Origin: Phycisphaerales bacterium
Lineage (GTDB): Bacteria; Planctomycetota; Phycisphaerae; UBA1845
Length of the DNA: 64,000 nt
NCBI GenBank assembly: GCA_013140575.1
Contig: JABFSN010000047.1
Coordinates: 5,036-69,035 of the forward strand
Direction of reading: 5' to 3'
In this document: piece by piece, positions 1-64,000 of the stretch
Position numbering within the stretch: position 1 is the stretch's first letter
Layout of the letters: each line of letters begins with the position of its first letter
Program-made: the position numbers and the translations under genes
The notes under the pieces: generated by a model
Databases searched by the model: none
What the model saw: only the letters and a program-made list of their open reading frames with translations
What the model was told of the DNA's origin: nothing

Positions 1-203
1 CGAAAACGTCGGGCGCTCGGAAGCCAGAAGACCTACCAACCGGAATGTCTGGATTGTGACGCTCTCGCGGGAGGAGTGCCGCACCATGTTTTCCGGTCTG
101 ATGGAGCCATTCGGGCTCGTAATCAATTCAAGACCCAATCCGACGGAAAACGATCGTGCGACCGATCTTTGCGCGCGGAAGCGTCGCGTGAAGGGAGGCG
201 ACG

Positions 204-1433
204 ATGTTTGCATCTGCGATGAGATGGAGTGGTCATGCGGTTCCCGGCACGGCGCGATGGGCCCGTTTGGCGGTTTCGGCATGTTGGGCATTTGGTCCGG
301 CGGCCGTCCTGGGGCAGGCGTTTGAACCCTACGGATTTGCGCGACGCGTCGAATTGCCCACCGGCGCGGGACCGATCGACGCCCTTCCTGACGGGCGGCT
401 GATCGCGCTCCTGCAGGACGACGTTTACGTTCAGAACTGTTTCGACCCGGAGCGTATTGAGTGGATGGGCACGCTGCCGGACGCGGACCTCGCGTCGTTC
501 GGCGCCGCGTTCGTGCGCGTGTCACCAGATGGCACGCGAATCGCCGTCGGCAACAACGGCGGCGCGTCGCTCGTCGATTTCGAAGTCGGCGTGTTCGAGT
601 TGCCGGGTCTGGCCGGAGTATGGTTCACGGGCGGTCATTTCGACGCAAACTGGTACGACGACACCCTGCTGGCGCTAACCGCGGGCGATTTCGTCAATCC
701 CGGCGTGGTGACCATGCTTGACACTGCCAGCCCGATTCCCGGCGCACCGGTCAACACCGTTGTCGTGGACAACATCGGCGGCGGATCGGGTGGCGTGACA
801 TTCGACGCCGTGGGCAACTTGTACACCGGAAATGGGTTCGCGTTGTTCGGTCCCAGCGACACCGGGCACGTCCGAGCATTCGATTTCGCGTCGTGGTCGC
901 CGGCGCTTTCCGGGGGGATGCCCGTCGATTTCGAGGTCGACGGGGTGCTGATCATCGACGCGCTCTCCGCGTCGCCGTTGCATTTCGACGCGTCCGGCAA
1001 CTTGCTGATCGGCGGCGGCGATTTTTCCGGCGGCGACATCGACGCAGTTGCGGTCGTAGACGCGACCGCCGTGGCCGACGCGTTGGGCGGATTCGGGCCG
1101 GCGAACGTGTTCGACGCCACGCAGGTGCAGCGCCTGGACCCTGACACGACCACCGAATTCAATTTCTACGGGGTGGTCCATAACCCGGGGACCGACGAGG
1201 TTCTGGTGACCGACGGACCGGTCCACGCATTCGCGCCGCGCGTATGCGAGTCGAGCGGCGACTGCGACGATGCCGTCGATTTCACCGACGACTATTGCAC
1301 GGCGGAGGGTATATGCCTGCACGTGCCGGCCGTCCGCGGGGACACCGCCTGTGCGACGGACGGCACCGTGGACATTTTCGACATTTTGGCGGTGTTGGAC
1401 GCATTCGCCGGCACATCGCCCTGCTGCGACTGA
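204..1433 (+). CDS. secreted repeat protein (beta-propeller-like) with Cys-rich C-terminal dockerin/EF-hand-like module
   Basis: 409-aa ORF with G/C-rich third codon positions. GGGAGG lies 6 nt upstream of the ATG. Signal-like N-terminus (RLAVSACWAFGPAAVLGQA) and repeated G/D-rich strand motifs. C-terminus is CATDGTVDIFDILAVLDAFAGTSPCC. Function not assignable. Confidence 0.6.
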   Translation: MFASAMRWSGHAVPGTARWARLAVSACWAFGPAAVLGQAFEPYGFARRVELPTGAGPIDALPDGRLIALLQDDVYVQNCFDPERIEWMGTLPDADLASFGAAFVRVSPDGTRIAVGNNGGASLVDFEVGVFELPGLAGVWFTGGHFDANWYDDTLLALTAGDFVNPGVVTMLDTASPIPGAPVNTVVVDNIGGGSGGVTFDAVGNLYTGNGFALFGPSDTGHVRAFDFASWSPALSGGMPVDFEVDGVLIIDALSASPLHFDASGNLLIGGGDFSGGDIDAVAVVDATAVADALGGFGPANVFDATQVQRLDPDTTTEFNFYGVVHNPGTDEVLVTDGPVHAFAPRVCESSGDCDDAVDFTDDYCTAEGICLHVPAVRGDTACATDGTVDIFDILAVLDAFAGTSPCCD

Positions 1434-1469
1434 AAGGAACCGGTCAGGATGGGTGACGTCGCAGTTTCG

Positions 1470-1620
1470 AGGGGCCGTTTCTCGCCCGGAACGGGAGCAA
1501 TTTCCCCTCCCGGAACGTGGGCAAACTCCTCGCCCGGAGGGCGCTCGAAAGTAGCCAGGGGCTTCCGCCCTTGGAATGCGTTCCCGCGAATCTCCCGCCC
1601 GGAGGGCGGGCGAAACGCGT
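1470..1620. repeat. degenerate hairpin-rich repeat related to the family-2 element core
   Basis: Intergenic. GTAGCCAGGGGCTTCCGCCCTTGG...CTCCCGCCCGGAGGGCGGGCGAA resembles the family-2 core seen at 52810-52880 (TAGCCAGGGGCTTCAGCCCCTGG...TTCCGCCCGGAGGGCGGACGAA). No TIRs recognisable. Confidence 0.35.
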
Positions 1621-1667
1621 GTCCCAACTTGGCGCTGCTGTTTGCACCGATACTGGAGTGACATTTC

Positions 1668-2822
1668 GTGGCACGTACCCTGTTCAGGATGTTTTGCACG
1701 ACGTTGATCGTCTGCCACCCCGCATGGAGCGGCGAACCAAGTTCGTTCGCGACGCGCGTGGTCGACTACAACCCGGCGCCGGGGCACTTCGTTCAGGATG
1801 AATCGTTCAACGATCCTGCCCGGGCGCTCGGACCGCCGATCGGCGGCGGATTAACCGCGGCCGACAACTCCTCCGTCGTGACGCTGGGCGGTTTCGGCGG
1901 GTCGATCACGCTCGGGTTTGATCACACCGTGCTGGACGACCCACTAAACCCGATCGGTCTGGACGCGATCGTCTTCGGCAACGCTTTTTGGCGGGGCGGG
2001 GAGCCGATCAACCCCAACGTCCACTGGGCCGAGTGCGGCGTCATCGAGATATGCCGCGACTGGAACGAAAACGGTCAGCCGGATGCGGACGAACCCTGGT
2101 ATCTGATTCCCGGTTCGCACATCGCAAACCCGGCGGGTCAATTCACCACTTGGACGTGGGACGACAACGTTCAGGATGCAACCTATCCGCCTGCGAACCC
2201 CGCGTGGATTCCACCGGGCTACAGCGGAACGTGGCGAACATCGGGCTATTTGTTGCCGGCGGCGTTCAATCTCCCGTTGATCGTCAACCCCTTCGGTTCG
2301 AACGCGGAGGAAGAGGGGATTTTCGGATACGCGGACTATTCGCCGGTGCTCAAGTTGGGCGATTGGGACGCGGACGACGTCGTGGACGACCGCGGAACCA
2401 GCGCGGCGGAATTCTATACGATTCCCGACGATCCGTTCACCGTCGGCATTCGTCCCGGATCGTGCGGAGGCGACGCCATTGACATCGCCTGGGCCATCGA
2501 TCCGGCGAGCGGCGAACCGGCCGACCTCGACGGATTCGATTTCATTCGCATCACCAACGGTGTGAACGCCTTGACCATCTTCGGCGAGAAATCACCGGAA
2601 TTGGACGCCGTCGCCGATGTGGCGCCGGGCATCATGGGCGACTACGACGCCGACAACGACGTTGACATGGACGACTACTTCCATTTCCACCATTGCACGA
2701 AGCCCGCCGATGCCGGCGACATTTCGCCGCGCTGCCGCGTAATGGATTTTGACGACGACCTGCGCGTGGGCGTTCGCGATTTCGGCCGATTCCAGACCGC
2801 GTTCACCGGCGGGATCGAATGA
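1668..2822 (+). CDS. secreted hypothetical protein with C-terminal D-x-D dockerin/EF-hand-like repeats
   Basis: 384-aa ORF (GTG start) with signal-like N-terminus (MFCTTLIVCHPAWSG). C-terminal GDYDADNDVDMDDYFHFHHC and DFDDDLRVGVRDFGRFQTAF. Its stop overlaps the next start (ATGA). Confidence 0.6.
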   Translation: MARTLFRMFCTTLIVCHPAWSGEPSSFATRVVDYNPAPGHFVQDESFNDPARALGPPIGGGLTAADNSSVVTLGGFGGSITLGFDHTVLDDPLNPIGLDAIVFGNAFWRGGEPINPNVHWAECGVIEICRDWNENGQPDADEPWYLIPGSHIANPAGQFTTWTWDDNVQDATYPPANPAWIPPGYSGTWRTSGYLLPAAFNLPLIVNPFGSNAEEEGIFGYADYSPVLKLGDWDADDVVDDRGTSAAEFYTIPDDPFTVGIRPGSCGGDAIDIAWAIDPASGEPADLDGFDFIRITNGVNALTIFGEKSPELDAVADVAPGIMGDYDADNDVDMDDYFHFHHCTKPADAGDISPRCRVMDFDDDLRVGVRDFGRFQTAFTGGIE

Positions 2823-3655
2823 CCGCGACGAAGGCAACGAACCAGACCGGACTCGATGGGCGATGGCGCCTCAACCGGACCGTCGGTTTCACCCTTGTCG
2901 AACTGCTCGTCGTGCTGGCGATCGTCGCGCTTCTGCTGTCCATTCTTCTGCCCAGTTTCGCGGCGGCGCGAGGACAGGCGAAATCGGCTGCTTGCTCGTC
3001 GAACGTGCGGCAATTGGTCCTGGCCAACACGATGTACGGAAACGAGCACGCGGACCGATTCTGCCCGGGCGCGGCGCAGTTTATCGGCAACGCGAAGCAT
3101 CCGGGCAATTTGCATCGCTGGCACGGCACGCGCGACAAGCCCGGTGAACCGTTCGACGCACGGCGCGGTCCGCTCGTGCGTTATCTCGGGCGTGACGCTC
3201 GAATCCGGGCCTGTCCGGCGTTCACCAACGTCGCCCGCGGGTTTGAATACGGGGCGGGCGGTTTCGGCTACAACAATGCGTTCATCGGTGTGGCGCTGAA
3301 GCGCACCATGCCGAACGGGTATGCAATGGAGTCGGACGTCGTGGGGGCCTTGTCGAGCCGGGTGCGAACTCCCGCCGACACGCTGATGTTCGCCGATAGC
3401 GCGTTCGTCACCAATCGATTGATCGAATACAGTTTCGCCGAGCCGCGTTATCATGCGACGATGGGCTTCCGGGCCGACCCTTCGACCCATTTCAGGCACG
3501 GCGGACACGCCAATGTCGGCTGGTGCGACGGGCACGTGGACCAAAGGTCGCTGACGTTCACTTGGTCAAGCGGGTTGTATCCCGACCACCCGGGCCGGCA
3601 CGCCATCGGTTGGTTCGGCGCCACGGACGACAACAGGCTTTTCGATCTGGACTGA
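2819..3655 (+). CDS. prepilin-type N-terminal cleavage/methylation domain protein (DUF1559-like pseudopilin)
   Basis: Class III signal G/FTLVELLVVLAIVALLLSILLP near the N-terminus. C-terminal HFRHGGHANVGWCDGHV motif is typical of the planctomycete DUF1559 family. Confidence 0.85.
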   Translation: MTATKATNQTGLDGRWRLNRTVGFTLVELLVVLAIVALLLSILLPSFAAARGQAKSAACSSNVRQLVLANTMYGNEHADRFCPGAAQFIGNAKHPGNLHRWHGTRDKPGEPFDARRGPLVRYLGRDARIRACPAFTNVARGFEYGAGGFGYNNAFIGVALKRTMPNGYAMESDVVGALSSRVRTPADTLMFADSAFVTNRLIEYSFAEPRYHATMGFRADPSTHFRHGGHANVGWCDGHVDQRSLTFTWSSGLYPDHPGRHAIGWFGATDDNRLFDLD

Positions 3656-3656
3656 C

Positions 3657-3905
3657 TCGACAACGCTATGACAATCCCAAGCACGATCGACGAAATCTGC
3701 ACCGTGCGACACACGGCCCTTCCCAGCCCCGGAATCTGCACCGTGCAACACCAGGCCCTTCCCAGCCCCGAAGGGGCGGCAGTCAGTAGCCGGGGGTGGA
3801 GTCCGCGACAGCGGCCCACACCCCCGGAATCGCCCCCGACGCAAAGACCAGCCCCAGCGGGGCGAAAGAAGGGATGGCGGGATTCGTGTTCACGGCGCTA
3901 TAGTA
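3657..3905 (+). mobile_element. MITE-like element, family 1, copy A (249 bp, carries an internal 39-bp tandem duplication)
   Basis: Degenerate TIRs related to TACTACAACGC (left TCGACAACGC, right end ...GCGCTATAGTA). Flanked by CTGAC at 3652-3656 and 3906-3910. Same core as copies at 50470-50680 (same orientation) and 8199-8412 (inverted). Core is a string of hairpins; frames are not conserved between copies. Confidence 0.6.
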
Positions 3906-3918
3906 CTGACTCGACCAC

Positions 3919-5394
3919 ATGAACCGGTCCATACCCACCCCGACGCTCTGCGGATGCTGTTCCGAGCCGCATCCGGTCCGTATCGTGTTTGCGGTTGCCG
4001 TTGCATTGCTGGCCTGGACCTCCACGCCCGGGTGCGGAGTCGACGAATCCATCCTGCTCCCCGCGCAATTCAGCGAGACACCGCCGCCCGACGAGTCGTC
4101 CGTGCTGGCCCGCTTCGCCGTCATCAGCGACACCCAATGTCTGGACGAAGAGTCGCCCGCGAGATTCGCGGGCGCCGTCGCCTACATTCCATCGGCGTGG
4201 CGACCGCACGAGGCCTATACCACCCAGTTGTTCGACGGCGCCGTCCGCGCCGTCAACCGCATTCACCATTCCGGGCGCACCATCGATTTCGCATTGCACA
4301 CCGGCGATCTGTGTGACAACGCACAAATGAACGAACTGCAATGGGCGCTCACCGTCATGGACGGCGGCCAAATCGATCCGCGAAGCGGTCCCGACGACCG
4401 ATCACCGGACCAATTACCGCCGCCCGAACTTGATCCGCACGCCCCGTTCGCGGCCCAGGGGCTGTACCGTCACGGCATTCACGGACCGCGGCCATCGATT
4501 CCCTGGTACGTCGTATTCGGCAATCACGATGCGTTCGCGTTGGGGACGTTTCCCATCGTTGAGTCCATCACCGGCGCCCGCCGCGCCCCGTTGCCGCTGG
4601 AAGGTCGCCCCGGCATCCTACTGCCCGTCATTCTGAATCCGGTGGGATTCCTCGCCCACGGCAACGTGACGCCGGCCATGCCCGGTCCCCCGACGTTCCT
4701 CGAAGTGCCACGTGTTGTCACGCAGAATCCGGGACGCCGGTTTTTCAACAAGGGTGAATTCATCGCCGCCATGTACCGGACGCAAACGGATCCGCCGGGT
4801 CACGGTTTAACCGACGACCCCTCGGCACCGACGTGGTACAGCGTCGCCCCGATGCCCGGTCTGCGCCTGATCGGGTTGGACACGTCGGACGTGCCCGTGC
4901 CGGTGCCCGGGTTTCCCTATTCCGAGGGCGCCGTTTCGATTGCTCAATCGCGGTTTCTGCTTCGGGAACTGCAACGGGCGTCCGATCGCGGCGAACTCGT
5001 CATCGTCGCGTCCCACCACCCCAGTCACTGTCTCCAATCGATCTACGGCTCCGTATTGAGTGAACCGTCTTTGCAATCATTGCTGAATGAGTTTCCCAAC
5101 GTCATCGTTCATTTGGCCGGCCACACCCATCGCCATCGCGTCACCGACCGCGGCGGCTACCTGGAGATCGAAACGGCGAGCCTTCTGGATTGGCCGCAGG
5201 AGGGTCGGCTGATCGAAATCTACCGCGACCCGACAAGTGCTGCCGTTCACATCGCCTATGAGACAATCAACCATCTCGATGACTCGCTGCCTCCGCTGGG
5301 CGAAGATCCGCTGCTGGAGCTTCGCGCCGAAGCCCATCGCCGCGCCGATCCGATTAATCTACTCCCAGCCCATCCATCTCCCGATCTGCGATAA
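3919..5394 (+). CDS. calcineurin-like metallophosphoesterase, lipoprotein-type signal
   Basis: Motifs VISDTQC, HTGDLCDN, VFGNHDAF, ASHHP and LAGHTHRH match the metallophosphoesterase signature. N-terminal LLAWTSTPGC resembles a lipobox. Confidence 0.8.
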   Translation: MNRSIPTPTLCGCCSEPHPVRIVFAVAVALLAWTSTPGCGVDESILLPAQFSETPPPDESSVLARFAVISDTQCLDEESPARFAGAVAYIPSAWRPHEAYTTQLFDGAVRAVNRIHHSGRTIDFALHTGDLCDNAQMNELQWALTVMDGGQIDPRSGPDDRSPDQLPPPELDPHAPFAAQGLYRHGIHGPRPSIPWYVVFGNHDAFALGTFPIVESITGARRAPLPLEGRPGILLPVILNPVGFLAHGNVTPAMPGPPTFLEVPRVVTQNPGRRFFNKGEFIAAMYRTQTDPPGHGLTDDPSAPTWYSVAPMPGLRLIGLDTSDVPVPVPGFPYSEGAVSIAQSRFLLRELQRASDRGELVIVASHHPSHCLQSIYGSVLSEPSLQSLLNEFPNVIVHLAGHTHRHRVTDRGGYLEIETASLLDWPQEGRLIEIYRDPTSAAVHIAYETINHLDDSLPPLGEDPLLELRAEAHRRADPINLLPAHPSPDLR

Positions 5395-5660
5395 ACTGTG
5401 CAGTCTGCGGGATCTCCAGCCCGTGCCTCCATGCCTTCTTTCGAACCTACCGTCCGATAATCTCAAGCTTCTCGCCAACGACAACTGCTGATCGACGATT
5501 CCGATAATTCTTTAGCGCGCTGCCGGAGTCATCTAGGTGCCGGGAACTCCGAATCGTCGGGGTGACGCCGTCGCCTCGGGGCGGAGGAGATATGAGCGCT
5601 TGAAGTCCCTGGCTACGATCGCGCGCCATGGGGCGCGGAGATCGCTGCAGGCGCAGATCG

Positions 5661-8159
5661 CTACCGGTCATTCGTGTCGGCGGGTCGCAGCGCGGCGTCG
5701 GCGTCGATGCGGGCCGCTTCGCGGAGGGGGTCGGTGGTGTTTTCGCGGTTGGCGAGTTGCGTGGCGATGCGGAAGGATTCCTGCGCTTCGGACGTTTGGC
5801 CGAGGCGGGCCTGGGCGGCCGCGGCGATGAACAGGCAGGCGGGCATGTCGGCGCCGCCCTGGCGGGATTTCATGGAGGTGTCGATGGCCTCGTTGAATTT
5901 GCCGTTGCGAAGCATGGCCAGGGCGAGCACGGCGAACAGCCCGGGGTCGTCGGGGCGGGTACGCACGGCGTTTTGAATCAAGGTGTAGGCTTCGACGTCG
6001 TTGCGTAACGTCGCGTCGGTCGAGGTCATGTACTCCATGGCCAGCGTCGCGCTCAAATAGGGGTCGTCGAGGGCCATGGAGACGCCGTGGCGGAAGACGC
6101 GGACGGCTTCGTGGAGTTGCCCCTTCTGCCGCAGCAGGAGACCGAGATTGCGGTACAGCGTTCCGACGCGGGGGTCGTTGGCCAGCGCGGTTCGGAACTG
6201 GGCGATGGCGTCGTCGATGCGTCCCTGGCGGGCGAGCACGTTGCCGAGTTCGGTGTGGGCCTCCACGTAGTTGTCGCGGCGGGCGATGGCGCTGCGGAGC
6301 AGTTCGATGCCCCGATCGGCTTTCCCGTCGCCGGCCAATGCCCGACCGAGATGATAGCGGATTTCCGGCGATTCGGGATCGCGTTCGAAGGCGCGCTCAA
6401 GATAGGGCAGGGCGCTTTCGAAGCGGCGGGCTTCGCTGTGGGTGATGCCCATTTGCAGCAGCGCGAAAACGTTATCCATGTCCTTCTGAATGATGGTGGC
6501 CAGGGTCGCGGCGGCGTTGTCCAGCCGGCCGATGCGCCAAAGCGCGGAGGCGAGCAGCAGGTTCGGCGTCGGGTCGGTGCAATCGACGGCCTTGATGGCC
6601 TGATAGAAATCGATGGTTGCGGACAGTTGATCGTCGAGGACGGGGGCCATGGCGCGATAGATGTTGGCCGATGGTCCGACCGGTCCACGTTCGGGGAAAT
6701 AGAGCGACGAGGGCGCCGGACTGTCGCTGTGCGCTTCTTTCGTGATCACCAGCCAGGCGGGGTCGGGCGGACCGCGCTGGATCAGGTGGTCGGTCATGGT
6801 TGCGTGGACAACATCCCGCGGGCGGCGTGACGGCATGTGGCACGAGACGCAATCGGCGGAGGCGTCGTGCGCGGAGGTTGTTGCTCCATTCGCGGCGGGC
6901 GTCGAATCGGCCTTGCAATCGTCGGCCTGGTGGCAGGTCAGGCACTTGGCGCGGTAGTGGGCGGCACGTCGCTCGGGCGGCGGCTTGCGGTGCGGATCGT
7001 GGCAGGTCAGGCAATTCATTCGGCCGTCGCTTTCGACGTAGCAGCGGCTTTGCCGCAGACGGTAGGGGTGGTGGTTGATTTCGAAACGAGCGGATTTGTC
7101 GGGGCCGTCGTCGTAATCGAGCACGAGGAGATAGTCTTCCAACGGTTGGCCGGGGCGGTAGGAGAAGTCGTTCCGGCCGAAGCGGCGGACGAGGCTGGTA
7201 TGGAGGACGGTCGGCTGCAAATGGCATTGGTAGCAGACATCGTCGCGGCGTTGCGCGTCCAGTTTGGACGGATTGACAATGGCGCCGCGAACCTGTCCGA
7301 GCGTTGAATCGGTTTGACCGGCCAGTCGGACGTGGTCCTGCCCAGGTCCGTGGCAGCGCTGGCAGCCGATGCCCTGGGGGAGTTCCCTTGGATAGACGGG
7401 GAGCTTTCCGAAGGCGTCGGCGCCGTGCGGCACGTCGGGGTAGGCGTTATGGCAGAACATGCAGTCGCGGGAGATGGGGCGCATGAAATCCTGCTGGTCG
7501 CGGCGTTCGTAACCCGGGGCCATCGCCCACTTGCCGTCCTGGGTGTACCAGCAGACGGGTAGTTGGAAGATCTCGCCGGATTCGGTCTGGTACAGGTACG
7601 TGCGGACGTGGTTGCCGGAGCCGACGATCCAGTCCACCTTGCGTTCGATTTCGTTGAGCCGCCGACCGTCGGCGTCGATCTGCCAGCGTTTGAAGAACAT
7701 CCCGCCGTCGCGCAGGGACATTTCGTAGTGACGGTTGGATTCGGCGTGAACGACGCGGGCGTCCCGCCAATTCTCGATGATGTTGTCGGGCGACGGGCGA
7801 TAAAACGAACGAGCCATGCCGACGTGGGCGTACGCGTCGTACAGTTCGCGATGGCACTCGGCGCAGGCCGTGTCGGAGATGTAGCCGGGAATGGCGGACG
7901 TTGGTTTTGACGATGGCGGCGTTGAAGCCGCGGACGTGGTCGCCGGCCCGGCGGATTGGTTAACGACCGCAGGATTCCCGATCACCGATGGCGATTTGCT
8001 TGCATTCGCGCGGTCGCCCGTTGTCGTTGGTCCGTTCGGCGAAGTAGATTCGGGTTGCCTGCGGCAGGCGGTGGTGGTCGAAATCAGGACAATGATCGTC
8101 GGCACCCAGAACCGTTGTTGCCCGAATCCCTGACACTGTAATGCCACGCGTGTACCCAT
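5661..8159 (-). CDS. multiheme c-type cytochrome domain fused to C-terminal TPR repeats
   Basis: Seven CxxCH motifs in the N-terminal half (CAECH, CMFCH, CQRCH, CYQCH, CLTCH twice, CVSCH). The C-terminal half is TPR-like repeats (for example YHLGRALAGDGKADRGIELLRSAIARRDNYVEAHTELGNVLARQGRIDDAIAQF). Signal/lipobox-like N-terminus. Confidence 0.8.
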   Translation of the reverse strand: MGTRVALQCQGFGQQRFWVPTIIVLISTTTACRRQPESTSPNGPTTTGDRANASKSPSVIGNPAVVNQSAGPATTSAASTPPSSKPTSAIPGYISDTACAECHRELYDAYAHVGMARSFYRPSPDNIIENWRDARVVHAESNRHYEMSLRDGGMFFKRWQIDADGRRLNEIERKVDWIVGSGNHVRTYLYQTESGEIFQLPVCWYTQDGKWAMAPGYERRDQQDFMRPISRDCMFCHNAYPDVPHGADAFGKLPVYPRELPQGIGCQRCHGPGQDHVRLAGQTDSTLGQVRGAIVNPSKLDAQRRDDVCYQCHLQPTVLHTSLVRRFGRNDFSYRPGQPLEDYLLVLDYDDGPDKSARFEINHHPYRLRQSRCYVESDGRMNCLTCHDPHRKPPPERRAAHYRAKCLTCHQADDCKADSTPAANGATTSAHDASADCVSCHMPSRRPRDVVHATMTDHLIQRGPPDPAWLVITKEAHSDSPAPSSLYFPERGPVGPSANIYRAMAPVLDDQLSATIDFYQAIKAVDCTDPTPNLLLASALWRIGRLDNAAATLATIIQKDMDNVFALLQMGITHSEARRFESALPYLERAFERDPESPEIRYHLGRALAGDGKADRGIELLRSAIARRDNYVEAHTELGNVLARQGRIDDAIAQFRTALANDPRVGTLYRNLGLLLRQKGQLHEAVRVFRHGVSMALDDPYLSATLAMEYMTSTDATLRNDVEAYTLIQNAVRTRPDDPGLFAVLALAMLRNGKFNEAIDTSMKSRQGGADMPACLFIAAAAQARLGQTSEAQESFRIATQLANRENTTDPLREAARIDADAALRPADTNDR

Positions 8160-8198
8160 CGAAAGAAACCCGTCGCATAAGTAACACGTGCCCGCTAA

Positions 8199-8412
8199 TA
8201 CTACAACGCTATGAGCGCGTCTCCGGTCATGGCTTCTTTCGCCCCGCTGGGGCTGGTCTTGACCGTGCCAACGGCATCCGGGGGTTACGTCCGCTGTCGC
8301 GGACTAGACCCCCGGCTATTGACCGTAGCCCCTCCGGGGCAAGGAGGGACGCCGGCACCACGAACGGGGCCTCTTGATCGATCGCGCCCGGCATCGTCGT
8401 AGTGTTGTAGTA
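8199..8412 (-). mobile_element. MITE-like element, family 1, copy B (inverted relative to A and C)
   Basis: Best-preserved TIRs: left TACTACAACGCTATGA, reverse complement of right end TACTACAACACTACGA. Flanked by CTAA(T) on both sides (8195-8199 and 8413-8417). Core is the reverse complement of the copy A/C core. Confidence 0.65.
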
Positions 8413-8584
8413 CTAATGTCGCCACAAAGTTCCATCGTTCATGGCGATGGGGCGATCAACCAAGCCGATAACGCAATCTTCAGAAAGAATTGATTCGCCC
8501 GTTTGCCTAGCCGGGGCGCGTTTCGTACGTTTCGATTGTCGGCTGTGGAACGTAACGCCTGACGGGTTACGGCACGCGTCCGAC

Positions 8585-8595
8585 GGGGGGGGGGG
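8585..8595. repeat. G11 homopolymer tract upstream of the flp pilin gene
   Basis: Eleven consecutive G read directly from the sequence, about 240 bp upstream of the flp start. Confidence 0.9.
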
Positions 8596-8833
8596 AAACT
8601 GGGGCGATCGCATCCTGCCGACCGGCCTTTCATTTCCCAACGAACACGCGATGTATCCGGACCGCAGGACGCGGTTCGGCAAGTGACGCTCGCGACCCTT
8701 GGAGGTTGGAGTCGAGTAGGAGGGCGGTGGTCGGACCAGGGACGGGCCGGGCGCCGATTCGATTCCCAGCGGGTTCCGTTTGAAGATCGGACCCCGGGGG
8801 TTTAAGCGAAGGAGCAGAACAGTGAATTGCTTT

Positions 8834-9007
8834 ATGAACCGAGTGAAGAGCTTCCTGAAGAGTGAAGACGGCCCGACGGCGACGGAGTACGCGGTGATGC
8901 TGGCGTTGATTATCGTGGCCGCGATCGGCTCGATCCAGCTGGTGGGCACCAAGGTGTCCGACACGTTCACCAACGTCGAGGGCAAGCTTCCGACGGTCGC
9001 CCCGTAA
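8834..9007 (+). CDS. flp: Flp family type IVb pilin
   Basis: MNRVKSFLKSEDG/PTATEYAVMLALIIVAAIG matches the Flp G/XXXXEY processing motif plus hydrophobic stretch. AAGGAG lies upstream. An in-frame GTG at 8822 is an alternative start. The track ORF from 8780 is probably too long. Confidence 0.9.
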   Translation: MNRVKSFLKSEDGPTATEYAVMLALIIVAAIGSIQLVGTKVSDTFTNVEGKLPTVAP

Positions 9008-9101
9008 TGATGCGAATGGGGCTCGGCCCGTGGCGCTCGTGGCGTGAGCGGGTCGTAGCGTGAGCAACGCACCGTGGATGCCAAGTCCGCAAGCGTGTGT
9101 G

Positions 9102-9320
9102 AGGGTGGGCGTCGTCCGACGGGCGATGGCCCACCCTTCGTTTTTGATCGCCGAACGATTGCGGTAGGTGGGCTTGGGGGACGAAGCCCGGTCGTCGAAA
9201 GAACGGTGGGCAGTGCCCACCCTACGACTGCCGAGCCGCGAGCGTTGCCGGACCGTTCCCCCGACGGGCGCGGCCCGGAAGGACGCCGGCGCCGGTCCGA
9301 AATGGTGGGCGGCGCCCACC
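9102..9320. repeat. three GGTGGGC...GCCCACC(CT) hairpins in the flp-cpaA spacer
   Basis: AGGGTGGGC(9102-9110)...GCCCACCCT(9129-9137); GGTGGGC-AGT-GCCCACC-CTAC (9205-9225); GGTGGGC-GGC-GCCCACC-CTAC (9304-9324). All lie in a 413-bp non-coding gap. Confidence 0.7.
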
Positions 9321-9420
9321 CTACAAGAGACGGCGGCTCGGAAAGAATCCCCGGTGTACAGGGATATCGGATACTGGATGGGAGCGACGGTGACGGGGGC
9401 ATGATGGCTGCATTAAGGGG

Positions 9421-9981
9421 ATGGAGATGGTTTCGGGATTCTGGCTGATGACGTGCATGATCCTGGTGCCGGCGGTGTTGCTGGCGTCGTGGATCGATTA
9501 CGCGGAGCGGCGGGTGCCGAACTGGCTGAACGCCATGCTGGGGGCCGCGGGGTTTGTGGCCCAGGGGGCGTATTTCGGATGGTCGGGCGTGGTCGCGGGA
9601 ATGCTGGGTCTGCTGGTGGGGTTCGGCGTCCTGATCGTGCCGTGGATGATGCACGGGATGGGGGCCGGTGACGTGAAGTTGATGGCGGCGATCGGCGTTT
9701 GGTTTGGGCCGTGGATGACGCTGGTGTCGTTCGCGTTGGGGGCGGTGCTCGGCGGGGTGATCGCGGTGGCGATGATTCTGTGGCGGCGCCGCGGCACGGA
9801 AGCGTGGGCGAACATGGGCATCATCCTGTTGAAGGTGCAGTCGCGGGACACGGTGTTCAGCGAGTTCGGGTCGGCCAAGTCGCTGGGCGAGTCGCCGCAG
9901 TTGTTGCCGTATGGCGTGCCGCTGACGATCGGATCGTTGATCGTGTTGAGCGGAGAGGTTTTTCAATGGTGGGTGGTGTGA
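9421..9981 (+). CDS. cpaA: A24-family prepilin peptidase CpaA/TadV
   Basis: Polytopic membrane protein with WIDYAERRVPNWL and GAGDVKLMAAIG aspartate motifs typical of Flp prepilin peptidases. Located next to flp. Confidence 0.85.
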   Translation: MEMVSGFWLMTCMILVPAVLLASWIDYAERRVPNWLNAMLGAAGFVAQGAYFGWSGVVAGMLGLLVGFGVLIVPWMMHGMGAGDVKLMAAIGVWFGPWMTLVSFALGAVLGGVIAVAMILWRRRGTEAWANMGIILLKVQSRDTVFSEFGSAKSLGESPQLLPYGVPLTIGSLIVLSGEVFQWWVV

Positions 9982-9982
9982 T

Positions 9983-10516
9983 ATGCGCAATGGTCAGATA
10001 CGCGGGCGTAAGGGTATGTGGAGCAGTGTGTTGAGCGGCGTGGCGACCGCGCGCGTGGCGCGACGTCCGGGGGGCGAGTCCGCGTCCGCGGAATTGATGC
10101 GCGGGGTGAAATGCGCCGGACGGAAGCGCGGAGCGGCATTGGTGGAGTTCGCCGTGGTACTGCCGCTGCTGCTGGTGCTGTTGTTCGGCATCATCGAGTT
10201 CGGATGGGTGTTCATGGTCCGCCAGTCGTTGTCCAGCGCCGCCCGCGAAGGATGTCGCATGGCCGTTCTGAAGACGGCGACGCAGGCCATGGTGCAGGAA
10301 CGCGTGCGCGAGGTCATGGCGCCGACCGGGTTCGCGGAAGGGACGAGTTGGAACATGGACCTGTCGGCCATCGACGACGCGTTGCAGACCGTGACGGTGA
10401 CGATCCCGATCAACGACGTGGCGTTGACCGGGGGGTTCATTCTGCACGGCGGCTACGACCTGTCGGGCACGTGCTCGATGCGCAAGGAGGGCACTACGGT
10501 CGAGGATGAGGAATAG
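9983..10516 (+). CDS. TadE-like pseudopilin/pilus assembly protein
   Basis: RKRGAALVEFAVVLPLLLVLLFGIIEFGW is the TadE-like N-terminal motif. The real start may be the internal Met at 10097. Confidence 0.8.
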   Translation: MRNGQIRGRKGMWSSVLSGVATARVARRPGGESASAELMRGVKCAGRKRGAALVEFAVVLPLLLVLLFGIIEFGWVFMVRQSLSSAAREGCRMAVLKTATQAMVQERVREVMAPTGFAEGTSWNMDLSAIDDALQTVTVTIPINDVALTGGFILHGGYDLSGTCSMRKEGTTVEDEE

Positions 10517-10626
10517 CCGCGGGCTGCGCATGTCGCGGCGTTGCGTGCGACGGTCCGCGACGGAGTTTGCGGCTTGGGCATCTGGTCCATGTCGTCACGG
10601 GCGGGACGCTCGTGCCACAGTGATTT

Positions 10627-10649
10627 CACGGGCGGGGTGCCCGTGCCAC
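10627..10649. repeat. short CACGGGC-loop-GCCCGTG-CCAC hairpin (relative of the 45-bp palindromic unit)
   Basis: CACGGGC GGGGT GCCCGTG CCAC in the tadE-cpaB spacer. It shares the GCCCGTGCCAC tail with the units at 24908, 59403 and 51526. Confidence 0.5.
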
Positions 10650-10695
10650 GGAACGGGTATGGGGGAATCGGGGCTTCTCGACAGCGAGGTAGGTC

Positions 10696-11709
10696 ATGAA
10701 AAAAATAGCGATCATTCCGTTGGTAATGGGGGTGGCGATCGGCGGTCTGGCCATCAAGCTGGGTCTGTCGACCATTCAGAAGGCCAAGGCCAGCGCGTCC
10801 GTTCAATCGGCGAACGTGGTGGTGGCGGTGGAGGAGATTTCGGCGACGTCGACCATCGAGGCGCGTCTGGTGAAGGTGATTTCGACGCCGGTGACGCCGT
10901 TGATGGGCAAGGACAGTTACACGAAGGCGGAAGACATCATCGGGCGCGTCGCGGCCACGACCATTCCGCGCGGCGCCGTGGTGCGCGGCGAGCTACTGGC
11001 GCCGGAGGGCACGCCCGCGGGGCTGACGGTCCGCATCCCGTCCGGCTATCGGGCGGTGTCGGTCAAGATCGACGAGGTAACCGGCGTCGCCTATCAACTT
11101 CAGCCCAACAGTTGGGTGGACGTGATCGTGGTCATGGACGTCCAGAACGGGCGGCAAAAGGAAACCATCAGCCGCATCCTGTTGCAGGAGGTCGAGGTCA
11201 TCGCCGTGGGGCGCACGCTGACCACGGGCGACGACCCCGAGGGCAAGGGCAAGGTGGCCAAGTCCATCACGCTGCTGGTGAAGGATTCGGACGTGCCCAG
11301 CCTGCACCTGGCCCAGACCCGCGGCAAGCTGACGCTGGCGATGCGCAGTCCGGAAGACCACCTGATGTCCAAAGCCGGTCAGGCGACGGAAAGCGAGTTG
11401 CTGGGTCGATCGAAGCCCGTCGCGGACGAAGACGAACCCGAGGACGCGGCGCCGGTGGCACAGGTGGCGCCGAGGCCGCAGCCGGAGTCGTACATGGTGT
11501 CGGTCATGGGTTCGGACGGGCAGCAGTCGATGGTCACATTCAATGGCAAGAACTCGACGGTGCGGCAGTCGGTGGTGACGAGAGGCGGAGTGGCCGCGTC
11601 GTCGGCGCCGGGGCATCGCGGGTTGTTGGGCGCGACCGCGACGTCCGATTCGGACGAGGATAGCGGCGTTTCGTCGGTTCCCGGCTTCCCGCCGGCGCCG
11701 CCGGGATGA
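10696..11709 (+). CDS. cpaB: Flp pilus assembly protein CpaB/RcpC
   Basis: N-terminal membrane anchor (MKKIAIIPLVMGVAIGGLAI). SAF-like region followed by a CpaB-type beta-rich domain. Synteny with flp, cpaA and tadE. Acidic, low-complexity C-terminal tail. Confidence 0.8.
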   Translation: MKKIAIIPLVMGVAIGGLAIKLGLSTIQKAKASASVQSANVVVAVEEISATSTIEARLVKVISTPVTPLMGKDSYTKAEDIIGRVAATTIPRGAVVRGELLAPEGTPAGLTVRIPSGYRAVSVKIDEVTGVAYQLQPNSWVDVIVVMDVQNGRQKETISRILLQEVEVIAVGRTLTTGDDPEGKGKVAKSITLLVKDSDVPSLHLAQTRGKLTLAMRSPEDHLMSKAGQATESELLGRSKPVADEDEPEDAAPVAQVAPRPQPESYMVSVMGSDGQQSMVTFNGKNSTVRQSVVTRGGVAASSAPGHRGLLGATATSDSDEDSGVSSVPGFPPAPPG

Positions 11710-11905
11710 TTTTGGCCGGTTGGGAGTGCCGATGGTCCTCCTCGACCGGACCGTCGGCGTGTGATGAAGGGGCGGTGACGGGCGTTGGTCCCGTGACCGC
11801 CCCACGGCCTTTTTACGTTCGACGGGCAGTGCGCATCGTGAACGAACAAGTTGTATGAGTTCGTGATGCCGTCGCCAACCGGTAGAGACAATCGGGCGGA
11901 AGTCT

Positions 11906-12076
11906 GCTAAATAAGAACACACAAGAGGGAAACCGAGTTTCGTCCGCCCTCCGGGCGGAAAGAAATGGGGAACCCGATCCAGGGGCTGAAGCCCCTGGCT
12001 AAGACCGTGCGCCCTACGGGCGAGGCTTCGCGCGTCATGACGAAATCGGATTCCCTATTCCCTGGTTCAATTTAGC
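11906..12076 (+). mobile_element. MITE-like element, family 2, copy 1 (171 bp)
   Basis: TIRs GCTAAATAAGAAC / reverse complement of right end GCTAAATTGAAC. About 85% identical by eye to the inverted copy at 52741-52911. Core has three hairpins (TCCGCCC-TCC-GGGCGGA, CCAGGGGC-TGAA-GCCCCTGG, CGCCC-TAC-GGGCG). No clear target duplication. Confidence 0.6.
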
Positions 12077-12093
12077 GTTCGTCTTGGTTGCGG

Positions 12094-12236
12094 GGTACGT
12101 GTTCAGCGTGGGAAACTTCGAATCAGTGCCACGGGCGCAAGCCCGCGGGCGCCAATGCGCGGGGTGCCGCGTGAACCTCCAATCACCGGGCTTGCGCCCG
12201 GTGCTCTGAATTGCGGGGCATACGCTCAACAGGTAC
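12094..12236 (+). mobile_element. MITE-like element, family 3, copy 1 (143 bp) with 7-bp target-site duplication
   Basis: Left end GGTACGTGTTCAGCGT; right end ACGCTCAACAGGTAC (13/15 inverted match). Flanked by identical GTTGCGG at 12087-12093 and 12237-12243. Core shared with 51553-51694. Confidence 0.7.
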
Positions 12237-12301
12237 GTTGCGGACGGTATGTCCGCGATGATGAAATGGTTGGGCCCACTTTCGTCTGCGGAGACTCTGC
12301 G

Positions 12302-13333
12302 ATGAAACAGAGAACAGTGTGCGGAACGGTGGTGTTTCTGACGACGCTGGCACTCGTCACGGCGCAAGTCGCGGCAAAGGACGCCAAGCCGGCGAAAACC
12401 GATCCGACTGAGAGGGGACGAGCGTACACCGCCCTGTTTTACGACGGCAAGGTCGATCAGGTGTGGGAGCATTTCGGCGAGGCCATGAAGACCGCGCTGG
12501 TTTCCAAGGAACAGTTGCAGACCTTCCGCGATCAGGTGAACGAGCAGATCGGCGAGGAGGCCGCGGTGGTGAACGAGGAGGTCATTCGGGCCGGTTCGTT
12601 TCACGTCTATTCCCGTCATGCCCGGTTCAAGAAGTTCGCCGAGGTGATTGAGGTCAACTGGACGTTCGACGACAAGGGCGTGGTCGAGGGTTTTTACATC
12701 CGGCCGCAACAGAAACCGGCCGAGACGCAGTATCTCGACCATAAGACGAAAACCGACCTGCGCCTGCCGTTCGACGGCGCGTGGTTTGTGTTCTGGGGCG
12801 GGCGGACCATCGCCGAGAATTACCATGTCGTGGCGAAGGACCAGCGGTTCGCCTACGACCTTGTGATCATGAAGGACGGATCGAGTCACTCCGGCGACGG
12901 CACGTCCAACGAGCAATACCACGCGTTCGGAAAACCGATCGTGGCGCCGGGCGCCGGCGTCGTGGCGGCCGCGGTGGATGGTTTGCCGGACAATCCGCCG
13001 GGCGAAATGGACGCGAAGAACGCGGCGGGCAACAACGTGGTGATCGATCATGGCGACGGCGAGTTTTCGTTCCTGGCCCACCTTCAGAAGGGCAGCGTGA
13101 AGGTGAAAAAGGGCCAAACCGTGCAGGCCGGCGACGCGCTGGGCCTGTGCGGCAACAGCGGCAACACCAGCGAGCCGCACCTGCACTATCACCTGCAAAC
13201 GACGGCCGTTTCCCACTACGGCGAAGGCCTGCCGGCCCAGTTTCAAAACTACATCGCTGACGGCCAGCCGATCTCCCGCGGCGAACCGACCAAGGGACAG
13301 ACCATCGAGCACGGGGCCGCCACATCCGAATAA
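12302..13333 (+). CDS. M23 family metallopeptidase (secreted)
   Basis: HxxxD and HxH signature region DHGDGEFSFLAHL...GNSGNTSEPHLHYHLQ. Signal peptide MKQRTVCGTVVFLTTLALVTAQVAA starts at the Met at 12302. The upstream part of the track ORF (from 12155) runs through the family-3 element and is rejected. Confidence 0.85.
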   Translation: MKQRTVCGTVVFLTTLALVTAQVAAKDAKPAKTDPTERGRAYTALFYDGKVDQVWEHFGEAMKTALVSKEQLQTFRDQVNEQIGEEAAVVNEEVIRAGSFHVYSRHARFKKFAEVIEVNWTFDDKGVVEGFYIRPQQKPAETQYLDHKTKTDLRLPFDGAWFVFWGGRTIAENYHVVAKDQRFAYDLVIMKDGSSHSGDGTSNEQYHAFGKPIVAPGAGVVAAAVDGLPDNPPGEMDAKNAAGNNVVIDHGDGEFSFLAHLQKGSVKVKKGQTVQAGDALGLCGNSGNTSEPHLHYHLQTTAVSHYGEGLPAQFQNYIADGQPISRGEPTKGQTIEHGAATSE

Positions 13334-13536
13334 CCGCGCCGGCGATCCGACCGTATTCGGATGCCATCTGGGCCGATAATCGGCCACTCCGCGGGCGGCC
13401 GCCGTTTTGAATGCGTCGTCCGTTCAACAGCACTGGGTCGCAAAATCCGATGAATCCCCTGGGGGACGGGCGAACTCGTCCAACCGGCGCGCGGTCAGCC
13501 CGGCGGAATCGAAACCAACCGGAGGGGAACGGCAAC

Positions 13537-13743
13537 ATGAACACCATCGACACCCACGGCGGAGCGGCGGTGCAGGCCGCGTTGACGCGTCAGAACATCG
13601 GCATCGCGGTGTTAGGCAAGGCCAACGACGTCGCCAATCAGCAGGCCCAAGCGGCGCTGGCGTTGATTGAATCCGTCGCCGAAACCGGCGCTGCCATCGA
13701 CGGCGGTCCGTCCGACGGAAATCGTCTCGACGTTACTGCCTGA
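13537..13743 (+). CDS. small YjfB-like (putative motility protein family) protein
   Basis: 68 aa starting MNTIDTH, with GGAGGGG 10 nt upstream. QNIGIAVLGKANDVANQQAQAALALIES resembles the YjfB family core. The family assignment is from memory and unverified. Confidence 0.45.
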   Translation: MNTIDTHGGAAVQAALTRQNIGIAVLGKANDVANQQAQAALALIESVAETGAAIDGGPSDGNRLDVTA

Positions 13744-13782
13744 TTCGTCTACCTGCCCGCCCGACACCGACCGCTGTTCGGG

Positions 13783-16700
13783 CTACCGCGGGCTGTCCCC
13801 GCGGCTTCGTTGCAGGAACCCCACGATTTCGGCCATGTCCACCAGTCCGTCATCGTTGGTATCGGCGCGGCGGGCGTCGGGGAAATGGAGTTCGGCGACG
13901 TTGATCCGCATTTTGGCGTGCTTGTGCTGCATGGCCATGTCGCGTTCCTCGCGCGGCCGCACGCGGGCGGCGTTGCAGTACTCGTCGGCGTCGCCGGATA
14001 GGTAGGCGTTGACGAGGATGGCGGTGAAATCGGCTGTCGCCTGCACGCCGTCGCCATTGATGTCGCCGCCGGATGATTGATGGGGATCGGTCGATCGCCC
14101 CCAGCCGGCCGCGAGGGCGGCGAAATCCAACATGTCAATGACGTTGTCCTGATCGATGAAACCGTGCAGGTCGCCGGCGATCAGCCGGTGCGCGCCGGTC
14201 ATGTCCACGACGGACCGGCCGCATTCGTCGAAATCGAGCGGCATGGCCCGCTTCAACGTGTGCCCCTCGCGGGCGCTGATCCACTCGGCCGCCGGTGATA
14301 CGTTGACCAGCGACAGATGACCGACGCCGTCCGCGCCGACGGTCAGCGGAACAACGCGCTGGTCGGCATTCCCGGAACAGTCGCTGACCACGAGGGTGAC
14401 GAGGCGCGTCACCGGGTGGACGACGCCTTCGAGTTGAACGGCCAATTCGACGCGCGGCGCACCGACAAACACGTCGATGTCGGTGGCGCCGGCGCAGCCG
14501 AAATCGTTTGTAACCGTCACCGAATACGCGCCGGTCTGATTCACCACGATGGCACGGGTGGCGGCGCCGGTCGACCATGCGTAGGACGACCACGCCCCCG
14601 CGTCCAGCGTCACGGATTCGCCGGGACAGATCATCGGGCCGGGTTGGGACGTGATTTGCGGCAGCGGACGCGGGTACACCGTCAATTCGACGGGCACGGT
14701 CATTGGGGTCCCGCAGCCGTTGGATACAACGCAATCGTACGTCCCCGAATCGTCCGGCGATGCCGACGCAATGAACAGTGAATCGCCATCGGCCCCCGCG
14801 ATGTCCTGCCCGTTACGGCGCCATTGAAAGCCGAATGGCGGCGTCCCTACGACGGTTACGCGCAACGACACGGCATCTCCCTCGCAGACGTCCGCGGACG
14901 CCGGTTCATCAACAAACATCGGCGGCAGGCAAATCGACGCGCCGTATCGGATGGTCACCTCCGCGACATCGCTGCTCGATTGACCATCATCGGCCTCGAA
15001 AAACAGTGTGTCCGTGCCCGTCGCATTCAGATTGGGCCGCAGGAGGAATACGCCGTCGCGTTCCTGAACGGTCGCCTGCGCGGGCGGCGTCACGATGCGG
15101 CGGATCAGCGGATCGCCGTCGACGTCCGTGGCCGGCAGGTCCAGAAGGGTTGGGCCGTCAATGGACACCTCGGCCGTGTATCCGTACGCGATCGGCGGCG
15201 AATTCCCGCCGCCCGTGGCCGCAAGTACGGACGGCGTAAACGCGGTCTCGACAACGATGGCCGCGCTGCGGGCTCGCGTGCCGTCGGTGAATTCGGTCTC
15301 CGCGATCAAACGGGTCTTCCCGGCGCCGATGATCGACGCCGGGACGGGAAACGTGTCGGCGTCCGCGGTGGTGGCCGCAATCACGCGACCGTTGTGCAAC
15401 AATCGGGTTTCAGCAACCGGTCCGCTGCCCGCAGTCGTCAGCACTTGGTAAATCGTGTTCAGATCGCCCGTGGACGGATTGACCGCGACCGACGCCCATC
15501 GCCCGTGATTGTCGACGTCCATCGTCTCCCGCCAGCGTCCCTGCGTCGCGATCGGCGAATCGTCGTACGCAACCACCAATGCCTCGTGCGGGCCGTCGGC
15601 GAACGCACGGGTGTCGATCAGGAACGTCTGGCCGGGTGAAACGGTCGAATGCCATCGGCCGTCGACGAACAGATCGAATCGGCCGACGACCGCACCGGGT
15701 TTGCCGGTCGTGCCCGCCGGGGTGATGCGCACGGCGCCGTTCACCGGTTCACTCGGCGCATCGACGACAGTCACGTCGGGGACGTGGGCAAACGGCTGCG
15801 TCAATGGGTCGCCGTACAACAACATCTGGAATGGGGCGTACTCGATACTGCGGAAAACTGCTTCGCCGAGTGACATCCCCCGGGCGTAACAGACGTGCAT
15901 CATGGGGCGGGGAAACTTCTGCGGATAATTGCACGGCTCCTCGACCGATCCCCACGATCCGCTCGCCCCGTTCGCGATCCACGCCGACACCTTGGTCTGC
16001 GACGCACGGTCGAAATCGGCCGCGTAACTGGTCAGGTGATCGCAGAACGCGCCCGGTCGTATGGTCAGGTCCGTTCCCGCGACGTCGGGACTGGCCGCCC
16101 CGGTCATGATGCCGAGGCAATCGTGGGCGCCGGCGGGCAGGATGGCGTTTTGCTCGACGGCGAATTGTCCCATGGCGGTCAACGCGTCGATCGCCGCCGG
16201 AAAATGCGTGTGCCGCGGCCCGCTGCGGAATTCGTCGTTCGTGTGCATGTAATAAAACGTGCCGGCCGGACGCGTGCCGTCGGCCGAAACGCTGCGGTCA
16301 ATCATGGTCAGGATTTCGCCCACGCTGTTGCCGCGATTGCCGTCGTAGCCGAGCATGGCCCCTATGAAATAACGCCGCGCGAACGGCGACGAACTGGGCG
16401 ACCCCAGGAACCATTCCGTCGCGCTGCGGAAGGCCATCGCGTAACCGCTCGATGAATAGTACTCGTTCCGCCGCGTGACCTGCTCGCCCGGCTGGACGGC
16501 GTTGAACGACAATGTGTAGACGGCCGATGTGCTGAATCGCCGGATGGCCACGCAGGGGTCAAAAACCAAATTGACCGCGTCGAGGTAATAATCGGCCCCC
16601 GCGGGCACGACGACGTAATCGACATGGTCCGCGATCCCGCGATTTCCGAGCGTGCCGTGCAGGGCGTCGATCTGAAACGCAACGAACGATGCGTAGTCCG

Positions 16701-17013
16701 CCGCGACGGGCGGCATGTACAGGATGTTGGCGTCGGGAATCCCGCGGGCAGCCTTGTAATAATTCGCCACGTACATCGCCGCGGCGCTTCGCGGATCGAC
16801 GATCAGAACAACATTCTGCGGGCCTCCGCCGGCGCGCACCGATGGCGCAACGGCCGACAGAAACACAGCTGCAAGCCCCAGGATCACCGTGACCAATAAT
16901 CGCGCAGAATTCGCCGCGCGGGGATTCCCCTGCCCCACCGAGTGCCTCTTTCCCAGCCGAATTCGAACCCCCCGCTCGCTGAACGAGCCGGCAGTATAGC
17001 AAAATAGGGGCAA
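13783..17013 (-). CDS. large secreted protein with Ig-like domains and C-terminal dockerin/EF-hand-like repeats
   Basis: 1076-aa ORF with signal-like RLLVTVILGLAAVFLSAVAPSVRA. I-set-like Ig motif GDSLFIASASPDDSGTYDCVVSNGCG. C-terminal DINGDGVQATADFTAILVNAY and DTNDDGLVDMAEIVGFL. The exact start is uncertain. Confidence 0.7.
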   Translation of the reverse strand: MPLFCYTAGSFSERGVRIRLGKRHSVGQGNPRAANSARLLVTVILGLAAVFLSAVAPSVRAGGGPQNVVLIVDPRSAAAMYVANYYKAARGIPDANILYMPPVAADYASFVAFQIDALHGTLGNRGIADHVDYVVVPAGADYYLDAVNLVFDPCVAIRRFSTSAVYTLSFNAVQPGEQVTRRNEYYSSSGYAMAFRSATEWFLGSPSSSPFARRYFIGAMLGYDGNRGNSVGEILTMIDRSVSADGTRPAGTFYYMHTNDEFRSGPRHTHFPAAIDALTAMGQFAVEQNAILPAGAHDCLGIMTGAASPDVAGTDLTIRPGAFCDHLTSYAADFDRASQTKVSAWIANGASGSWGSVEEPCNYPQKFPRPMMHVCYARGMSLGEAVFRSIEYAPFQMLLYGDPLTQPFAHVPDVTVVDAPSEPVNGAVRITPAGTTGKPGAVVGRFDLFVDGRWHSTVSPGQTFLIDTRAFADGPHEALVVAYDDSPIATQGRWRETMDVDNHGRWASVAVNPSTGDLNTIYQVLTTAGSGPVAETRLLHNGRVIAATTADADTFPVPASIIGAGKTRLIAETEFTDGTRARSAAIVVETAFTPSVLAATGGGNSPPIAYGYTAEVSIDGPTLLDLPATDVDGDPLIRRIVTPPAQATVQERDGVFLLRPNLNATGTDTLFFEADDGQSSSDVAEVTIRYGASICLPPMFVDEPASADVCEGDAVSLRVTVVGTPPFGFQWRRNGQDIAGADGDSLFIASASPDDSGTYDCVVSNGCGTPMTVPVELTVYPRPLPQITSQPGPMICPGESVTLDAGAWSSYAWSTGAATRAIVVNQTGAYSVTVTNDFGCAGATDIDVFVGAPRVELAVQLEGVVHPVTRLVTLVVSDCSGNADQRVVPLTVGADGVGHLSLVNVSPAAEWISAREGHTLKRAMPLDFDECGRSVVDMTGAHRLIAGDLHGFIDQDNVIDMLDFAALAAGWGRSTDPHQSSGGDINGDGVQATADFTAILVNAYLSGDADEYCNAARVRPREERDMAMQHKHAKMRINVAELHFPDARRADTNDDGLVDMAEIVGFLQRSRGDSPR

Positions 17014-17137
17014 ATGGCAAAATCGGGCGAATGGCGGCGTTTCAGGGTTTCAGTGGGCCGGCAACGGTCTGTCCCGGCCGCCCGGCGTGTTAACCGGCGT
17101 CAATCGGAAGCGTTAAACCGGCCGACGGACGAGGTGC

Positions 17138-18703
17138 CTATCGCTCTTCAACGGCAACGATTTCGATTTTCAGCCCGGTGATGACGTCCATGATGGCGAA
17201 CGCGATCTCGCCGATACCGACGTCGTTCAAGCCCGACGTGGCCAGCGCGATTCGTGCGGGGCTGCAATCGGTTTCGCGCAGGGCGGCGTCGAGGTCGATC
17301 CATTGGCCGGCAATGTTGAACTGCGTCCACATGTGGAAACCGAACACGTTGGTCTTACCGGCGAAACTCGGAACATAGGCCAGTCCCACAACCACCCGCG
17401 TGGGAATGCCGCGAGCGCGACCCAACGCGGCCAGCAGCACGGCATGTTCGGTGCAATCGCCCTCGCGGTTGCGGCACACTTCGCTGGCTGTGCCGAACCC
17501 GACGGCCAGGCTCTTTTCCTTTATGATATCGGTGACGTGGGTCCGCAGCCGGTCGGCCACGTAATAGGGTCGCGTTTCGTCGCCGGCGGCGTTGGCGGCC
17601 ATTTCGATGATGGCCGGGTCCTTGCTGTTGATCGACGCCGACGAAACCAGGAATTCGTTCAGCTCCTCGGACGGGGGGACGATGGGCGCGTCGCGCAGGG
17701 CCCGCGTGTCCACGCGGCGGACGCGCAGTTTGGCGCTCTGCGCGTCCGATTCGCCCGGTGTTTGCATGGCCGTCGGCGGCAGCGGCGGCAGCTTTCGCCC
17801 CGCGCCGTTCACGCGGATGGTGTAGTCGACAGCGGCCAGCGTGCCGCGATCCAGCGATCGATCAACGGGCACCAGCGTGTCCACGAAAAACTCCGGCGGG
17901 TTGAATTCGCGAAGGGCGATCTCCCGGTCGGCGGCCACCATGGTCATTTTCAGCCCGGCGATCTGCACTTCGACGCGCAGCGGATTCCCCTTGTCATCGA
18001 CGTAGGACACCGACGGCATCTCGCCCTGCGGCGTGGACAACGTCGAGCGGATTTCGACGGCCTCCCGTTGCTTGCCCAGCACGTCGATGGTCTTTTTCTC
18101 GCCGACCTCGAAATGAGCGCGGATGGGTTTTTCGGCGCTCATGGCCGGCTCGTAGACGTCGATATCGTACGTCGTTCCCGGCGCGAACCCCTTTTCGATG
18201 GTGATGCGATACGAACCCCAGGTCATCACCGCCCCGGGCGGGAATTCGCTCGTCTGATCGGTCGTCTGGCCGAATTGCGTGGTGCTTAATTTCACCTTCC
18301 CGTCCGCGATCACGCCGCGGGTGCGGGTTTCCACTATGCCCATCTTGGTGGCCGATTCGAATTCCCGCGGGTGGCCGTCGACCGTTTCTTCGGCCGTCTG
18401 CAGCATGGATATCTCGACCTTATTGTCGGCCCGGGCGATGCTGAAGACGGTCAGCATACGGGCGGTGATGGTGTCGCCGTTGCGGGTGATGGTGCTGTTG
18501 GCGTAGCCGACCTTTTCATCTCCCAGCATCAACAGCATCCAGTCGTCGGCGAACTGCCCCTGCGGCGGATCGAGCAGTTTCAACGGGTCGCCCGCGCGGA
18601 CCGGCGAACGGACGGCGACAAGCACGCCTATGAAAACGATGACCGTGAAGCGTCGAGTCAACAGTAAACGTCCATTCCCGACCGCGGAGCCGTTTCGATC
18701 CAT
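17138..18703 (-). CDS. secreted transglutaminase-like (cysteine protease fold) domain protein
   Basis: C-terminal core EGDCTEHAVLLAALGRARGIPTRVVVGLAY...FGFHMWTQ contains the Cys-His transglutaminase-core signature. N-terminal signal anchor. The start ATG directly follows the upstream stop (TAGATG). Confidence 0.8.
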   Translation of the reverse strand: MDRNGSAVGNGRLLLTRRFTVIVFIGVLVAVRSPVRAGDPLKLLDPPQGQFADDWMLLMLGDEKVGYANSTITRNGDTITARMLTVFSIARADNKVEISMLQTAEETVDGHPREFESATKMGIVETRTRGVIADGKVKLSTTQFGQTTDQTSEFPPGAVMTWGSYRITIEKGFAPGTTYDIDVYEPAMSAEKPIRAHFEVGEKKTIDVLGKQREAVEIRSTLSTPQGEMPSVSYVDDKGNPLRVEVQIAGLKMTMVAADREIALREFNPPEFFVDTLVPVDRSLDRGTLAAVDYTIRVNGAGRKLPPLPPTAMQTPGESDAQSAKLRVRRVDTRALRDAPIVPPSEELNEFLVSSASINSKDPAIIEMAANAAGDETRPYYVADRLRTHVTDIIKEKSLAVGFGTASEVCRNREGDCTEHAVLLAALGRARGIPTRVVVGLAYVPSFAGKTNVFGFHMWTQFNIAGQWIDLDAALRETDCSPARIALATSGLNDVGIGEIAFAIMDVITGLKIEIVAVEER

Positions 18704-19141
18704 CTATTCAACCTCGGAAATGATCTGTTTCGGGTCGCGCGGAACCAGCCGCTGGCCGGTGCAATCGATTAGCAGGTCCAGGTCTTCCATCACGATGGCG
18801 CCGATCAGGACCGATTCTCGCCCCGGCTCGACAATCGCGTTGAACACGCTTTCGCGACCTCCGTAGGAAAGGGAAATGCGCCGGGCGATCGGACGCACGG
18901 CCAAACGACCGTCGGCGTATCGAACCTGCGTGGTCCCGGACATTTCCAGGCCCAGCCGACGGGCGACGGCTTCGGGAATAACCAGCCGCGTCGCGCCGCT
19001 GTCCACGACCCCCCGGACGCGCTCCCGCCGAACTTGATCGGGTGTGATCAGGCTCGCGGACGCGCGCACAAGGTCTCCATCATTCGCCAGGTCAATTTCG
19101 ACCGAAAACCGCCCCATCGACTTTTCCTCACCACGGATCAT
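18704..19141 (-). CDS. retropepsin-like (clan AA) aspartic protease
   Basis: VVDSGATRLVIPEAVARRLGL contains the D-S/T-G-A active-site motif. Small single-domain protein. MGRFSVEIDL at 19117 is a likely alternative start. Confidence 0.75.
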   Translation of the reverse strand: MIRGEEKSMGRFSVEIDLANDGDLVRASASLITPDQVRRERVRGVVDSGATRLVIPEAVARRLGLEMSGTTQVRYADGRLAVRPIARRISLSYGGRESVFNAIVEPGRESVLIGAIVMEDLDLLIDCTGQRLVPRDPKQIISEVE

Positions 19142-19241
19142 CTTCGATGCCTTTCGTGTGCGCCTGAGGCCATCCCTCGTTTCACCAGCCTATCCGATCG
19201 GTTCCGGCACGGCTATTTAGTGACCCGCGCTCACCGTTCAA

Positions 19242-19889
19242 TCATCGCCCGACCGCGCGACACTCATCAAGCGACGGCAGCGGCCGCCGCCACAACCACG
19301 AAACGTCCAGCGACAATCCGGGAACGACCACGGACGACCAGACGCCGTTCCTCAATCCCCGGCGATCATAATTCCCGTCACGCAGAACGATGCCCTCGAA
19401 TCGCTTCTCGTCGGCGTCGATCAACCAGATTTCGGGCACGCGGCCTTCCTGGTAAGCGCGCAGCTTGTCACCACGATCGTACGCCCGCGTACTCGACGAA
19501 TGTATCTCCACAACCAGGTCCATCGGACCGTGCAAGCGCCCCCCGCGCACCCGGACTTCACCCGCGGTGCTCAAATACGACACGTCCGGCGAAAACCGCC
19601 GCAAGCCCAGTTGCATGACTGCGTTGGACCCGTACACGGTTCCCAGCCGGCGTCGGCTCGCAAATTCGCGAAGTAGCGAGCTGACGAACACGACCACTTG
19701 TTCATGCTCGAGCGAAGCCGGCGAATGAACGACCAATTCTCCTTCGAAATACTCGCACTTGAAGTCCTCGTCGTCGATCGCTTCGTAGTCCTCCGGAGTG
19801 GCCTCGTAGCTGCGCATCAGGAACGGGCGTTTCAGCATTCGCAGCGGTTCGCGCAAATCTTCGATCGAATCGGGTTCGACAACGGACAT
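19242..19889 (-). CDS. Uma2 family (DUF820) restriction-endonuclease-fold protein
   Basis: EYFEGELVVHSPASLEHEQV ... PDVSYL ... PMDLVVEIHSSSTRAYDRGDKLRAYQEGRVPEIWLID matches the PD-(D/E)xK Uma2 pattern. Confidence 0.8.
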   Translation of the reverse strand: MSVVEPDSIEDLREPLRMLKRPFLMRSYEATPEDYEAIDDEDFKCEYFEGELVVHSPASLEHEQVVVFVSSLLREFASRRRLGTVYGSNAVMQLGLRRFSPDVSYLSTAGEVRVRGGRLHGPMDLVVEIHSSSTRAYDRGDKLRAYQEGRVPEIWLIDADEKRFEGIVLRDGNYDRRGLRNGVWSSVVVPGLSLDVSWLWRRPLPSLDECRAVGR

Positions 19890-19985
19890 GATTCACCCCT
19901 TCCGTCCTGCGCCGGCATCCTTCTACCCGATGATATTGCCGGCGGGCGGGCGCCCACTGCGGTGACGCGTCAAAACGAATGACGA

Positions 19986-20741
19986 TCAGCGCTTGAAAAA
20001 CCGGCGGAACGCATACGCCGTCGCCTGCCGGCCGGCCTTGGCGATGGAGCGCGTTAGCGGGATGCCCTTGGGGCAGACCTTCACGCAGTTCTGTGCATTT
20101 CCGCAGTCGGCGATGCCGCCCGGACCGGTCAGAACTTCCATGCGTTTGTCCGCCTCGAAACGGCCAACGGGGTGCTCGTTGAACAGCACGGCCTGGCTGA
20201 TGGCCGCGGGGCCGATAAACGCCGAATGCTCGTGTACCTGCGGGCACGCCTCCACGCAGCAGCCGCACGACATGCACGTGGTCAGCGGATAGGTTTCTTC
20301 CTGCTCCTCCTGCGAGATGCGCGGACCCGGACCGCGGTCGAAATAGCCGTCGGCCGTAATCCACGCCCGCACTTTCTTCAGCGATTCAAACATCCGCGAC
20401 CGGTCCACCACCAGATCACGTTTCACCGGAAACTTGGTCATGGGCGCCAGCGTGATTTCCGGCCGGGCTTCCAGCAACGTGTCGACCAGCGCCGTACACG
20501 CCTGCCGCACGCGGCCATTGATGACCATCGAACACGCCCCGCAGACCTCTTCCAGACAGCAGGCGTCGTACGCGACGGGCGTGGTTTGTTCGCCGTCCGC
20601 GGTCGTGGGATGTGCGGCGATGCGTTGCAGCACCGTGGTCATGTTCATGCCCGGCTCGTATTCGACGGCGAAACACTCCTGATGCGCGCCGGAATGCGGG
20701 TTGTCCTGACGGGTGACGTGTACGTTGAATCTTCTGGACAT
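19986..20741 (-). CDS. sdhB: succinate dehydrogenase/fumarate reductase iron-sulfur subunit
   Basis: Cys clusters CCLEEVCGACSMVINGRVRQAC, CMSCGCCVEACP and CGNAQNCVKVCP. Met at 20741 lies 9 nt after the sdhA stop. The longer track ORF overlaps sdhA. Confidence 0.9.
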   Translation of the reverse strand: MSRRFNVHVTRQDNPHSGAHQECFAVEYEPGMNMTTVLQRIAAHPTTADGEQTTPVAYDACCLEEVCGACSMVINGRVRQACTALVDTLLEARPEITLAPMTKFPVKRDLVVDRSRMFESLKKVRAWITADGYFDRGPGPRISQEEQEETYPLTTCMSCGCCVEACPQVHEHSAFIGPAAISQAVLFNEHPVGRFEADKRMEVLTGPGGIADCGNAQNCVKVCPKGIPLTRSIAKAGRQATAYAFRRFFKR

Positions 20742-20749
20742 GGTGTTTC

Positions 20750-22738
20750 CTACGCGCCCGCCGCAACCGGCGCTCCACCGCGCTTCACGCGCTCTCCGCG
20801 GGACCGGATGCGTTCCCGCCACACTTCCTCGATGATCTCGGCGCCTTTCAGTCCGTACGTCCGCGGCCGGGGCGGGATCAACGATGTATCGACTTCTTCG
20901 GTGCTGAACCGCGGACCGTCAGGCGAATAGGCGGCGATGGTCGTTTTCAGCCACTTGTCGTTCTTTTCGGCGAAACGGTCGCACCATGTTTCGGCCTGCC
21001 GGCGCAGCCCGGCCGGATCGTCGGCGTCGGCTTGTGGAATGTCGAAATCGGGCTTGTAATGGGCGCCCCGGCACTCGTCGCGGCGGAGCGCGCCCTCGGC
21101 GATCGCGCGGGCCAGCAGAATCATATCGCCCAACGCGCGTGCGAAGCTCAGATTCTGATTCGTCCAGTCGCCTTTGTCGGACAGCGACACCCGTTTGTAT
21201 CGATCGTGCAACTCGTCGATCTTGGCCACCGTCTCTTTTAAGGCCTTGTTATACCGCACGACGGTGACATTACGTGTCATCACGTCACCCAGCTCCTGGT
21301 GCAGCAAATAGGGGTTTTCGTCGCCGACGTTGTTGATCAAATCGTCGCACGCCTGCCGGTGCTTGGCCGTTTCGCCTTCGAAAAGCGACGCGGGACGGTC
21401 GCGTCCGGACTTGGGAATGGCGTTTATATAATTGCGAATGGTCGGGGCGACGATCATGCCCGCGAAAATGCAACTCAACAGCGAATTCGCCCCCAGACGG
21501 TTGGCGCCGTGGTATTGATAGTCGGCCTCGCCGATCGCATACAACCCCTGCACATTCGTCTGCTGGTTGCGCGGCGACCCCATTTTCAGCCCGCCGGTTG
21601 CGTCGTCGCGTTCGTAATCGCACCATAAACCGCCCATGCTGTAATGAACGGCCGGGAAAATCTTCATCGGCTCGGTACGCGGGTCGACGCCCTGGAACTT
21701 CTCGTAGATTTCGAGAATGCCGTCCAGTTTCTTTTGCGCTTCCGGCGTCAGATGGGTCACGTCCAAATAGACGCACAAACGGTCCTTCTCGGCGCTTAAC
21801 TTGTGGTTGACGCAGATGTCGAATATCTCGCGCGTGGCGATGTCCCGCGGAACCAAGTTGCCGTACTTCGGATAGCGCTCTTCCAGGAAATAATACCGTT
21901 CCGACGGCGGAATCGATTTTGGGTCGCGCGGATCCTGCGGCGTACGCGGCACCCACACGCGGCCGCCCTCGCCCCGGGCGCTCTCGCTCATCAAGCGCAG
22001 TTTGTCCGTCCCGGGGATCGCCGTCGGGTGTACCTGAATAAATTCGCCGTTGGCATACTTGACGCCGGCCTTGTAGACGCGGCCCGCCGCCCCGCCCGTG
22101 CAGATCATGGACATGGTGCTGCGGCCGTATACCAATCCACAGCCACCCGTGGCCATAACCACAGCGTCGGCCGGAAACGCCCGTACTTCCATGCTGAACA
22201 TGTCCTGGGCGACCGCGCCGCAGCAAACGCCGTTCGTGTCCAGCACTGGTCCCAGGAATTCCCAGTATTCGAATTTGCTGATCAGACCCTCCGATTCCCA
22301 CCGGCGACATTGTTCGTCAAGTGCGTACAGCAGTTGTTGTCCGGTGGTCGCGCCGGCGAACGCGGTCCGCTTGAACAGCGTGCCGCCGAATCGCCGCTGG
22401 TCGCGGTATCCTTCCGGCGTGCGGTTGAACGCCACGCCGAGACGGTCGAGCAAATCAATGATGCGCGGGCCCCAGTCGCACATTTCCTTGACCGGCGGCT
22501 GATGTTGCAGAAAATCTCCGCCGTAAACGGTATCGTCGAAATGCAGCCCTTCGTTGTCGCCTTGTTCGCGGGTGGCCGCGTTGACGCTGTTGATGCCGCC
22601 CTGGGCGCAGACGCTGTGCGATCGCTTGACCGGCACCATGCTGATCAAATCGCAGTGGATGTCGGTCTCGGCCAGGCGCATGGCCGCCGCCAGTCCGGCC
22701 AACCCGCCCCCCACGACGACGACGTTTTGTTTGGCCAT
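20750..22738 (-). CDS. sdhA: succinate dehydrogenase/fumarate reductase flavoprotein subunit
   Basis: N-terminal FAD fold VVVVGGGLAGLAAA. HSVCAQGGIN, HPTAIPG and RLGANSL motifs. 662 aa. Confidence 0.95.
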   Translation of the reverse strand: MAKQNVVVVGGGLAGLAAAMRLAETDIHCDLISMVPVKRSHSVCAQGGINSVNAATREQGDNEGLHFDDTVYGGDFLQHQPPVKEMCDWGPRIIDLLDRLGVAFNRTPEGYRDQRRFGGTLFKRTAFAGATTGQQLLYALDEQCRRWESEGLISKFEYWEFLGPVLDTNGVCCGAVAQDMFSMEVRAFPADAVVMATGGCGLVYGRSTMSMICTGGAAGRVYKAGVKYANGEFIQVHPTAIPGTDKLRLMSESARGEGGRVWVPRTPQDPRDPKSIPPSERYYFLEERYPKYGNLVPRDIATREIFDICVNHKLSAEKDRLCVYLDVTHLTPEAQKKLDGILEIYEKFQGVDPRTEPMKIFPAVHYSMGGLWCDYERDDATGGLKMGSPRNQQTNVQGLYAIGEADYQYHGANRLGANSLLSCIFAGMIVAPTIRNYINAIPKSGRDRPASLFEGETAKHRQACDDLINNVGDENPYLLHQELGDVMTRNVTVVRYNKALKETVAKIDELHDRYKRVSLSDKGDWTNQNLSFARALGDMILLARAIAEGALRRDECRGAHYKPDFDIPQADADDPAGLRRQAETWCDRFAEKNDKWLKTTIAAYSPDGPRFSTEEVDTSLIPPRPRTYGLKGAEIIEEVWRERIRSRGERVKRGGAPVAAGA

Positions 22739-22744
22739 GATGGG

Positions 22745-23533
22745 TTATCCTGAATGCGAGCCCGCAGGAGGCGTATCCTCGGCGGACTGCATCGCCGACG
22801 CGACCGCGGCGGCCTTGGTGTCCAGCCGGGCGAAATTATAGACCGCCGACAGGCCGGCCAGCCCCAGCAACAATCCAAATGCCGTGCAGGCATACCCCGA
22901 AACGCGCTGCGACGACGGTCCGATGGTCAGACCCCAGGTGATGAGCGCCGTCCAGATGCCATTGGCCAGGTGGTAGACCGTGGAAATGACGCCGATGCCG
23001 TACAATGTCGCCACGGGTATCACCCAAACCGAATCCTGTAGACCCGCGGCGGCGGTGGAGGCCGCGTCGTGCGGGTCGAACACGCCGCCGCCGAACGTGC
23101 TGCCCAGCCAGTGCATCTGCCATAGGTGATACACGATGAACACGAACGCGATGCCCCCGGTGACGCGCTGCAACGTATAACGGTAGTTGGCGCCATAGGG
23201 ATACGCCGCCGAATTGGGCCGACCGGAAAACCAGATCTGAAAACCCATCAGGGCGTGGAACAACAGGGGCAGAAAAATGCCGACGATTTCGACCGGCACC
23301 AGCACCGGTCCCAGGTCGTGGATGCGGTTCACCTGTTTCTGGAATTCGCCGGCACCCGCGCCGATGGACGCGTTTACCGACAGGTGCATGATGACAAATA
23401 CGCCGACGGGGACGATCCCGGCCAGCGAATGCAGCCGGCGCAACAGAAAATGGTGCCGTTCGGCGAACGACGGCGTAACCGGTGATGTTTCGGCGTGCCC
23501 CACGCGGTGCGTCCTTTCTGACGTGGAACCCAT
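22745..23533 (-). CDS. sdhC: succinate dehydrogenase cytochrome b558 subunit
   Basis: Five-helix membrane protein with FLLRRLHSLAGIVPVGVFVIMHL and conserved His residues. Located immediately upstream of sdhA. Confidence 0.8.
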   Translation of the reverse strand: MGSTSERTHRVGHAETSPVTPSFAERHHFLLRRLHSLAGIVPVGVFVIMHLSVNASIGAGAGEFQKQVNRIHDLGPVLVPVEIVGIFLPLLFHALMGFQIWFSGRPNSAAYPYGANYRYTLQRVTGGIAFVFIVYHLWQMHWLGSTFGGGVFDPHDAASTAAAGLQDSVWVIPVATLYGIGVISTVYHLANGIWTALITWGLTIGPSSQRVSGYACTAFGLLLGLAGLSAVYNFARLDTKAAAVASAMQSAEDTPPAGSHSG

Positions 23534-23642
23534 GCCCGCTGCGCTTCAACACGGCGGGCGTCGGCAGTATAGTAATGCCGGCGATCGGGCGTCAACCACC
23601 CAACGTAAACCCACGGGGTTGCCCGGCGCGGTGTGATCGATC

Positions 23643-24134
23643 ATGGTTGCCGAACATGGTGATGCGCCCCATGCGTTGGGACCGTTGGTCCTGCGGCGTT
23701 CCATGGTCCATCCGGTGCAGTCGCGGATGATGGCGCTGGCCGTTTTGGCGGCGTTGCTGGCGCCGCTGGCGGTCGCGGGTGGATTGGAACCCGATGAGCA
23801 CGGCGTGGGCACGCACCGGCAACTCGGTATGTCGAGTTGCGCGTTGCTGGTCCTGACCGGCGTCCCGTGTCCGACGTGCGGAATGACCACGGCGTGCGCA
23901 TTGGCCGTTCGTGGCCGGTGGATGGCGTCGCTGCGGACGCAACCAGCCGGGTGTTTGCTGGCGGCGTCGCTGATGATCGGCGCGCTGGTCACCGTCGCCG
24001 GTCTGATGACCGGCAACGTGTGGTCGATCAACTGGTTTCGCGTGCGTCCCCTGTGGGCCGCGGCCGGTGCGGTTTTGTTTTTCATCGCGGCGTGGGGATA
24101 CAAGATCATCGCCGTGCGGAATGCGGCCGGCTGA
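23643..24134 (+). CDS. DUF2752-like membrane protein
   Basis: CALLVLTGVPCPTCGMTTA motif followed by TM segments. The start is uncertain. Confidence 0.6.
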   Translation: MVAEHGDAPHALGPLVLRRSMVHPVQSRMMALAVLAALLAPLAVAGGLEPDEHGVGTHRQLGMSSCALLVLTGVPCPTCGMTTACALAVRGRWMASLRTQPAGCLLAASLMIGALVTVAGLMTGNVWSINWFRVRPLWAAAGAVLFFIAAWGYKIIAVRNAAG

Positions 24135-24162
24135 TGTCGGACGCGGCGACGAGGTGGCGTGC

Positions 24163-24792
24163 ATGTTGAAGCGACGTAGCGTGCTGCGATTGTTGATCGG
24201 GACTGCGACCGCCGCTTGCGGCTGCAATCTGACTGCACCGTTCATTTTCCTCGGCGAGCACAAGAAATCGGTGCCGGCGGAGTTCGACAAGCTTCAGGCC
24301 AAGCGGGTGGCCGTGCTGGTCTGGGCCCAACCTGAAACCCTGTTCGACTATCCGCACGTACGGCTGGAATTGAGCGCGTACGCGAGCGAGCGCATCCGAT
24401 CGGGGGTCAAGGATTGTGACGTCGTCGATCCCTACAAAATCGAGGATTATCTGGCCCGGAATCCCGGCGCGACGGTGGATCCGCGAAAGGTCGGCGCCCA
24501 ATTCGAGGTCGACATGGTCGTTTACGTCGAACTGCTGCAATTCCAGATCCGCGACCCGTCGTCGCCCGACCTGGTTCAGGGCAAGGTCGGCGGGTCGGTC
24601 ACGGTGTACGATCTGCGGGCCGATCCGGATGAAACTTCGCGATTCGTGCTGTCGCCGATTCAGGTAACGGTTCCGGAAGGCCAGCCCATGCTGATGACGT
24701 CGCAGAACGCGCAGGCCATCCGGCAGCAGGCCTACGAACAGTTCGGCGAACGCGTCGGACGGTTGTTCCACAAGCATTCGGTGGAACTATAA
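24163..24792 (+). CDS. lipoprotein, unknown function (paralog 1)
   Basis: MLKRRSVLRLLIGTATAACG lipoprotein signal from the Met at 24163. Similar in length and motif order to the next gene. Confidence 0.65.
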   Translation: MLKRRSVLRLLIGTATAACGCNLTAPFIFLGEHKKSVPAEFDKLQAKRVAVLVWAQPETLFDYPHVRLELSAYASERIRSGVKDCDVVDPYKIEDYLARNPGATVDPRKVGAQFEVDMVVYVELLQFQIRDPSSPDLVQGKVGGSVTVYDLRADPDETSRFVLSPIQVTVPEGQPMLMTSQNAQAIRQQAYEQFGERVGRLFHKHSVEL

Positions 24793-25599
24793 ATGTGCCG
24801 CATCGGCCGTCAGAATTACGACCTCGGTGGGTGGCACGGACAACGGTACTCCGTTGTCCGTGTTGGCGATGCGGTAACGTCGGAATCGTCGCAATCCGCG
24901 AACAAACGAATACACGGGCAAGCGGGTACGCTTGCCCGTGCCACCCGGCGAAATCGCGTTTGCCTATGGCTGATCGCGGCCACAGGAACGGCGGGTGGTT
25001 GCGGTTATTCCGGCGGCAAGGCCTGGTTCATGTCGGGGCTGTTCAAGCGGCCCACGATCGAGGCCGGTTTCGAATTCGGCGAAGGGCCGGTGGCCGTGTT
25101 GGTCGACGATTTCCAGGAACAATGCTATTGGCCCGGCGCGACGCACCTGTTGGCCGAGAAGGTCGTTCAGGCGTTGCTGGACCAAAACGTCGCCAAGATT
25201 GTGATCCCGGCGTCGCACATGCACCAGTTGCGACAGGGCGATCCGGATTTCGACGAGAAATCGGCCGCCGCCGTCGGGCGGCTGGTGAATGCCGATCAAT
25301 TGTTGTTGTTGGAGATTCGCTCGTTCGACGCCACGGAAACGCCCACCGAGGCGAGCGCGGCCGCCCGGATGAGTGTGGCCGCCAAGGTCATCAACGTGCT
25401 TGAAAACAACGACCGCGCCAAGGTGCGGTTGTGGCCGAGATCGCACGAGGGCGAAGTCATCGAGGCCGACATCACGGCCGCCGCGATCACGCGGGCGAAA
25501 TCACGCGAAGCCATTCTCGATGAACTGACCAAGGCGCTGGCGGAGCGTGTCGTCAGGCGGTTCTACGACCGCCCGATGGAAGACTTCGAAAAGGGATGA
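24793..25599 (+). CDS. lipoprotein-like protein, unknown function (paralog 2); start codon unresolved
   Basis: Mature part aligns with paralog 1 (VAVLV..., C-terminal helix). Lipoprotein-type signal RRNRVCLWLIAATGTAGGCG begins about codon 52 of the ORF. No ATG/GTG/TTG lies in frame between 24796 and that signal. A palindromic unit lies in this 5' stretch. Confidence 0.55.
   Translation: MCRIGRQNYDLGGWHGQRYSVVRVGDAVTSESSQSANKRIHGQAGTLARATRRNRVCLWLIAATGTAGGCGYSGGKAWFMSGLFKRPTIEAGFEFGEGPVAVLVDDFQEQCYWPGATHLLAEKVVQALLDQNVAKIVIPASHMHQLRQGDPDFDEKSAAAVGRLVNADQLLLLEIRSFDATETPTEASAAARMSVAAKVINVLENNDRAKVRLWPRSHEGEVIEADITAAAITRAKSREAILDELTKALAERVVRRFYDRPMEDFEKG
24908..24950 (+). repeat. 45-bp palindromic unit (CACGGGCAAGCG-GGTA-CGCTTGCCCGTG + CCACCCGGCG)
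   Basis: Perfect 12-bp arms at 24913-24924 and 24929-24940. Identical arms occur at 59408-59435 and, split, at 51538-51713. Confidence 0.85.
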
Positions 25600-26747
25600 C
25601 CCGCGTTCTGCATGTGTTCGACGGCGCCGCGGATTGGGAAGAGCGCATCGCCATCCGCCAGTTGATCTCCGCGACCGGCGGCGATCACACCCACGTCGTC
25701 GCATCGGTCGATGCGCGAATCCCGCCGTCCGACTGGTTTGAATCCGTTTGCGTCCGGAGGATTTTCGCCGCCGTCGGACCCGCGTTTCTGGCCGGGCCGG
25801 CGTTCCGAAGGCTAATCGATGCCGAAAACGTGGGCCTGATCCACGCATGGGGAACGCGCGCGGTCAGAATCGCCGCCGGTGCCGCCCGCGCGGCCGGCAT
25901 CGCCTTCGTTCTGACCCGCAACAACCCCGCAATGACGGAAGTCGAGTCCAAACTGATCCGCACCGTCGCATCGTCTCCTCGATTCGGCATGGCGTGCGCC
26001 AGCGGCACGGTCCGCCGCCGCATGATCGAGCACGGGGTCGACGCCGATCGGTGCGTGCTGATTCGCCCGGGGGTCGATTTTGCGGCGATCAACAGGGCCC
26101 GCGGCGACGGAACGATTCGCGCTCGCCTTGGAATTGAACCGGACCATCGCGTGGTGGTGACGTCGCCGCTGCACAGGCGGGCCCTCGACCGAGTGATGTG
26201 GGCGGGGCAGTTGTTGTCGCACATCGACGATCGCGTTCGCATGGTGATCTACGGGGGCGGCGCCGCCGCCGAAAGGCTGTCGCGGTTGGCCGCGCCAATG
26301 CCGCAGGCCGGTGCCGTGGCGTTTGTCGGCGGATCGTGCCGTTACGAGGATTGGATTTCGGTGGCCGACGTGCACCTGATCGCACCCGACGACGATGCGG
26401 TCCGCCGCGGTTCGCCGAACGGCGACGTATCGACCACATCGATCGCCTGGGCCATGGCCGCCGGCGTGCCGGTCGTCGGGTCGGCCGTCTACGCGGTGGC
26501 CGAATTGATTTCGCACAAACAGAACGGACTGCTGGTGAAGCCTGAACGCGGCCCGCGGATGGCGACGCGGATCGCATCGTGCTTGATGGACGCGGGCGAT
26601 GCGCGGCGGATGTGCGAAACCGCCCGCGGGCAGGCCTATCAGGTGTTCGGCGTCCGCCGGTTCGTTGATCAGTACCGCCAATTGTATCGCAACGTGACGG
26701 ACGGCGCCCCCGCCCACCGCGACATCAAGGACCCGGCGCTGACGTAA
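25596..26747 (+). CDS. glycosyltransferase family 4 (GT-B, group 1)
   Basis: C-terminal GT1 region with WAMAAGVPVVGSAVYAVAELISHKQNGLLV. ATGA overlap with the upstream gene. Confidence 0.8.
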   Translation: MTRVLHVFDGAADWEERIAIRQLISATGGDHTHVVASVDARIPPSDWFESVCVRRIFAAVGPAFLAGPAFRRLIDAENVGLIHAWGTRAVRIAAGAARAAGIAFVLTRNNPAMTEVESKLIRTVASSPRFGMACASGTVRRRMIEHGVDADRCVLIRPGVDFAAINRARGDGTIRARLGIEPDHRVVVTSPLHRRALDRVMWAGQLLSHIDDRVRMVIYGGGAAAERLSRLAAPMPQAGAVAFVGGSCRYEDWISVADVHLIAPDDDAVRRGSPNGDVSTTSIAWAMAAGVPVVGSAVYAVAELISHKQNGLLVKPERGPRMATRIASCLMDAGDARRMCETARGQAYQVFGVRRFVDQYRQLYRNVTDGAPAHRDIKDPALT

Positions 26748-26770
26748 TCGCGGCCCGCTTCCGATGGGTT

Positions 26771-27196
26771 TCAGGAGGTCCAATCCTCGACCCGTAGTCC
26801 TTCGATGCTCCGAAAATGAGCGTCGTTACTGACCACGATGCAATCGTGAACGGCGGCGATGGCCGCGATCCAGATGTCGTTCGTCTCGATTGGACGACCC
26901 GCGCGGTGCAATCGAGCGAAGGTCGCGGCGAATTGCTCGGCGACGCGCGAGTCAACGGGTAATATCTGAGCGCTCTCACCCACGACGTGCTCGTACAGCC
27001 GCCGTAGCTCGTCCTTCCGGCGGCCCGCGACGGTCAATTCGACGCCCGCCAGCAACTCGGCCTGGGCAATGACGGGCATGTAAAGGACGGCGTCATTCGA
27101 AAGGGTCTGCAAGTGCGACAGGACGGCGGGATGACGCCGTTGAATGTAGCTCCAGTGGTTCGTATCGAGCAGATAGTTCACCGGCCGTGATTCCAA
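26771..27196 (-). CDS. vapC: PIN-domain ribonuclease toxin VapC
   Basis: YLLDTNHW..., AQAELLAG, TNDIWIAAIA and SNDAHF carry the PIN acidic residues. An alternative GTG start at 27181 gives a GTGA overlap with the antitoxin stop. Confidence 0.85.
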   Translation of the reverse strand: MESRPVNYLLDTNHWSYIQRRHPAVLSHLQTLSNDAVLYMPVIAQAELLAGVELTVAGRRKDELRRLYEHVVGESAQILPVDSRVAEQFAATFARLHRAGRPIETNDIWIAAIAAVHDCIVVSNDAHFRSIEGLRVEDWTS

Positions 27197-27414
27197 AGCG
27201 ATTCGTCAACGCGGCGGCAAGACTGCGCAACGCTCAAAATTGATTCGGCCTCGTCGGTCGTCAAGGTGCCTGCCATATTAAGAACGGCCGCAGGCGAACC
27301 CTGTCGCGGGCAATGGTCCGCTGCGATGTCCACCGTCACCCGCGTGCCCTCGGGTAACAAAACCGGCTCGTCCAGATCAATGGTCCTACCCCGCGCAACA
27401 CCCTTGTAGGTCAT
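27178..27414 (-). CDS. small antitoxin-like protein (DUF104/AF2212-like beta-barrel N-terminus)
   Basis: MTYKGVARGRTIDLDEPVLLPEGTRVTV resembles DUF104-type antitoxins. Located directly upstream of and overlapping vapC. The longer track ORF (to 27555) is rejected. Confidence 0.6.
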   Translation of the reverse strand: MTYKGVARGRTIDLDEPVLLPEGTRVTVDIAADHCPRQGSPAAVLNMAGTLTTDEAESILSVAQSCRRVDESLWNHGR

Positions 27415-27556
27415 AATCCCGGTCTCCGCATGTTCGTTGCACCAACTGTGTTTCCGGGCATTCATCCCGATGGCAACCGCCGCCAGTATACCGCGAACGA
27501 CGGTCGGCCGGAACCACCATGCTCCGCCCCAGAAGTCCGGATTGCGAATCGGCATT

Positions 27557-30271
27557 TCATCTGCCGCCGCGCGCGCCGGGTTTTCCGAATGCCAGACACG
27601 CCGGCAGCAGCAGCAACGTCGCCGCCAGACAATTGACGATGCTCAACACGACCAGCGCGCCCAACCGCGCATTCGCCGGCACCTGCGACAGGACCATCAC
27701 CGAAAAACCCAGCGCCACGCCCAGCGCGTCGACCACGATGGCGGGCCCCGCGGCGGTGAGCGCGTCGCGAATGGCCGAACGGCGATCGTGTCCGCGGGCC
27801 ATCAGCCACCGGCAGCGTTCGCACAGGTGGATGGCGTAATCAACGCCAATGCCGAGCGTCATCCCCGCAAACATGGAAGTGGCCACCCCCAGCGGAATGC
27901 CCGTCCACCCCATGAACGCGAAGTTGAGCAGCACGGCCACGCCGCAGGGAATGATGGCAAACAGACCCAACGCGAGCGATCGGCCCAGAATGGCGGTCAC
28001 CACGAGAATGCCGACCAGCGACCAAGACAGCGATTGCACCTGGGTTTTCACGATGGCGCCGATCAAGGTTTGACTGACGGCGACGTCGCCGGCGAAATCA
28101 ACGTGCAGGCCGTGCGGCGCCAGATGCTCGCGCTCGTAGGCACGGATGTCGTCCATGACCCGTGCGGTGTCGACGAAATTCGCGTTTTTAAGAAACACGG
28201 TCACGATGGCCCGCGAGAAATCGGAGCTGACCACCTGGTGAAGCCGTTGGGTGCCGCGAATGCGTTCGTACTGCCCCCACAACCATTCGATGCGTTTGGG
28301 CGAATCGGGAATGGAGCGATTGGACTCCTGCGTGGGGTCGACCATGAAATTGGAAGTCTTCAGGAATTCGGCCGGCCCGTGGGCGCCGCCGATCGACGGG
28401 TGCGGCCGCTGATCGAGGTGTTGTTCGAATCCCTCGACGATCCGCAACGTCGCGGGATCCATGAACGGCTCCCAGCGGATCTCGCAGGACATCGTTTCAT
28501 CGGGCGACGGCCGCAAACCGAGCACGGGCGAGCCGGCCTGTCGCGGCCAATAAACCGCAATCCGGTCGCCGACCGGTTCGATCCGTTCGATCCACGTGTC
28601 CCATTGATCGGACGGGGAATTCGTCGGCCGGCCCGGTTCCTGTTTCCGATTGGCCACCCGCACCGTCAGCCTGCTGTTTACCAGCGATTCCGGGTCGGCC
28701 GCCATTCCCGGGGCCAGCAGCAGCCGATGGTGTTCGACGGAAGCCGCGGGCAGCGTCATCACGTGATGCCGGCCCGTGCCCTGCACCGTGGCCAGGAGAA
28801 TGTGCGAACCCAGGAACTGCTCGTCAAATGTCTGCGTGGCCCGATAGAACGCGCTTTGCCGGTCAAACCCGCCCACCCAACTGTCCTGCACGATGACCTT
28901 GCGGGCCTGAACGATCGAAATCGCGACAATCGCAACGAAACCCGCCACCACGACATGCCGCCCGCGGATAAGCAGATCGGCGAGCCTGACGAACATCCGC
29001 CCGCCGGCCGATTTCGAATTCGAGCGTCGCGCGGACACGATTCGACGCGGGTGAATGACGGCCAGTGCGGCCGGGATCACGATCAGCGAAAACGCCATGC
29101 AATACAGGCTGCCGACGCCGGTGAAGATTCCGAAGGCGCGGACCGGCGCCAGGGGCGACATGGCGAATGACAGGAACCCAATGGTTGTGGTCACGGATGT
29201 TTTCAGCACCGGTCCGGACATTTCCTTCATCGTGTCGCGGAGCGTCGATAGATGGTCGTCGAGGCCGCGCTCGCGGAGCAGGTGAACGTAATGGTGAAAA
29301 ACGTGGATCTCGTCGGCGACGCCGCTGGCCGTCAGGATGATGGGCACGACGGCGATGGTCAGATAGATGGGCACGTCGAACCAACCCATCAGCCCGAACA
29401 CGAACACCAGCGTGCCGCCCACCTCGATGAACGGGAGCGCCGTCGCGGCTGCGCTGCGAAACGCGATCAGGAAGACAAGGGCCATGATCCCCATCGCGAT
29501 CGGCACCAGCCCGATGCGCCGCCCCAGCATCATTCGCAGTTCGTACAAGCTTCGCGGCCAACCGGGGGGATCGCCATGCGCGGTTCGGCGGACGGCGGCG
29601 CCCAGCAGGGATTCCGGAACGCCGAGGTCCTGCAGAATGTGCGTGCCCAAAAGCGATTCGGCCGCCGGCGCCCCGATGATGTCGATGCGGTCGCCGGTGT
29701 CGTTTCGTTCATCGACGATGCCCCGCATCCGCGCGTACATGCCCACGCGATCGACCCCCGGCGGAGCGCCGACGAGAATCGTCGTGGCGTGCAAATCGGC
29801 CGATACCAGCGTGCCGTTGTACAGGCGGATGCGCCGTAAATCCTCGCGGATCCGCAGGCATTCGATCCGCGAAGCCGGCAGTTCCTCCAGAAACGACTTG
29901 AAGTCGAGCGTGCCGGTGCGGACCCGGTAGGTCGGCTCGGTCGACAGACTAAACAAGTTGGACGCCTCCACGCCGGGCAACTGCCCGAATTCGCGGGTCA
30001 ACCCATCCACCAGCGCCAGCGTCGCCGGATTGAACACCCCGTCGGCGTGGTCCGTCAGGATCATCACCACGAACGGATCCTCGATGCCGTGCTGGTCGCG
30101 AATCGTCGCGTCGTAACGGACGGCCGGCGCGTCCGCCGGAACCAGCGCGTGTCCGTCGGTCCGCAATCGCAACCGCGCAACGCCCGGCGCCGCGATCAGC
30201 GTGACCAGCCCCGCGATCACCATGACCGGCCACGGGCGGCGAATGGCGTATAGATAGGCGGCCTCAATCAT
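27557..30271 (-). CDS. RND superfamily exporter, MMPL/HpnN-like (COG1033 type)
   Basis: 904 aa with a two-fold repeat of TM bundles plus large loops. Signature GIGVDYAIHL in the C-terminal half and SGVADEIHVFHH in the N-terminal half. Confidence 0.85.
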   Translation of the reverse strand: MIEAAYLYAIRRPWPVMVIAGLVTLIAAPGVARLRLRTDGHALVPADAPAVRYDATIRDQHGIEDPFVVMILTDHADGVFNPATLALVDGLTREFGQLPGVEASNLFSLSTEPTYRVRTGTLDFKSFLEELPASRIECLRIREDLRRIRLYNGTLVSADLHATTILVGAPPGVDRVGMYARMRGIVDERNDTGDRIDIIGAPAAESLLGTHILQDLGVPESLLGAAVRRTAHGDPPGWPRSLYELRMMLGRRIGLVPIAMGIMALVFLIAFRSAAATALPFIEVGGTLVFVFGLMGWFDVPIYLTIAVVPIILTASGVADEIHVFHHYVHLLRERGLDDHLSTLRDTMKEMSGPVLKTSVTTTIGFLSFAMSPLAPVRAFGIFTGVGSLYCMAFSLIVIPAALAVIHPRRIVSARRSNSKSAGGRMFVRLADLLIRGRHVVVAGFVAIVAISIVQARKVIVQDSWVGGFDRQSAFYRATQTFDEQFLGSHILLATVQGTGRHHVMTLPAASVEHHRLLLAPGMAADPESLVNSRLTVRVANRKQEPGRPTNSPSDQWDTWIERIEPVGDRIAVYWPRQAGSPVLGLRPSPDETMSCEIRWEPFMDPATLRIVEGFEQHLDQRPHPSIGGAHGPAEFLKTSNFMVDPTQESNRSIPDSPKRIEWLWGQYERIRGTQRLHQVVSSDFSRAIVTVFLKNANFVDTARVMDDIRAYEREHLAPHGLHVDFAGDVAVSQTLIGAIVKTQVQSLSWSLVGILVVTAILGRSLALGLFAIIPCGVAVLLNFAFMGWTGIPLGVATSMFAGMTLGIGVDYAIHLCERCRWLMARGHDRRSAIRDALTAAGPAIVVDALGVALGFSVMVLSQVPANARLGALVVLSIVNCLAATLLLLPACLAFGKPGARGGR

Positions 30272-30708
30272 GGTTCTACTTTCCGCATCGACCCATTTTG
30301 GACATGGGAAGACCCGTCGTTTCCCGCGTCCCCCTTCGGCTCGCGTCCCCGCTTCCTCCCAGGCGGGGGATTAGGGGTGCGGATTCACCGCGGTCGGCGC
30401 TCCGGGGGCAGCGGGGTTTTTCGAACTTCAGCTGGTGCATCGCCGTAGAACTCGCATGATGCCCCGAACCGGATTCCGAGTCGCTCCGAACGCCGGGTGA
30501 AACAATGCCGCGCCGTTTTCCACCGGGATGGATTCTATTCATTCCTGTTGTTTCGTCGATCGCAGTCGTGATGCCGTACGTCGTTCCGCGTTCTGGCGGG
30601 AGATGATTGAAGCACCGGCAGCGCCATCAGAAGCCGGTCCGACCGATCAACGTGATGAACGCGACCACCAAAATGATTAACGGTAGCGTACGATGCCCGG
30701 TTGGCGCG

Positions 30709-31431
30709 TTACAGCGGGCCGTGGGCGAACGGGCAACGACGGGCAGGCGCGACGGCCTCGGTGCGCTCATTCGACGAAGCCGGCGTCGGTTCGTGATGAA
30801 GCTCGTCGCAGATGCGCGACAGCGCGGCGAACATCTCCCGCGCAGCGGCGACGACGCCTTCCTTCAGTGCGTCGGTCAGGTCGATCGCGTCGACGCGTTG
30901 CTTGAACGACCGCCATTCGATCCGTTGTTGATCGCCGTACGGGTCGAAATAGGTCGCGCCAGCCTCGTCCAGATTGTAGGCTTTCCGTGCGGCCTTGGCG
31001 ATCCACTTCCCGCCGTTGGTGCTGCCTTCCAGCACGTACAACACGCCCAGTAGTGCGACGGAGTTCCCGTCGCCCAACCGATCGATTTCGGCGATCAGCG
31101 ATCGCGTGGCGTCGGCCGCGTGAATCCGCCGTCCGTCGACACCGAATGAATCCAGATCGGACAACAACAACTGCTCCCGATACAGGCGATTGTGAATCAC
31201 CTGGCAAAACGGCCATCGGGCGGATGTATTCCGCAGGTGTTTCTCGAGCGCGGTGTGGATCAACAGCATCTGACCAAGAAAGCGCACGTAGCGGTCCCGG
31301 GCGAGCACACCCTTGACCAACGATTGCTGGAATTCATGGCCCTCGACGGCCTGATGAAGTTCCCACGTCGACGATTTCAACAACTCCATCGTGCCCGTTT
31401 GTGCCGTGTCCATTCGTTTCTCCGAATCCAA
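30709..31431 (-). CDS. heme oxygenase-like protein
   Basis: LLKSSTWELHQAVEGHEFQQSLVKGVLARDRYVRFLGQMLLIHTALEKHL follows the heme oxygenase N-terminal helix pattern (T..H...E..F...L.KG......Y...L). Confidence 0.6.
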   Translation of the reverse strand: MDSEKRMDTAQTGTMELLKSSTWELHQAVEGHEFQQSLVKGVLARDRYVRFLGQMLLIHTALEKHLRNTSARWPFCQVIHNRLYREQLLLSDLDSFGVDGRRIHAADATRSLIAEIDRLGDGNSVALLGVLYVLEGSTNGGKWIAKAARKAYNLDEAGATYFDPYGDQQRIEWRSFKQRVDAIDLTDALKEGVVAAAREMFAALSRICDELHHEPTPASSNERTEAVAPARRCPFAHGPL

Positions 31432-31550
31432 TTCCTACTGTTTCGGTCGGTTATCCGGTCGCAATGCTGCCGTGGTTCATTCCGCCCGGCCTCGATTCAT
31501 CGACATTGAAACTGACGCCCGCAGTTCGAAAACGACGCGCCGCGTCACTC

Positions 31551-31567
31551 TTGAGACACAGTCTCAA
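31551..31567. promoter_or_regulatory. perfect palindrome TTGAGAC-ACA-GTCTCAA upstream of the heme oxygenase gene (candidate operator)
   Basis: 7-3-7 inverted repeat in the relatively AT-rich 250-bp region upstream of 31431. On the minus strand it abuts a TATATT hexamer. Confidence 0.3.
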
Positions 31568-31681
31568 TATACGGAAGTGTAGTTCAACTCCCAGCCGAGT
31601 CAAGCAACGTGTCGATTCGACGATAAAATAAGCATTGACAGCACGTTACAGCGTTGGCGAGTCAAGTCCAAAGCCGGCATT

Positions 31682-32548
31682 TCAGACTAGACCATCGCCG
31701 CTCGATCGGGGCAGGAGGCCGACGCTTCCGCGGTAGCACCGGAATGCATCCAGCGCGTCGAGGTCGATGTCCGCGGCGATGATGCCCCGATCACCATCGG
31801 GAATCGTACGGTGAATCGCGTCGATTTCGGGTCGGTGCGACGGGTCGGCGATCGACGTGGCCCCGCAGGTGAAGTACCGGGCGTTGCATGCGTCGGTCGG
31901 CGGCCGGGCGCTCGCCGAATGGACGCCCGTCGCCCAATCGGACGCGGCCACGACGTACGCGTTTTCCATCGCCCGAGTCAGGACCAGCGCGTGCCACGTG
32001 CGACGCCCGTAGGCCACGTGACGCTGCGTCGGGACCGCGCTCTTCACCGGGATGGCCACGATGTCGGCAACATCACGCAATTCGCGGGCCGTCTCCGGAT
32101 GCCACGCATCCGCACAAATCAAAACCGCTACGCGAATGCCATCAAGATCGAACACACCCGGCCCGCTTCCCGGCCGGCGCAAGCGGGCCTCGCCGGCAAA
32201 TAGCACCCGCTTGTCGTAATGGCCGACGAGGGCGCCGTCGCGATGGACGACGCAGCAACGGTTGAACGACCCATCCGTCTCGTTAACCAGGCAGCTTCCG
32301 CCGATGACATGGGTGCGGTAGTCGCGGGCCAGACTGCCCAGGAATTCGACATCGCCGCGCCCGTCGGCAGGCGCCGTCCGACCATCGTAGATTTCGGGGA
32401 GGACCACGATATCCACGGCGCCGTCGCCGGTGACGGATTCGATTTGAGCGCGGATCAACGCGCGATTGGCATCAGGCTGCCCGGCCGCTAGCGGCGGTTG
32501 CAGGACGGCCAGTCGGAATCGGCGAGCGGGTGGTTGCGGCGGTGTCAT
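31682..32548 (-). CDS. carbon-nitrogen hydrolase (nitrilase superfamily) protein
   Basis: Glu-Lys-Cys triad contexts VVLPEIYDG, HYDKRVLF and VAVLICADAWHPE. Confidence 0.8.
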   Translation of the reverse strand: MTPPQPPARRFRLAVLQPPLAAGQPDANRALIRAQIESVTGDGAVDIVVLPEIYDGRTAPADGRGDVEFLGSLARDYRTHVIGGSCLVNETDGSFNRCCVVHRDGALVGHYDKRVLFAGEARLRRPGSGPGVFDLDGIRVAVLICADAWHPETARELRDVADIVAIPVKSAVPTQRHVAYGRRTWHALVLTRAMENAYVVAASDWATGVHSASARPPTDACNARYFTCGATSIADPSHRPEIDAIHRTIPDGDRGIIAADIDLDALDAFRCYRGSVGLLPRSSGDGLV

Positions 32549-32652
32549 GGCGTGATTTGGTCCCCGTGATCGTTGCCGCTAGAATTCCGGCGTCGCGACC
32601 GGCCGGCGATCGGCCGTTCCGCGCGTCATACGACCCACGAGGATATTAAACG

Positions 32653-32835
32653 ATGCTGGTTCGATTTGAATGCCCGGCCTGCGGCGGAACGCACATCTTC
32701 GACATGCCGGAAACGACGATCCACATGACCTGTTCGACCAGCGGCAAGGCGCTGGAACTGCGACTGACGCCGGGCGGCGACGTGCGATCGGCCGTCGTCG
32801 GCGAAACGCCGGTCGCCGCTGCTTCGGAATCCTGA
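32653..32835 (+). CDS. small hypothetical protein with one CxxC knuckle
   Basis: 60 aa with GAGGA 8 nt upstream of the ATG and G/C-rich third positions. MLVRFECPACGGTHIF. Confidence 0.5.
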   Translation: MLVRFECPACGGTHIFDMPETTIHMTCSTSGKALELRLTPGGDVRSAVVGETPVAAASES

Positions 32836-32968
32836 ACACGCAGCACGTTCCATCCCGGCCGCCCGTCACGACCGCCAACGGCGATTACGAATCCCCCGGA
32901 ATTGAAAACGCCCGCATCCGGTGCCGCGACCGGATACGGGCGTTTTATCGTTCGGAACGAACCCGGAC

Positions 32969-33553
32969 CTACGGATCGGTGATCTCGATTTCCGCGTCCG
33001 GTGCGCCGGTTTCCTCGTTCAAAAACGCCCGGACCATGATCATTCGGCCGCAGGCGAATCCCAGCGCATCGTCCTGCGTGGTTTCAAACTGCTGGGTGAA
33101 GACGACTTGCGGGCCGACGATCGGTATCGTGGCCACCACGTTCACATCTGCACGGACCGCGGTGGGGCAAGCGGCCTCGACGCGGAATTCGAACGGGTTT
33201 AGTTGGCGCGAGCCCTCGTCAACGCATTCGCCGCCGTCGTAGACACGTGTGATGGTGAAATCCAAGCGCACACCGACGGTGTCCAGCAACGCCGGCGGGA
33301 CGCCGATGGCGAACATCTCCACGGCAAACGCCTCGGCCTCATCCCGGGTGATTTCATTCACCACCGCAATGGCGACGGTCTCCGAATCGTCGGCGTCGGT
33401 GCAGTTTTCCAACTCGCCGAAACTATCGCCGTCCGCGTCGGGAAGGTCTTCAAGGCTATCCAGCGTCCCCGGGGGCGGTCCGGTCGGGCAACCCGCTATC
33501 AAGGACGCCAAAACAGGTGTGAACGACATCAGCCACCATGATCGCGTTTTCAT
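32969..33553 (-). CDS. lipoprotein, unknown function
   Basis: MKTRSWWLMSFTPVLASLIAGC lipobox. Acidic mature protein. Confidence 0.65.
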   Translation of the reverse strand: MKTRSWWLMSFTPVLASLIAGCPTGPPPGTLDSLEDLPDADGDSFGELENCTDADDSETVAIAVVNEITRDEAEAFAVEMFAIGVPPALLDTVGVRLDFTITRVYDGGECVDEGSRQLNPFEFRVEAACPTAVRADVNVVATIPIVGPQVVFTQQFETTQDDALGFACGRMIMVRAFLNEETGAPDAEIEITDP

Positions 33554-33751
33554 TCCATGCTCTCCGAAAATCGAGGTTTGTAAGTTACGATTGCTTCAAG
33601 GGTTCGGGGCCGGGCCGCGCCGTATCCGCCCCGCCAGGATCGGTCTTTCAACCGAAACCGCCTCCCGTTCAATCGCGTCCCATAACCCTAGGCCCCCCCA
33701 CGTGACCGGTCAAGTCGCCCGTTCGACGCCCCGCGAAGGCCGATCACGCTA

Positions 33752-35470
33752 CTATCGGGTATCGCGTGTCAGTCGATTGACTGCTTCTTGGGCGGCCGAA
33801 TCGGCGGGGTTTCGTTCCAATGCCCGCCGGTAGTGGTCCAACGCCGGTTGGCGCAGATCGCACTGCTCGAGCGCAAACGCCAGATTGAAATCGGCGATCG
33901 GCCAATCCGGGTCCAGACGCAACGCCGCACGGTAATGCGGGATCGCCTCGCGATACCGTCCCGACAGCGACATCGCGTCGGCCAAAAACTGCCGCAGCCG
34001 CGGCGCGTCGGGGTGGTCCTCGACGGCTCGTTCGAAACAATCCATCGCGTCGTCGAGCCGACCGTTCGCGGCCAAAACCGCGCCGAGATTGCCGAGCATG
34101 CCGGCGTTCAGTTCGCGTTCTGGGTTGATCGGCCAATTGACGATCGCGGCCACGGCGAGCCCGGCGGCCACAGCGTACGCGACGCGACGAAATGACCGAC
34201 CCGCGACCGCGATCCACATTTCCGCCAGCCCCGCGCCGGCGAATAGCATCACCACGGGCGCCAGCGGGTGCCGATAGCGGCCGAACACGTAGAAAACGGA
34301 TATGGCGGCGGCGATGGCAAGCCCGATGGCATACGGCAACGCCAATTCCCGCCGGCGATGCCAGGTCATAACTGCACCGGCCGCGGCGAATGGAACCATC
34401 GTACCGAAATGGAAGATGCAACCGAGCCCGCGGAGTAGCGCCGATTGCTCGCGGTACACGTAGTAACTCTCCGTGTCGGGGTTTTCGTATCGATTCCAGA
34501 CCAGCCACCATTTGCGCCACATCAGTCCCAGCCACGCGGCCGGCTCCGCACGGATGTCGTCCAGCGCCCGATCGAACCAATAACCAGACACCTCGTCAGG
34601 CGCCAAACTGCGGCCCACGGCACCCTCGGCCAGACGGATGGCGTCGATGCGCTCGTATTCGTAGGTTTCGCGGCCTGGTACCAGTGCGTGGTACCGCCCG
34701 TCGGCACCGCGGTGATTGCCCATGTAGAAATTGGGGCCCATCTGGACGGTGGTCAGCGTCCATCCGCCGCCGGCGGCGACGTTGTGGGCGACGACCGGGG
34801 CGAACGGAATTGCGGCGCCACATGCAACGGTTCCCACACGTTTCCATCGTCCGGCGGCGGGGCGAACGAATGTCCAGATCAGCAGTATGGGCAACAGGAT
34901 TAGTGCGTTTTCGCGGATCAACGCCAGCAAGGCCGCGACCACGCCAACGCCGGCGCCGTGCCACCCGGCGCAACGTGCCGACGTCCGTGAAACGAGCAGC
35001 AGCAATGCGGACATCAGCGCGAACGTCAGCGTCGCCTTCTGGACTATGCCGTCGAAATAAATGGCGGGCGAATAGAGCGCGGCCACCATGCCCGCCACAC
35101 AGCCGGCGCGGAATCCAAACCAATGGCGGGCCGCCACGCCGACCATGATGCATGACGCCGAACCCATGACGCACTGAATGACGCGGAGCCAGTCGGGCCG
35201 ATGCCCGATCAGTCTGTAGGCGCACCCCATGAAATAGGGATATAGCGGCGCCTGATAAAACGGTTCCGCGGGCCGCCATTGACCACCGGCGATGCGCTGT
35301 CCCCATGCGTCATAGCCGGCCGCGTCGCCAATCAAGTGATCGAATAAAATGAAATCACGTATTTCATACAGATAGACAAGACGAACGCACAGCGCGACGG
35401 TGAAAATCAGAATCCACCCGCCCCGGTGGTCCCGCTCGACACGTGGATGCTGAATGATCATTTCATCCAT
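33752..35470 (-). CDS. polytopic ArnT/PMT-like (GT39/GT83-type) glycosyltransferase fused to C-terminal TPR repeats
   Basis: About 11 TM segments with an early DAAGYDAWGQ loop and FYQAPLYPYF. C-terminal TPR units (AMSLSGRYREAIPHYRAALRLDPDW...). Confidence 0.6.
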   Translation of the reverse strand: MDEMIIQHPRVERDHRGGWILIFTVALCVRLVYLYEIRDFILFDHLIGDAAGYDAWGQRIAGGQWRPAEPFYQAPLYPYFMGCAYRLIGHRPDWLRVIQCVMGSASCIMVGVAARHWFGFRAGCVAGMVAALYSPAIYFDGIVQKATLTFALMSALLLLVSRTSARCAGWHGAGVGVVAALLALIRENALILLPILLIWTFVRPAAGRWKRVGTVACGAAIPFAPVVAHNVAAGGGWTLTTVQMGPNFYMGNHRGADGRYHALVPGRETYEYERIDAIRLAEGAVGRSLAPDEVSGYWFDRALDDIRAEPAAWLGLMWRKWWLVWNRYENPDTESYYVYREQSALLRGLGCIFHFGTMVPFAAAGAVMTWHRRRELALPYAIGLAIAAAISVFYVFGRYRHPLAPVVMLFAGAGLAEMWIAVAGRSFRRVAYAVAAGLAVAAIVNWPINPERELNAGMLGNLGAVLAANGRLDDAMDCFERAVEDHPDAPRLRQFLADAMSLSGRYREAIPHYRAALRLDPDWPIADFNLAFALEQCDLRQPALDHYRRALERNPADSAAQEAVNRLTRDTR

Positions 35471-35520
35471 GTGTGTACGGCAGCACCACTGCGAAATGCA
35501 GGTGACATATCAACCGGCGT

Positions 35521-36339
35521 CTATACCCTTCGCAATGCGAGAATGAGCGCGTTTCGATCGGCCCTCCGCCCCTGCCGCCGATACGAATGGAATCGCGTGT
35601 CGCAAATCGTGCAGACGTCCAAAACGTCAATCGCGTCGTGCCGCAGACCGGCCGCACGCAGCATCGTGGCACTCGCGGCCGCCAAATCCAGGAATTGGCG
35701 ACCGTCCCGCGATTGCAGGGCGGCATCGCATCCACCGCGATTCGCCCCCGGCAACCCAATGGAAATCGGTCTCGGCAATTGATCGGAAACGTCCGTGCCG
35801 ATTTCGTAACAACAAGCACCGGCGCACGGACCAATCATGGCCACGCAGTCCGACGGCCGGCAATCAAATGTCTTGAACATAGCCGTAATCAACTCGGCAA
35901 TGACCCCGCCGACAATGCCCCGCCATCCCGCGTGGGCCACGCCAATGGCGCGATGCAGGGGATCATAAACCGCGATCGGCGCACAATCGGCGGACAGCAC
36001 CAATAACGGAACATCCACTTCCATGGTCAATAGCCCATCCGCGCCCCGAACAGTTGGATGGTGAATGTCCCGTCCGCATCCCAGCCCGTCCGGACCCACC
36101 ACGGCCACGCCCGTGCCATGCACTTGTTCGGGCACGGTTAACCGCTCGAACGGCAGGTCCAGCATTCGGCAGACGCCGCGTCGCGTTTCTGCTCCTCGCG
36201 CGGCGTCGGCGAGGGACATATCGAGGTCAATGGACGTCACGGCGTGAACCAGCTCTTTCCGACCGGCAAACGCCGCGCTGTGCCACAACATTGGATCGAA
36301 TGCCGACAATTGTCCAAAAATGGCCGAGGGTTGGCTCAT
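35521..36339 (-). CDS. pgeF: peptidoglycan editing factor PgeF (YfiH/DUF152 laccase-domain protein)
   Basis: QVHGTGV, SADCAPIAVYD, GVAHAGWRG and GPCAGACCYEIG motifs. Confidence 0.85.
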   Translation of the reverse strand: MSQPSAIFGQLSAFDPMLWHSAAFAGRKELVHAVTSIDLDMSLADAARGAETRRGVCRMLDLPFERLTVPEQVHGTGVAVVGPDGLGCGRDIHHPTVRGADGLLTMEVDVPLLVLSADCAPIAVYDPLHRAIGVAHAGWRGIVGGVIAELITAMFKTFDCRPSDCVAMIGPCAGACCYEIGTDVSDQLPRPISIGLPGANRGGCDAALQSRDGRQFLDLAAASATMLRAAGLRHDAIDVLDVCTICDTRFHSYRRQGRRADRNALILALRRV

Positions 36340-37295
36340 CGTGGATTAATCTTCAACAAGACCTTTATGTTGCCCGCCTGCTGCGACGCTTCAAATGCCT
36401 CGGCCCATCGCTCAATCTTGTATGACCGGGAAACCATGGACGACACGTCCACTTCACGGCGGGCCAGCGCGTGAATAGCGTCCGCAAACGGGCCGCACCG
36501 GCTGCCGACCACGGTGATCTCGTTTACCACGATCGGCGCCAAATCAACCGCGGACGGCTCCGCGTGCGTCGATTTCAATACAATCGTTCCGCGCGGGCGG
36601 ACGAATCCAATGGCGGCTGCCAGACCGTCGGGCGAACCCGTGCAGTCGACCACCAGATCGCGATCGGCCTTGGCGGGCGTGTCCGAAATCAAACGGGCGC
36701 GAATGCCGCGTTTCTCGCAAAACAACAACGATTGCGGATTGCGCCCGATGACTTCCAGACGACAACCGGTGGTCGCCAATACCTGGGCGACGAGCAGACC
36801 CAGCCGACCACTTCCCACGACCGCGACGTTCATCCGTCGTTCAATGGGCACCTGTTTCACGACCTGCATTGCGGCGGCCAGCGGTTCCACGAATACCGCC
36901 TCTTCGTCGGTGATCGCGTTCGGCGCCTCGTGCAAATTGTGAATGGGCACCGCGACCAGATCGGCAAAACAGCCGTCCCGCCCCCGGATGCCCATCACCG
37001 TGCGCCGCGAACAATGATTCGACAAACCGGATTGACACTGGGCGCATTGCCGGCAGACGCAGTTGATCTCGCAAACGACACGCTTGCCCAACCACTCGTG
37101 TGGGCCCGTCTCGACCGTGCCGACGCATTCGTGTCCCACAATGCCGCGAAATCCCATATAACCGCGCGTAATGTGATGATCGGTGGCACAGATGCCGGCC
37201 AAATGGACGCGCACGACGGCGTCGCCGTTCGTCGGCGCGGGCTCGGGGCGATTGTCGTCGTAGATCAGTCGGTCTTCAAAACAGATGGCACGCAC
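36336..37295 (-). CDS. zinc-dependent medium-chain alcohol/threonine dehydrogenase family protein
   Basis: GICATDHH and GHECVG catalytic zinc motifs, structural zinc C..C..C.......C, and GSGRLG NAD fold. ATGA overlap with pgeF. Confidence 0.85.
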   Translation of the reverse strand: MRAICFEDRLIYDDNRPEPAPTNGDAVVRVHLAGICATDHHITRGYMGFRGIVGHECVGTVETGPHEWLGKRVVCEINCVCRQCAQCQSGLSNHCSRRTVMGIRGRDGCFADLVAVPIHNLHEAPNAITDEEAVFVEPLAAAMQVVKQVPIERRMNVAVVGSGRLGLLVAQVLATTGCRLEVIGRNPQSLLFCEKRGIRARLISDTPAKADRDLVVDCTGSPDGLAAAIGFVRPRGTIVLKSTHAEPSAVDLAPIVVNEITVVGSRCGPFADAIHALARREVDVSSMVSRSYKIERWAEAFEASQQAGNIKVLLKINPR

Positions 37296-37301
37296 GTTGG
37301 A

Positions 37302-37823
37302 TTATCGCCCCGCCGCCCGGGTGTCCGTGTCGACGGTTCGCGGACGACAGGACAGATTTAGTTCCATACAGATCGCGCCGGGAATCGGCTTCGCGTAATA
37401 GGGCGGTATGTCCACAAAACCCAGCGATCGGTACGTGCCGATCGCCTCCCTCATTACCGGTAGCGTGTCCAAACGCATCAACCGGTATTTCAATTCGATG
37501 GCCGAATCAATAATCGCGACGGCCAGACGCCGTCCCAAACCGCGGCCGCGATGGTGCGGCCGGACGTATAACCGCTTCATTTCGCAGACGCCGTCCGCCA
37601 ATTCCCGCAATGCCACGCAACCGGCCAGAACGCCGGCATCGTCCGCCGCCAGCAGTCCTCCGGTCGGCGGTGCGTATTCGCCCGGCAGGCTCGCCAATTC
37701 ACTGTCGAATCGAATGAAACACGAGTTGCCCGCCATGAACGCCGCGTACTCCGTCAACAGTTCGCGGATCTCGTCGAGGCGCTGCACCGGACACGGTTCG
37801 ATCGAAATCGTCGTCCGCGTCAC
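37302..37823 (-). CDS. GNAT family N-acetyltransferase
   Basis: Motif A RPHHRGRGLGRRL. A GTG start at 37823 gives a GTGA overlap with the upstream stop. The longer track ORF is rejected. Confidence 0.75.
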   Translation of the reverse strand: MTRTTISIEPCPVQRLDEIRELLTEYAAFMAGNSCFIRFDSELASLPGEYAPPTGGLLAADDAGVLAGCVALRELADGVCEMKRLYVRPHHRGRGLGRRLAVAIIDSAIELKYRLMRLDTLPVMREAIGTYRSLGFVDIPPYYAKPIPGAICMELNLSCRPRTVDTDTRAAGR

Positions 37824-38671
37824 GGCGCGCCCCGCCCGGCAAGCGTCTGCGGCCGTGCCGACGCCCGCCCCGCTGGCCACCAATGCGCCGGCTCGACGGG
37901 TTCCAATTGGCCGTCCAGCGCGCCGCGCTCGGCGAACCAATCGGGATTCGACCGCAGCCAGTCCTGCCACGCCTGCGGATCGTGGTCATGGGTCACGCCG
38001 GTCAGGTGCATCAACGACCGCTCGGCCTGGTAGGCGATCCCGTAATCGGCATCCCGGACCGAACCGACCAGCGCCGCGACCGACTCCCGCCGCGGAATCT
38101 CGCCCAGAATCATGGCCGATGCGATCCGCACGTCGCGCGATTCACCCTGCCCGAGCCGCCGGATCGCGATCTGCATCAAACGACCCGCCTGTTCCGACGA
38201 CAGTCGGCCCTCGCGGACGTGCGGCAATAACCCGTTCAGCGATGCCAATCCGTCGCGCCCGCACGTGGTTACGCCGGGCGCGCCATTTCCATCCGCGATG
38301 TCGAGCAACACCGGCACGACAACGTCTCGTTGCGATCCGGCGGCCAATTGGATGGCCGCGCAACGCACGCTTTCGCTGGGGTCGCGCCGCGCAATCAGCA
38401 GGCAAGCGTCAACGGTGACGTCGTGTTGGGCGAATCGGGTCTTGGCCAACTGCTGAATGGCGTCGCGGCGATGATCGGGGCTCGGCTGGTCGATCGCGTC
38501 CGACAGGTAGCGGGCGGCGTCCCCCTCGGTTACCAGCCATGCGTTTTTTTGATACCGTGGCGGGTGGCATCCGACGACCGCGGACATCGCCGCCGCAACG
38601 AACACCCACCCCACCGGCAGGAAAACCAAGCGCGTTTCAGGCCCGCCGACACGCCGCCGCGACCGCCGCAT
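37820..38671 (-). CDS. HEAT-repeat lipoprotein
   Basis: Signal/lipobox VFVAAAMSAVVGC. Repeated helical units with ...D.S..VR..A...L. The start (Met at 38671) overlaps the murI 3' end and is uncertain. Confidence 0.55.
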   Translation of the reverse strand: MRRSRRRVGGPETRLVFLPVGWVFVAAAMSAVVGCHPPRYQKNAWLVTEGDAARYLSDAIDQPSPDHRRDAIQQLAKTRFAQHDVTVDACLLIARRDPSESVRCAAIQLAAGSQRDVVVPVLLDIADGNGAPGVTTCGRDGLASLNGLLPHVREGRLSSEQAGRLMQIAIRRLGQGESRDVRIASAMILGEIPRRESVAALVGSVRDADYGIAYQAERSLMHLTGVTHDHDPQAWQDWLRSNPDWFAERGALDGQLEPVEPAHWWPAGRASARPQTLAGRGAP

Positions 38672-39563
38672 CGCCCGCGGCAATCCCCAATTCGTCCGGG
38701 CAAACCCGCACCACGTCCGGGATGGGTTCACCCAGAAATCGCGAGCCCAGCACCTGAAACCGCGACGGATCGTCACTGACATAGCAATGCAGGCTACCGC
38801 GCCCCTTCGACGGCGACAACGCATTCATTGCCCGCAGCGTTCGCTCGACGAGCTGCGCCGTGGCCGCCGCCGGGTCGATCAGCGTCACGCCGCCGCCGAA
38901 AAACTCGGCGATCGCGTCACGCAACATCGGATAATGGGTGCAACCCAGCACCATCGCCGCCGGCGACAACCGCCGCACCGGCCCCAGATAGCGACTGACC
39001 GCCAGCCGAACGATGGGGTCCGCGGCGTCGATCCCCTCCTCGGCCAGCGGCACGAACAACGGACACGCCGCCTGCACCACCGGTCGTCCGGCGTCGATGG
39101 CCGCGATCGCGTTCTTGTACGCGTTCGAACGCACCGTCGCCTCGGTGGCCGCCACGGCAATCAAATCCCGCGGCCCGCACCCCCGAACGGCCGCGTCCGC
39201 CCCCGGTCCCACCACGCCGATCAACGGCACCGGGAATTCGCCGGCGATCGACGGAACCGCCACGGCGCTCACCGTATGACAGGCGGCCACGATGCACTTG
39301 GGTGACATGCGCATCAAAAACGCGCAGTTTTCGAGGGTGAATCGGGTCACCGTTTCGCGGGTTTTCGTTCCGTAGGGGACACGGGCGGTGTCACCGAAAT
39401 AGACGATGTCCTCGTGCGGCAGGCAGTCACGCAACGCCCGAACCACGGTCAGCCCGCCGATCCCCGAATCGAACACCGCGATGGGTTGAACTGTTGTCGG
39501 ATTCACCTTCGCCGTCCCTGGCAGGATGCCGACTGCGGATGCCGCCGGCCTTCGATTGTTCAT
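38637..39563 (-). CDS. murI: glutamate racemase
   Basis: VFDSGIGGLTV, YFGDTARVPYG, ACHTVS and LGCTHYP motifs. Confidence 0.92.
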   Translation of the reverse strand: MNNRRPAASAVGILPGTAKVNPTTVQPIAVFDSGIGGLTVVRALRDCLPHEDIVYFGDTARVPYGTKTRETVTRFTLENCAFLMRMSPKCIVAACHTVSAVAVPSIAGEFPVPLIGVVGPGADAAVRGCGPRDLIAVAATEATVRSNAYKNAIAAIDAGRPVVQAACPLFVPLAEEGIDAADPIVRLAVSRYLGPVRRLSPAAMVLGCTHYPMLRDAIAEFFGGGVTLIDPAAATAQLVERTLRAMNALSPSKGRGSLHCYVSDDPSRFQVLGSRFLGEPIPDVVRVCPDELGIAAGDAAVAAACRRA

Positions 39564-39651
39564 TCGCCGTTTCCGTTATCGGTCCGCGTGTCAAAAACTC
39601 TTCTGCCCGCCCGATTGAATTCCCCGCCGCCAACGCCGACCGCATCCACGG

Positions 39652-41463
39652 TCAGGACTTCGATTCCGCAAGCCGCGCCTTCACTTCCGGCCGCAGATCA
39701 ATTCCCAGTTCCTTCAATTGGGCCTCCGCGACCGGGCCGGGGGCGTCGGTCAACGGGCACACCGCCCGTTGCGTCTTGGGAAACGCGATCACGTCCCGCA
39801 GGCTGGGTTGGTTGGCCAGCAGCATGACGCACCGATCGAATCCCAACGCGATCCCCCCGTGGGGTGGCGCCCCGTACGAGAGCGCATCCAGCAGGTGCTC
39901 GAATTTCAACCGCGCGTCCTCCTCGCTGATGTTCAACAGGCTGAACACCTTCTGCTGGATGTCGCGCCGATGGATGCGGATGCTTCCGCCCCCCAATTCC
40001 TGACCGTTCAACACCACGTCGTAGGCCTGGGCGCGCACCTTGCCCGGATCGCTGTCCAGCAGGTGTACATCTTCGTCCAGCGGCGATGTAAACGGGTGGT
40101 GCGTCGAATCCCACCGTTTTTCCTCGTCGTTCCACAATACCAGTGGAAAATCGACGACCCATAGCAGGTTCCATTTGTTCGGCGGAATCGCCTTGGTCAT
40201 CGCCGCCAAACGCATCCGCACGTGGTGCAGGTACTTGCAAACATTCGAATACGTGTCGGCCGCGAAAAATAGCGCATCGCCCGGTTTGGCCCCGGCGGCC
40301 GCGCACAACGCCTGCGCAACCGGTTGAATGAACTTCGCAACGCCCGTGGCGAATTCCGGGGCGTCGGCCGTTCCCTGAATCTTGGCATACGGCAGCCCGC
40401 CGCCGCCGATCCCCTTGACCTCCTCGCCCAGCCCGTCCATCTCCTTCCGCGTCAACGTCGACCCGCCGGGAACGACGATGCACTTGACCACGCCACCCGC
40501 GTCGATGACCGATCGAAACACGCCGAATTCCGTCGATCGAACCGCGTCGGTCACGTTCTTCAATTCCAACCCGAACCGGGTGTCGGGACTGTCCGCCCCG
40601 AACCGGTCCATCGCCTCCTGATACGACATCCGCGGCAGCGGTAACGGGATCTCCACCCCGATCGTGTCGCGGAAAATGCGTTGAATGCAGCGGTCCATGA
40701 TCTCCATCACGTCGTCGCGCTTGACGAACGCCATTTCCATGTCCAACTGCGTGAATTCCGGCTGCCGGTTTCCGCGCAGGTCCTCGTCGCGGAAACAGCG
40801 GACGATCTGCGCGTACCGGTCGAAACCGGCCACCATGAACAGTTGTTTGAAAATCTGCGGCGACTGCGGCAGGGCGTAAAACGACCCCTGCTGCACCCGC
40901 GACGGCACCAGGTAGTCCCGCGCCCCTTCCGGCGTGGATTTGGTCAGAAACGGCGTCTCGATTTCCACGAATCCCTCGTCGTGGAAAAAATCGCGGATCG
41001 TTTTTCCCAGCAAGTGCCGCAGGCGAAATGTCTTCTGTGCCGCCGCCCGACGCAAATCAAGGAACCGGTATCGCAGCCGCAATTCCTCGTTGGCTTCGCC
41101 CGCCCCGTCCACCGTGAACGGCGTTGGCTCCGACTTGTTCAACAGTTCGGCTTCGCAAACCTCGACCTCGATCTCGCCCGTCGCCAGCTTGGGGTTGATG
41201 TTCGCCCCGCGCGGCACAACCTTTCCCCGGATCGCCACGACGTCTTCCGTACGCAGCGTCCGCGCCACGGAATGGGCCTTCGGATCCGTTTCCGGGTTGC
41301 ATTTAAGCTGCGTCAACCCCTCGTGGTCGCGCAGGTCGATGAACACCATGCCCCCGTGGTCGCGGTAGCTGTTCACCCAGCCGGCTAGGACCACCTCCTG
41401 CCCGACATGGAATTTCCGCAATGACCCGCATCGATGGGTCCGTCGATTGTAAGGAACACCCAC
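39652..41463 (-). CDS. aspS: aspartate--tRNA ligase (bacterial type)
   Basis: 603 aa. OB-fold N-terminus, class II motif 2 [26 protein letters not shown], and motif 3 GIALGFDR. Confidence 0.95.
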
Positions 41464-41653
41464 AGAATGCCCTCCCCTTGTCCGATTCGGCGCGATTTCG
41501 TTTTATCCAACCGGTTCGGCGTGCTGTTCTAGTTCGCCAATGGTTGCGACGCAACCGCCCACGGTACAATTCGTCGCCGACGCCGGTCGTGCGTATTATC
41601 AGACGTGCCGATAAGCTGGGGATGCCCCGATCCGCTTCCGCGCCGTTCCCCGT

Positions 41654-41680
41654 GGAACCGATCCGGGTTGCCGTCGTCTA
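41654..41680 (+). promoter_or_regulatory. candidate ECF-type promoter GGAAC-N16-CGTCTAA upstream of the ECF sigma gene
   Basis: GGAAC at 41654-41658 and CGTC at 41675-41678 (16-nt spacer), immediately 5' of the sigma ORF. This would favour the second Met (41719) as the start. Confidence 0.4.
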
Positions 41681-41688
41681 ATTAATGG

Positions 41689-42312
41689 ATGGTAGCTGCG
41701 TTGCGTCGAACCACTGTTATGGAAGTGGCCGACGACGCCACGCTGGTCGGACAGGTTCAGTCCGGGCGGGTGGCGGCGTTCGCGCAGCTCGTCCGTCGGT
41801 ATCAGGATCGGGTTTACAACACCTGCCGCCGAGTCTGCGGCAACGACGAGGAGGCCTGCGACCTGACCCAGGAGACGTTTTTCAAGGCGTTCCGATCCAT
41901 CGGTTCGTACCGGCAGAAGAGCGCGTTCTATACCTGGCTGTTTCGGATCGCCGTGAACCTGGCGTTGACCCACCGACAAAAGCACCGTCTGCGCGTGGTC
42001 TCGCAACTGACCGATGACGACCCGCTGTCGATTCCCGTCGCGGGCTCGCAGGCGGTGATCGGCGGCGAGGCACGAGCGGTGTCCGTCGAAACCCGTGAAT
42101 GCGTGTCGGCCGCGCTGGCGTCGATCGACGCCGATCATCGCGCCGTGCTCGTGCTGCGCGATATCGAGGGGTGCGATTATGAACAGATCGCCGGCATCCT
42201 CGATATTCCGAAGGGAACCGTGAAATCGCGCGTTCACCGGGCTCGCGTGGCCCTGCGCGATGCGTTGGAACGGCGAGGGATCACCAATGACGAACGGGAC
42301 ATGGCAACATGA
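41689..42312 (+). CDS. ECF subfamily RNA polymerase sigma-70 factor
   Basis: Region 2 (FAQLVRRYQDRVYNTCRRVCGNDEEACDLTQETFFKAF, YTWLFRIAVN) and region 4 (GCDYEQIAGILDIPKGTVKSRVHRAR). Overlaps the next gene by ATGA. Confidence 0.9.
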   Translation: MVAALRRTTVMEVADDATLVGQVQSGRVAAFAQLVRRYQDRVYNTCRRVCGNDEEACDLTQETFFKAFRSIGSYRQKSAFYTWLFRIAVNLALTHRQKHRLRVVSQLTDDDPLSIPVAGSQAVIGGEARAVSVETRECVSAALASIDADHRAVLVLRDIEGCDYEQIAGILDIPKGTVKSRVHRARVALRDALERRGITNDERDMAT

Positions 42313-43970
42313 ACAGCCAACAGCCGGATTCATTTGACGAACAACTGTCCGCCTATCTCGACGGCGAACTCGACGACGCCGATCGCCGACGGGTCGAACA
42401 GGCACTCGAAACCGACGCCGACGCCCGTGCCGCGCTCCATCGGCTGCGCCAGACAACCGGCGCATTGAAGGGACTGCCGCGACTGCCCGCGCCGCCGTCG
42501 CTGGTGGGCGACATCCTGTCGCGCGTCGAGCGCGATCACCTGCTGAACGACCCGCGAACCCGCGGCCAACGCGGGTCTTTTTCATTCCGCCGTCTGTATC
42601 CACTTCTGGCGGCGGCCGCGATGATCGCAATCGCCGGCACTGTCGGACTGTGGGGCATCCTGCAGTCGGACCGCACGGCCGACCGTGCCGTCGTGATCGC
42701 CACCACACCCGCAGACGTCCCGGCGGCCGATGAAAACACCACCCCGCTCGTCCTGGGCGAACGTACACAACGAACGGCCGGCATTGAATCAGAATCGCGC
42801 CCCGGAATGAAATCGAAAAGCGAGACCGCTGTCGATTCCGCGAGTGACTTGGGGATCGCCGCAAAGTCATCGAGCATGGCGCCGACGACCCCGACCACCA
42901 ACCCGGCTGGCGCCTTGAACGGATCGACCACAGACCCAGCCTTTCCCACCGGCCTAGCTGCCTCGACCGCCGACATCAAAAGCCTCGGGACTGTAACCCT
43001 TACCGTTCAGACTTCGAATAGGTCGTTGGATGCTATGGCGAGCGGGACGCAGGCTCAATCGGAACGCACCATTGATTCACCCACGGACGCATCGGCCGCG
43101 TTTGTTCTGGAAATCTTCTGTAATTCCGATTCATTCCTCGACCACTCCGAACGGTTGGCGTCTGCAGACCCGGCGGACAAAACGGATTCGGCCACCATGA
43201 CGGCGGCGGCGCAGGCGACCGTGGAACCATCGCGCTTCGGCCCGACGCAATGGGGATCGCCCAACTGGTATTCGACCGGTTCGCAACGCGTCGTCGAACG
43301 CATCGTGACATTGCCCCGCGATCAACTTCCCGCGGTGCTCGCGGCAATCGTGGCCGATGGCGCGGCCGCCGATTCCGTGACACTGTCCGCGGGCGGCATC
43401 TTGCTGGCGTCTGGATCGCAAGACGCCCTGCAGCTTGCATCCATTGTCGCCGGCGTCGATCGCGTGGACAGTGCGGGTGACGCGCCAGACAGTGACAAAT
43501 ACACGCAGTACGGCCAGACATTTGCCGATACTCGGCGAAATGGTCCCCTCGATCGCTTCTTGCAGCAGCTCGCCATACCTCCTGCCGACCGTGACGAAAC
43601 AATCATTTCTACGGCCGGCACTCCCGCTCCGGCCGCCGCGGCCACGGAAGTCGCCGGGACCGGCGGGGCGTCGCGCGACGGCGACTCTGTGCGTGGTCGC
43701 GGGGCCCGTGTTCCGTCGACCGTCGTCGGGGACGAATCCCGGCCGTCAGATGCTCCGTCCGCTGAAATCAGTCCTGAATCGGCATTCGAGCCGGACACCA
43801 CGGTCTACGGGGACACTGCGGGCATGTTCCAATCCGACGACGCCAACGTCACCGCCGGCGGCGTCAAGGCGCGCGACCATGTTGAATCAAGAATCGTCTT
43901 GCGTATTCGCTTGATCGGCCCGCCGTTGGTTCCACCACCCGGCGAACCTGGCCGCCTATCGCCGCGTTAG
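42309..43970 (+). CDS. anti-sigma factor with single TM segment and long low-complexity extracytoplasmic domain
   Basis: N-terminal LSAYLDGELDDADRRRVEQAL anti-sigma motif and a TM segment (LYPLLAAAAMIAIAGTVGLWGIL). The remainder is A/S/T/D-rich. Translationally coupled to the sigma gene. Confidence 0.75.
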   Translation: MNSQQPDSFDEQLSAYLDGELDDADRRRVEQALETDADARAALHRLRQTTGALKGLPRLPAPPSLVGDILSRVERDHLLNDPRTRGQRGSFSFRRLYPLLAAAAMIAIAGTVGLWGILQSDRTADRAVVIATTPADVPAADENTTPLVLGERTQRTAGIESESRPGMKSKSETAVDSASDLGIAAKSSSMAPTTPTTNPAGALNGSTTDPAFPTGLAASTADIKSLGTVTLTVQTSNRSLDAMASGTQAQSERTIDSPTDASAAFVLEIFCNSDSFLDHSERLASADPADKTDSATMTAAAQATVEPSRFGPTQWGSPNWYSTGSQRVVERIVTLPRDQLPAVLAAIVADGAAADSVTLSAGGILLASGSQDALQLASIVAGVDRVDSAGDAPDSDKYTQYGQTFADTRRNGPLDRFLQQLAIPPADRDETIISTAGTPAPAAAATEVAGTGGASRDGDSVRGRGARVPSTVVGDESRPSDAPSAEISPESAFEPDTTVYGDTAGMFQSDDANVTAGGVKARDHVESRIVLRIRLIGPPLVPPPGEPGRLSPR

Positions 43971-44651
43971 ACGATAGACCCACAGATCCCGTTCCAGCGG
44001 CTCGTCTCCAGACCCGCTCAGCATATAGTGAAACAGCGTGGGAGTTGAATAACCCTGTTCCGGCGCCGTTCGCTCGGCGTTTGCGAGTTCGTCGGCAGCC
44101 ATCGCGGCGCTCTTGAATATCACGACGTGGCCCCCCATCGAAACGAGCGACCGGGCGTAGCGCAGACATCGTTCCAGGGATCCGACGGCCTTCAAGACCA
44201 CCAGATCAAACGGCGCCGGCGATCGCCACGATTCCGCCCGGGCGTGCAGACAGCGGAGGTTCGCTATGCCCAATTCGTCGGCACACGACTGAACAAACGA
44301 CGCCTTCTTGGCGGTCCCGTCGATCGCCGTGATCCGCCAGTCGGGCTTCGCAACGGCCAGCGGCACAGCCGGCGCACCCGCGCCGGTGCCGACGTCGAGT
44401 ACCGTCGAAATCGCGACGTTGACGGACCCAGCCCAGACCGCCGCGGCAAGCGAATCCAGAATATGCCGAACGGCAAAATCACGCGGCTCGATAATGCGCG
44501 TCAAGTTGAATTTATTGTTCGTCTCGACGACCCGCCCGTAAAACCGCCATAGCGTCTCGATTTGCTCGTCACGAAGGAACATCCCCCAATCATGCAACTG
44601 CGGGACAATCGCCGTCTGAAACTGCTCGCGCGAGTCGTTGGTCACACTCAT
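43956..44651 (-). CDS. rsmG: 16S rRNA (guanine527-N7)-methyltransferase
   Basis: FNLTRIIEPRDFAVRHILDS and VLDVGTGAGAPAVPLA motifs. Met at 44651 shares one base with the queC stop. Confidence 0.85.
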   Translation of the reverse strand: MSVTNDSREQFQTAIVPQLHDWGMFLRDEQIETLWRFYGRVVETNNKFNLTRIIEPRDFAVRHILDSLAAAVWAGSVNVAISTVLDVGTGAGAPAVPLAVAKPDWRITAIDGTAKKASFVQSCADELGIANLRCLHARAESWRSPAPFDLVVLKAVGSLERCLRYARSLVSMGGHVVIFKSAAMAADELANAERTAPEQGYSTPTLFHYMLSGSGDEPLERDLWVYRLTRR

Positions 44652-45343
44652 CAGAATGACCGGACGTATAGCGTCGGATCGGCCACGCCGGCTTCGGCGA
44701 ATCCCCGGGCCCGCAGTCGGCAACTGTCACACCGGCCGCACGCGCGCCCGCGCTCGTCCGGCGCATAGCAGCTATGCGTCAGGCTGAAATCCAAACACAG
44801 CCGAACCCCTTCACGGATGATCCGCGCTTTGGTCATCTGAATTAACGGCGCGTGCGCGGCAAACCGGCCGCGTCCGTCGACGGCAGCCGCCGTAGCGACA
44901 TTGGCGAGTTCCTCAAACTTGGCAATGAACGCCGGCCGACAATCCGGGTAGCCGCTGTAGTCTATCGCATTAGCGCCGATGAATAAATCGAACGCGCCGA
45001 TGGATTCAGCCAACGCCAACGCCAGCGACAGAAAAATCGTGTTGCGGGCCGGCACGTACGTAATGGGTATGTCCGCGGCCATGTCGCTAACAGGGCGATC
45101 CAATGGAACGGCGATCGCGTCCGTCAATGCCGATCGCCCGAACACACGCAGATCAACCGTCTGAAACACATGCCGGCTGATTCCCAATGCCCGTCCGACG
45201 CGCTCGGCCGCGTCCAACTCAACGCCGTGGCGCTGGCCATAGGCAATGGAAAGCGCCGACACCTCAAACCCGCGTTCCCTTGCTATCGCGCCCGTCACCA
45301 TCGAATCGATTCCGCCCGACAACAACACCACGGCGCTCGGCAT
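44651..45343 (-). CDS. queC: 7-cyano-7-deazaguanine synthase
   Basis: MPSAVVLLSGGIDS PP-loop, YVPARN, and C-terminal CGRCDSC zinc site. The start is taken at the Met at 45343 rather than the long track ORF. Confidence 0.92.
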   Translation of the reverse strand: MPSAVVLLSGGIDSMVTGAIARERGFEVSALSIAYGQRHGVELDAAERVGRALGISRHVFQTVDLRVFGRSALTDAIAVPLDRPVSDMAADIPITYVPARNTIFLSLALALAESIGAFDLFIGANAIDYSGYPDCRPAFIAKFEELANVATAAAVDGRGRFAAHAPLIQMTKARIIREGVRLCLDFSLTHSCYAPDERGRACGRCDSCRLRARGFAEAGVADPTLYVRSF

Positions 45344-45354
45344 GGGAATAATCG

Positions 45355-46497
45355 CTAAACTGATGTGAACGGGTCGCGATCCGCCGCGCTGATCAGCACT
45401 TCCAATGCCGGCAGCCCCGTCCGGATCGCATCGGCCAACGTCGCCAGCACCGGCTTTTCGCTCGCCCAATGACCCAATGCAATGGCCGAACTGCCGCGTC
45501 GCACGATCGCCAGCGCGTCGTGATGCCGCATTTCGCCCGTAATTACGACGTGCTCGCCGTCCAGTGGAACGCCAAACGGCAGCGAACCGGCCGCCCCCGC
45601 GCAAATGACCGCGCGGGACACGGTGCGCCCGGCGTCGCCGACGATCTGCACGCCCGTCGCGCCGGTCGCCTTTGTCAACTTGCGGCTCAATGCCGCCAAT
45701 GTGATGGGCCGGGGCAGCGGTCCGTGACGACCAATGCCCGGGCCGGGTTCGTCCTGCAAGGGATAGACGTCAAACGCCGGTTCTTCATACGGGTGCGCGC
45801 CGCGCAATGCCGTGACGACCTCATATAACAGTCGCCGCGGCGTAATCGCTTCCAGTCGAATCTCATCAACGGTTTCGTATCGGCCGCGCTGACCGACCGC
45901 CGGTTGCGTCGACTCGCTCCCACGAAATGTACCCGTCCCGCCAATGCGAAAACTGCACTTCTCATAATCACCGATCCGACCCGCCCCGGACGCGAACATC
46001 GCATCCGCCACTGTGTCGGCGGCGTCGGCCGGAACAAACACGACCAATTTGCAATTCCGCTCGATATCGCCCGCCGGCTGTTCGATCGAGTGCGATCCCG
46101 TCAGTCCACACAGCCCGGCAATGACGTCGTTTGTTCCACCGTCGGCCGCGTCGAGCGCCGTATGTGGCGAGTAGATTGCGATACTCGACCGGGCGCATCT
46201 CAGCACGGCGTCACCACTATCAAGACCAGGTGACGTCAACCGCCGGATCGCTTTGAAAATCGGCGGATGATACGCCACGACCATCTCGCATCGTTCCCGA
46301 ACGGCTTCGGCCACAACGTCGTTCATCAGGTCAATGGCCAACAACGTGCGACGAACCGATGCCCGTCGATCGCCCAGCAGCAATCCGACATTGTCCCATT
46401 CCTGCGCCAAATGAGTGGGCGCAATGCGTTCCATCGCCTCGCAGACATCGCCCACCGCGATACCGGGCGCTTTCGCAGTTCGCTTCGGTCTAGCCAT
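45355..46497 (-). CDS. NIF3-like dinuclear metal center protein (GTP cyclohydrolase 1 type 2 homolog) with inserted domain
   Basis: EWDNVGLLLGD, AYHPPIF, YSPHTALD and C-terminal GHWASE motifs. Confidence 0.85.
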   Translation of the reverse strand: MARPKRTAKAPGIAVGDVCEAMERIAPTHLAQEWDNVGLLLGDRRASVRRTLLAIDLMNDVVAEAVRERCEMVVAYHPPIFKAIRRLTSPGLDSGDAVLRCARSSIAIYSPHTALDAADGGTNDVIAGLCGLTGSHSIEQPAGDIERNCKLVVFVPADAADTVADAMFASGAGRIGDYEKCSFRIGGTGTFRGSESTQPAVGQRGRYETVDEIRLEAITPRRLLYEVVTALRGAHPYEEPAFDVYPLQDEPGPGIGRHGPLPRPITLAALSRKLTKATGATGVQIVGDAGRTVSRAVICAGAAGSLPFGVPLDGEHVVITGEMRHHDALAIVRRGSSAIALGHWASEKPVLATLADAIRTGLPALEVLISAADRDPFTSV

Positions 46498-47383
46498 CGA
46501 TACCGCATTCCTCCCGCACCAGACGACGATAATGCTCCTGGAGTTCCAGCGTAACCGGCCCGGGACGGCCGTCGCCGATGACCCGGCGCTCGATTCGGCT
46601 GACCGGCGTCACTTCGCGGATCGCATTGGTCAGAAACACCTCGTCCGCCTCCAGCAATTCATCAATCGCAATCGGCCGCTCGCATGAAGTCAATCCTCCC
46701 ACGGAACAAACTCCCAGAATAGCGGCTCGCGCAATCCCGGGCAACACTGGCGTATCCAGCGGCGGAGTTATCAGCGTGCCGCGCTTGACGATGAACACAT
46801 TACTGATGGAACCCTCCGCCAGAAAATTCGCAGTGGTGAACCACAACGCCTCGTCACAGCCCGCCTGCCGAGCCTCGTTCAGTGCGACCAGGCGCGGCAA
46901 ATAGCTGATCGACTTATGACCGGCCAGCGGGTCGTCCGGCGACTGCCGATATCGCGTGATCAAGACTGCGAGCCCGGCGCGCGACACACCCGATGGTCGC
47001 TCTGCCAATGGCGCCGCCGTCATGCACACCGTCAATGCCCCGGCTCCGACTTCCGCGTCGTTAAGTGCCCCCCGTTCAAACCGCACGTCACCGGCCGTCA
47101 CGGTCAACCGGATCCGCGCACTGGACATTTCATTCCCCGCCAATAGGCGGTTTACGGAATCCTCGTCAGGCAGCGCACCGTCGGCAATGGGCGTCAACAG
47201 ACACTTCGCCGACGCTCGCAGGCGTTTCAGATGCCGGTCCAGACGAAACACGCGACGGTTTTCCGCGCGCATGGTCTCAAACAACCCCGCTCCGTGCAGC
47301 CATCCGCCGTTATAGACGCTGACCGCGGCGCGGTCGGCCGACATCAGCTCGCCATTAAAATAGACGACCGGTTCCATATTCAA
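46490..47383 (-). CDS. pabC: class IV aminotransferase fold protein, probable aminodeoxychorismate lyase
   Basis: Fold-type IV motifs (GLFETMR, EGSISNVF). Overlaps pabB by 4 bp. The PabC versus IlvE call rests on context. Confidence 0.7.
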   Translation of the reverse strand: MNMEPVVYFNGELMSADRAAVSVYNGGWLHGAGLFETMRAENRRVFRLDRHLKRLRASAKCLLTPIADGALPDEDSVNRLLAGNEMSSARIRLTVTAGDVRFERGALNDAEVGAGALTVCMTAAPLAERPSGVSRAGLAVLITRYRQSPDDPLAGHKSISYLPRLVALNEARQAGCDEALWFTTANFLAEGSISNVFIVKRGTLITPPLDTPVLPGIARAAILGVCSVGGLTSCERPIAIDELLEADEVFLTNAIREVTPVSRIERRVIGDGRPGPVTLELQEHYRRLVREECGIDG

Positions 47384-48786
47384 CAGTGCCGCTCAATGCC
47401 GGAAACCGCCATTGACTCGTCCGTGCGGAGCGCCCGCCGCAATCCGGCGACTTTCGCGATCGCTTCCGCATATTCGGCGTCGGCGTCGCTGTCGGCGACT
47501 ACCGCTCCCCCGCTGAACCAGTGCAGACGGCCTCGATCCAGCACCATCGTGCGGATGGCGATATTCAATTGCATGGACCCGTCCAGTCCGATCCAACCTA
47601 TGCTGCCGCAATAGACGCTGCGCTCGGTCGACTCAAGTTCGCGTATAATCTGCATGGCGCGGATCTTCGGCGCTCCGGTAATGGACCCGCCGGGGAATGC
47701 CGATTGCAGCAGGTCCACCCAACCGTGTGATTCCCGCAGACGTCCTTCGACCGTCGCCACCAGATGATAGACTGATGGATGCTCTTCGATCGCACCCGGA
47801 CATACAACGCGTACACTGCCGAATTCACAGACCCGCCCCAGATCGTTGCGCATCAAGTCTACGATCATGGTCAATTCCGACCAGTCCTTCTCGCTTTCCA
47901 GCAGTTCGCGGGACCGTATGGCGTCCAATACATCGTCACCCGCCCGCGGCCTGGTGCCCTTGATCGGTCGGGTGACGATTCTGCGGTCATGCAAATCAAG
48001 AAACAACTCCGGCGACGCACTAATGATCGCGGTCTCGCCGATTCTCAACAGTGCGGCAAACGGCGCCGGGTTGGCCATTCGGACGCGGCGATAAATCTCC
48101 ACCGCCGAAGATCGGCTCGGCGCCGACCAGCGCTGCGTCAAGTTCACCTGATAGACATCGCCGGCCGCGATATAATGTTTGACCCGCTCCACCGCGGCCA
48201 CATAGTTCCGCGGCGTCATCACCGGTTTCGCTTCACCCGCCGCGGCGATCGATCGATCAATCGGCGCTGGTGGCATCGCACGGCGCAACCTGTCTTCCAA
48301 CACGTCCAGGCGATCATCCACGGAATCGCGACCTCGACCCCCGATTCCGTCGACACCCACGACCCACCACCGACAATGCCGATGGTCGTAGACGATCGCC
48401 GTGTCGTACAGCGCCATGTACACCCGCGGCAACGCAATGTCCCGTTCCCGCGCCGACGGCACGCCATTCATTTCGGCGCCCGCCTCGTACGTCAAATACC
48501 CCACCCATCCCCCGACAAATGGCAGACGTTCGTCGCACAGACCGGGGTCCGCCGGACCGACGCGACGGGCGAGCGCGGTCAGCCAATCCGAATCGTCCGA
48601 TGAAAACAACTCGACCGGATCATCACCCAATACGGTGAACCGGCCGTCGGCGTGCCGGTCATCGCTGCTCTCCAGCACAAACGAGCCCGTTGCGTTCGCA
48701 AACGCTCCGATGGCGGTCTCGACCGACGGACCATGGGTCAACTCGCGGACCACTAACCGCGGCGATCTCGTGTTCGCTTCTGCCAT
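47380..48786 (-). CDS. pabB: aminodeoxychorismate synthase component I (chorismate-binding enzyme)
   Basis: FPGGSITGAPKIRAMQII and SVYCGSIGWIG motifs. The PabB versus TrpE call rests on linkage to pabC. Confidence 0.8.
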   Translation of the reverse strand: MAEANTRSPRLVVRELTHGPSVETAIGAFANATGSFVLESSDDRHADGRFTVLGDDPVELFSSDDSDWLTALARRVGPADPGLCDERLPFVGGWVGYLTYEAGAEMNGVPSARERDIALPRVYMALYDTAIVYDHRHCRWWVVGVDGIGGRGRDSVDDRLDVLEDRLRRAMPPAPIDRSIAAAGEAKPVMTPRNYVAAVERVKHYIAAGDVYQVNLTQRWSAPSRSSAVEIYRRVRMANPAPFAALLRIGETAIISASPELFLDLHDRRIVTRPIKGTRPRAGDDVLDAIRSRELLESEKDWSELTMIVDLMRNDLGRVCEFGSVRVVCPGAIEEHPSVYHLVATVEGRLRESHGWVDLLQSAFPGGSITGAPKIRAMQIIRELESTERSVYCGSIGWIGLDGSMQLNIAIRTMVLDRGRLHWFSGGAVVADSDADAEYAEAIAKVAGLRRALRTDESMAVSGIERHC

Positions 48787-48932
48787 CGCACCGCGGAGTA
48801 TACCGGTTCGGCGCGACCATCACACGACAGGCCCTCATCGCCCCGGCGCTGCACCGCCTGACACGCCGAAGCTCGCGAGGCGGGTGTTTTCAAGTTCACT
48901 CCTGCGGTCCGCCGGACCGATACAACGGACGT

Positions 48933-50420
48933 ATGTCCCTCGCGACCCATCCGTTCAACGGTGCGATGTCCGACGCCGTAGCCGCCCTGAATCTGCCGCC
49001 CGACGCCCGCGTCCTCGATATCGATCCGGGCGAAGTCGAAACGCAAATCGACGCGGATCGGCCCATCGAGTGCATCGTGGCCTGCGGCGTCCTCGAACGG
49101 GCCCGATGGCCGCGCTGGCTGCTCCGCCGGATGTATCACACCCTCGTCCCCGGCGGTCATTTGGTCCTGTCCGTTCCCAACCGGTGCGCAATCATTGACC
49201 GCATCGCCGCGTTCCCGTTGTGCGTCACGGGCCGCATGACGCGACGGTCCGACGCGGTGCACGCAACCTGCCGCCCAACGCGCCGCGATCCGGATTCCCT
49301 GTCCGCGCCCCGCTGCTACTCGCCTTCCGAACTGAATCGTCAACTGAACGAAGTCGGATTCGAGGTCCGAAATTCCCGAACCCACCGTCGCTGCTTCCAC
49401 GAGCTGGACGGCCGGGGTCTGCCCCGCCGGTTGACGGCCGCGGTCGATTGGGGGTTGGAACAGGTCAATCGCGGCGCCGGCGTTGAATTCCTCAAGCACC
49501 GCGGCGGGCGTTACCTGGCCGTCACCCAAAAACCCGACCACTCCACGGGCGCCGCCCGCATCGACATGACGCCGTGCCTGACACGGGCCATCGACGGTTT
49601 CGAATCGTTCTACGCCGCGGAATACACACGCTTGCGTTCCTGGCAGAATCAACAGCGCGGCGACTGGACGACCCTTCCGCCCGCCGCCGTCCACGACACG
49701 ATAGACCAATGCCGTTCCCTGCTCGTCCTTTCGCCCCATCCCGACGACGAATTGATCGGTTGCGGTGGGCTGATGCTCGACGTGCGGTCGCGGGGCGGCC
49801 GCGTCAGCGTGATTCAGATGACCGACGGCGCCGAATGTCAGGCCCTTCGCGACGCCGACGAACAGACCCGGCGCACCATCCGCTCCGACGAGGCTCGCGA
49901 CGTCGCCGACCGCATGGGCGTCACCCACCTGGCGTTTCTCGACGCCCCCAACGGTCGCCTCGACGATTCACCACCCAACGTCCGAAACGTTCGCAACGTG
50001 TTGAAATGGGCGCGTCCGGAAATCATCTGCGTGCCCTTCATCAACGACCGCCACGTGGACCACGTGGCCGCCAACAGGGTGCTTTCGTCCGCGCTCGGGG
50101 CGATCGACGACGGCTATCAACCCCTGATCCTTGCCTACGAGGTCTGGTCACTGGTCCCGCCGCACGTCGCCCGGCCGATCGACGTGTTCGCCCACCGCAA
50201 GCTCGATCTGTTGATGCACTACCCCACGCCAATGAAGGTCGTCGACTACATCTGGCACTGTCAGGTCCGCGACGGACATCACAGCCGCCAATACCTGCAC
50301 CAGACCGGTTTCGCGGAGGCTTTTTTGGCCACAACCCGATCCACCTACCAGCGACTCGTCGGCGCCCATCGACGCGGTGCCGATCGTCAAATACCGGCCG
50401 ACCCGGCTCTCTCAACCTGA
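48933..50420 (+). CDS. fusion protein: methyltransferase-like N-domain + PIG-L/LmbE family deacetylase C-domain
   Basis: C-domain LVLSPHPDDELIGCGG plus HVDH. N-domain has a class I methyltransferase-like layout (VLDIDPGE..., LVPGGHLVLSVPN) but lacks the GxGxG loop. The start is taken at the Met at 48933. Confidence 0.75.
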   Translation: MSLATHPFNGAMSDAVAALNLPPDARVLDIDPGEVETQIDADRPIECIVACGVLERARWPRWLLRRMYHTLVPGGHLVLSVPNRCAIIDRIAAFPLCVTGRMTRRSDAVHATCRPTRRDPDSLSAPRCYSPSELNRQLNEVGFEVRNSRTHRRCFHELDGRGLPRRLTAAVDWGLEQVNRGAGVEFLKHRGGRYLAVTQKPDHSTGAARIDMTPCLTRAIDGFESFYAAEYTRLRSWQNQQRGDWTTLPPAAVHDTIDQCRSLLVLSPHPDDELIGCGGLMLDVRSRGGRVSVIQMTDGAECQALRDADEQTRRTIRSDEARDVADRMGVTHLAFLDAPNGRLDDSPPNVRNVRNVLKWARPEIICVPFINDRHVDHVAANRVLSSALGAIDDGYQPLILAYEVWSLVPPHVARPIDVFAHRKLDLLMHYPTPMKVVDYIWHCQVRDGHHSRQYLHQTGFAEAFLATTRSTYQRLVGAHRRGADRQIPADPALST

Positions 50421-50469
50421 AACCGCGGCGGAAGTTCGCCCGCCCCGGCATCCCAGCGCCGCCATCTCC

Positions 50470-50680
50470 TGCAACAACGCTATGACGATTCCAGGCACGA
50501 TCGACGAAATCGGCACCGTGCAACACAGGGCCCTTCCCAGCCCCGAAGGGGCGCCAGTCAGTAGCCGGGGGTGTCGTCCGCGACAGCGGACGACACCCCC
50601 GGAATCGTCCCCGACGCCATTACCAGCCCCAGCGGGGCGACAGAAGCCATGACCGGAGACCCCTTCATGGCGTTGTAGTA
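50470..50680 (+). mobile_element. MITE-like element, family 1, copy C (211 bp)
   Basis: Left end TGCAACAACGC; reverse complement of right end TACTACAACGC. Flanked by CTCC at 50466-50469 and 50681-50684. Perfect 15-bp-stem central hairpin at 50567-50600. Confidence 0.65.
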
Positions 50681-50759
50681 CTCCATCCGCTTTCAACCCC
50701 CCCCGTGTGCCGCATCCGCAATCCGACCCGCTATACTGCCCGTCACGCGGGAGCCATTC

Positions 50760-51479
50760 ATGACCGACGACCGATGGCTTCGATTACGCCGATGGACCGC
50801 CATCATCAAGCTCGCCCTCGCCCTCGGCGGGTCGCTGCTTTTTTCGTTATGGCTGTCGGTGTCGTGCATCCCCGCCTGGTACGACCCACCGACCGTCGCC
50901 GAAGCGGACCTGCCCCGTATTCGTGCGGCCGTTCCCAACGCCTACCAATCATTCACCGATCGCGTCGTGAATGGCGCCCCATTTACGTTCACCCTGCGCG
51001 CGGCCGAATTGAATGAATGGATCGCCGCCCGCGACGCGCTCTGGCCGGACGCCCGCGGAACCGTGCCCGGTTGGCTTCACGGCCCGGTCATCGCGTTTGA
51101 GCGCGATCGAATCATTCTCGCGGCCCGGGTGACCAGCGGCTCGACCAACGCCGTCGTCAGCGCCCGCTTCGCCATCACCGCGTCGGCCGACACCGTCGAA
51201 ATCCGCCTCGTTGGAATCGCCGTCGGCGCTCTGCCACTGCCTCGATCGCTTCTGCCCAACGATTTCGAACGCCAGGTGCGTGACTGGCTCGACCGCGCCA
51301 ACCTGCCCATGGACCGACCAACGACCGGCGACGGGGATCGCGCGGGTTTGCGTCCGCCATTGACGGACGGCATCCGTATACCCAACCGTTTCCACTGGTC
51401 CAACGGTCGGCGCGATTTCCGCCTCGTCGGCATCACTTCGCGCGATGGATCAGTGAACCTGACCGTCGAACCCCAATGA
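50760..51479 (+). CDS. membrane-anchored hypothetical protein
   Basis: 239-aa ORF with good codon bias and an N-terminal TM segment (IIKLALALGGSLLFSLWLSV). No recognisable motif. Confidence 0.55.
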   Translation: MTDDRWLRLRRWTAIIKLALALGGSLLFSLWLSVSCIPAWYDPPTVAEADLPRIRAAVPNAYQSFTDRVVNGAPFTFTLRAAELNEWIAARDALWPDARGTVPGWLHGPVIAFERDRIILAARVTSGSTNAVVSARFAITASADTVEIRLVGIAVGALPLPRSLLPNDFERQVRDWLDRANLPMDRPTTGDGDRAGLRPPLTDGIRIPNRFHWSNGRRDFRLVGITSRDGSVNLTVEPQ

Positions 51480-51525
51480 CGCATCCGGCCGATCCCGGTA
51501 CGCGCTCGTGGCTCGACGCAACTTG

Positions 51526-51720
51526 CTTTTCGGGTGGCACGGGCAAGCGTACGTATGTGATGAGCGACGAATACTGCGAATCAGAGCCGTGGGCGCAAGC
51601 CCACGGTTGCCTCAATCGCGCGGCAACTTGCCGATCGCTTCACCGGGCTCGCGCCCGGTGCTCTGAAAGCAGGAGGGGACGCTAATCACGTACCAGCGTA
51701 CTCGCTTGCCCGTGGTTTCA
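51526..51720 (-). repeat. 45-bp palindromic unit interrupted in its loop by a family-3 element
   Basis: Arms CACGGGCAAGCG (51538-51549) and CGCTTGCCCGTG (51702-51713), with the CCACCCGA tail read on the minus strand. Removing 51553-51694 and one AGCGTAC copy restores a 12-4-12 hairpin. Confidence 0.75.
51553..51694 (+). mobile_element. MITE-like element, family 3, copy 2 (142 bp) with 7-bp target-site duplication
   Basis: Flanked by AGCGTAC at 51546-51552 and 51695-51701. Ends GTATGTGATGAGCG / reverse complement GGTACGTGATTAGCG. Core hairpins CCGTGGGC-GCAA-GCCCACGG and CACCGGGC-TCGC-GCCCGGTG are shared with 12094-12236. Confidence 0.7.
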
Positions 51721-52009
51721 CCGTCCAGGCTTCTTGTCGGTCACACCCGCCGCGCACGCCACGCACGGACAACGGGGGAACGTGTGTGTGTTTAGCGACG
51801 ACTTGTGTCCCGCGCGCGTTTCCGCCCCGGCGGGGCGGCGGAATGTAGCCACGGGTGAAGCGATGCCCAGCGTCGCGCAACCCGTGGATTCCGTTGCGCG
51901 GGATTCCCCGCCCCGGCAGGGGCGGCGGATGTGACGCGGGAATCGCTAGACACGTATCCACGAATTGTCGCCCCTTGCCGCCGGCGGGGCGCGGCGCAAT
52001 GATAGCGCC

Positions 52010-52564
52010 GTGCTGGACTACGGCGTCATCCAAACCGACTGGGGTCCGTTCGCGTGGGTCGCGTCCGATCGCGGCCTGGTGGCCACCCTGCTGCCCGATC
52101 AATACCCGCGCCCGATCGACCGGATCATCGCCGATCGCTGGCCCGACGCGCGGCCGAGCCGCCGCGCACCGGGGAATCTATCCCGCGCCGTTGTCGACTA
52201 TTACAAACGCCGATTGGTCCGATTTGACATGCCGCTCGATTTGGACGGGTGGACCGAATTCCGCCGGGCCGTGCTGAATGCGTGCCGCCGCATCCCCCAC
52301 GGCCGCACGGCCAGCTACGCCGATCTGGCCCGCGCCGCCGGCCGGCCCGCCGCGGTCCGCGCCGTCGGGTCAACGATGGCCCAAAACCCCATCCCCTTGA
52401 TTATCCCCTGCCATCGCGTAATTCGCACGGACGGAACGTTGGGCGGGTTTTCCTCGCCCGACGGCGTCCGCACCAAACGCCGCATGTTGGAATGGGAGGG
52501 CGTCGGCGATCTGCCGCTGCTGACCGAGCGAATGCAACACCGCCACGCCGCGATGACCGCGTGA
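52010..52564 (+). CDS. ogt: methylated-DNA--protein-cysteine methyltransferase
   Basis: Active site IIPCHRV within RTASYADLARAAGRPAAVRAVGSTMAQNPIPLIIPCHRVI. GTG at 52010 (VLDYGVIQT...) is preferred over the TTG at 51965. Confidence 0.88.
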   Translation: MLDYGVIQTDWGPFAWVASDRGLVATLLPDQYPRPIDRIIADRWPDARPSRRAPGNLSRAVVDYYKRRLVRFDMPLDLDGWTEFRRAVLNACRRIPHGRTASYADLARAAGRPAAVRAVGSTMAQNPIPLIIPCHRVIRTDGTLGGFSSPDGVRTKRRMLEWEGVGDLPLLTERMQHRHAAMTA

Positions 52565-52601
52565 TGGTATCCTGGTAGACCGTCACACTTCGCTTATCGG
52601 A

Positions 52602-52686
52602 CAGCTCCGAAGGGGCGACAGTCAATAGCCGGGGGCGTCAGCCCCCGGACCCGTCATCCCCCGCGAAAAAGCCCCGGAGGGGCGGC
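52602..52686 (+). repeat. truncated/degenerate family-1 core fragment
   Basis: CAGCTCCGAAGGGGCGACAGTCAATAGCCGGGGGCGTCAGCCCCCGG... parallels the family-1 core (CAGCCCCGAAGGGGCGCCAGTCAGTAGCCGGGGGTG...). No TIRs. Confidence 0.45.
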
Positions 52687-52740
52687 CGACCTGCAGGCTG
52701 TGTTGCGTCCGATCACCCGAACACGAAAACTCCCCAGGCC

Positions 52741-52911
52741 ACTAAATAAAACCGCGGAATAGGGAAACCGACTCCTTCATGGCGCACGAATCCTCGCCCG
52801 TAGGGCGCACGGTCTTAGCCAGGGGCTTCAGCCCCTGGATCGGATCCCCCATTTCTTTCCGCCCGGAGGGCGGACGAACCCCGGGTTCCCTTCTGTGTGT
52901 TCTTATTTAGC
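52741..52911 (-). mobile_element. MITE-like element, family 2, copy 2 (171 bp, inverted)
   Basis: Reverse complement aligns end to end with 11906-12076, including the TIRs. The TIR at 52899-52911 contains the stop codon of the HDOD gene. Confidence 0.6.
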
Positions 52912-53914
52912 GGGTCGTCTGCGCCGCCCCGACCGCGCCGGCCACTTCCGGTCCCAGCGATTCCATCATTCGGCCCGCCTCGGCCGCCAACGCCGCCGCG
53001 TCGCATTCCGCGGGCGAAACATTCGAAAACACGTTGCGCAGAATGTTGAACTGCTCGACCGCCAGCGTGAACACGTCGCTCAATCCCTCGAACGACAGCC
53101 CGAACGCCGTCACCGCCAGCCGACGCAGCGACGACGTCAGTTTCGCCGTCTGCCGATCGACCGCGAACGGAACGGCCGCGCAGAAATACGCGACTTGCCA
53201 CAATCCCGTGGCCGGGAAGTTCGTCCGCGCCAACGGCGGCTCGCCGCACCGGTGGGCCATCGCGGACAGCAGTATCTCCGGGAACCCCCACCGCCGCGCC
53301 AACGCGTGCGCGATCCGCCCGTGATCGGTGCCGAACGTCCGCCGTTCGACCTCGATGCGCCGCGCGAAATCTTCCCGTTCCTGACGGTACACGTCGGCGT
53401 AGGGCCCGCCGAAATGGGTTACCATGATCAACGATCCAATGTCGCTCAACATCCCCAACAGAAACGCCTGTTCCGCGGGGTGCAGATCCATCGTCCGGGC
53501 CAATTGTCGCCCCATGCACCCCCGAAGAATCGAATCCCGCCAGAATTCCTGCAGGTCGAATCCCTTGTGACCCAGCCGGTCCAATCCCGACGCCAGATAG
53601 AACCCCAACGCCGCCGCCCGCAGGTGTTGATTTCCCAAAACGACGGCCGCTCGCGTCAGCGTCGTCACCTGACCCTGCTGCCCGAAATAACTGCTGTTGG
53701 AGATCTGCAGAAGGCGGCCGCACAGCGCCGAATCCAGCTCGATGATGCGAACGATCTCGTTCGCGCTGGATCGCGTGTCCCGGCACACCATCAGCAGATT
53801 CAACGCCGCTTCCGGCAGTGACGGAATCCGCACCGAATCCAGAATGGTCTCAACGATTTTGTTTTCCGGCGATCCCGTGTGCCCGTCCATCCGTTTTTCG
53901 CCCTTGTTTTTCAA
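52907..53914 (-). CDS. HDOD domain-containing signalling protein
   Basis: LPSLPEAALNLLMVCRDTRSSANEIVRIIELDSALCGRLLQISNSSYFG is the HDOD N-terminal signature. Confidence 0.8.
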   Translation of the reverse strand: MKNKGEKRMDGHTGSPENKIVETILDSVRIPSLPEAALNLLMVCRDTRSSANEIVRIIELDSALCGRLLQISNSSYFGQQGQVTTLTRAAVVLGNQHLRAAALGFYLASGLDRLGHKGFDLQEFWRDSILRGCMGRQLARTMDLHPAEQAFLLGMLSDIGSLIMVTHFGGPYADVYRQEREDFARRIEVERRTFGTDHGRIAHALARRWGFPEILLSAMAHRCGEPPLARTNFPATGLWQVAYFCAAVPFAVDRQTAKLTSSLRRLAVTAFGLSFEGLSDVFTLAVEQFNILRNVFSNVSPAECDAAALAAEAGRMMESLGPEVAGAVGAAQTTR

Positions 53915-54273
53915 ACGCTCCGCCTCCGGCTAGCCCGCCCGCGCCGACGCACCCCGCCCCATTCCACCTCGCCACTGTCCATCGGTGCATTCCACTCCGG
54001 GGTTTCGAACGCCGCCGCCCGCTCCAACCGTCCGCCGATAACAGGCGACCGTCGCAGGACCCCACACCACTAAACGACGGCCTTCAGCCGCCGCGGGTAT
54101 CCGATACTCCTGCCGTACTGGAATCGTTCTTCACGCCATGACGCCGTTCCCGGACCATTCAATTCCGCCCGCCCCGCGGCTATAATCAACCGTCCACGAT
54201 TGCAGGGGGCGGATCGGCGGGGTGGCCGGATTGCAGGGCGTTCCCTGTCATTTGCGAACGGAAGCAGGCGAAT

Positions 54274-56253
54274 ATGTTTGGTAGGACGCGCGTAGCGCCC
54301 GTGTCAATTCTTTTGTTCATGCTTTGCGCCGCGCCCGTCGTGGCCAATCCGCCGCAGCCACCACCGGCCGTGGCGCCGACCGCCGACCTTCCGTGGGTGC
54401 CCGACGAGGTCATCCTCGTCTTCCGCGACGAACCGGCTCCGCGAGCCTTGTCCGACTTGCGCCTCCGCGATACGTCGGTACGCGATTGGCGGGCCATGCG
54501 GCACCGGCTTCTCGCCGTCCACACCGCCCGCGAAGCGCACCCGCTGTCGCGGATGCGCGTGGTCAGGCTGGCGCCGGGTCAGGACGTGATGCTCGCCGCC
54601 GAGCGCTTCAGCCGTCTCCCCGGCGTGGCCTACGCCCATCCGAATTACGTTACGCAGGCCGCGTTCGAACCCAACGACCCCCGATACAACCTGAATCAAT
54701 ACGCACCGCAGATCATCCGCGCCGACCAAGCCTGGAACATCACCACCGGCGACCCCAACGTCGTGGTCGCCATCGCCGACAGCGGCGTGTTGTTCACCCA
54801 CCAGGATATGGCCGGCGCCTTCTGGTCCAACGATGACCCGGTCAACGGCGTGGACGACGACGGCAATGGATTTGTGGACGATTTCCGCGGCTGGGATTTC
54901 ATGAACAACGACAACGATCCCTCGTTCAGCGGCGCGCACGGCACGCACACCACCGGCATCGTCGGGGCGCGTATCAACAACGGATTGGGAATTGCTGGAA
55001 TGTCCAATTGCACGGTCATGCCCTTGCAGGCCTTCACCAACACCTCCGGCACCTGGGAGGCGATCATCAATTCCATCTACTACGCGGTCGACAACGGCGC
55101 CAGGGTCATCAACTACAGCGGCGGCGCCACATCGGTCACCCCGGCCATGACCGCCACAGCGTTGCAGGATGCCGTCCAATACGCCTACAAGAACGGCGTT
55201 CCCCTCGTGGCCGCGGCCGGCAATTTCACCTCCGGCGCTCCGCGCGTGGCGAGCAACTTCTACCCGGCGGCATACGCCGAGTCGTTCGCGGTGGCCGGCA
55301 CCGGCGACGGCGACGTGTACTACGACCGTTCCCGTTTCGGTCCGTGGATTGACTTCGCCGCACCCGGCATCGGCGTCTACACCACCCACACGTCCAGCAC
55401 GGCCAGCTACGTCGCCGACACCGGCACCTCGTTCGCCGCCCCGCACGTCGCGGGGTTGATCGCGCTGATGTTCAGCATCAACCCCGCGCTGGGCATCGAG
55501 GAAATCCGCGACTTGATATGCCATAATTCCATGGACCTCGGTGCCGTGGGATTCGACGAGCTTTACGGCTGCGGCCGGATCGATGCCAAGGCCACACTGG
55601 ATGCCGTCGCCAACGACCTCGTTCCGCCGTACATCGTCCACGACGCAGGCATCGGCACCTTCCCGTGGAGCGGCTACATCGACCCCCGCACCGACAGCAC
55701 CGACGGCGTCGCGCTCAATTCGGGCATCAATCAGATCACCATCAAATTCAACGAACCCGTTCGCGACGTCGGCAGCGGCGTCGGCGGACCGCTGACGACC
55801 GCCTCGTTCAGCATCGCGGACAACGGCGTCGCCAATCCCACGATCAATTCAATTGACGCGAGCGGCAATCCCACCGTGGTGGTCCATCTGTCCGGGCCTA
55901 TCGCGGTCGGCGCATGGACCACCATCATCGCCGGCGTTGAAGACTTGTCCGGCGACCCCATCGTCTCCACGGGCAACATGGCCGACATGGACGAACCCGA
56001 CCGCGTGGACATCGGGTTCCTGCCCGGCGACGTGGACAACAACGGCGGGACCGAGCCCGTCGACTTGATCCGCTTCCGCCAGATCTACGCCAACACGGTG
56101 GTTGTTCCCGTCGGCGAGCCCGAGGATTACGCCGACATCGACCGCAACGGCGCCATTCAACCGTTCGACCTGATCCGCTTCCGCCAACTGCTGTCCGGCA
56201 CCTCCCCGGCCACGCAATCGTGGTTGTCCCAGAACCTCCCGCCACGCCCGTAA
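54274..56253 (+). CDS. secreted S8 (subtilisin) family serine peptidase with C-terminal dockerin/EF-hand-like repeats
   Basis: Triad contexts VAIADSGV, HGTHTTGIVGA and GTSFAAPHVAGL. Signal peptide present. C-terminal GDVDNNGGTEPVDLIRFRQ and DIDRNGAIQPFDLIRFRQLL. Confidence 0.92.
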   Translation: MFGRTRVAPVSILLFMLCAAPVVANPPQPPPAVAPTADLPWVPDEVILVFRDEPAPRALSDLRLRDTSVRDWRAMRHRLLAVHTAREAHPLSRMRVVRLAPGQDVMLAAERFSRLPGVAYAHPNYVTQAAFEPNDPRYNLNQYAPQIIRADQAWNITTGDPNVVVAIADSGVLFTHQDMAGAFWSNDDPVNGVDDDGNGFVDDFRGWDFMNNDNDPSFSGAHGTHTTGIVGARINNGLGIAGMSNCTVMPLQAFTNTSGTWEAIINSIYYAVDNGARVINYSGGATSVTPAMTATALQDAVQYAYKNGVPLVAAAGNFTSGAPRVASNFYPAAYAESFAVAGTGDGDVYYDRSRFGPWIDFAAPGIGVYTTHTSSTASYVADTGTSFAAPHVAGLIALMFSINPALGIEEIRDLICHNSMDLGAVGFDELYGCGRIDAKATLDAVANDLVPPYIVHDAGIGTFPWSGYIDPRTDSTDGVALNSGINQITIKFNEPVRDVGSGVGGPLTTASFSIADNGVANPTINSIDASGNPTVVVHLSGPIAVGAWTTIIAGVEDLSGDPIVSTGNMADMDEPDRVDIGFLPGDVDNNGGTEPVDLIRFRQIYANTVVVPVGEPEDYADIDRNGAIQPFDLIRFRQLLSGTSPATQSWLSQNLPPRP

Positions 56254-56336
56254 CGCCCCCGCGGGCGACTTGTTTCATTGTGCAGCGCGCAGTGGTTTGC
56301 GGGGCGGCCGTCGCGTTCGTACATTCGTCACACGGC

Positions 56337-57629
56337 ATGAATCGACAGGACGAGAACGACACGCACGGAACCGACGCCGCCACGGGCGCTCGCGAAGGCC
56401 TGTCCCACGCGATTGACAGCGTGCCGGACCATGACGAGGACCTTGCGAGCGCCGCGGACGGTCGACCGGACGGGCCGCACATCTCGTGGTCCGCTCTTTT
56501 TCCAGAACATGTTGATCTGGCGCCTGCCGGTGAAGCGGTGGACGGACGGAAGTTGCCGGCGCGGGGTGGGGTCTACGCGTTCATCGGGGATGACGAGCGC
56601 ATCGTTCAGGTGATGGCGGCCGAGTCCGTGCGGCGGACGGCGCTGGCCCGACTGAACCAGCCGGTTGCGGATGGGTCGAGCAAGCGGGCCGATCTACGGG
56701 CGGTGACTCGGCGAATCGCGTGGCGTCCGACGTGGTCGCGGTTCGAGACGTCGTGGGTCTACCTGTCGATCGCGCGGCGGTTGTGGCCGACGTCCTATCG
56801 GCGGCGGCTGGGGTTCGGGCCGGCCTATTTCGCGACGGTGGATCTGGACGGGCGCTTGCCGCGCTGGCGGGTCGAGGAGTACGCGTGGAATCCGGGGCGG
56901 CGGGAGGTGGGGCCGTTCGCGCGGCGCGGCCATTGTGCGGCGTTCATCGAGACGTTGGTGGACCTGTTCGACCTGTGCCGGGATTACGCGATTCTGGAGC
57001 GCGTTCCGGATGGGCGACCTTGCTCGTATTTTGACATGGGGCGGTGCCCGGCGCCGTGCGATGGGAGCGTGTCGCTGGATGCGTACCGGTCGATGATGCG
57101 GGCGTCGTACGCATTCGCCATCGGACGGGGCGAGGAGCGGCTTTCGGAATGGGAAGGGCGGATGCAGGAGGCGGCCGGGCAGCGCGATTTTGCGCGGGCC
57201 CAGCGGATCAAGGAGACGCTGGCGCGGGCCCGGAAGTCGCTGCGGCGGGACGGACCGGTGGTTCCGACGCCGGACACGTTCCGTTATCTGGTGGTGCAGC
57301 GCGGACGGGGGCGCTCGACGGTGATTCCCTATTTCGTGCGCGCCGGCGCGATCGACCAGGGCGCGGCGGCGACGATTGATGAAGTGCCGCATATTGGCAT
57401 TCAATGGATGGAGGCGGCGCGACGGACGGTCGACGAAACAGCCGCCGATCGGATCGAACAGAGCGGGCACATCTGGCTGGTGACCCACTTTCTGGCGAAG
57501 GGCGAATCGGCGCCCGGACTGTTTCTTCACGTGGATGAATTGCCGACGCCCGATAATCTGGCCGCGATCGTGCGGCAAAAATTTGCGCGAGCCAGCGCGG
57601 CGGGTGAATCGGACGCAACGAATGCGTAA
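56337..57629 (+). CDS. hypothetical protein with UvrC N-terminal-half-like layout (divergent GIY-YIG-like, Cys-rich segment, UVR-like helix)
   Basis: GGVYAFIGDDERIVQV (GIY-like), RPCSYFDMGRCPAPCDGSVSLDAYRSMM (compare UvrC RPCL.Y.I.RC.GPC.G.IS.E.Y) and QRDFARAQRIKETL (UVR-like). No C-terminal endonuclease or HhH region. The start is taken at the Met at 56337. Confidence 0.5.
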   Translation: MNRQDENDTHGTDAATGAREGLSHAIDSVPDHDEDLASAADGRPDGPHISWSALFPEHVDLAPAGEAVDGRKLPARGGVYAFIGDDERIVQVMAAESVRRTALARLNQPVADGSSKRADLRAVTRRIAWRPTWSRFETSWVYLSIARRLWPTSYRRRLGFGPAYFATVDLDGRLPRWRVEEYAWNPGRREVGPFARRGHCAAFIETLVDLFDLCRDYAILERVPDGRPCSYFDMGRCPAPCDGSVSLDAYRSMMRASYAFAIGRGEERLSEWEGRMQEAAGQRDFARAQRIKETLARARKSLRRDGPVVPTPDTFRYLVVQRGRGRSTVIPYFVRAGAIDQGAAATIDEVPHIGIQWMEAARRTVDETAADRIEQSGHIWLVTHFLAKGESAPGLFLHVDELPTPDNLAAIVRQKFARASAAGESDATNA

Positions 57630-57733
57630 TTCCTGTTGACCGTTGCGGCGAATTGATTACAGTTAAGTAGTGGCCACCGTGGGAGTTTCCGCTGGCCGGG
57701 CGGGACGCACGATCACGAGGGACTATTGCGCCG

Positions 57734-58669
57734 ATGACGCCGCTCGTCGAAACAAACGTGGTACGACAATCGCAGCGGCGCATTCCCCCGCCGCCGGTCA
57801 AGCGGTTTCTCGACTATCTGTTCGTGGAATGCGGTCTGGCGGGCAATACCATTGTCGCGTACCAGGCGGACCTGTGCGAATTCTGGGACGACGTGGCCGC
57901 GGACGGCGAGCTCCGCGCCGATCTGGATATTGAAGACGTTCAGACGCATCTGATCGGATTACACCAGCGCGGATTGTCCACGTCGTCGATCGCGCGACAT
58001 CTGGCGTCGATCAAGATGTTGCTGCGTTTTCTGCATCAGCACGGTCTGGTGCGGCGGGACGTGGCGTCGCTGATCGAACTGCCCAAAAAATGGCACCGTC
58101 TGCCGCACGCGGTGCATTACGACCAGGTGGAGGCGCTGTTGCAGTCGCCGGACGCGTCGGACGAATTCCATCTCCGCGACCGGGCCGTGCTCGAATTGTT
58201 GTACGCGACCGGCATGCGGGTCAGCGAATTGACGGGCATCACGCTGGAAAGCGTCAATCTGGACGTCGGCTATCTGCGCTGCATGGGCAAGGGGCGGCGG
58301 GAGCGGATCGTGCCGATCGGGCGGACGGCGATCAAGGCCGTTCGCGCCTTCGTTGACGTGCTGCGGCCGGCGCTGGAGACGGCGCGATCGGGCCGGCGGA
58401 TGTTTCTGTCGCGGACGGGCCGTCCGATGGACCGCACCAGCATCTGGCGCCTGGTGCGCAAGTACGCGATTCGTGCGGGCATCGGGCAGCCGTTGCACCC
58501 GCACACGTTGCGGCATTGTTTCGCGACCCATCTGCTGGCGGGGGGCGCCGACCTGCGCGTGGTTCAGGAATTGCTGGGCCATGCCGATCTGGCCACGACG
58601 CAGATTTATCTGCACGTCGACGAGCACCGATTAAGCGAAGTGCATCGCCGATTTCATCCGCGGCCGTGA
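57734..58669 (+). CDS. xerD: site-specific tyrosine recombinase XerD
   Basis: N-terminal SAM-like domain FLDYLFVECGLAGNTIVAYQADL. Catalytic ...MRVSEL..., HTLRHCFATHLL and LGHADLATTQIYLHV. Confidence 0.9.
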   Translation: MTPLVETNVVRQSQRRIPPPPVKRFLDYLFVECGLAGNTIVAYQADLCEFWDDVAADGELRADLDIEDVQTHLIGLHQRGLSTSSIARHLASIKMLLRFLHQHGLVRRDVASLIELPKKWHRLPHAVHYDQVEALLQSPDASDEFHLRDRAVLELLYATGMRVSELTGITLESVNLDVGYLRCMGKGRRERIVPIGRTAIKAVRAFVDVLRPALETARSGRRMFLSRTGRPMDRTSIWRLVRKYAIRAGIGQPLHPHTLRHCFATHLLAGGADLRVVQELLGHADLATTQIYLHVDEHRLSEVHRRFHPRP

Positions 58670-58788
58670 CGCCGGATGACCGGCGTTTGGGAGGGTGCGT
58701 CGCCGCCGCGCGACACGGGTGTTGTGTCCGCGAATAATCATGGGCAGGATGCCCATGCCACGACGTTCACCACGGGAGACGATCAGGG

Positions 58789-59361
58789 ATGATCTTCCAA
58801 AACCGCACGACGCTGAACACAGAACGATTGCAGGACATGTTTCTGACGGCCATCGGCGGCTGGCCGGTCGACGGTCTGGACATCCGCATCCGTTACAGCC
58901 GGGGGGCGGATTTTTCCGGCACGTGTTTCTACGAACGCAGCCGCCTGCACGTCAATCTCGGCGGGCATTTGCGGTACCCCTATCGCATGCGGACGTATGT
59001 CGCGCGGGCGTCGACGTCGCGCTCCACGTGGTGGAAGCCGCTGTACACCATTGAACTGGCCGACGGTTATCAGGTGGTCACGTTCGTTCTGTTGCACGAA
59101 TACTACCATTGGCTGGTCCGGCGCGCGGAGCGCAACACGCGGCGCAAGGAGGCCATGTGCGATCGGTTCGCGACACGGGCGCTGGTGGACCATTTCGGGG
59201 CGGCGGTGCGTTGCCCGAAAGGGCGACCGGTGCCGCGCGGAGAATGGGATTTCCAGGATTTGGACCGGTTCGTGGCCCGGGCGCTGCTGACGCGTCGGGC
59301 GACGTCCGAACTCGTTCAGCCGTTTGGTGAGCCGACCGGGTTGTTCGCGGAAGCGATGTAA
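58789..59361 (+). CDS. hypothetical protein containing an HExxH motif
   Basis: 190-aa ORF with good codon bias. VLLHEYYHWLV is the only recognisable motif. Confidence 0.5.
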   Translation: MIFQNRTTLNTERLQDMFLTAIGGWPVDGLDIRIRYSRGADFSGTCFYERSRLHVNLGGHLRYPYRMRTYVARASTSRSTWWKPLYTIELADGYQVVTFVLLHEYYHWLVRRAERNTRRKEAMCDRFATRALVDHFGAAVRCPKGRPVPRGEWDFQDLDRFVARALLTRRATSELVQPFGEPTGLFAEAM

Positions 59362-59402
59362 CGCCCGTTTCCGATCGAAACGCGACGTGGAGTGCTCGAC
59401 CG

Positions 59403-59445
59403 GAATCCACGGGCAAGCGAGTACGCTTGCCCGTGCCACCCGACG
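59403..59445 (+). repeat. 45-bp palindromic unit (CACGGGCAAGCG-AGTA-CGCTTGCCCGTG + CCACCCGACG)
   Basis: Perfect 12-bp arms at 59408-59419 and 59424-59435. Intergenic, upstream of the ABC transporter genes. Confidence 0.85.
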
Positions 59446-59793
59446 CTGAAACCCTGTGGCGCGCGTCGGCGATCGAAACGTGGGGTCCGTCGTTCGCGGA
59501 CGGCCCGGTAATGCCGTCATTGCACAGGTCCGCCGGGTGCAAGCGGATCGAGCGTCCGCACGGAGCCCATCCACACGTCAATCATCCGCGTCGCATGACC
59601 GATCGAATGCGGGGGAATCACCGGACCGACGATTGGAACCGGGTGTGGACGCGATGGCGCACCCCGGCGCGCGCGTGCGCTGTAATGGTCCGAAACAGCG
59701 CGGGATTGAAACGTGCCTACTACGATTTTGACACCACCGACGCCGGTTCCGATTCCGCGGGCGGAGCCATCGACCGACGGCGCCGCGCCTGCG

Positions 59794-60723
59794 ATGCAGA
59801 GGCGGCGGGTGGCGGTGGAACTGCGCGACGTGACCAAGACGTTTGGCCGGCAGGTCGCGGTCGACCGGCTGTCGCTGCGCGTGCCGGAACGGAGCATCTG
59901 CGGGTTCATCGGTCCGAACGGGTCGGGCAAAACCACGACGCTGCGGTTAATTATGCGTATCTATCATCCCGACGGGGATTGCGGATCGATTCGGGTGCTC
60001 GGCGCCGAGGGGATGGGTCCGGCCTGCGATCAGGTCGGGTATCTTCCGGAGGAGCGCGGTCTGTACAAACGGATGAAGGTCGTCGATCTGCTGCGCTTCT
60101 ACGCGGAACTGAAGGGCTGCACGCACGTCGATCGCGACGTCCGCGAATGGCTGGAGCGCATGGGGCTGACCGACGCGGCGTCGAAACGCGTCGAGGCCCT
60201 TTCGAAGGGCATGTCGCAGAAGGTGCAGTTTATCGCCACGGTGATCGGCCGGCCGGCGCTGATTATTCTGGACGAACCGTTTTCGGGCCTGGACCCGGTC
60301 AACGCGGAGATCATCCGCGAAACCATCCTCGATTTGCGGCGGGACGGCGCGACCATCATTTTTTCGACGCACGACATGTCCGTCGCCGAGGTGCTGTGCG
60401 ATTTCATCGTGATGATCTTCCGCGGAAAGAAGGTGCTGGACGGCACGATGGAGGCGATTCAACGGGAATACGGGGCCGACACCCTCCGCGTGCGGATGCA
60501 CGACCCGCTGATCCGGCTCGACGATCTCCCCGATGTGACCAGGGTGACCGATCTGGGCGGCTTGAAAGAACTGCGCTTCGCTGCCAACGGCGATCCGCAG
60601 CGCGTCCTGCGGGCGTTGATGGCCCGCGGCGACGTTCAACATTTCGAGATCACCCGTCCGCGGCTGCACGATATTTTCGTGCGTATCGCGCGACCGGCGA
60701 AAACGGAGGGCGCCCATGCGTAA
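59794..60723 (+). CDS. ABC transporter ATP-binding protein (ABC-2/NatA-like)
   Basis: Walker A GPNGSGKTT, signature LSKGMSQK and Walker B LIILDEPFSGLD. An upstream GTG at 59713 is a possible alternative start. Confidence 0.9.
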   Translation: MQRRRVAVELRDVTKTFGRQVAVDRLSLRVPERSICGFIGPNGSGKTTTLRLIMRIYHPDGDCGSIRVLGAEGMGPACDQVGYLPEERGLYKRMKVVDLLRFYAELKGCTHVDRDVREWLERMGLTDAASKRVEALSKGMSQKVQFIATVIGRPALIILDEPFSGLDPVNAEIIRETILDLRRDGATIIFSTHDMSVAEVLCDFIVMIFRGKKVLDGTMEAIQREYGADTLRVRMHDPLIRLDDLPDVTRVTDLGGLKELRFAANGDPQRVLRALMARGDVQHFEITRPRLHDIFVRIARPAKTEGAHA

Positions 60724-62308
60724 GACGCTGGTCATCGCCGTGCGCGAGTATCAGGCCGCGGTGCGAACCAAGACGTTCGTCGTCAGCCTGGTGATCATGC
60801 CGTTGATGGGGTCGGCCGGTCTGATTGCGGCGTGGATGTTCAAGGACCAGGTCCACGTGGGAGACAAACGGTTCGCCATCGTGGATCGGACGGGGGTTTT
60901 GTTTCATTCGATCGCGGCGGCCGCGGACGATTACAACGAGACGGTCGTATTCGAATCGGCGGGCGAAAATGGGGGCGCGCGCCGAAGGCAAATCAAGCCG
61001 CGATTCATGGTGGAGGCCGTCGATCCGCGTGCGGAGGGTGATGGGTTACGGGCCGAATTGTCGGACCGCGTGCGGCACGGCGAGTTGGCGGGTTTCGTGG
61101 AGATTCAGCCAGGCGCGCTGGACGCGGCGGACGCCCCGCTGGTCGGCGAGCGTGCGAGACAGGATTCTCGCACCAGCGGTGATTCTCGCACCGGCGGTGA
61201 TTCTCGCACCAGCGGCGGCATGTCAGAAAGCGACGCATTCGCCATTCTGCGCCACGGAATCGACTTCCCCACCGCTGAAGCGGTGGGCCGCCCGGACGAC
61301 GCCGCGGCAAGCGGCGACGGTCCAATCGTCTATCATTCGAACAATCCCATGTATTTCGAGTTCCGCGTCTGGCTGGAAGGCGTCGTGAACTCCGTGGCGC
61401 GTGAACGGCGGATTCGCTCGACGGGTTTGGACCCGGCCGTGGTGGGCTGGGTCAGCCGCCACGTCCCCGTTGAACATGCCCCGCTGTATCAACGGACGGC
61501 CGACGGGGCCTTGTTGCCGGCCCAGAAATACGACCACTACGTGCAGGTCGCCGCCCGGGTGACGCTGTGTTTCCTACTGTTCACGGTCATTCTGATCGGG
61601 GCCATGCCGCTGACCTACAGTGTGCTGGAGGAGAAGATGCAACGGACGGCCGAGGTCCTCCTCGGCTCGGTCACGACGTTTCAGTTCATGATGGGCAAGC
61701 TGCTGGGCATGGTGGGTGTGTCGTTGACCATCGTGACCATTTATCTGTTCGTGGGGTTCATGTCGGCCTCGTATTTCGGATACGGGCACATGCTGCCGCG
61801 CGACCTGGTGACGTGGTTTGTGCTGTATCAGGCGTGCGCGATCCTGATGTTTGGGTCGATCTACATCGCCATCGGTGCGGCGTGCAACGACATCAAGGAT
61901 GCGCAGAACCTGATGACCCCGGCGTCGGTCATTGCGTGCATTCCGTTGTTCGTCATCCGCCCGGTGATGCTGGAACCCAACAGCACGTTCTCGACGCTGG
62001 TGTCGCTGTTCCCGCCGGCGACGCCGGTATTGATGTTACTGCGGCAGGGGTTGCCCGCGCCCGTTCCGCTGTGGCAGCCCATCGTGGGCCTGATACTGGT
62101 GGTGGCCACGTCGCTGGTCTGCGTAGGCATCGCCGCCCGAATTTTCCGAATCGGCATTCTGATGCAGGGTCAGGGGGCCAACCTACGGGAGATTATTTAC
62201 TGGGCGTTCGCCCGTGAGGGCCGCATGCCGTCGATCCCTCGCCGCCGATCGGGCGACGACACACCGACCACCTGGGCGCGACCCCATTCGGAGCCGATTG
62301 CATCGTAG
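60716..62308 (+). CDS. ABC-2 family permease (NatB-like) with enlarged extracytoplasmic loop
   Basis: MRKTLVIAVREYQAAVRTKTFVVSLVIMPL start typical of NatB-like permeases. Five C-terminal TM segments. 8-bp overlap with the ATPase gene. Confidence 0.8.
   Translation: MRKTLVIAVREYQAAVRTKTFVVSLVIMPLMGSAGLIAAWMFKDQVHVGDKRFAIVDRTGVLFHSIAAAADDYNETVVFESAGENGGARRRQIKPRFMVEAVDPRAEGDGLRAELSDRVRHGELAGFVEIQPGALDAADAPLVGERARQDSRTSGDSRTGGDSRTSGGMSESDAFAILRHGIDFPTAEAVGRPDDAAASGDGPIVYHSNNPMYFEFRVWLEGVVNSVARERRIRSTGLDPAVVGWVSRHVPVEHAPLYQRTADGALLPAQKYDHYVQVAARVTLCFLLFTVILIGAMPLTYSVLEEKMQRTAEVLLGSVTTFQFMMGKLLGMVGVSLTIVTIYLFVGFMSASYFGYGHMLPRDLVTWFVLYQACAILMFGSIYIAIGAACNDIKDAQNLMTPASVIACIPLFVIRPVMLEPNSTFSTLVSLFPPATPVLMLLRQGLPAPVPLWQPIVGLILVVATSLVCVGIAARIFRIGILMQGQGANLREIIYWAFAREGRMPSIPRRRSGDDTPTTWARPHSEPIAS
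61163..61216 (+). repeat. in-frame 18-bp x3 tandem repeat (DSRTSG DSRTGG DSRTSG) inside the permease loop
   Basis: GATTCTCGCACC(A/G)GCGG(T/C) repeated three times head to tail. Confidence 0.9.
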
Positions 62309-62393
62309 CCCTTCTTCCGTTTGGTCCACTTACCGCGGCGATCGCGGCGAAAACCCGTCCCCGTGGGGCGACGCTCCGATTGAATGCAGGAGG

Positions 62394-64000
62394 TCAGCCC
62401 TCGAGGGACACGGCGCCGAACGCGGATTGAAAGCGGGCGAAGTCGATGACGTCCACGTCGTCGTCCCGGTCACGATCGTACGTTTCACACCCCGTCGCCG
62501 TGGCTGCTTGCGCCGCGCACTGTACAAAGCCCTGATAATCGAACCGGTCGACATCGCGATCGCCGTCGCGATCGCCGGTCGGCACGAGGATGGCTTCACC
62601 GCAGCCGATCGTCGAGACGCCGCCGCCGACGCGGTGCGCGTAGTACACCCGGCAGCCGTCGATGGTCGCCGACGCCCCGGGGGCGATCACCAGGTTGTAG
62701 ACATACACCGCTTCCGAACACGGCGACTGGCCCGCACCGTCGTTGTCGAGCGAATCTTCAAACAAAACGTCGCCACCGTCCGTGATCGCCAGCGACCCCA
62801 TCGCGAAGTTTAGTGAAAAACCGTTCAGATCGGGACCGAGATCGACGCCGGCCGCTTCGTATGTGTGCGGCATGGGTCCAACCAGCAACAACCCGCCGTC
62901 CGTCCAATCGAACACGTCGGGTTCGACGCTTCCGTTGTCAAAATCGCCCGAGAGCCGCATCGGCTCCGGCGATGCGTAGGAGATTTGCGCGGATTCAACC
63001 ACGACGAAGTCGCCGTCAATCACGACGGCCCCGCCGACCGCACCAGCGGCACTCGCCGCCACCCCTGCCGTCACCAGAGAAGGCGGCGCGCACCCGCCCG
63101 CGGGACGCCGTGCCACGGACCCCGTCATCGTGTAGGCGCCCTTGCTCGTCACCGTCATACCCCCCGAGACGACCATGCCGCCGTCGCAACCCACGTCAAC
63201 ACAGCCGGCCGACACCGCACCCCCGGCGACCTGAACTGCGGCGCTGCCCTCGGACGGCGCGGTTTCCGAGGTGCCCGTGTACAGGCCGCCCGCGCCGATG
63301 CTGAGCGCGCCCTCCAGAACGATGGTGGTGTCCGGTGCGCTCATGACCGTTCCGTTCGCGATGAAGAGTGCGTTTCCGGCGACAGATGTCGTCAAACCCG
63401 GGAGCGTTCCCTCGACGCGCATGGCGCCGCCATTGACGACGTAGTCGCCCGATCCGGTGATCATCGTGTTGTTGATGACCAGCGTTCCGCCGTTGACGGC
63501 GGTCATCGTGCCGTTGTTGGTCTTGGGTGAATTTCCGACGATGCGCAGCGTGCCGCCGGGCTGGTTCGCGGACACGGCGTTCTCGTTCACCAGTCTCGCC
63601 GTGATGACGCCTTCGCCCACCACCAGCGATTGATTGATCCAGACACCGCCCAAGGGGGCGCCCTGCGACGCGAGCGACGCAGTCGGACCGCCAAGTCGCA
63701 CGGCGCCCGTGCCGATCAATTCGACCTCGGATTCGGCCACGAGCATCCGCCCGTTCTGGATGGTCAAGGTTCCATTGTTCAGAACCCGCGAAGGTCCGGC
63801 CAATCGAAGGCTCCCCGTCGCGAGCGTGAGCATCGCGCCTCCGCGCAGACGAAGCGCCCTGATCTTCGCCTCAATATCCAAAAAAACCATCTTGTCCATG
63901 CCCGCAATGGTAACCGCGAAATCCCGGTCGAGTTGGATGGTCGGTACGACGGGCGGCGACCAGAATGGGGCGCTGCTCCACGGACCGACGACACTGATCC
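62394..64000 (-). CDS. secreted beta-helix repeat protein with C-terminal dockerin/EF-hand-like repeats (5' end beyond the window)
   Basis: G/N/T-rich repeats (NNGTLTIQNG, NNGTMTAVNGGTLVINN). C-terminal GDRDGDRDVDRFDYQGF and DRDRDDDVDVIDFARFQSAF. The frame stays open upstream of the Met at 63899 to the window edge. Confidence 0.7.
   Translation of the reverse strand, partial: ISVVGPWSSAPFWSPPVVPTIQLDRDFAVTIAGMDKMVFLDIEAKIRALRLRGGAMLTLATGSLRLAGPSRVLNNGTLTIQNGRMLVAESEVELIGTGAVRLGGPTASLASQGAPLGGVWINQSLVVGEGVITARLVNENAVSANQPGGTLRIVGNSPKTNNGTMTAVNGGTLVINNTMITGSGDYVVNGGAMRVEGTLPGLTTSVAGNALFIANGTVMSAPDTTIVLEGALSIGAGGLYTGTSETAPSEGSAAVQVAGGAVSAGCVDVGCDGGMVVSGGMTVTSKGAYTMTGSVARRPAGGCAPPSLVTAGVAASAAGAVGGAVVIDGDFVVVESAQISYASPEPMRLSGDFDNGSVEPDVFDWTDGGLLLVGPMPHTYEAAGVDLGPDLNGFSLNFAMGSLAITDGGDVLFEDSLDNDGAGQSPCSEAVYVYNLVIAPGASATIDGCRVYYAHRVGGGVSTIGCGEAILVPTGDRDGDRDVDRFDYQGFVQCAAQAATATGCETYDRDRDDDVDVIDFARFQSAFGAVSLEG

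Follow-up and report, generated by a model that had tools for sequence, protein, structure and literature searches.

Family-1 copies and their surroundings

The window (the whole 64-kb stretch of DNA analyzed here) carries a repeated element, named family 1, whose first copy lies between an open reading frame (ORF) and a metallophosphoesterase gene. Three homologous copies (A, B, and C) were recovered in the window by MAFFT alignment, repeat finding, and self-BLAST (E values of 1e-21 to 1e-53), confirming that the repeat is real. They are located as follows.

3656..3905 (+): family-1 copy A, 250 nucleotides (nt), between ORF 2819-3655 and the metallophosphoesterase gene 3919-5394; both termini degenerate (left, CTCGACAACGCTATGA; right, ..TCACGGCGCTATAGTA)
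3694..3770 (+): 39-nt tandem duplication within copy A (TRF; 2.0 copies, 92% match)
8199..8412 (-): family-1 copy B, 214 nt, with the best-kept inverted repeats (TACTACAACACTACGA / TACTACAACGCTATGA)
50470..50680 (+): family-1 copy C, 211 nt, flanked by genes 48690-50420 and 50760-51479

Copy length ranges from 210 to 250 nt and is typically ~211 bp. The extra length of copy A is explained by its tandem duplication, in agreement with the original prediction, which had also listed three full copies and one fragment. The three copies stand; the supposed fragment is a complete short unit at 52601-52690, described below. A fourth full copy of the same organism, copy E, was found on Logan contig L123 (162-371, minus strand; present in L123/L124, SRR11487824/25). 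In a relative with 77% amino acid identity (L119), a related right half, 77-83% identical, precedes the orthologous gene. Thus, four full copies are known in one organism (three in the window and one on another contig), in addition to the related right half. Pairwise identity among copies is 70-85%, which, with only four to five copies examined, suggests an old family and gives no sign of recent movement. Two Logan contigs of the same organism begin inside copies A and C; elements of this type break short-read assemblies.

Every copy is intergenic. In copies A, B, and C and in the L119 element, the right end is located 13-80 nt upstream of a gene, and the genes next to the copies are unrelated to one another. 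Copy B lies between divergent genes, 39 nt ahead of the ATG (8159) of a TPR/multihaem gene. The ORF 8413-9990 (-), seemingly an upstream gene of this copy, is spurious; the real genes there are on the plus strand and encode a Flp pilin and a prepilin peptidase. Copies A (+) and B (-) have opposite orientations and are 4.3 kb apart. An orientation bias relative to genes was rejected, since A and C run in the same direction as their neighbors, B lies ahead of a divergent gene pair, and E is antisense to the genes around it.

We found no reading frame conserved across the copies. A frame running from ATG to TGA in A and C (56-84 aa) is broken by a frameshift in B and ends after 27 codons in E, and its profile had no match among 5.8 billion proteins. 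An antisense frame matched only spurious ORFs overlying other copies. A small protein gene was therefore rejected, given the shifted and truncated frames and the lack of homologs. Spurious ORFs do arise from family-1 elements, and one is already present in public protein collections. At the RNA level, predicted folds were far more stable than those of shuffled sequences (z = -6.5, -5.6, and -2.8), and their ends were paired. A transcript of any copy, if made, would fold very stably, with the paired ends closing the structure. On the sense strand of the elements, neither a promoter nor an intrinsic terminator consensus was detected. Covariation was minimal (3 of 47 pairs, from four sequences). 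The terminal stem of copy E contains one compensatory change (A-T to G-C), and a T·G wobble is present in the plus-strand terminal stem in three of the four copies.

Termini and flanking duplications

In one common register, the ends of family 1 form an imperfect 16-nt inverted repeat, TACTACAACGCYATGA, which is present in each copy. Its two arms differ at two positions in B and at three in C and are more degenerate in A and E. A search of the window and 122 retrieved loci for this 16-mer (up to three mismatches) detected family-1 ends only, save for one isolated three-mismatch match in L070. Flanks were compared across copies A, B, C, and E using an 11-nt terminus in a single register, which yielded the following target-site duplications (TSDs).

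3652..3655 (+): left TSD of copy A, CTGA, overlapping the TGA stop codon of ORF 2819-3655
3906..3909 (+): right TSD of copy A, CTGA, followed by CTCGAC, the outer 6 nt of the left terminus
8413..8416 (-): left TSD of copy B, TTAG in element orientation (CTAA on the plus strand)
8195..8198 (-): right TSD of copy B, TTAG in element orientation
50466..50469 (+): left TSD of copy C, CTCC
50681..50684 (+): right TSD of copy C, CTCC

Three of the four full copies have exact 4-bp direct repeats immediately outside their termini, with a different sequence in each copy. At fixed positions, a 4-mer would match by chance with a probability of 0.0052 (composition) or 0.0061 (empirical); for at least three of four copies to match, the probability is 5.8e-7. 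Copy E is without a clean duplication (CCGA vs. CATC). Copy A has a longer direct repeat of 11 nt (ACTGACTCGAC), since the 6 nt that follow its right TSD are identical to the outer 6 nt of its left terminus. The right end is sharp, with AGTA in all four copies, and at the left end the four outermost nucleotides differ among copies (TACT, TGCA, CTCG, and CACC).

The direct repeats of 4-5 bp reported originally were thus recovered, with their length corrected to 4 bp by the common register. It had been considered that CT might belong to the terminus (AGTACT), and that flanking repeats forming a conserved part of the element would speak against a miniature transposon. In element orientation the flanks read CTGA, TTAG, CTCC, and CATC; with B flanked by TTAG and E by CATC, assignment of CT to the terminus was rejected. 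The repeats vary between copies, indicating that they are target duplications and do not belong to the conserved element, so that this objection to a MITE does not hold.

Some more specific insertion modes did not fit these data. Targeting of stop codons was dropped, since only the TSD of copy A overlaps one. With the TA duplication of an IS630/Tc1-type MITE, the 4-nt repeats flanking B and C would have no explanation; at the left end, A has TC and C has TG. An IS200/IS605-type PATE would be expected to sit 3' of a constant tetra- or pentanucleotide, to lack a duplication, and to have asymmetric subterminal hairpins; family 1 has varying left flanks (CTGA, TTAG, CTCC, and CCGA), direct repeats, and ends that form an inverted repeat.

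The three-hairpin core

The central ~100 nt shared by the family-1 copies is a three-hairpin, GTAG-tagged, REP-like unit, which the original prediction had missed. The same type of unit occurs alone in the window.

3763..3865 (+): core of copy A; GCCCCGAAGGGGC, a linker, GTAG with the long hairpin CCGGGGGTGGAGTCCGC-GACA-GCGGCCCACACCCCCGG, a ~20-nt spacer, and GCCCCAGCGGGGC
8241..8342 (-): core of copy B, three hairpins, tag ATAG
50538..50640 (+): core of copy C, three hairpins
52601..52690 (+): stand-alone short unit; GCTCCGAAGGGGC, ATAG with CCGGGGGC-GTCA-GCCCCCGG, a 24-nt spacer, and GCCCCGGAGGGGC

The central hairpin of copy C has a perfect 17-bp stem. In the stand-alone unit, a small hairpin is followed by the A/GTAG-tagged GC-rich hairpin and then by the third hairpin. 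Positions 52602-52686 had been taken for a fragment of the family-1 core lacking terminal inverted repeats (TIRs). The similarity to the core was reproduced (~90% over 34-38 nt), but the unit is intact: on the minus strand, 52603-52648 matched the Rfam family RF01687 (Acido-Lenti-1) with 51.9 bits, at a gathering score of 37. The family-1 cores scored below this threshold (27.9 bits for A, on the minus strand, and 27.4 bits for C), as did the cores of family 2 (28.5-30.6 bits), a second, unrelated TIR-bounded family with different ends that contains the same three-hairpin unit. In copies A, B, C, and E and at 52601-52690, (G/A)TAG is followed by CCGGGGG...CCCCCGG, so that the core, and only the core, corresponds to the definition of GTAG REP sequences (a 20-40-nt GC-rich imperfect palindrome).

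The unit also stands alone at 1527-1631, and it was found in other Planctomycetota and in Verrucomicrobiota as inverted dimers and tandem arrays. Thus, the central ~100 nt of family 1 is not transposon specific. In loci L067 and L054 the unit forms arrays of alternating orientation, a pattern more in keeping with a DNA repeat than with an sRNA gene. Two contigs carry parts of the unit beside IS200-like Y1 transposase genes: in L120, a frameshifted Y1_Tnp gene begins ~50 nt after a near-identical core (central hairpin), and in L008, a Y1_Tnp gene is flanked on both sides by the GCCCCAGCGGGGC-type third hairpin. The taxon of one of these contigs is unknown, and the other is binned as Acidimicrobiia. 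Scanning a genome collection with an 18-mer of the third hairpin yielded at least 117 stretches from many phyla, showing that this 18-mer is unspecific; no full family-1 copy was among the matches listed. In a metagenome scan, a first pattern had no match and a second detected three cores without family-1 ends. The core pattern was absent from IMG/VR.

The sRNA Acido-Lenti-1 of Rfam corresponds to the first two hairpins of the unit. That a REP-like unit listed as an sRNA is found within transposon-like elements and in several phyla is worth flagging to Rfam and to workers on REP/RAYT systems. Tentatively, and with more doubt than confidence, we suggest that the whole unit (small hairpin, GTAG-tagged REP hairpin, conserved spacer, and GCCCCNNNGGGGC hairpin) could be a pan-PVC/Acidobacteria DNA module of REP type that was repeatedly packed into unrelated TIR/TSD elements such as families 1 and 2. 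The MITEs would then be vehicles for a module that belongs to a Y1-transposase/REP system or is kept for a host function. If true, an Rfam family would have to be reclassified, and two classes of small bacterial repeats that are usually kept apart would be connected.

Origin of family 1 and comparison with known systems

Family 1 is probably a non-autonomous DNA transposon (MITE) of this uncultured Phycisphaerales bacterium, moved in trans by a DDE transposase and carrying the REP-like unit as cargo. Like bacterial MITEs in general, it is smaller than ~500 bp and noncoding, has TIRs and variable TSDs of fixed length, and is dispersed. The MITE-like label given originally is supported by the small size, the imperfect TIRs, the 4-bp TSDs in three of the four full copies, the several dispersed copies, and the lack of a conserved ORF; of that reading, the fragment and the TSD length of 4-5 bp had to be revised. 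A DDE-type transposase encoded elsewhere in the genome would bind both ends, and insertion at a 4-bp staggered cut would produce the 4-bp duplications of variable sequence. Since the REP unit also occurs alone, in another family, in PVC arrays, and beside Y1 genes, the MITE looks like a vehicle that picked up this unit or grew around it. Copy E without a clean TSD, the ragged left end, and the 11-nt repeat of copy A weigh against the MITE reading.

Among the 47 largest ORFs in the window, none had a transposase domain, and tblastn revealed no Y1 gene in the window; 3 of the 122 retrieved loci carry one, and in none of the retrieved loci was a Y1 gene flanked by family-1 ends. The search for an autonomous element with the same TIRs, which the original prediction had proposed, found none in the window, the retrieved loci, IMG/VR, or PLSDB. 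In IMG/VR, the TIR pattern gave 53 single matches without convincing inverted pairs, consistent with chance, and PLSDB plasmids gave no match. We know of no IS family that combines 4-bp duplications with ends beginning TAC. Other assemblies of the same organism contain the same insertions. No filled/empty pair was found: orthologs (~60% identical) are not syntenic, and there is no paralogous empty site. Since neither an autonomous partner nor a filled/empty polymorphism was detected, we infer mobility and the type of the transposase, as we do its identity, current activity, and effects on neighboring genes. A different MITE family in the window (12095-12236 and 51553-51693) has 8-bp duplications, and excision of 51553-51693 restores a palindromic repeat that is found intact at 59408-59435 and 24913-24940. 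By these traces, TSD-generating transposition has operated in this genome.

The tie of the core to Y1 transposases leaves a tyrosine-transposase route open. According to this alternative, which we regard as unlikely, family 1 would be a REP/BIME-type mosaic spread by an IS200-like Y1 tyrosine transposase (RAYT or the TIR-associated "TIRYT"). The 211-bp unit would be a REPIN-like composite, its paired ends (CTAC...GTAG) and GTAG hairpin would be recognized as single-stranded DNA, and the flanking 4-mers would be a by-product. Such a route would suit the GTAG REP character of the core and its RF01687 match, the alternating arrays and inverted dimers elsewhere, the Y1_Tnp genes adjoining parts of the unit in L120 and L008, and the compensatory change in the terminal stem of copy E. 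However, Y1 HUH transposases (IS200/IS605 and RAYT) insert beside a fixed short target and do not duplicate it, whereas three copies have exact 4-bp TSDs that differ in sequence, and the left flanks vary. The opposite orientation of copies A and B within the same chromosome stretch argues against a strand-specific single-strand mechanism, and Y1 genes are absent from the window and rare among the retrieved loci. On the other side, one study ties TIR repeat families to Y1 transposases and reports many such genes in a planctomycete (PMC3733652).

The stable folds and the Rfam match could also mean that family 1 functions as a structured RNA of the Acido-Lenti-1 type, either an sRNA or a cis-acting element of mRNAs. 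It would have multiplied by duplication and not by transposition, and it would be retained for the control that its fold exerts over the stability, processing, or termination of adjoining transcripts. The short distance from the right end to a gene start in A, B, C, and L119, the related element ahead of the same gene in the relative, and the T·G wobble in the terminal stem are consistent with such a function. We nevertheless consider it quite improbable: TIRs and TSDs are signatures of insertion and not of a gene family, the neighboring genes are unrelated and copy E is antisense to its own, the elements lack promoter and intrinsic terminator consensus, and covariation is limited to the few pairs mentioned above. 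Moreover, the Rfam orientation is opposite to that in which A and C would be co-transcribed. The invariant right terminus and the left outer 4 nt, different in every copy, recall insertion via an RNA or another template-copying intermediate (retro-type or by template switching). Such insertion would give an exact 3' end, an uneven 5' end, and duplications that vary in length, and the direct repeats can indeed be read as 4, 4, 11, and 0 nt. Acido-Lenti-1 is sometimes located near group II introns or reverse transcriptase genes (Rfam/Wikipedia description), which would agree with this mode. Against it stand the duplications of exactly 4 bp in three copies in a common register, the mutually inverted ends, which retro-elements do not need, and the absence of a reverse transcriptase from the window; considering also the tiny sample, insertion of this kind is very improbable.

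As a MITE, family 1 is of an ordinary type with one useful annotation twist, its REP-like/Acido-Lenti-1 center. It opens no long-standing question and documents a MITE family in Phycisphaerae, a little-studied lineage. It resembles bacterial MITEs such as Correia/NEMIS of Neisseria, RUP of S. pneumoniae, ERIC, and Nezha of cyanobacteria, which are noncoding elements of 100-300 bp with TIRs and short TSDs, are intergenic and often located just upstream of genes, and form a long hairpin if transcribed. Unlike these, it has no known parent insertion sequence, its termini are unrelated to theirs, and its middle is a REP-like unit found outside the MITE as well. Its variable 4-bp duplication also sets it apart from IS630-derived MITEs, which duplicate TA.

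GTAG-tagged REPs are documented in PVC bacteria (PMC3733652). With the GTAG REPs, REPINs, and BIMEs associated with RAYT, as described in Nunvar 2010 (PMC2817692) and Di Nocera 2013 (PMC3733652), the core shares a GC-rich imperfect palindrome following GTAG/ATAG. The unit is similarly high-copy and extragenic, related PVC units form inverted dimers and alternating arrays, and its central (L120) and third (L008) hairpins lie beside Y1_Tnp genes. In contrast to REPs and REPINs, family 1 has outer inverted repeats and TSDs, a single tagged hairpin per element, and no RAYT in the window. A REPIN is a mobile unit without TSD, typically an inverted REP pair, and inverted pairs were seen only in other genomes. 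Like TIRtrons/TIRYT and the Pseudomonas composites of degenerate GTAG units and unrelated stem-loops, family 1 joins REP-like hairpins to longer inverted-repeat arms at moderate copy number; target duplications are not described for them in the part of PMC3733652 at hand, and, unlike in TIRtrons/TIRYT, a Y1 gene flanked by family-1 ends was not seen.

The Acido-Lenti-1 motif was reported from Acidobacteria and Lentisphaerae as a probable sRNA (Weinberg 2010, PMC2864571). The stand-alone unit agrees well with this family (51.9 bits, compared with 27-31 bits for the family-1 and family-2 cores). In the family-1 cores, a 17-bp stem with a conserved inner GTCCGC-GACA-GCGGAC hairpin replaces the 8-bp first stem of Acido-Lenti-1, which places them below the RF01687 threshold. 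Unlike the described sRNA, the unit behaves here as a DNA repeat module and is found in Planctomycetota and Verrucomicrobiota.

Family-1 copies, their ends, and their surroundings

The original prediction of three homologous family-1 copies in the window was confirmed, with pairwise identities of 70-85%. The fourth known copy, copy E, is also full and is located on contig L123. In a common register, the copies and their 4-nt flanks are as follows.

3656-3905 (+): copy A; CTGA on the left and on the right
8199-8412 (-): copy B; TTAG on the left and on the right
50470-50680 (+): copy C; CTCC on the left and on the right
L123:162-371 (-): copy E; CCGA on the left, CATC on the right
3650-3660 and 3905-3915: 11-nt direct repeat ACTGACTCGAC at the left and right boundaries of copy A

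The extra length of copy A is indeed an internal duplication, namely, a 39-nt tandem duplication at 3694-3770. Copy E was reached via the spurious 90-amino acid ORF P0121, using a protein search with antisense frames; the P0121 contigs (L123 and L124) originate from samples that also contain the source organism. Family-1 repeats seed spurious ORFs such as P0121. They also fragment assemblies, since Logan short-read contigs of the source organism (L118:1, L127:1, and L128:1) have their starting point within copy A or copy C, either at the conserved GCCCCAGCGGGGC hairpin or slightly before it.

The two termini of the element are imperfect inverted repeats of each other (consensus, TACTACAACGCYATGA). 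In the window and 122 comparison loci, this 16-mer (three or fewer mismatches) was found at element ends only, except for one isolated three-mismatch match in locus L070. The right end reads AGTA in all copies, and the left end starts with a different four-base sequence in each (TACT, TGCA, CTCG, and CACC). A chance 4-mer match at fixed flanking positions has P = 0.0052 (composition) or 0.0061 (empirical), and matches in at least three of four copies have P = 5.8e-7. The flanking repeats vary among copies and are thus target duplications, not part of the conserved element. The caveat that CT may belong to the terminus disappeared once copy B was read in the element orientation. Copy E has no target duplication; some duplication decay is expected in copies this diverged. 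The left terminus of copy A begins with CTCGAC in place of TACTAC; these 6 nt are identical to the flank beyond the right-hand duplication, which gives the 11-nt direct repeat. Microhomology during insertion is one possible cause, and subsequent repair is another.

Copy A is flanked by two codirectional genes. The left duplication shares bases with the stop codon (TGA) of the upstream gene, and 13 nt separate the right end of the copy from the first ATG of the ORF that follows. Copy B is located 39 nt upstream of a TPR/multihaem gene, copy C lies 79 nt upstream of gene 50760-51479, and copy E is antisense relative to its neighbors. Among the four copies, no consistent orientation with respect to neighboring genes was detected, and neighbor functions are unrelated. 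A 525-amino acid ORF beside copy B (8413-9990, minus strand) was rejected as spurious in favor of plus-strand genes; the context of copy B is therefore a divergent intergenic region. These genes form part of a tad/flp pilus locus.

8837-9007 (+): Flp/Fap pilin (PF04964)
9421-9981 (+): type IV prepilin peptidase (PF01478; GC3 of 0.89)

The closest orthologue of the metallophosphoesterase gene 3919-5394 (77% identity) was found in SRR22387929 (Logan locus L119). An element at L119:1-200, 53 nt before this orthologue, combines the right half and right terminus of family 1 (..AAAGCGTTGTAGTG) with a different left-half hairpin module, GACCGTTAGGGAGCGGTC; it has the GGGAYGGCGGGA variant in common with copy A. 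The contig ends inside this element, and both orthologous conservation and independent insertion are compatible with the data.

The three-hairpin core

The added value of this analysis lies in the recognition that the family-1 core is a REP-like unit, found across PVC genomes and filed in Rfam as Acido-Lenti-1 (RF01687). This also applies to the supposed TIR-less fragment at 52602-52686: it contains all three hairpins in short form (52601-52690) and is thus a complete unit. The RF01687 model scored 51.9 bits at 52603-52648 on the minus strand (gathering score, 37) and 27-31 bits at the cores of A and C and at 1531-1574, 11979-12022, and 52795-52838. On the strand opposite to the RF01687 match, the unit consists of a small hairpin GCCCCGAAGGGGC; approximately 10 nt followed by (G/A)TAG and a GC-rich hairpin (CCGGGGG..CCCCCGG); a spacer of approximately 20 nt; and a third hairpin GCCCCAGCGGGGC. 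Family-1 cores remain below the Rfam threshold because a conserved inner hairpin (GTCCGC-GACA-GCGGAC) lengthens their middle stem. The unit agrees with how GTAG-tagged REPs have been defined in the literature; such REPs are reported from PVC bacteria (PMC3733652).

Conservation between phyla extends even to the spacer and third hairpin (GGAAYCG..ACCAGCCCCAGCGGGGCGACAGAA), and inverted dimers of the unit were found in other PVC genomes: L071, L065/L038 (Phycisphaerae), and L009 (Verrucomicrobiaceae). When reverse-complemented, the left arm of copy C (50470-50495) reads CCTGGAATCGTCATAGCGTTGT and resembles a fusion of CCCGGAATCGTC, the 3' foot of the central hairpin (50599-50610), and ATGGCGTTGT, the right terminus (50667-50680). 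It is possible that the left arm of family 1 represents the right side copied in inverted orientation and degenerated since; in that case, the element could have arisen from an inverted dimer of the type found in L009, L071, and L065.

Host setting and other small repeats

The window has a G+C content of 64%. A protein encoded on a 73.8-kb MAG contig matches the product of gene 3919-5394 with 100% identity, and Logan assemblies of SRR11487824/25 contain the source organism as well. Ordinary chromosomal functions account for the 47 largest ORFs (succinate dehydrogenase, aspartyl-tRNA synthetase, a sigma factor, the Flp pilus locus, an XerC/D-like recombinase, and others), and a transposase domain was absent from all 47. 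The recombinase, probably a housekeeping dimer-resolution enzyme, showed no tie to the repeats. A single-copy CRISPR-DR52 match at 62318-62354 (+) was below threshold (30.1 bits versus a gathering score of 50; E = 0.11) and is probably due to chance.

57734-58669 (+): XerC/D-type tyrosine recombinase (Phage_integrase and N-terminal SAM-like domain)
11906-12075 (+) and 52742-52911 (-): family 2, 170 nt, 89% identical
12095-12236 and 51553-51693: third MITE-like family, 142 and 141 nt, ends GTACGTGTTCAGCG..CGCTCAACAGGTAC

Family 2 has ends (GCTAAATAAGAAC..GGTTyWATTTAG) unrelated to those of family 1 and an Acido-Lenti-1-like module in its center (28.5-30.6 bits); the central part occurs alone, without the ends, at 1527-1631. 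Outside the conserved ends of both copies, no direct repeat was detected. An IS630-like TA duplication within a CTAG target is possible. In the third family, the target duplications are 8 bp long, and each contains one mismatch (GTTGCGGG/GTTGCGGA and AAGCGTAC/CAGCGTAC). Its copy at 51553-51693 is inserted in a 28-nt palindromic repeat, and excision of this copy with one duplication exactly restores a sequence intact at 59408-59435 and 24913-24940, providing a filled/empty pair. Clearly, duplication-generating transposition has occurred in the source genome.

Possible modes of family-1 spread

MITEs are defined by inverted-repeat ends, target duplications, small size, lack of coding capacity, and several dispersed copies. 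Family 1 shows all of these, its duplications being of 4 bp and variable, and the MITE-like reading was essentially right. A protein-coding function was rejected: the ATG-to-TGA frame of A and C does not persist in B, where it is shifted twice, or in E, where it ends after 27 codons, and a profile search of 5.8 billion proteins revealed no homologues of it. A 9-codon mini-ORF in the right arm is probably not meaningful; its frame is without indels and ends at TAG within the right terminal repeat, and ATC in copy E and ACG in L119 replace the start codon.

3868-3897: mini-ORF of copy A (MAGFVFTAL*)
8207-8236 (-): mini-ORF of copy B (MTGDALIAL*)
50643-50672: mini-ORF of copy C (MTGDPFMAL*)

Together with the transposition documented for this genome, the MITE features make it fairly probable that a putative DDE transposase would mobilize family 1 in trans, with the REP-like unit traveling as internal cargo. 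No parent insertion sequence was identified in the window, the comparison loci, IMG/VR, or PLSDB. Spread by a Y1 (RAYT/TIRYT) transposase, the main alternative, would suit the nature of the core, but it is made unlikely by the target duplications, by left flanks that are not constant, and by the fact that A and B, separated by 4.3 kb, point in opposite directions. IS200-like Y1_Tnp genes were found at L120:1410-1834, with two frameshifts and starting approximately 50 nt past a near-identical counterpart of the family-1 core, and at L008:6540-7310, with third-hairpin type CGCCCCGCTGGGGCT on both sides; these L008 hairpins recur further upstream (from about 5750). The window contains no Y1 gene, and only 3 of the 122 comparison loci do.

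That family 1 is a structured-RNA gene appears improbable, and a retro-type insertion much more so. Predicted RNA folds reach -103.7 (C), -108.4 (B), and -102.4 (A) kcal/mol, with z values versus shuffles of -6.5, -5.6, and -2.8, and in each the ends pair and close the element. The four-copy consensus fold retains the terminal stem, the central hairpin, and the pairing of the first and third hairpins; compensatory changes in 3 of its 47 pairs are too few to argue for selection on structure. On the sense strand, neither a sigma-70 promoter nor an intrinsic-terminator consensus was detected within the elements. The unit itself forms a tandem array in a Limisphaerales MAG (L067:1229-2129); related arrangements also occur in L054, L065, and L038. 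With a 207-nt period and alternating orientation, each repeat contains two opposed Acido-Lenti-1 motifs plus GCCCCAGCGGGGC- and GCCCCTCCGGGGC-type hairpins, and ten RF01687 matches exceed the gathering score within 900 nt. A DNA repeat fits this array better than an sRNA gene, and its organization is BIME-like.

Follow-up and report, generated by a model that had tools for sequence, protein, structure and literature searches.

Structure and surroundings of the two repeats

The window, by which we mean the whole 64,000-nucleotide stretch that was analysed, belongs to a Phycisphaerales MAG contig and has a G+C content of 63.8%. It contains two copies of a short repeat. Copy 1 is preceded by an RcpC/CpaB gene (10696-11709) and ends 66 nt before the ATG of an M23 peptidase gene (12302-13333; NCBI protein NOS99731.1). 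The neighbours of copy 2 are an ORF without assignment (50760-51479) on one side and a methylguanine-DNA methyltransferase-like gene (51965-52564) on the other. The genes that neighbour the two copies are unrelated to each other, as are the immediate flanks. The copies and their ends are as follows.

12087-12093, no strand: left target-site duplication of copy 1, GTTGCGG, an exact 7-nt direct repeat of 12237-12243
12094-12236, plus strand: copy 1 of the putative MITE, 143 bp (nhmmer E = 8.8e-21 against the family profile; fold z = -4.6)
12095-12108, plus strand: left terminal inverted repeat (TIR) of copy 1, GTACGTGTTCAGCG, preceded by an extra G at 12094; 12/14 complementary to 12223-12236
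12223-12236, minus strand: right TIR of copy 1, CGCTCAACAGGTAC, which pairs with the left end in the fold
12237-12243, no strand: right target-site duplication of copy 1, GTTGCGG, repeating 12087-12093 exactly
51546-51552, no strand: left target-site duplication of copy 2, AGCGTAC
51553-51694, plus strand: copy 2 of the putative MITE, 142 bp (nhmmer E = 1.6e-21 against the family profile; fold z = -6.0)
51553-51566: left TIR of copy 2
51680-51693: right TIR of copy 2, followed by a C at 51694
51695-51701, no strand: right target-site duplication of copy 2, AGCGTAC

Copy 1 begins with GGTACGTGTTCAGCGT and ends with ACGCTCAACAGGTAC. When read by eye, the TIRs match at 12/14 positions in copy 1 (GTACGTGTTCAGCG versus the reverse complement GTACCTGTTGAGCG) and also at 12/14 in copy 2 (GTATGTGATGAGCG versus GTACGTGATTAGCG), and the terminal helices that they form are paired in the predicted folds of both elements. 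An extra G (C on the other strand) is found at one end of each copy. Since each copy carries this single extra terminal base, the most parsimonious length for the duplication is 7 bp, a length that rests on two copies. We estimate the chance of a perfect 7-mer repeat abutting both ends at about 6e-5 per copy.

Overall the copies are 77% identical, and the identity is unevenly distributed: it is 61-67% in the arms and 51% in the spacer, compared with 86% and 93% in two conserved blocks termed H1 and H2. The window has exactly two occurrences of each shared block, and none of 100 shuffled sequences contained two matches to either of them. A search of the window with the family profile (nhmmer) gave no third copy, and the additional 5 kb of the source contig contains no further copy. 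The only ORFs within the element are a 41-residue ORF with a TTG start and a spurious 5' extension of the downstream gene.

The first-pass annotation of this DNA had proposed two MITE-like copies at 12094-12236 and 51553-51694, each with TIRs of about 15 bp and a perfect 7-bp target-site duplication, GTTGCGG at the first copy and a different one at the second. It had also described a shared core with two 8-bp-stem hairpins and a GCAA loop, and had found neither coding capacity in the element nor a transposase in the window. The sequence agrees with this description throughout: the second bracket is AGCGTAC on both sides, both duplications are exact, and H1 of copy 1 pairs at seven of its eight stem positions.

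The conserved core

The core of the element is an inverted doublet of a single 28-nt module, which consists of TCAGAGC, an 8-bp stem closed by a GCNA loop, and GAC. The four modules in the window are given below.

12123-12150, plus strand: H1 module of copy 1, TCAGTGC-CACGGGC GCAA GCCCGCG-GGC
12182-12209, minus strand: H2 module of copy 1, the same 28-nt module inverted (reverse complement TCAGAGCACCGGGCGCAAGCCCGGTGAT); stem 8/8
51581-51608: H1 module of copy 2; stem 8/8
51639-51666: H2 module of copy 2; stem 8/8

The H1 hairpin has a GCAA loop, and the one imperfection among the four stems is an A-C mismatch in H1 of copy 1. Across 70 distinct modules, 93% of the cells are paired, and four of the eight stem pairs have undergone change in both partners, as in CGCA/TGCG, CGTG/CACG, ACCG/CGGT and ACAG/CTGT. 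The covariation within the module is 0.373 compared with 0.126 in shuffles (reached in 0/500), and pairings slid out of register score no higher than 0.105. Compensatory changes have preserved the stem of the module. Its G-T mismatches are about as common as its A-C mismatches, so the constraint has the appearance of one on a DNA palindrome, or on a structure that can form from either strand, rather than on a single RNA strand. Either strand of the whole element can be folded into a rod or a three-way junction, with z values of -4.3 to -6.0 relative to shuffles. The core most likely acts as DNA and not as a directional RNA, serving either as a sub-terminal site, for binding or for structure, or as a REP-like unit that has been captured.

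In 514 kb of related loci, 59 of 87 module clusters are convergent doublets. The doublet is the most conserved part of the element and is better kept than the TIRs; most loci were found by way of the core, which biases this comparison, but the comparison within the window and the copies found by their termini are free of that bias. The two hairpins are separated by anything from 0 to about 200 nt. Doublets also occur without arms. When metagenomes were scanned with the window-type H1 block, five loci came back, all of them armless doublets, with no further copy of the window subfamily among them. One such arrangement is GAATCAGAGC-[H1]-16 to 200 nt-[H2]-GCTCTGATTC, with no family termini and no visible duplication. 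Among the genome loci there are 13 doublets without recognisable termini, whereas most doublets in the MAGs CBDUXT and OFTM250 do have them. Since armless doublets and arrays of modules both occur, the core is more widespread than any one set of arms, with the reservation that most of these loci were found by way of the core. The arrays have the look of BIME-like REP clusters: locus L034 has four H2 units in tandem with a 35-nt period (~250-380), L062 has three H2 units in tandem (~5010-5150) and L061 has two H1 units (3057-3164).

Target sites and the insertion of copy 2

Copy 2 splits a palindromic repeat of which intact copies are present at 24913-24940 and 59408-59435. The parts concerned are listed here.

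51538-51552, no strand: left half of the split palindrome, CACGGGCAAGCGTAC, which joins 51702-51714 to give CACGGGCAAGCGTACTCGCTTGCCCGTG
51702-51714, no strand: right half of the split palindrome, TCGCTTGCCCGTG; 10/10 complementary across the insertion
59408-59435, no strand: intact paralogue of the target palindrome, used as a proxy for the empty site of copy 2 (flanked span 59398-59441 compared)
24913-24940, no strand: second intact paralogue of the target palindrome

Removal of 51553-51701, that is the element and one AGCGTAC, rebuilds CGGGTGGCACGGGCAAGCGTAC joined to TCGCTTGCCCGTGG.TTC (also written as CGGGTGGCACGGGCAAGCGTAC joined to TCGCTTGCCCGTGGTTTC). This reconstructed empty site is identical at 37 of 38 positions to the reverse complement of 59398-59441, so that the insertion brought in 142 bp and a duplication of exactly 7 bp; this empty site settles the length for copy 2 only. 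For the M23 peptidase that flanks copy 1, the nearest homologue is only 63% identical and did not provide an orthologous empty site.

The point of insertion of copy 2 is the loop of a hairpin with a 12-bp stem. In the reconstructed site of copy 1 the insertion falls at the 5' shoulder of a small hairpin, GCGGAC-GGTAT-GTCCGC. A hairpin is thus present at both target sites in the window; over 13 sites the preference for hairpin targets is not significant (mean z = -0.78 versus -0.06, p = 0.13).

We note that the target palindrome forms a family of its own, GGTGGCACGGGCAAGCG-NGTA-CGCTTGCCCGTGCCACC with a 12-bp stem, which is found at 24819-24863 in addition to the two sites listed above and at ~6250-6330 of locus L069. 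Similar palindromes (GGGCAAGCG/GGGCAAAC) adjoin an armless core in a metagenome contig.

Relatives in other genomes

Genome contigs were searched with a 23-mer of H2, GGGCTNGCGCCCGGTGCTCTGAA, which matches 66 stretches; almost all are from MAGs of Phycisphaerae or Planctomycetota and none is from the genome of the window itself. The family profile has 101 matches across these related loci. The relatives are 139-182 bp in length, the common form being 139-140 bp with variants of 153 and 182 bp. The common form starts with GGGTCCGTGAC and ends with GTCACGCACCC, and the canonical termini of the family are GGGTSCGTGAC...GTCACSCACCC. The window subfamily matches the first nine bases of the family terminus (GGGTACGTG versus GGGTCCGTG); beyond these bases and arms that can be aligned only loosely, it shares mainly the core with the rest of the family. 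The window subfamily is available as two copies only, which are 23% diverged.

The canonical relatives are bracketed by target duplications of 9 bp, in contrast to the 7 bp of the window copies. Perfect 9-bp duplications are seen at L004, L014, L029, L033 and L066, as well as at two copies that were found only by means of their termini (L022:4915 and L038:6297), and six further copies have duplications that are identical at 8/9 positions. Under strict criteria, 10 of 15 copies have duplications that are at least 8/9 identical, compared with 0/60 shifted 9-mer controls at 7/9 or better. In the MAG OFTM250 (JAJDDY01) the copies are nearly identical from TIR to TIR, lie at different sites, each with a perfect 9-bp duplication of its own, and end contigs, and seven pairs of contig ends share the element together with a perfect 9-mer across it. 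We read the near-identity of these copies and their place at contig ends as the mark of a recent burst.

Almost all of the ~62 copies surveyed over all loci are intergenic, with flanking genes in tandem (29), convergent (7) or divergent (6) arrangement. Relatives of the window copies are scattered through other Phycisphaerae genomes, as an ordinary kind of mobile DNA. In the Logan assembly of SRR11487824, contig L067 begins at window position 12181, the start of H2, and a break at this point suggests that there are more copies in the window's own genome or in its community.

Two observations concern individual relatives. A canonical copy with an additional spacer insertion is located at the end of a 3.8-kb contig, L040 (JAZGDW010000108.1), that is labelled Candidatus Krumholzibacteriia; its presence in a non-Planctomycete MAG could be the result of mis-binning or of horizontal transfer. 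Loci L050 (1624-1878) and L005 (~7450-7626) have in common a sequence of about 150 nt (GGGCCACCCACCGAGCA...CCGCAGATTC.AGGTTG) inside or beside the element. This stretch resembles a T-arm in part, but no tRNA was identified in it by ARAGORN, and it may be a nested insertion of another small repeat.

Search for a mobilizing enzyme

Pfam scans of the ~58 ORFs of the window revealed no transposase. The only recombinase in the window is of the XerC/D tyrosine type (57734-58669, plus strand; Phage_integrase and SAM-like N-terminal domains), and nothing visible connects it to the repeats. The related loci, ~0.5 Mb in all, yielded no autonomous element with matching termini: 12-mers resembling the TIRs at other points of the 66 loci proved to be further copies of the element, and an all-against-all blastn comparison of these loci gave no repeated segment of IS size. 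The ORFs that separate neighbouring copies, like those of the small contigs, are unremarkable genes, and no gene of the RAYT-like (Y1 HUH) kind was found in the window or between neighbouring copies. Viral contigs gave 0 matches to the H2 probe and 0 to the TIR probe, and plasmids gave no blastn match.

Nature of the element

In our view, the data are best explained if the two repeats are copies of a MITE, a non-coding, non-autonomous transposon moved in trans, and we place the probability of this at roughly 0.8. Each copy is a non-coding unit bounded by TIRs and bracketed by a duplication of fixed length, and the family has inserted independently at multiple sites. The small size, the dispersal of the copies and the interrupted palindrome at copy 2 are all as expected of a MITE. 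The first-pass annotation had called the element MITE-like, and each defining feature that could be tested, including insertion at copy 2, bears this out; the additional copies to which it had looked for conserved termini and duplications have both in the Phycisphaerae relatives, with duplications of 9 bp. Its caution in assigning no IS family was well placed, as an autonomous partner was not found in the loci searched.

If the element is a MITE, a transposase encoded elsewhere in the genome would recognise the imperfect TIRs, (G)GTAYSTGWTNAGCG, and would make a 7-nt staggered cut at the insertion site, the repair of which would leave the 7-bp duplication; in the canonical group the stagger would be 9 nt. 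The enzyme would probably be a DDE-type transposase acting in trans, and the autonomous partner of the element would be expected to carry inverted pairs of GTAYSTGWTNAGCG or GGGTSCGTGACA termini. With respect to the core, the TIR and H2 of the canonical group have the motif GTGACA in common, as those of the window group have GTGAT/GTGTT. The module may be a sub-terminal transposase-binding site that co-varies with the terminus. More broadly, the core could consist of sub-terminal binding sites, of a captured REP-like doublet or of a structure under host selection.

Two aspects of the family are unusual, namely the conserved REP-like core and the occurrence of both 7-bp and 9-bp duplications among related elements. 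The latter argues against a single enzyme, from which both lengths would not be expected. The former is not predicted by a simple deleted IS: conservation of the core exceeds that of the TIRs, and there are cores that have neither arms nor visible duplications. Also counting against a MITE are the negative searches for an autonomous partner and a window subfamily of just two diverged copies. Both aspects could be accommodated if the core were an independent REP/REPIN-like module, conserved across Phycisphaerae and not left over from IS ends, with selected hairpins, that had been picked up and spread by at least two TIR/transposase systems, one with a 7-nt and one with a 9-nt stagger, making the element a REPIN-MITE hybrid. 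We consider this version unlikely, although it is not far-fetched.

We also considered whether the element is at heart a REPIN- or BIME-like doublet, spread by a RAYT-like HUH transposase or by host selection, with the arms and flanking repeats incidental. The inverted doublet of a tagged palindrome, convergent in 59/87 clusters, is what such a model would have, and the compensatory changes in the stem, the near-equal frequency of G-T and A-C mismatches, which suggests a palindrome at the DNA level, the doublets in several MAGs and metagenome contigs that lack both arms and visible duplications, and the tandem arrays in L034 and L062 all speak for it. REPs and RAYTs have, moreover, been reported in Planctomycetes (PMC3733652). 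The duplications, however, of 7 bp in the window and 9 bp in the family, sit at the ends of the TIRs and not at the core, and in the near-identical OFTM250 copies conservation runs from one TIR to the other. Movement of REPs and REPINs by HUH enzymes leaves no target duplication. The tag of the module is TCAGAGC, not GTAG or CGTC, and no Y1 transposase was found in the window or in the intervals between neighbouring copies. Taken together, these points make the doublet model distinctly improbable as an account of the whole element.

The two conserved hairpins, one of which has a GNRA-type loop, might instead mark duplicated structured-RNA genes or cis-regulatory elements, such as an sRNA or a 5'-UTR element. 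TCAGAGC and GCTCTGA could form a closing helix, the folds are strong, the stems show compensatory changes, and 66 nt separate the end of copy 1 from the start codon of the M23 peptidase. Nevertheless, there is no Rfam match over the element at gathering score, and at E <= 10 no family emerges beyond weak, partial similarity to SorX and tfoR (14-17 bits, against gathering scores of 47 and 70). The element contains neither a sigma-70-like promoter nor a site resembling an intrinsic terminator. Its orientation with respect to tandem flanking genes is unbiased (17 co-oriented versus 12 anti-oriented), and the genes beside it are unrelated to each other. The mismatches show no G-U versus A-C strand asymmetry, the hairpin spacer, 0 to ~200 nt long, has an identity of only 51% when the window copies are compared, and the target duplications show insertion. 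On the absence of an Rfam family, promoter, terminator, orientation bias and mismatch asymmetry we rejected an RNA gene, which we regard as a very remote prospect.

Chance similarity or a local segmental duplication without mobility, to which the presence of only two 77% identical copies in 64 kb might point, carries virtually no weight and is refuted by the 66 related stretches in other genomes and by the empty site of copy 2, which interrupts an otherwise intact repeat, in addition to the unrelated flanks and the result of 0/100 shuffles with two matches to either core block.

Comparison with known systems

Bacterial MITEs include Correia/NEMIS of Neisseria, RUP of Streptococcus pneumoniae, ERIC/YPAL of enterobacteria and Nezha of cyanobacteria (listed in PMC3733652). 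The element resembles these in being a non-coding unit within the range of 70-300 bp with imperfect TIRs of ~15 bp and target-site duplications, in having many dispersed intergenic copies, in folding as one long hairpin over its whole length, and in its presumed movement in trans by an IS transposase. It differs in that no sequence relation to the listed MITEs was detected, the host here belongs to the Phycisphaerae, the core is a REP-like doublet that is better conserved than the TIRs, and related subfamilies differ in the length of the duplication (7 versus 9 bp). A full-text literature search found no description of a MITE family in Planctomycetes, and the family does not appear to have been described before.

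With REP, BIME and REPIN sequences the element shares a 28-nt tagged imperfect palindrome, which occurs mostly as inverted doublets and sometimes in arrays, a stem kept by compensatory change, and the existence of armless doublets without duplication. Its tag, however, is TCAGAGC instead of GTAG/CGTC, and no RAYT-like gene was found near any copy examined. REPINs are without outer TIRs and target duplications, whereas the window copies and most of their relatives carry both; because of these features the element does not belong to the REP/REPIN class, into which only the armless doublets fit.

Duplications of 7-9 bp are known from other IS families too (ISfinder tables), and this bears on the comparison with the prokaryotic Mutator-like IS. 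These elements (the IS256, ISH6, ISLre2, ISKra4 and ISMich2 groups) generate direct repeats of 8 or 9 bp and have a conserved terminal C (PMC3942029). The canonical relatives are like them in their 9-bp duplications and G...C termini; the window copies, in contrast, duplicate 7 bp, and no transposase with matching ends was found. The window copies thus fall outside the group, and for the canonical relatives we treat an origin from a Mutator-like IS (IS256/ISKra4) purely as a lead.

The element also bears a general likeness to the Acido-Lenti-1 RNA motif (Rfam RF01687), which is similarly two-hairpin, GC-rich and intergenic. The two are nonetheless different sequence families, and the element has no match to RF01687.

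Other repeats in the window

The only match in the window to reach an Rfam gathering score is to Acido-Lenti-1 (RF01687, 51.9 bits). It belongs to a dispersed hairpin repeat tagged with (G/T)TAGCC, of which there are at least seven copies in the 64 kb. Copies of the Acido-Lenti-1 type are located at 52603-52648 (minus strand), 11979-12022 (plus strand), 1552-1574 and 52816-52838, with related modules at 3763-3839, 50538-50614 and 8277-8348. A copy below the threshold, at 30.6 bits, precedes copy 1 of the MITE-like element by 72 nt. In this genome the motif looks like a REP of the GTAG type rather than a single-copy sRNA gene.

An Acido-Lenti-1-like module is contained in a 170-nt repeat that is present in two inverted copies, 89% identical, at 11906-12075 and 52742-52911. 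One of these ends 18 nt before copy 1 and the other lies ~1 kb downstream of copy 2. A further family of ~250 nt (3660-3907, 50474-50682 and 8199-8348) is 85-92% identical and has an inverted partial copy among its members; Logan contig L073 ends inside this repeat, at window position 3782.

Implications

The element adds a MITE family, at the confidence given above, to the Planctomycetota (class Phycisphaerae), in which mobile DNA has barely been charted. It accounts for the breaks that MAG and Logan assemblies of these organisms show at certain intergenic points, and the burst in OFTM250 would serve as a clean marker of recent transposition. From the position of copy 1, 66 nt away, effects on the expression of the downstream peptidoglycan hydrolase gene are possible. 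Finally, a REP-like core that is common to subfamilies with different ends and different duplication lengths offers a testable case of REP palindromes and TIR transposons exchanging parts.

Follow-up and report, generated by a model that had tools for sequence, protein, structure and literature searches.

How did the two arms of a short, perfect palindrome come to lie 153 nt apart at one site in the genome of an uncultured Phycisphaerales bacterium? The 12-mer CACGGGCAAGCG has six exact matches on the two strands of the window, the 64-kb stretch of DNA that was analyzed, at positions 24913, 24929(-), 51538, 51703(-), 59408, and 59424(-). This count compares with a chance expectation of 0.87, and none of 100 shuffles reached six. 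At 24913-24940 and 59408-59435 the matches form perfect 12-bp stems closed by a 4-nt loop, and it is the third pair of arms (51538-51549 and 51703-51714) that is held apart by the 153 nt. The interrupted unit is made up of the following features.

51532 to 51537, + strand: GGGTGG head of the interrupted unit, common to all four units of this kind in the window and to similar units in other Phycisphaerae contigs
51538 to 51549, + strand: left arm CACGGGCAAGCG of the interrupted unit, an exact match
51546 to 51552, no strand assigned: left copy of AGCGTAC, the 7-bp target-site duplication, equal to the last 4 nt of the arm and 3 nt of the loop
51695 to 51701, no strand assigned: right copy of AGCGTAC, the junction being seen again in a short-read contig (L147)
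51703 to 51714, + strand: right arm CGCTTGCCCGTG of the interrupted unit, with the T at 51702 as the last base of the loop

Deletion of 51553-51701 leaves GGGTGGCACGGGCAAGCGTACTCGCTTGCCCGTG, a 34-nt unit composed of GGGTGG and a 12-bp stem whose two strands enclose TACT. This rebuilt unit is the reverse complement of 59408-59441 at 34 of 34 positions and differs from 24913-24946 at a single loop base; the reconstructed empty allele as a whole reads AACTTGCTTTTCGGGTGGCACGGGCAAGCGTACTCGCTTGCCCGTGGTTTCACCGTCC. By chance, a 7-mer would be repeated perfectly at a fixed boundary with a probability of ≈6 × 10⁻⁵ per copy. The original prediction had described a 142-bp element with terminal inverted repeats (TIRs) at 51553-51694, flanked by direct repeats of AGCGTAC, and both the element and the repeats are found at these positions. 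Its further claims, that the empty site can be rebuilt exactly and that the element transposed into the loop region at the apex of a palindromic unit with a 7-bp duplication, agree with the arms, the duplication, and the 34/34 deletion product. The left arm and all other coordinates hold as predicted, and only the right arm, placed at 51702-51713, has to be moved to 51703-51714.

A split palindrome could in principle arise with no insertion at all, either as an assembly chimera formed at repeats or as a long palindrome of ancestral origin with an outer stem that only looks like the short units. The short-read contigs do break within the insert, and the region is repeat-rich. The left junction is nevertheless present in Logan contigs L001 and L002 and the right junction in a third, L147, and these contigs, which come from separate assemblies of runs SRR11487824 and SRR11487825, agree with the contig of the metagenome-assembled genome (MAG). 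All three end inside the insert, as expected of a repeat. Because both junctions were recovered in independent assemblies of the two runs, the arrangement is not an assembly artifact. An ancestral long palindrome would not be expected to show the AGCGTAC duplication or the 34/34 identity to another locus, and the other copy of the insert lies without these arms. We find an origin without insertion scarcely credible; the nested insertion of a miniature inverted-repeat element (MITE) in a palindromic unit is well supported.

The host of this insertion belongs to a family of GC-rich, 34-nt units with a 12-bp stem and a 4-nt loop. Four occur in the 64 kb, all lying between ORFs that have Pfam support, and their common head is GGGTGG followed by CAYGG. 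In addition to the interrupted unit, the window holds an intact inverted doublet and an intact single unit.

24829 to 24946, no strand assigned: inverted doublet with heads outward, reading GGGTGG-CACGGACAACGG-TACT-CCGTTGTCCGTG, a 50-nt spacer, and CACGGGCAAGCG-GGTA-CGCTTGCCCGTG-CCACCC
59408 to 59441, - strand: single unit, identical to the reconstructed empty site

The doublet is built from two different stems. Other Phycisphaerae contigs carry units with the same head and the CAYG start of the stem, followed by different self-complementary stems and often arranged as doublets, with further doublets in L107, L114, L117, L136, and L137. At the one locus inspected for a RAYT gene beside doublets, the gene between two doublets of L107 looks like a membrane protease instead. 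A gene for a XerC/D-type tyrosine recombinase (Phage_integrase and SAM-like N domains) lies at 57734-58669, ≈740 nt upstream of the 59408 unit.

In several respects the host unit resembles the REP/BIME/REPIN class of repeats, being likewise a short, GC-rich, intergenic palindrome with a conserved head on one side and outward-headed doublets. It falls within the usual description of a REP as a 20-40-bp, GC-rich, extragenic, repeated palindrome that forms inverted doublets. The two described REP super-families are defined by a GTAG or a CGTC tag (PMC3733652), however, and the head seen here is GGGTGG. On these sequence features the units can be regarded as REP-like, and we do not claim REP membership for them.

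The insert itself is present twice in the window, as dispersed copies of 142 and 143 nt that are ≈77% identical. The copies and their parts are as follows.

51553 to 51694, + strand: MITE copy 2, a 142-nt non-coding TIR element, a single exact match that folds as a long hairpin
12094 to 12236, + strand: MITE copy 1, 143 nt, which aligns to copy 2 and lies outside any GGGTGG-headed unit
12087 to 12093 (left) and 12237 to 12243 (right), no strand assigned: GTTGCGG, the duplication flanking copy 1, perfect at 7/7
51552 to 51566, + strand: left TIR (C)GTATGTGATGAGCG of copy 2, with 2 mismatches to GGTACGTGNTNAGCG and 12/14 identity to the right end
51680 to 51694, - strand: right TIR GGTACGTGATTAGCG of copy 2, with 0 mismatches to GGTACGTGNTNAGCG
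51581 to 51606, + strand: subterminal hairpin unit 1, TCAGAG followed by CCGTGGGC, GCAA, and GCCCACGG, a stem that covaries across the family
51641 to 51666, - strand: subterminal hairpin unit 2, TCAGAG followed by CACCGGGC, GCGA, and GCCCGGTG, a motif found in at least 100 contigs

Within the window, the perfect 7-bp repeat around copy 1 bears out the expectation that another copy of the element would be flanked in the same way. All four ends of the two copies match GGTACGTGNTNAGCG with at most 2 mismatches, the two ends of each copy agree at 12 of 14 positions, and a longer pattern, AGCG-N13-14-TCAGNGC-N3-GGGCGCRAGCCC, also fits all four. Each end consists of a TIR of ≈15 nt, a gap of 13-14 nt, and then a hairpin formed by TCAGAG, an 8-bp stem, and a GCNA loop, and the two subterminal hairpins face one another with their heads outward. 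The two ends differ in their outermost base (GGTAC at one, CGTAC or CGTAT at the other), which leaves room for a duplication of 6 bp instead of 7. Neither copy has any coding capacity; the ORFs that overlap them are spurious and enter from the flanks.

The element is thus shorter than ≈300 bp, lacks a transposase, has TIRs, occurs in multiple dispersed copies (n=2 in the 64 kb), and leaves a duplication with a constant length of 7 bp (n=2 copies). By these sequence features we identify it as a MITE. Bacterial MITEs are described as 70-300 bp in length, with TIRs of 15-30 bp, non-coding, intergenic, folding into long hairpins, and mobilized in trans (PMC3733652). The window element shares all of the sequence-level features of the named families (Correia/NEMIS, ERIC, RUP, Nezha, and YPAL, among others) and differs from them in its termini and in its 7-bp duplication. 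The element amounts to a pair of back-to-back transposon ends, and its core resembles an inverted doublet of small palindromes. That core has the same layout as the REP/BIME/REPIN class on a smaller scale, with the head TCAGAG in place of a GTAG or CGTC tag.

Other identities for the insert were considered as well. A known RNA family was ruled out by an Rfam search of the insert, which returned nothing significant (best E = 0.63). No consensus sites were found that would give the composite a promoter or terminator role, and a BLAST search of 51526-51720 against plasmid and phage collections yielded no match. An M23-peptidase gene has its likely ATG at 12260, ≈24 nt past the end of copy 1 (window 12236-12263), so that the copy would be part of the 5' leader or promoter region of that gene.

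The two-hairpin core extends well beyond the window. A motif scan of species-representative genomes found it in at least 100 contigs, most of which belong to MAGs of Phycisphaerae/Planctomycetota (at least 16 of these); the query was the second hairpin motif, which is too general to single out the window subfamily, and the contigs listed come from genomes other than the source genome. The first hairpin, no part of the query, usually lies upstream, where its stems are different yet complementary. Among 134 distinct TCAGAG-N8-GNNA-N8 units, the stem is fully paired (8/8) in 81 and paired at 7/8 positions in 22. When 72 distinct units are aligned, pairing extends to 90.8% of cells in the core stems, compared with 74.3% in shuffles, and double-sided changes number 89 against 33.7; none of 500 shuffles reached the observed covariation.

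The same core sits between three types of end, which are associated with 7-bp duplications in the window, 9-bp duplications in the MAG JAJDDY (OFTM250), and 4-bp duplications in the metagenome Ga0326597. JAJDDY holds near-identical copies of a sister MITE of ≈140 nt that ends in GGGTSCGTGACA and is flanked by 9-bp duplications (TGCAGGAAC in L073 and GTCTTGGAG in L043). This sister MITE seems to have been active recently in the JAJDDY genome, fragmenting its assembly. Its copies were seen in L013, L035, L038, L043, L064, L066, L067, L069, L073, L078, and L085, many of them at contig ends, and L064 and L067 resemble the two sides of one insertion. When an end-specific pattern was used to scan metagenomes, it picked out a 131-nt sister MITE in Ga0326597, which has termini YATGACAGCGCTAC, is present in ≈25 copies (loci L103-L146), and forms a subfamily distinct from that of the window. 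These copies are flanked by YTAR, with a direct repeat in 14/24, six of which are non-palindromic direct matches. We take the 4-bp YTAR duplication of this subfamily to be the signature of IS5. The likeness to the IS5 group is confined to this sister subfamily, for in the window the duplications are 7 bp long and the sites are not YTAR.

The window elements are thus part of a superfamily of MITEs that spans the class and leaves a target duplication in every member. The duplications occur in the sister subfamilies too, so that the whole family has the behavior of cut-and-fill transposons. Neither the TCAGAG-headed subterminal hairpin units nor their reuse between three end and duplication classes is known to us from the named MITE families.

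Several further occurrences of the core have a different setting. In L014 (about 560-640) a two-hairpin core lies ≈35 nt past the 3' end of a 16S rRNA gene (…GGATCACCTCCTTTCT…), and in L047 (about 4290-4400) one directly adjoins a tRNA gene, in both cases with no obvious terminal repeats. The second hairpin unit also forms tandem or clustered arrays of 3-4 copies, spaced by 30-120 nt, in L077 (1-603) and L083 (1690-2520), which suggests that hairpin units can also amplify locally. Complete two-hairpin cores were seen outside Planctomycetota bins in L044 (a Rokuibacteriota MAG) and L079 (a Chromatiaceae MAG), reflecting either binning contamination or horizontal spread.

These observations raise the question of what the mobile entity is. 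Transposition by HUH enzymes, such as those of IS200/IS605 and the RAYTs, makes no target duplication. If the two-hairpin core were itself the mobile entity, a REPIN-like doublet moved on single-stranded DNA by an HUH/tyrosine (RAYT-type) transposase, the TIRs and the direct repeats would be incidental. The core does have the form of two headed palindromes in an inverted doublet, and its stems covary; it is found between three end types, and it occurs without recognizable TIRs, in tandem arrays, and beside rRNA or tRNA genes (L014, L047, L077, and L083). Yet perfect 7-bp repeats lie exactly outside the TIRs at both local copies, unlike the products of HUH enzymes, 9-bp and 4-bp repeats flank the sister subfamilies, and no RAYT was found at the one locus inspected. 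We consider this account highly unlikely. A further proposal is that the core is an independently selected or mobile module of Phycisphaerae that has been packaged at least three times, with 4-, 7-, and 9-bp duplications, and that window-type ends additionally home to the loops of GGGTGG palindromes. This combination we regard as unlikely.

The reading that we prefer, with a probability of roughly 0.85, is that a MITE was moved by a transposase acting in trans into the apex of a REP-like palindrome, with staggered cuts 7 bp apart that were then filled in. The element would be a non-autonomous transposon of DDE type (a MITE of 142-143 nt), its transposase being supplied from outside the window. 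It would have inserted into the apex of the REP-like unit, 53 nt downstream of a gene, with the cuts enclosing 4 bases from the end of the left arm and 3 of the loop, and fill-in of the gaps would have produced the AGCGTAC duplication. We infer the DDE chemistry, the supply of transposase in trans, and the timing of the event; the 7-bp length of the duplication does not point to any one IS family. No substitution is present in 44 flanking positions (the head, both arms, and both copies of the duplication), and for this reason the event is probably not very old. That the two local copies differ by ≈23% reflects an older divergence within the family.

The original prediction had gone further and proposed an active or recently active system. 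This is not borne out at the locus, where the local copies are only ≈77% identical, no transposase was found, and only the filled allele is recovered from the two runs. No near-identical copies of the window subfamily were found, and among the Logan contigs of SRR11487824 and SRR11487825, which hold the filled allele only, there was no empty allele. The flanking gene encodes a 239-aa protein (NOS99766.1), the sole member of its 90% cluster, with one homolog at 41% identity; without a close homolog of this gene there is no orthologous site to compare. The suggestion that a longer element with the same termini might encode the transposase likewise found no match in the window or in 146 related loci. 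A search of the same sequences for paired ends 400-5000 bp apart returned a single pair, which represents two separate MITEs in L117, and tblastn of these sequences with one IS5 transposase sequence as the query gave no match.

Why did the element land in a palindrome? One answer is a target-specific system, in which the cognate transposase recognizes the palindromic unit or an extruded hairpin and inserts preferentially at the loop, in the way of IS1397 and ISKpn1 at enterobacterial palindromic units. The insertion at the apex of a perfect palindrome with a 12-bp stem speaks for such a system. The duplication of copy 1 also reaches into the 5' arm of an unrelated small hairpin, GCGGAC-GGTAT-GTCCGC; the overlap is at the base of this hairpin and not at its apex, and copy 1 lies outside any unit of the family, both of which count against loop targeting.

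The DNA immediately downstream of the split unit could supply a second case, and two features are relevant.

51764 to 51775, + strand: orphan left arm CACGGACAACGG of a variant unit, an exact 12-mer found elsewhere only at 24835 and 24851(-)
51776 to 51960, no strand assigned: candidate second element, a long palindrome whose ends, GTGTGTGTTTAGCG and CGCTAGACACGTATC, are TIR-like and whose cargo is different, from a fold z of -4.7 and alignments of the ends

The orphan arm starts 49 nt past the split unit, compared with a spacer of 50 nt in the intact doublet, and is likely the remnant of the second half of an inverted doublet. The second element has a match to the TIR pattern on the minus strand at 51944-51958 and contains two CCGCCCCGGC(N)GGGGCGG hairpins and a degenerate, unit-like center. 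An arm that would have been the doublet partner, with a second element bearing TIR-like ends within 8 nt of it, fits loop targeting. However, no target duplication was found around 51776-51960, and the right arm expected for the second element was not detectable (p = 0.73). We treat a second nested insertion at 51764-51960 as a lead only.

The wider sample argues against a preference for loops. In the window and ≈0.9 Mb of related contigs, about 1 Mb together, just 1 of 63 GGGTGG-headed units is split, namely that at 51532. The sister subfamilies use YTAR or unrelated 9-mers, the ≈25 copies in Ga0326597 being inserted at YTAR tetranucleotides and not in palindrome loops. Five of 25 sister MITEs lie within 40 nt of a GGGTGG head, compared with ≈0.6 expected genome-wide; this co-location was rejected as a sign of targeting, since the enrichment is roughly that expected from the joint confinement of both repeat types to intergenic DNA. 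The proposed preference for structured DNA is not supported by these counts, with one of two local copies in the palindrome family, one of 63 units split, and the sisters at YTAR. A chance hit in a small intergenic space where both repeat types accumulate is the simplest account of the palindromic target, and we see loop targeting by a dedicated transposase as a minor possibility.

A transposase of this kind would have precedents. Target duplications measure 3-4 bp in the IS3 family and are absent in the IS110 family. The window MITE is unlike IS1397 and ISKpn1, which are autonomous IS3-family elements with 3-4-bp duplications, and the window copies within palindromic units (1/2) are too few to establish loop insertion of the IS1397 type. 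The REP-targeting elements as a group (IS1397 and ISKpn1 of the IS3 family, IS621, ISPpu9, ISPpu10, ISPa11, and ISRm22, among others) likewise lie inside a repetitive extragenic palindrome. They differ in being autonomous and of demonstrated specificity (seven of seven ISPpu9 copies are in REPs), whereas the present case is a single instance of a non-coding, 142-nt MITE with a 7-bp duplication. REPs are documented transposition hot spots across five IS families, with IS1397, ISKpn1, and IS621 experimentally REP-specific and ISPpu9 and ISPpu10 known as genome-wide cases (PMC1525189). Since IS elements that target REPs are already known, the target idea is not new (PMC1525189).

The intergenic DNA of the window is a pile-up of several repeat families. 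One match to the Rfam family Acido-Lenti-1 (RF01687), at 52603-52648(-), is above the gathering score at 51.9 bits, and others fall below it at 27-31 bits (11979-12022(+), 52795-52838(-), 1531-1574(-), 3764-3793(-), and 50539-50568(-)). All of the RF01687 matches lie inside larger dispersed repeats, and the motif therefore behaves here as a multicopy repeat module and not as a single sRNA gene. Further intergenic repeat families, 170-180 nt long, 85-89% identical, and rich in GC hairpins, include the pairs 3730-3907 with 50505-50682 and 11906-12075 with 52742-52911 (inverted), as well as 8199-8348. One of these repeats ends ≈18 nt before MITE copy 1.

What is known of transposon target choice is unchanged by this locus. 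The phenomenon is known from other bacteria and does not represent a new kind of system. A preference for loops, if real, would add another REP-recognizing transposase, which would be of moderate interest. Were both the packaging of the core as a module and the homing to loops true, they would amount to a layered ecology of palindromic repeats that parasitize each other in a poorly studied phylum. The locus provides a clean, datable footprint of transposition in an uncultured Phycisphaerales genome, within an under-studied class, and brings to light two undescribed repeat families: the doublet-forming palindromes headed by GGGTGG and a superfamily of MITEs whose two-hairpin core is conserved and covaries. 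Both should be of use in annotation, offer strain-typing markers, and help to explain why MAG assemblies from this class break.
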